Source of the DNA: a virus
Virus record (IMG/VR): IMGVR_UViG_3300020026_000005
Coordinates: 1-6,088 of that record
DNA length: 6,088 nt
Direction: 5' to 3' (one strand)
Made by a program: the position numbers and the translations under genes. Positions 1-6,088 of the stretch are shown one piece after another. The notes under the pieces are model-generated. The model saw only the letters and a list, made by a program, of their open reading frames with translations, did not search any database and had not been told where the DNA came from. Within the stretch, counting starts at the first letter, position 1; each line of letters opens with the position of its first letter.

Positions 1-119
1 CAGATACGAATTTTCGCGTATAACGGCGATGTTGGAGGAGGCAAGATAAAGGTGTAAGATTTCCATCTACGGTAACATATTTATCCGAAATTTCTTCGGG
101 GTTGAACTGAATCTGTTTA
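1..119. repeat. Terminal direct repeat, left copy (identical to 5970..6088); circular-genome assembly overlap
   Basis: Base-by-base comparison shows 1..119 equals 5970..6088 with no mismatch. The repeat lies inside the Rep coding sequence. Confidence 0.95.
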
Positions 120-664
120 GTAACATATTTAACGCAGTATCGGGCACGCTTATGGGTGGCTTTTGTTAGCCACACGAAACCAAGGTCTCGAACAGCAGAA
201 CGAATAGTATTATAGAGAACGTTCGCGCCAAACAAAAAACCGTGAAAGTGCAACCGGGGCTCATTTCCTGTTTCCGGATGAGTACCGAACTCCTGAAAAA
301 AGGCATGTTTAAATGAGTGACCGAGCTTGTGGCGTAAGCGTTCATTGAATTTCCGAATAAACCAGGACGGATCAAGCAGAGCTTCGTTATAATGCCTTGG
401 AGCAATCGTTATTGTAATGAAAATAGCCTGCTGACTATCAGCCTTACAGCGGGCAAGCTCGCGCTCCAAACGAACGAACCAATCATTGCGCTGACGACGC
501 AAGCAGTCTTCACACTTTCCGCACGGAACCATCAACCACTGGCGAGAAATGTCCCAAGGGCGAAGAGCAAGCGCAGACTTGGCGACATCAGAGCCATCTC
601 GGCAAGGGTTCTTCTTGTCAAAGTAGCGACGGTTGCGTATCCATATGGGAGAAGAGCAAGGCAT
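1..664 (-). CDS. VP4: Replication initiator protein (Rep, VP4 / phiX gpA-like HUH endonuclease), N-terminal part (aa 1-221 plus the first nt of codon 222); it runs off the left edge and continues at 5969
   Basis: I hand-translated the - strand from the ATG at 664..662. It reads MPCSSPIWIRNRRYFDKKNPCRDG...PCGKCEDCLRRQRNDW...AIFITITIAP...PRLHFHGFLFG...ARYCVKYVTKQ... with no stop down to nt 1. The rolling-circle Rep motifs are FITITI (404..421), HFHGFLF (230..250) and the dual-tyrosine YCVKYVTK (116..139; compare phiX gpA YVAKYVNK). A PCGxCxxC cysteine cluster typical of microvirus Reps is also present. The same frame has stops upstream (686..688), so ATG 664 is the start; a TTG at 685 is the only alternative. 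The ORF track missed this ORF because it has no stop inside the window on this side. Confidence 0.93.
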   Translation of the reverse strand, partial: MPCSSPIWIRNRRYFDKKNPCRDGSDVAKSALALRPWDISRQWLMVPCGKCEDCLRRQRNDWFVRLERELARCKADSQQAIFITITIAPRHYNEALLDPSWFIRKFNERLRHKLGHSFKHAFFQEFGTHPETGNEPRLHFHGFLFGANVLYNTIRSAVRDLGFVWLTKATHKRARYCVKYVTKQIQFNPEEISDKYVTVDGNLTPLSCLLQHRRYTRKFVS

Positions 665-864
665 CAGAGTAAACTTCGAAGGCAATCAAATTTAATGCTA
701 GGATGATCAAGACGACAACGAATAAGGTAATTATTTGCAGGAGTCTCGTCGGCAAACCAAGCAATAACAACTCGCTTCCTACCTCGATATGCACCAATAG
801 AATAGCGATGAGGAGTACTATTAATAGTAGGAGAAAACCTAGGACGAAAGTCAAAATAATCCAT
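664..864 (-). CDS. Hypothetical small basic protein (66 aa), translationally coupled to Rep
   Basis: ATG at 864, TGA at 666..664. The stop overlaps the Rep ATG (664..662) as TGATG. By my count 45 of 66 codons end in T, matching and exceeding the T3 bias of VP1, which argues this frame is the coding one. It has an Arg/Lys-rich patch (YRGRKRVV). I recognise no family. Confidence 0.65.
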   Translation of the reverse strand: MDYFDFRPRFSPTINSTPHRYSIGAYRGRKRVVIAWFADETPANNYLIRCRLDHPSIKFDCLRSLL

Positions 865-1110
865 AATTAAAAAAATTACTTTGCGCTTCGAAAGACGGTA
901 CTTTCGAGCACGAGAACTGTTACGTTACGCCGCTCGACGGCCTTAACGGCCGGGACGCTACGCGTCTTCGAGCTCCATGGCTTCACTTCACGAAACTGTA
1001 TACCGAATAAATTCGGTGAGTTTGAAAACAAAAACTCCCAGGGGAGAGAAGGCTCTCCCCGGGAAGTTCGTAATCAAAGAACTTTTCCACCAAGAGGGCG
1101 GGTTACAATC
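865..1110 (-). promoter_or_regulatory. Main non-coding region (246 nt) with four stem-loops; candidate for transcription termination and initiation and for ssDNA replication signals
   Basis: No plausible ORF is present. Hairpins read directly from the sequence are: 888-894/901-907 (tcgaaag/ctttcga, 6-nt loop); 938-942/948-952 (cggcc/ggccg, 5-nt loop); 1002-1008/1011-1017 (accgaat/attcggt); and 1041-1048/1053-1060 (ggggagag/ctctcccc, 4-nt loop). Confidence 0.6.
1024..1063 (-). terminator. Rho-independent (intrinsic) terminator downstream of the 107-aa ORF
   Basis: The - strand reads CCCGGGGAGAG-CCTT-CTCTCCCC(T)GGG followed by AGTTTTTGTTTTC. This is an 8-bp perfect GC-rich stem, extendable to 11 bp with one bulged T, with a 4-nt loop and a T-tract. 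It lies 48 nt after the TAG stop at 1111..1113. Confidence 0.7.
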
Positions 1111-1434
1111 CTAGTTCCCTTTCCCTTCTTCTTTCGTCGCGCCTTCATCGTAGTTGAGATCAAAATCAAACATAAGAACAAGTGTATTGTCGAAAAATTC
1201 GACACTAAAGCTAGAGAGAGCTACGCAAGCATCAATAAGGTTAGAGATCTCCGAATGATCGACATAAAGCGAATCGCTAATGTGCGAACTCTTAAAATAG
1301 TGCGCAACAGGAGAGCTGGCGATAGCATCGAGAGGAAGAGCGCTAAACTGATTATCCTTGATACGACCTATCTGGACAAGGTCGATTTTAAGAGCCGGAT
1401 TGATCCGGCGAATAACAACATGAATCTGTGTCAT
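1111..1434 (-). CDS. Hypothetical acidic protein (107 aa); by position a candidate for a VP3-like internal scaffolding protein
   Basis: ATG-to-TAG ORF on the gene strand, 11 nt downstream of the previous gene and followed by the terminator. The C-terminus is acidic (FDFDLNYDEGATKEEGKGN). I recognise no motif. Confidence 0.6.
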   Translation of the reverse strand: MTQIHVVIRRINPALKIDLVQIGRIKDNQFSALPLDAIASSPVAHYFKSSHISDSLYVDHSEISNLIDACVALSSFSVEFFDNTLVLMFDFDLNYDEGATKEEGKGN

Positions 1435-1445
1435 AATAACATAGC

Positions 1446-1763
1446 TTAAAGAATAGACTTGAATTTATCGCAAAAACGACGCCAAAGATTCGACTGGTCT
1501 ACCCAAAAGTTGTAACCTTCCGGCGTCATAGCAAACGGGAAAGACGTAGAAATGATATTTTCGACGCCAAGGAGAGATGAACGACATAAACGGCGGAGCT
1601 TAGTACGCAAATTGTCGCGAAAGGGCCGATGATTTGGGTAAAAGTTTTCATAATTCGCCTTGTACACAGAAAATAAACCTTGGCGAACAAGCCATTCAAT
1701 GAACATGTACTCAGCAACATCGACGGAGAGGTCTGAGATTCTAGATTTCTTGTCTGCTTTCAT
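1446..1763 (-). CDS. Hypothetical basic protein (105 aa) with a C-terminal FPFAMTPEGYNFW...W aromatic motif
   Basis: ATG-to-TAA ORF on the gene strand and the first gene after the promoter-like site. It is Lys/Arg-rich (MKADKKSR..., RTKLRRLCR). I cannot name a family. Confidence 0.65.
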   Translation of the reverse strand: MKADKKSRISDLSVDVAEYMFIEWLVRQGLFSVYKANYENFYPNHRPFRDNLRTKLRRLCRSSLLGVENIISTSFPFAMTPEGYNFWVDQSNLWRRFCDKFKSIL

Positions 1764-1789
1764 AGTAATATGGTTATTGGTTTACAACG

Positions 1790-1820
1790 CAAATATAAGG
1801 TAAAAAAGACAAACAGCAAA
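1790..1820 (-). promoter_or_regulatory. Putative Bacteroidetes-type promoter (-33 TTTG / -7 TAnnTTTG)
   Basis: The - strand reads TTTG (1820->1817), a 19-nt spacer, then TATATTTG (1797->1790). It lies in the 86-nt VP2/105-aa intergenic gap, 26 nt upstream of the ATG at 1763. It is the only intergenic exact match to TAnnTTTG that I found on the gene strand. Confidence 0.4.
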
Positions 1821-1849
1821 GCTCTAAAAGTCGAAAAAGTTGTTCAATT

Positions 1850-3106
1850 TTACCTTACATAGCGACGGCTAGATCTCGTAGTACCAACGAAACGGCCATC
1901 TTCGCCATAAATCTCCCTACTTTCATCGTAATCAACAGCAGTAGGACGTTTAGTTGCAGCCGTGCCGGCGATAGCCATAGCGCCAACCAAGGCAGTTCTG
2001 GCCAGGCTGTAGCCAAAAGCATTCTTACTGGAGCGGTTCTGAAACCAGCGACCCGAGAGGTCTTGTTGACCTTCCGAAGCGGCGAGACCCATAAGCTTTT
2101 GATGAATCTGGCGGCCTGTCATCTTTATTGTTTTACCGGTAGGCTTGCCTTTTCCATCAACCTCGGGAACGTCGACTTCCGAGTCCCAATTGAGACTAAA
2201 CCACTCACGAAGATCAGCTAGGTTAACCTTACGTATCTCAGACTCAACATTTAAGACATCGCCAGAGGCAGCGGATTCGTAAGCGGCGGCAAAATCACGG
2301 GCGATTTGGGCAGCGTAAACAGAATCAAAATACTTGTCATTGTACTTCTTAATCTGATTTGCCTCTTCGACATGTTTCGAATACATGGCGACGAAGTCCT
2401 GAAATTTGTATGTAGCCATGAGATCAGCATACTCAGCATCGGCAGCATGAATGTCAGCTAAAGCGCGATTAAGACGAATCAACTCGGAAACGTTATTAAT
2501 CTGATGTTCTAGAGACTTTTTCTCTAAATTGTCCATCTCCTTCCGCCAGTCTGCACTATGGGTATTACCTCTCATAAGTTCAGCCTCAGCATCATCTCGA
2601 TTAGCAGCAGCAGTATTACGGTCAACAGTCGACTGAGCCATCATATTCTGTGCAATAGCGGTAGGATCACCAGGGGAGAAAACACCGGGACTAATCGGGG
2701 CACCACCGGACGGGCCAGAGGCAGAAGGCGTAGAGGCGGAACCGCCTGACATAGTGGCATTTACGCCGACGCCGGAAGAACCTAAAACAGCAGCGGGTGT
2801 TACGCCAGCCTTCAAATAACGATCGAAAACCTTCGAAGGATCATTGTACGCATTTTCATAATCAAACTGTTTTTGCCAGTTAGCGTATGAAAGTTCAGAC
2901 TGCTTCTGCATTTGCTCTAGAGCATACTTTTGCTGAAGTGCCATCTGTTTTTGCTGAAATCTCCACTGGCGGCGAGCATTCATGCCACCGAAAAGCTGAC
3001 CTAAAAAGCCATTAATGAGGCCGTTAGTGCCAGTAGAAGCAGCAGATTCACCAAGAGCTCGACCAAAAGAGGTAGAGGCAGCAGCAGCAGCAACAGGGAT
3101 AGCCAT
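1850..3106 (-). CDS. VP2: Minor capsid / DNA pilot protein (VP2, phiX gpH-like), 418 aa
   Basis: The N-terminus is Ala/Gly-rich and hydrophobic (MAIPVAAAAASTSF...GLINGFLGQLFGG). A Gln/Lys-rich helical segment follows, ending in ...YENAYNDPSKVFDRYLKAGVTPAAVLG. This matches the YNxPxxQxxRxKxAGLNP-type motif conserved in microvirus VP2 proteins. A Gly/Ser-rich linker and a long predicted helical region come next. The gene sits downstream of VP1, as in VP1-VP2-VP4 type microviruses. Confidence 0.85.
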   Translation of the reverse strand: MAIPVAAAAASTSFGRALGESAASTGTNGLINGFLGQLFGGMNARRQWRFQQKQMALQQKYALEQMQKQSELSYANWQKQFDYENAYNDPSKVFDRYLKAGVTPAAVLGSSGVGVNATMSGGSASTPSASGPSGGAPISPGVFSPGDPTAIAQNMMAQSTVDRNTAAANRDDAEAELMRGNTHSADWRKEMDNLEKKSLEHQINNVSELIRLNRALADIHAADAEYADLMATYKFQDFVAMYSKHVEEANQIKKYNDKYFDSVYAAQIARDFAAAYESAASGDVLNVESEIRKVNLADLREWFSLNWDSEVDVPEVDGKGKPTGKTIKMTGRQIHQKLMGLAASEGQQDLSGRWFQNRSSKNAFGYSLARTALVGAMAIAGTAATKRPTAVDYDESREIYGEDGRFVGTTRSSRRYVR

Positions 3107-3107
3107 A

Positions 3108-3410
3108 CTAAATACGAGTTATATTGTTAGAGCGAATAATGTAATCGACACGCACTGTATCGATGTGCACACCATGGCGTTGCATCCTGGCTTGGGCAGC
3201 ACATGACGACAAGAAAAAGGCGGCCAAAGCAGCAACAATGGAAGAGATGAGCGTCCAAAAGGCCTTAGACTTGTAGAAAGGTTGTTTGACATTAGACATA
3301 ATAGCAAAGTTTAAAGAACGATAGAAAAATGCGCGGCCTCTCCTGCAGTCGTTACCAATAACCTTCAGCAATTCATGCACTCTTGCAAAAGGGGTCCGCG
3401 CACGTAGCAT
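3108..3410 (-). CDS. Small membrane protein / putative lipoprotein (100 aa maximal ORF; probable alternative start at 3299 giving 63 aa)
   Basis: From the internal ATG (3299..3297) the protein reads MSNVKQPFYKSKAFWTLISSIVAALAAFFLSS-C-AAQARMQRHGVHIDTVRVDYIIRSNNITRI. It has a basic n-region, an ~18-aa hydrophobic core and an L-S-S-C lipobox (Cys codon 3201..3203). The TAG at 3110..3108 lies 1 nt before the VP2 ATG. The start is ambiguous because 3300..3410 also folds into a terminator-like hairpin. Confidence 0.55.
   Translation of the reverse strand: MLRARTPFARVHELLKVIGNDCRRGRAFFYRSLNFAIMSNVKQPFYKSKAFWTLISSIVAALAAFFLSSCAAQARMQRHGVHIDTVRVDYIIRSNNITRI
3321..3401 (-). terminator. Long imperfect hairpin followed by a T-tract (possible terminator or structured ssDNA element)
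   Basis: On the - strand GCGCGG(A)CCCCTTTTGCA (3401->3384) pairs with TGCAGGAGAGGCCGCGC (3347->3331). That gives about 17 pairs including G-T wobbles that form only on the - strand, plus one mismatch, one bulge and a 36-nt loop. ATTTTTC (3330->3324) follows immediately. The element is non-coding only if the downstream gene starts at 3299. Confidence 0.3.
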
Positions 3411-3432
3411 ATATCGTCAAGTAAAGGACATA

Positions 3433-3729
3433 CTATTTTTCTTCAGAATTGGAGGGCGTTGAAACAGGATTGGACTTATCAAGCTGAGAATCAATAAGTT
3501 CCTGACCTATCTCAAGACCATCGAACTTGTCCATCCGAGAGAAAGAGTTAGGATCAAAATCAATATCAGGGTTGAATTTCTCTCCCTTCTCGAAGTCAGA
3601 AGGCTCAGCCGTCACATCTGGACGACCAGGAAGAACGTCGACAGAACCAGAACCATCGAGAACAGAAAGAATGCGCTGCCCGCGAGAAATATATGTAGGG
3701 GCGTCTTCTAATAACCATTCAAGTGCCAT
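3433..3729 (-). CDS. Hypothetical highly acidic protein (98 aa); possible scaffolding or assembly protein
   Basis: ATG-to-TAG ORF on the gene strand, 12 nt after the VP1 stop. It is Asp/Glu-rich (FNPDIDFDPNSFSRMDKFDGLEIGQELIDSQLD). I recognise no family. Confidence 0.6.
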   Translation of the reverse strand: MALEWLLEDAPTYISRGQRILSVLDGSGSVDVLPGRPDVTAEPSDFEKGEKFNPDIDFDPNSFSRMDKFDGLEIGQELIDSQLDKSNPVSTPSNSEEK

Positions 3730-3741
3730 AAAACTATAATA

Positions 3742-5559
3742 TTAACGATTAGACAAACGAGTAGCAAATGTTTTGTTTACCAGATTCTTCTTCTGAACAG
3801 CATAAGACATATTTATAAAGAAATTGTCTTCTACATCAGAAGCAAAGGGAGAGTTAACTTGCGACATATCTACAAAAAGAAACGGGTAATACACAGTGTC
3901 GCTATTATTAACAAAATCGGGGAGAGTACGCTGCTGCACCCAGTAAGAATAGAGAGGCGTTGAGACTCCAGCATCATCCGTACGAGAAAGCTGACCCATT
4001 ACCTCGTCGTAACTACTCCGGAATTCGTTAAAACAAGGCTCAGTCGAAAGGGTAGAAGTCGAAACAGTGTTACCCGCGGGGCCAAAAAGATAAACAGGAA
4101 CATCTTGGTATCCGATATCATTATAAATAGGATTGAAATAATCAGGACCCTGGTAATTCAAATAATCGGGACGAACCTGCGCCCAGTAATAGACGGGTCG
4201 AATACTCAACATATCAATCATATAGCCGGGCTCACGGAAGTAGTAAGACTGGCGACGACCGAGGCGTTCGTTGAAAGCAATAGCGCCACCCTGCTGACCG
4301 AGAGGGGGTAAAGAATACTGATCATTAGCAAAATTGTTGGCGCCGGACTGATTCATCACAACCTGGACATTGACCGTCTGAGAAGCACTAAAAAGAAGCT
4401 TGGGGCGATCCACGTGCTCAATTTTGGAGGCAAAAAACGTCTCCAACCAATCACTATAACGGCTACCACCAGCGCCAAGCAAATCCTTGTATTCCTGGAG
4501 ACGCGACGCAATAGCCAACTGAGGGATGGTATCAACACCGGACATGGAAACAGCGGAAGACGAACCTGTAGGAATAAGCCGGCTAAGTCGGTCGGGATTG
4601 GAAGGTACTACAGCCATCGGGTGGGCCGAAAGGAACAAGCCAATGGGAGTGACAGGATTAGAGGCACTACCAGTGGTCTGAAGTTGCGAAACGGGACGGG
4701 AGCCGGAAAAATCCGATGAGCTCATAGTGAGGGGGTCAGACCAAACGGGATAACCAGAAGAGTCAACACCCGAAGAACTACCGATCTGGGAATTTACAAG
4801 CTGATAAAACAGATTCGAACGGTTGTACGTGTTATTAGACGAAACAACAGACGAGGGGTAGAATTGGCTCTCAAAATAAGCATCAAGAAATTCAAGATTC
4901 GCGTAAGTTTGCGAAAAATACCTTGAGGTGGTAGAAAAAACAGTAGTAAGAGCCATATTATTAGGAGCATCCTGGGTATTAAAAACAGACCAAGAAGCCG
5001 GCCAAGCCATAGAGAACAAAGACCACTGCGAATAAGAATAATAATTACGAACGATGTCCCAATAAGCAAGATACGGATCAGCATTAACCCAGCGCTGATT
5101 ATCCAAAGTAGAAGGAAGTTCTCGCGACTGGTAAGTGGCGGTACTGGTATCCTTATTAAGGGCACGATTCGAGACACGAAGCCAAGAAAGCAAACTGTTA
5201 GGGTACCCAGTCTTAAGGTCGCCTAGACTGGGATTTGCGTTAATGGAGGCCGGCACCCAATTCGTTGAAAGGGAATTCATATCAAATTTCGACGAATTAA
5301 CGCGCATTTCCGAGTGATACAGCTGCAGAGGTACCCAAAAGCGATGCAAACGAATAACATAAGGGTTGAACGTCGGAACAGCAAGCGGGTTGCTGCGAAC
5401 GTCGATACCTTGCTCGATAGACACACGATCTCGAGCGTTAATAAAGTCAATTCTCACCGGATACAAAATACCCGGTGTACATGTAAAGGCCTTGCTCTCA
5501 GGAACATCGTAACGAGAATAGCCATTTACAGCGTGAGAGATAAAAGGTTGTTTTCCCAT
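3742..5559 (-). CDS. VP1: Major capsid protein (VP1, phiX gpF-like), 605 aa
   Basis: This is the longest ORF. Its layout is typical of microvirus F/VP1. The N-terminal strand region is ...FTCTPGILYPVRIDFI...NPLAVPTFNPYVIRLHRFWVPLQLY. The conserved central block is LAIASRLQEYKDLLGAGGSRYSDWLETFF...DRPKLL, with GGSRYSDW at 4447..4470. The C-terminal region is ...YWVQQR...FFINMSYAVQKKNLV. The start is 3 nt after the Rep stop. Confidence 0.95.
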   Translation of the reverse strand: MGKQPFISHAVNGYSRYDVPESKAFTCTPGILYPVRIDFINARDRVSIEQGIDVRSNPLAVPTFNPYVIRLHRFWVPLQLYHSEMRVNSSKFDMNSLSTNWVPASINANPSLGDLKTGYPNSLLSWLRVSNRALNKDTSTATYQSRELPSTLDNQRWVNADPYLAYWDIVRNYYSYSQWSLFSMAWPASWSVFNTQDAPNNMALTTVFSTTSRYFSQTYANLEFLDAYFESQFYPSSVVSSNNTYNRSNLFYQLVNSQIGSSSGVDSSGYPVWSDPLTMSSSDFSGSRPVSQLQTTGSASNPVTPIGLFLSAHPMAVVPSNPDRLSRLIPTGSSSAVSMSGVDTIPQLAIASRLQEYKDLLGAGGSRYSDWLETFFASKIEHVDRPKLLFSASQTVNVQVVMNQSGANNFANDQYSLPPLGQQGGAIAFNERLGRRQSYYFREPGYMIDMLSIRPVYYWAQVRPDYLNYQGPDYFNPIYNDIGYQDVPVYLFGPAGNTVSTSTLSTEPCFNEFRSSYDEVMGQLSRTDDAGVSTPLYSYWVQQRTLPDFVNNSDTVYYPFLFVDMSQVNSPFASDVEDNFFINMSYAVQKKNLVNKTFATRLSNR

Positions 5560-5562
5560 AAA

Positions 5563-6088
5563 TTAAATGTTAAGTTGAAGTTTGTAATGATCTCGCCAGA
5601 ATTGAAGAATATCCAAATCCAGCCAAGTAGGAGGATCAAAATCGGGCATCTTACGAGAGGAGGCAGAAAAACGCATCATCTGCTTTTGCTCCCACGTATA
5701 TGATGCTCTACGGGATACGGAGGAATTGAGATTGAACCGCTCAACACACAGAGACACAATACGCTTAACCAGAGGAGACTTGCTAAAGCGTGCATAAGAA
5801 TCAGCAGCGGTAATCGAGCGAGCAACGTCGTCTTCTGGTTTAAGATACTTAAAATAGTATCGAGGGATCGAGTAATTATAATTGATACGCTTATCAAAGT
5901 CAAAATAAGACCACGACGAAACACGAGCAGAAGGGCGAGGCATATAGCCAAGAAAATCACCAACGCTAGCAGATACGAATTTTCGCGTATAACGGCGATG
6001 TTGGAGGAGGCAAGATAAAGGTGTAAGATTTCCATCTACGGTAACATATTTATCCGAAATTTCTTCGGGGTTGAACTGAATCTGTTTA
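5563..6088 (-). CDS. VP4: Replication initiator protein (Rep/VP4), C-terminal part; 5970..6088 duplicates 1..119, and the non-redundant part 5563..5969 encodes aa 222-356
   Basis: The frame is continuous with the 1..664 segment: codon 222 is GCT, made of nt 1 (=5970), 5969 and 5968. The sequence reads ...RKFVSASVGDFLGYMPRPSARVSSWSYFDF... to a TAA at 5565..5563. The track's 126-aa ORF (5563..5943) is only the stretch after an internal Met. Joined length is 1,071 nt, or 356 aa. Confidence 0.9.
   Translation of the reverse strand, partial: KQIQFNPEEISDKYVTVDGNLTPLSCLLQHRRYTRKFVSASVGDFLGYMPRPSARVSSWSYFDFDKRINYNYSIPRYYFKYLKPEDDVARSITAADSYARFSKSPLVKRIVSLCVERFNLNSSVSRRASYTWEQKQMMRFSASSRKMPDFDPPTWLDLDILQFWRDHYKLQLNI
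5970..6088. repeat. Terminal direct repeat, right copy (identical to 1..119)
   Basis: Same comparison as the left copy. Position 5970 corresponds to window position 1. Confidence 0.95.

Follow-up and report, generated by a model that had tools for sequence, protein, structure and literature searches.

A conserved 63-residue predicted prolipoprotein of Bacteroidales-infecting gut microviruses, a tentative candidate for an envelope-acting release factor

The window analysed here is the whole stretch of 6,088 nucleotides of the IMG/VR virus record IMGVR_UViG_3300020026_000005 (positions 1 to 6,088), and the features described below are on its minus strand. Between positions 3108 and 3299 lies lip63, a gene of 63 codons for a putative lipoprotein precursor, with the start codon ATG at 3299-3297 and the stop codon TAG at 3110-3108. 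It is followed by the gene of the DNA pilot protein VP2 (1850-3106; PHROG pilot protein family, E = 4e-9), the ATG of which is 1 nt past the lip63 stop codon. This spacing, which was pointed out in a preliminary description of the DNA, is kept in 73 of 73 related loci. The upstream neighbor is an acidic ORF of 98 aa (3433-3729), in a scaffold-like position after VP1; it is intact in 72 of the 73 loci matched, with 84% identity, and has no family match in Pfam or PHROGs. The location between the capsid and pilot genes that had been given for lip63 is therefore correct at the side of the pilot gene, which adjoins, but not at the other side, where the neighbor is the acidic ORF and not the capsid gene. 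There is no Shine-Dalgarno sequence ahead of any gene in the genome, and a simple scan for sigma-70 promoters and terminators around lip63 gave nothing meaningful, this promoter type not being expected in Bacteroidota. A 119-nt terminal repeat is also present in the window, the genome itself having 5969 nt.

The conservation of lip63 has been studied with 73 loci from related genomes, fetched with the 63-aa part of the protein. The 63-codon ORF is intact in all of these loci, its conservation shows the three-nucleotide periodicity of codons, and its dN/dS ratio is 0.062, at a dS of about 1.4 (synonymous sites are saturated). The reading of lip63 as a chance ORF is therefore rejected. Clearly, lip63 is a real and strongly conserved gene, for which a protein search finds 416 database homologues, and the conservation anticipated in the preliminary description is borne out, without interruption of the ORF in the relatives.

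Of the two lengths considered there, 63 and 100 aa, only the shorter one stands. The ORF at 3108-3410 has 100 codons, and an internal Met at 3299 gives the 63-aa form. It is highly improbable that the full 100-codon ORF (3410-3108) is the gene, in which case the protein would have a cytoplasmic N-terminal domain of 50 residues and an internal transmembrane (TM) segment. In the first protein search, 118 of the 120 best database matches are 100 aa long and span the whole query, but this result comes from the bias of gene callers and from score ranking. When the loci are fetched with the 63-aa part, the apparent extension of 37 codons (3300-3410; 111 nt) is open to an upstream ATG in only 36 loci, plus three with a longer ORF (about 39 of 73). 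The nucleotide conservation of the extension is uniform and without codon periodicity, the constraint is equal in all three frames (dN/dS of 0.57-0.77), and pS is 0.136, as compared with 0.632 in lip63. In MG945713, an insertion separates the extension ORF from lip63. The extension also overlaps a structured element that exists without a lip gene in other microviruses, and for these reasons the 100-aa ORF is rejected as the gene.

This conserved, predicted non-coding element (3321-3407) was recognized by covariation and by a covariance model. It would consist of an outer GC stem (3403-3396 with 3336-3329), a hairpin (3392-3383 with 3371-3362), an alternative helix (3394-3384 with 3347-3337) and a run of five T residues (3329-3325). 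Compensatory changes are found in six of the nine pairs of the hairpin, the observed values being reached by 0 of 500 shuffles, and in the alternative helix one pair occurs as all four Watson-Crick types. The covariance model also finds the element directly before VP2 in relatives without lip63, whereas an Rfam search of the whole window, element included, gave no match. As judged from these patterns, the element is older than its association with lip63, and the upstream 37 codons belong to it. The annotation of a 100-aa ORF in hundreds of database entries is a systematic error, by which lip63 is merged with a conserved structured non-coding element.

The basic n-region, the hydrophobic core and the L-S-S-C lipobox, which were the basis of the first proposal of a lipoprotein, are all present in the 63-aa form. 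The predicted signal peptide (codons 1-32; 3204-3299) has the basic n-region MSNVKQPFYKSK and the hydrophobic core AFWTLISSIVAALAAFFLSS, with a Kyte-Doolittle 19-residue maximum of 2.12, and by this measure the core is the sole TM-grade segment among the non-overlapping genes of the genome. Only with the start at 3299 is a charged n-region (K5, K10 and K12) followed by an h-region, AFWTLISSIVAALAAFF, that is within the range of 7-22 residues. AlphaFold models residues 11-30 as a helix, with a pLDDT of about 90, and most of the lip63 family has an invariant SK.FWTL motif. The lipobox L30-S31-S32-C33 (3201-3212) ends with the Cys codon TGT at 3203-3201, and this cysteine is invariant in 73 of 73 loci. 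By a rule of the PROSITE PS51257 type, [LVI][ASTVI][GAS]C with the cysteine at position 15-35, the 63-aa form passes (LSSC, Cys33) and the 100-aa form fails (Cys70). The start of lip63 is the single ORF start that passes this rule in all six frames of the genome. Nevertheless, the motif alone is only mildly significant, because Markov-simulated genomes have 0.11 passing ORFs per genome, with at least one in 9% of them.

It is conservation, and not the motif alone, that carries the case for the predicted lipoprotein. The lipobox cysteine is kept in both lip63 subfamilies (type A and type B), the residue at -1 is S, G or A ([AGS]C in 192 of 198 family members), and the strict PROSITE-type rule is passed by 176 of the 198. 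In one family cluster, P0108, a serine replaces the lipobox cysteine, and some members have atypical residues at -2/-3 (LESC, TTSC and FCSC). The lipoprotein signature is thus a conserved property, and lip63 (3299-3108) is very probably a real gene for a 63-aa prolipoprotein, the processing and the localization of which are predicted from the sequence. As had been stated before, the lip63 product is very unlikely to be a virion component.

Cleavage before Cys33 would leave the 31 residues that were given earlier for the mature peptide, CAAQARMQRHGVHIDTVRVDYIIRSNNITRI (3111-3203). This is a type A module with the core GVHIDTVRVDYIIRSNN, having a net charge of +3, no proline and no second cysteine; these C-terminal 31 residues are polar and charged, without a second hydrophobic segment. 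The median mature length in the lip63 family is also 31 aa. Two homologous mature modules occur, types A and B, of about 31-35 aa, which are swapped precisely at the cysteine. Their homology is seen from the invariant D47-T48 and from P0164 and P0137, which are intermediate and hybrid forms; in P0137 the recombination between signal peptide and mature module falls exactly at the cysteine. The D-T pair, the only residues invariant across both modules, is within the β-strand-like motif DTVRV. With an alignment of 32 sequences, AlphaFold2 models the mature part as one long helix at a pLDDT of about 50, which is not a confident fold. Comparison of the mature peptides with VP1, VP2 and the other proteins of the phage itself, following the idea of a receptor mimic, gave only short matches at chance level.

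Conservation is stronger in the signal peptide than in the mature part (dN/dS of 0.042 versus 0.086), which is unusual for a mere targeting signal. It could mean that the hydrophobic segment is not cleaved and that lip63 is an N-terminally anchored membrane protein, with the TM helix as the effector, like protein E of phiX174, and with an incidental lipobox. The invariant SK.FWTL motif and the atypical -2/-3 residues of some members would fit with this, as would the similar charges flanking the helix, by which the topology is not set by the positive-inside rule. We regard such an uncleaved anchor as improbable: the cysteine is invariant with S, G or A before it, the recombination junctions are exactly at this cysteine, and the mature module is also strongly constrained. 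Moreover, distant members keep the mature module and the cysteine behind unrelated hydrophobic segments, as in P0201 and P0210, where the type A module is retained behind unrelated signal peptides. For the predicted cleaved lipopeptide, the lipoprotein sorting rules of Bacteroidota suggest that it probably stays within the cell envelope, because the residue at +2 is S, A or T and is not followed by an acidic motif for surface export.

Among the GenBank microviruses checked, the lip63 gene is found in all 45 that have a VP1 identity of at least 45%, namely in 43 of 43 genomes at VP1 identities of at least 57%, and in LT986678 (52.6%) and PQ007107 (45%). It is kept even though it is located at two alternative genome positions, and it is absent from three more distant genomes. 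A lip gene also occurs in a prophage of Alistipes montrealensis, inserted between the RelA/SpoT and HIT genes, where it comes directly after an HTH_3 regulator. This prophage, together with the missing Shine-Dalgarno sequences, identifies the host phylum as Bacteroidota, and lip63 belongs to the core genes of an entire clade of gut microviruses that infect Bacteroidales.

Small phage-encoded lipoproteins that act in superinfection exclusion are known, and it is conceivable that the target bound by the lip63 lipopeptide is the phage receptor (an outer-membrane transporter, for instance), TonB or the conduit of the incoming pilot protein. Related microviruses would then be blocked and progeny spared from debris and vesicles, as with T5 Llp or Cor-type proteins. 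This is in agreement with the prophage copy next to a regulator gene and with the distribution of the two swappable modules, which are interleaved among phages with similarly distant capsids and have their hybrids at the cysteine, such exchange being typical of host-interface genes. The DTVRV motif is also loosely like a TonB box, although the PROSITE TonB-box pattern failed at two positions. Like Llp and the Cor proteins of phi80/N15/T1-like phages, lip63 encodes a small, predicted phage lipoprotein (facing the periplasm, as predicted for lip63) that is conserved in a phage group and is very unlikely to be part of the virion. However, Llp and the Cor proteins are folded in their mature form, have about 60 aa, which is about twice the 31 aa of lip63, and target FhuA, whereas lip63 is a core gene that is coupled to VP2 in the late structural operon. 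Accessory genes are usually patchy, while lip63 is universal in its clade, and within a type the strong purifying selection is without traces of an arms race. The families of PHROGs, Pfam and PADLOC give no match that would point to exclusion either, and we consider this role unlikely, yet with an appreciable chance of being right.

A second envelope candidate is emb119 (5676-6035), a hydrophobic ORF of 119 aa in another frame inside the VP4 replication gene. Its product has three predicted TM segments and ends in a basic tail. Across the related loci that were inspected, the ORF is open for exactly 119 codons (median over 74), as compared with 62-73 codons in synonymous shuffles of VP4 in the genomes listed (mean P(sim ≥ obs) of 0.028), and the third-position diversity of VP4 is 0.18 within the overlap, versus 0.44 before it and 0.42 just after it. 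Homologues are present in PQ006260, MG945564 and LT986678, and emb119 has no family match in Pfam or PHROGs. These patterns indicate that emb119 is under selection and that it is an equal lysis candidate to lip63. The preliminary description had named lip63 the best candidate of this genome for a host-envelope effector; this claim is weakened, as lip63 is not unique in this respect.

It is possible, if distinctly unlikely, that emb119 is the actual lysis protein and that lip63 only assists at the outer membrane, in its disruption or in the timing of this step, much as a spanin or a disruptin would. The conservation of emb119 as an overlapping gene agrees with this, and its three TM segments with the charged C-terminal tail resemble the layout of a class I holin or of an embedded gene of the E/K type. 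In the set of genomes that was scanned for embedded membrane ORFs, the members with lip at position 1 (the window, PQ006260, MG945564 and LT986678) have both lip63 and an emb119-type ORF, and neither was found in PQ006994 (43.6% VP1 identity). On the other hand, where lip is at position 2, the genomes have another embedded ORF, of 71-80 aa, instead of emb119, the genome has no endolysin for a holin to release, emb119 itself matches no family, and there is no i-spanin-type partner gene for a mature lip63 that is without proline and without a second cysteine.

Exit from the host is largely unknown for microviruses outside the phiX174 group. Most ssDNA phages are without a recognizable lytic protein, which is found in only 15% of them, protein E being confined to Alphatrevirus (PMC12596118). 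The Bacteroides fragilis microvirus phiHBP1 carries an M15A peptidase (PMC13064476). In the genome studied here, no peptidase, lysozyme or endolysin domain is found in any ORF with Pfam, PHROGs and NCBIfam, and in the literature searched there is no described microvirus lipoprotein and no microvirus lysis gene other than E. Neither form of lip63 has a significant match in Pfam, PHROGs, NCBIfam, PADLOC or the PDB sequences. By these searches there is no homology to E, spanins, holins, colicin lysis proteins, Llp/Cor-type families or defense proteins. Pfam includes models for Lysis_col, Rz1 and entericidin, and when the two forms, of 63 and 100 aa, were scanned with Pfam at cut-offs of E ≤ 1 or E ≤ 0.1, no family was returned, Lysis_col included. 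The single PADLOC match (PDC-M02A, E = 0.018, 13 bits) is not significant, and neither is the holin match phrog_34682 (E = 0.16, over the TM segment), one of three weak matches in PHROGs.

A close likeness of architecture is with the colicin lysis or bacteriocin release proteins (BRPs; Lysis_col, ColE1 Kil and pCloDF13 BRP), which are very small prolipoproteins of about 45-50 aa, versus 63 aa in lip63. In both cases a lipopeptide of about 28-33 aa is left after cleavage by signal peptidase II, as predicted for lip63, and both genes are on small selfish replicons that need the release of a product from a Gram-negative cell. The signal peptide of BRPs is functionally important and unusually stable, a subject of studies cited in PMC5727409, and in lip63 no part is more conserved than the signal peptide. 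The sequences themselves are not detectably similar, and BRPs are plasmid genes of Enterobacteria, acting through the activation of phospholipase A, whereas lip63 belongs to a Bacteroidales ssDNA phage. Entericidin B, the overexpression of which lyses the cell, has a similarly short mature lipopeptide of about 25-30 aa; it is part of a chromosomal toxin-antidote pair of Enterobacteria and forms an amphipathic helix, and its family gives no Pfam match with lip63.

The o-spanins (lambda Rz1) and the unimolecular spanins (T1 gp11) are, like the predicted lip63 product, small phage lipoproteins, and they act in the last step of Gram-negative lysis. However, lip63 has no i-spanin partner, its neighbors being the acidic soluble 98-aa ORF and VP2, it has no spanin PHROG match, and its mature part lacks proline, a periplasmic cysteine for a disulfide bond and the C-terminal TM domain of gp11; the endolysin or holin cassette of spanin systems is also missing from this genome. 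A holin assignment finds neither a significant family match nor an endolysin partner. Protein E of phiX174, an inhibitor of MraY, is likewise a small membrane-targeted protein of a microvirus without a muralytic enzyme. It is embedded in gene D and keeps its N-terminal TM domain uncleaved, without a lipobox, whereas lip63 is free-standing and has one; the E-like embedded architecture is seen in emb119 within VP4.

Tentatively, and at somewhat less than an even chance, we propose that lip63 encodes the envelope-breaching release factor of the phage, or one half of it. The protein itself is very probably a prolipoprotein translated from the late operon, downstream of the structured terminator-like element and in tight coupling to VP2. 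Sec would export this precursor, Cys33 would receive the lipid and signal peptidase II would remove the signal peptide, leaving a cationic 31-aa lipopeptide tethered to the periplasmic side of the Bacteroidales host envelope. From this side it may destabilize the envelope, as the equally small colicin lysis lipoproteins do, possibly jointly with the three-TM protein embedded in VP4. A lytic role is favored by the genome having no enzymatic lysin, by the invariant coupling to VP2 in 73 of 73 loci, and by the highly conserved signal peptide, which recalls that of the BRPs. It is weakened by the lack of homology to any family of known function and of a confident fold for the mature part, and by emb119, which resembles a classical lysis gene no less than lip63 does. 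The known proteins of single-gene lysis change rapidly in evolution, and their genes often lie within other genes, unlike lip63, which is free-standing and under very strong purifying selection. The exchange of modules among phages with similar capsids, and the presence in a prophage by an HTH regulator, would also suit an exclusion or lysogenic-conversion gene.

The wider proposal is more doubtful still, namely that the whole clade of Bacteroidales microviruses relies for lysis or release on a lipid-anchored peptide of about 31 residues. This would be a new lipoprotein-based class with a single gene (or two, with emb119), convergent with the colicin lysis proteins and having interchangeable mature modules. 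In one abundant clade of gut microviruses, the search is in any case narrowed to two short envelope proteins that are conserved across the clade and nearly always left unannotated: the predicted 63-aa prolipoprotein and the 119-aa membrane protein hidden in the replication gene, both small enough for direct synthesis and testing. Should the lipopeptide prove lytic, this would be a "protein antibiotic" of a new type, working in Bacteroidota from the side of the periplasm; should lip63 instead act in exclusion, no such factor would have been described before for a microvirus of this phylum.

A profile search of 1.84 billion representatives gave no link to any known protein; its 82 matches all belong to the same small family or are "long forms" of 180-220 aa. 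The latter seem to be lip ORFs that run off-frame through a conserved gene of 133/135 aa, since that other frame, the one of this gene, is 41% identical between two loci.

The conservation pattern points to the 63-codon ORF at 3299-3108 (minus strand), called lip63 here, as a genuine, clade-wide gene for a probable envelope-targeted lipoprotein, which is a good and directly testable candidate for a lysis or exclusion factor. The basic n-region, hydrophobic core, L-S-S-C motif, 31-residue remainder and 1-nt gap to VP2 of this ORF are as given in the preliminary description, but of the two gene extents proposed there only the 63-codon ORF stands; the 100-aa ORF (3410-3108) does not, since its upstream extension is shut in many loci and lacks codon periodicity. 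A protein search finds 416 homologues, and the best 120 of these are nearly all 100 aa long, which suggests the longer ORF as the gene; this is ruled out by the flanking loci, the periodicity, the dN/dS values and the record MG945713. When 80 related viral contigs are retrieved with the 63-aa part alone and the 73 loci with sufficient flank are analysed, the 63-codon ORF is intact in all 73; in 36 of them the extension reaches an upstream ATG without a stop, and three more have a longer extension. In the nucleotide alignment, three-base periodicity is clean over 3299-3108; upstream of 3299, nucleotide conservation is very high, uniform and without periodicity. The dN/dS of the 63-codon ORF is 0.062 at a dS of about 1.4 (signal peptide 0.042, mature part 0.086), and that of the extension is 0.57-0.77 in all three frames, with a 'synonymous' diversity of 0.136 as compared with 0.632 in the 63-codon ORF. 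In MG945713, an insertion splits the extension from the lip gene. Together, the openness in the 73 loci, the periodicity, dN/dS and this insertion place the gene at 3299-3108, and the database 100-aa ORF is, as read from these alignments, lip63 fused with a conserved non-coding element.

This upstream element, at 3321-3407 (minus strand) within the 3300-3432 intergenic region, is highly conserved, structured and non-coding. On the same strand, it has an invariant GC stem (3403-3396 with 3336-3329), a run of five T residues (3329-3325) and a hairpin (3392-3383 with 3371-3362) with compensatory changes in 6 of 9 pairs, the observed values being reached in none of 500 shuffles. An alternative helix (3394-3384 with 3347-3337), in which one pair covaries with four Watson-Crick types, uses the same 5' strand as the hairpin, and the two are mutually exclusive. 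Rfam gives no match for the element. With a covariance model, it is also found directly before VP2 in relatives lacking the lip gene, so that the element predates this gene, which was inserted between the element and VP2. Candidate roles are an attenuating terminator that reduces lip-VP2 expression, as intergenic terminators attenuate downstream expression in phiX174, or a complementary-strand origin, for which that of G4 is a parallel. In some relatives, extra GC-rich insertions of 35 to ~170 nt separate the element from the lip ATG (L089, ~3510-3680, minus strand; L090; L091; L082, which is MG945713), some having their own hairpins, such as CGCGCGAAGCGCG followed by A/T runs.

The first and last 119 nt of the window (1-119 and 5970-6088) are identical, and the window is therefore a complete circular microvirus genome with a true length of 5969 nt. 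All its genes are on the minus strand, and a Shine-Dalgarno sequence is found ahead of none of them. The gene of the VP4 replication protein (356 aa) spans the window ends: it runs from 664 down to 1 and continues from 5969 to 5563, and the 126-aa ORF listed there (ORF126, 5943-5563) covers only the C-terminal part. VP1, the capsid protein (5559-3742; Pfam Phage_F, PHROG major head protein), is followed by an acidic 98-aa ORF (3729-3433), lip63 and the VP2 pilot protein (3106-1850; PHROG pilot protein), and there are two further ORFs of 105 and 107 aa. The nearest GenBank records come from uncultured microviruses in animal faeces. At its 3' end, the 107-aa ORF is overlapped in a different frame by the coding sequence of a basic peptide of 24 aa, MKARRKKKGKGTRIVTRPLGGKVL (1074-1148, minus strand). 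This peptide has only K/R and V/I substitutions across 79 related loci and resembles the DNA-packaging protein J of phiX174 and G4.

The 63-aa form, with its cysteine at position 33, passes a PROSITE PS51257-type rule and is the sole ORF start to do so in the six frames of the window; the 100-aa form, with the cysteine at 70, fails it. Markov-simulated genomes have 0.11 rule-passing starts each, so the motif counts for little by itself, and it is conservation that bears the argument. Cys33 is invariant in all 73 loci. Among 198 family members, [AGS]-Cys is present in 192 and the strict rule is satisfied by 176; position +2 holds S, A or T, and the mature parts have a median length of 31 aa. 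Conservation of the leader is unusual, its motif SK.FWTL being invariant. In the type B subfamily (for example MG945453, PP511490 and PQ007377), the signal peptide is homologous to that of type A, the type of the window, and the mature part is different, namely CTARHYVVQSASS.KSGDTTRTTITYEQ.GNFKRP. The two mature parts can be aligned, with D-T invariant; P0164 is intermediate between the types, and P0137 is a hybrid with its junction exactly at the cysteine. The more distant P0199-P0219 have unrelated hydrophobic leaders, yet keep the cysteine and the same mature modules. This pattern is consistent with a cleaved, lipidated protein whose functional unit would be the short mature peptide, and an uncleaved membrane anchor would fit it poorly. 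AlphaFold is confident for the TM helix only.

Searched against 1.84 billion representative proteins, a profile of the family finds just 82 relatives, each of them either a small protein or a 'long form'. Type A or B is detected in 41 of the 43 GenBank phage records whose VP1 identity is 57% or more; of the other two, MG945564 has a divergent lip copy on inspection, and MG945845 has the same VP1 match statistics as MG945564. The gene is also present in LT986678 (52.6% VP1 identity) and PQ007107 (45%), and is missing from three genomes at 38-44%. In GenBank records it is 'hypothetical' or unannotated, and one nr entry is automatically named 'lipoprotein'. It occurs at two alternative places, either immediately ahead of VP2 (the arrangement of the window) or between VP2 and the replication gene. 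At the latter place, the ORF often extends to 180-220 codons (L083 1512-2114; L084 6977-7585; L085 4688-5320; P0147-P0180), and these long ORFs cross a conserved 133/135-aa gene off-frame and end in frame with a J-like basic motif, RRGGRRG...IPLGGSHL.

Among 185,579 species genomes searched, the single match is a microvirus integrated as a prophage in Alistipes montrealensis (L084 6101-11793; NZ_JAGYXY010000001.1, ~130.6-136.3 kb), having Rep, Phage_F capsid and pilot-like genes and flanked by host RelA/SpoT and HIT genes. This indicates Bacteroidota as the host phylum and that some relatives are temperate. The 154-aa HTH_3 protein encoded directly upstream of the prophage lip gene may be a repressor. 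The presence of the gene in a prophage, and the swapping of mature modules among phages with equally distant capsids, lend support to an exclusion or entry-block role for lip63, which is rated as less probable than envelope breaching.

The favoured reading is that lip63 acts as an envelope-breaching release factor, to which somewhat less than an even chance is given. It is favoured because the window ORFs are devoid of peptidase and lysozyme domains, and because the lip gene is core to its clade, is kept when its position changes, belongs to the late operon and has as its predicted product a cationic (+3) lipopeptide of ~31 aa. The closest functional analogues known for this product are found among the colicin lysis (bacteriocin release) lipoproteins, whose signal peptide is stable and functional. 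These are similar to lip63 in size and have no sequence similarity to it. The coupling with VP2 (stop, 1 nt, ATG) is present in 73 of 73 loci. Family, structure and defence-system libraries give no significant match for lip63. Unlike the window, the B. fragilis microvirus phiHBP1 carries an M15A peptidase (PMC13064476), and protein E is restricted to Alphatrevirus (PMC12596118).

The features observed in the preliminary description are borne out, with the gene limits corrected, and its interpretation is supported in part. Its claim that lip63 is the best candidate in this genome does not stand alone, since a second ORF, emb119, is conserved and under constraint and rivals lip63, which is therefore not the only such candidate. 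The 119 codons of emb119 (6035-5676, minus strand; the start corresponds to circle position 66) are nested within VP4 in a different frame and encode three hydrophobic stretches, predicted as TM segments, and a basic tail. In the related loci inspected, the frame stays open for exactly 119 codons (median of 74 loci); when the synonymous codons of VP4 are shuffled, 62-73 codons are open in the genomes listed, with a mean P(sim >= obs) of 0.028. The third-position diversity of VP4 falls from 0.44 to 0.18 inside the overlap and returns to 0.42 just after it. Homologues are present at 52-62% VP1 identity, and gene callers have recorded the ORF only five times (five database proteins). By its layout, emb119 is an embedded membrane gene of the E or K kind and ranks equal to or above lip63 as a classical lysis candidate; it is also possible that lip63 and emb119 act together. 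Where the lip gene lies between VP2 and the replication gene, the latter harbours a conserved ORF other than emb119, of 71 aa and with two TM segments (L083 2517-2732; L084 7997-8212; shared motif TIMLYCLIVLFIGGRFVIFG), and such concealed membrane ORFs in Rep may be widespread in this group.
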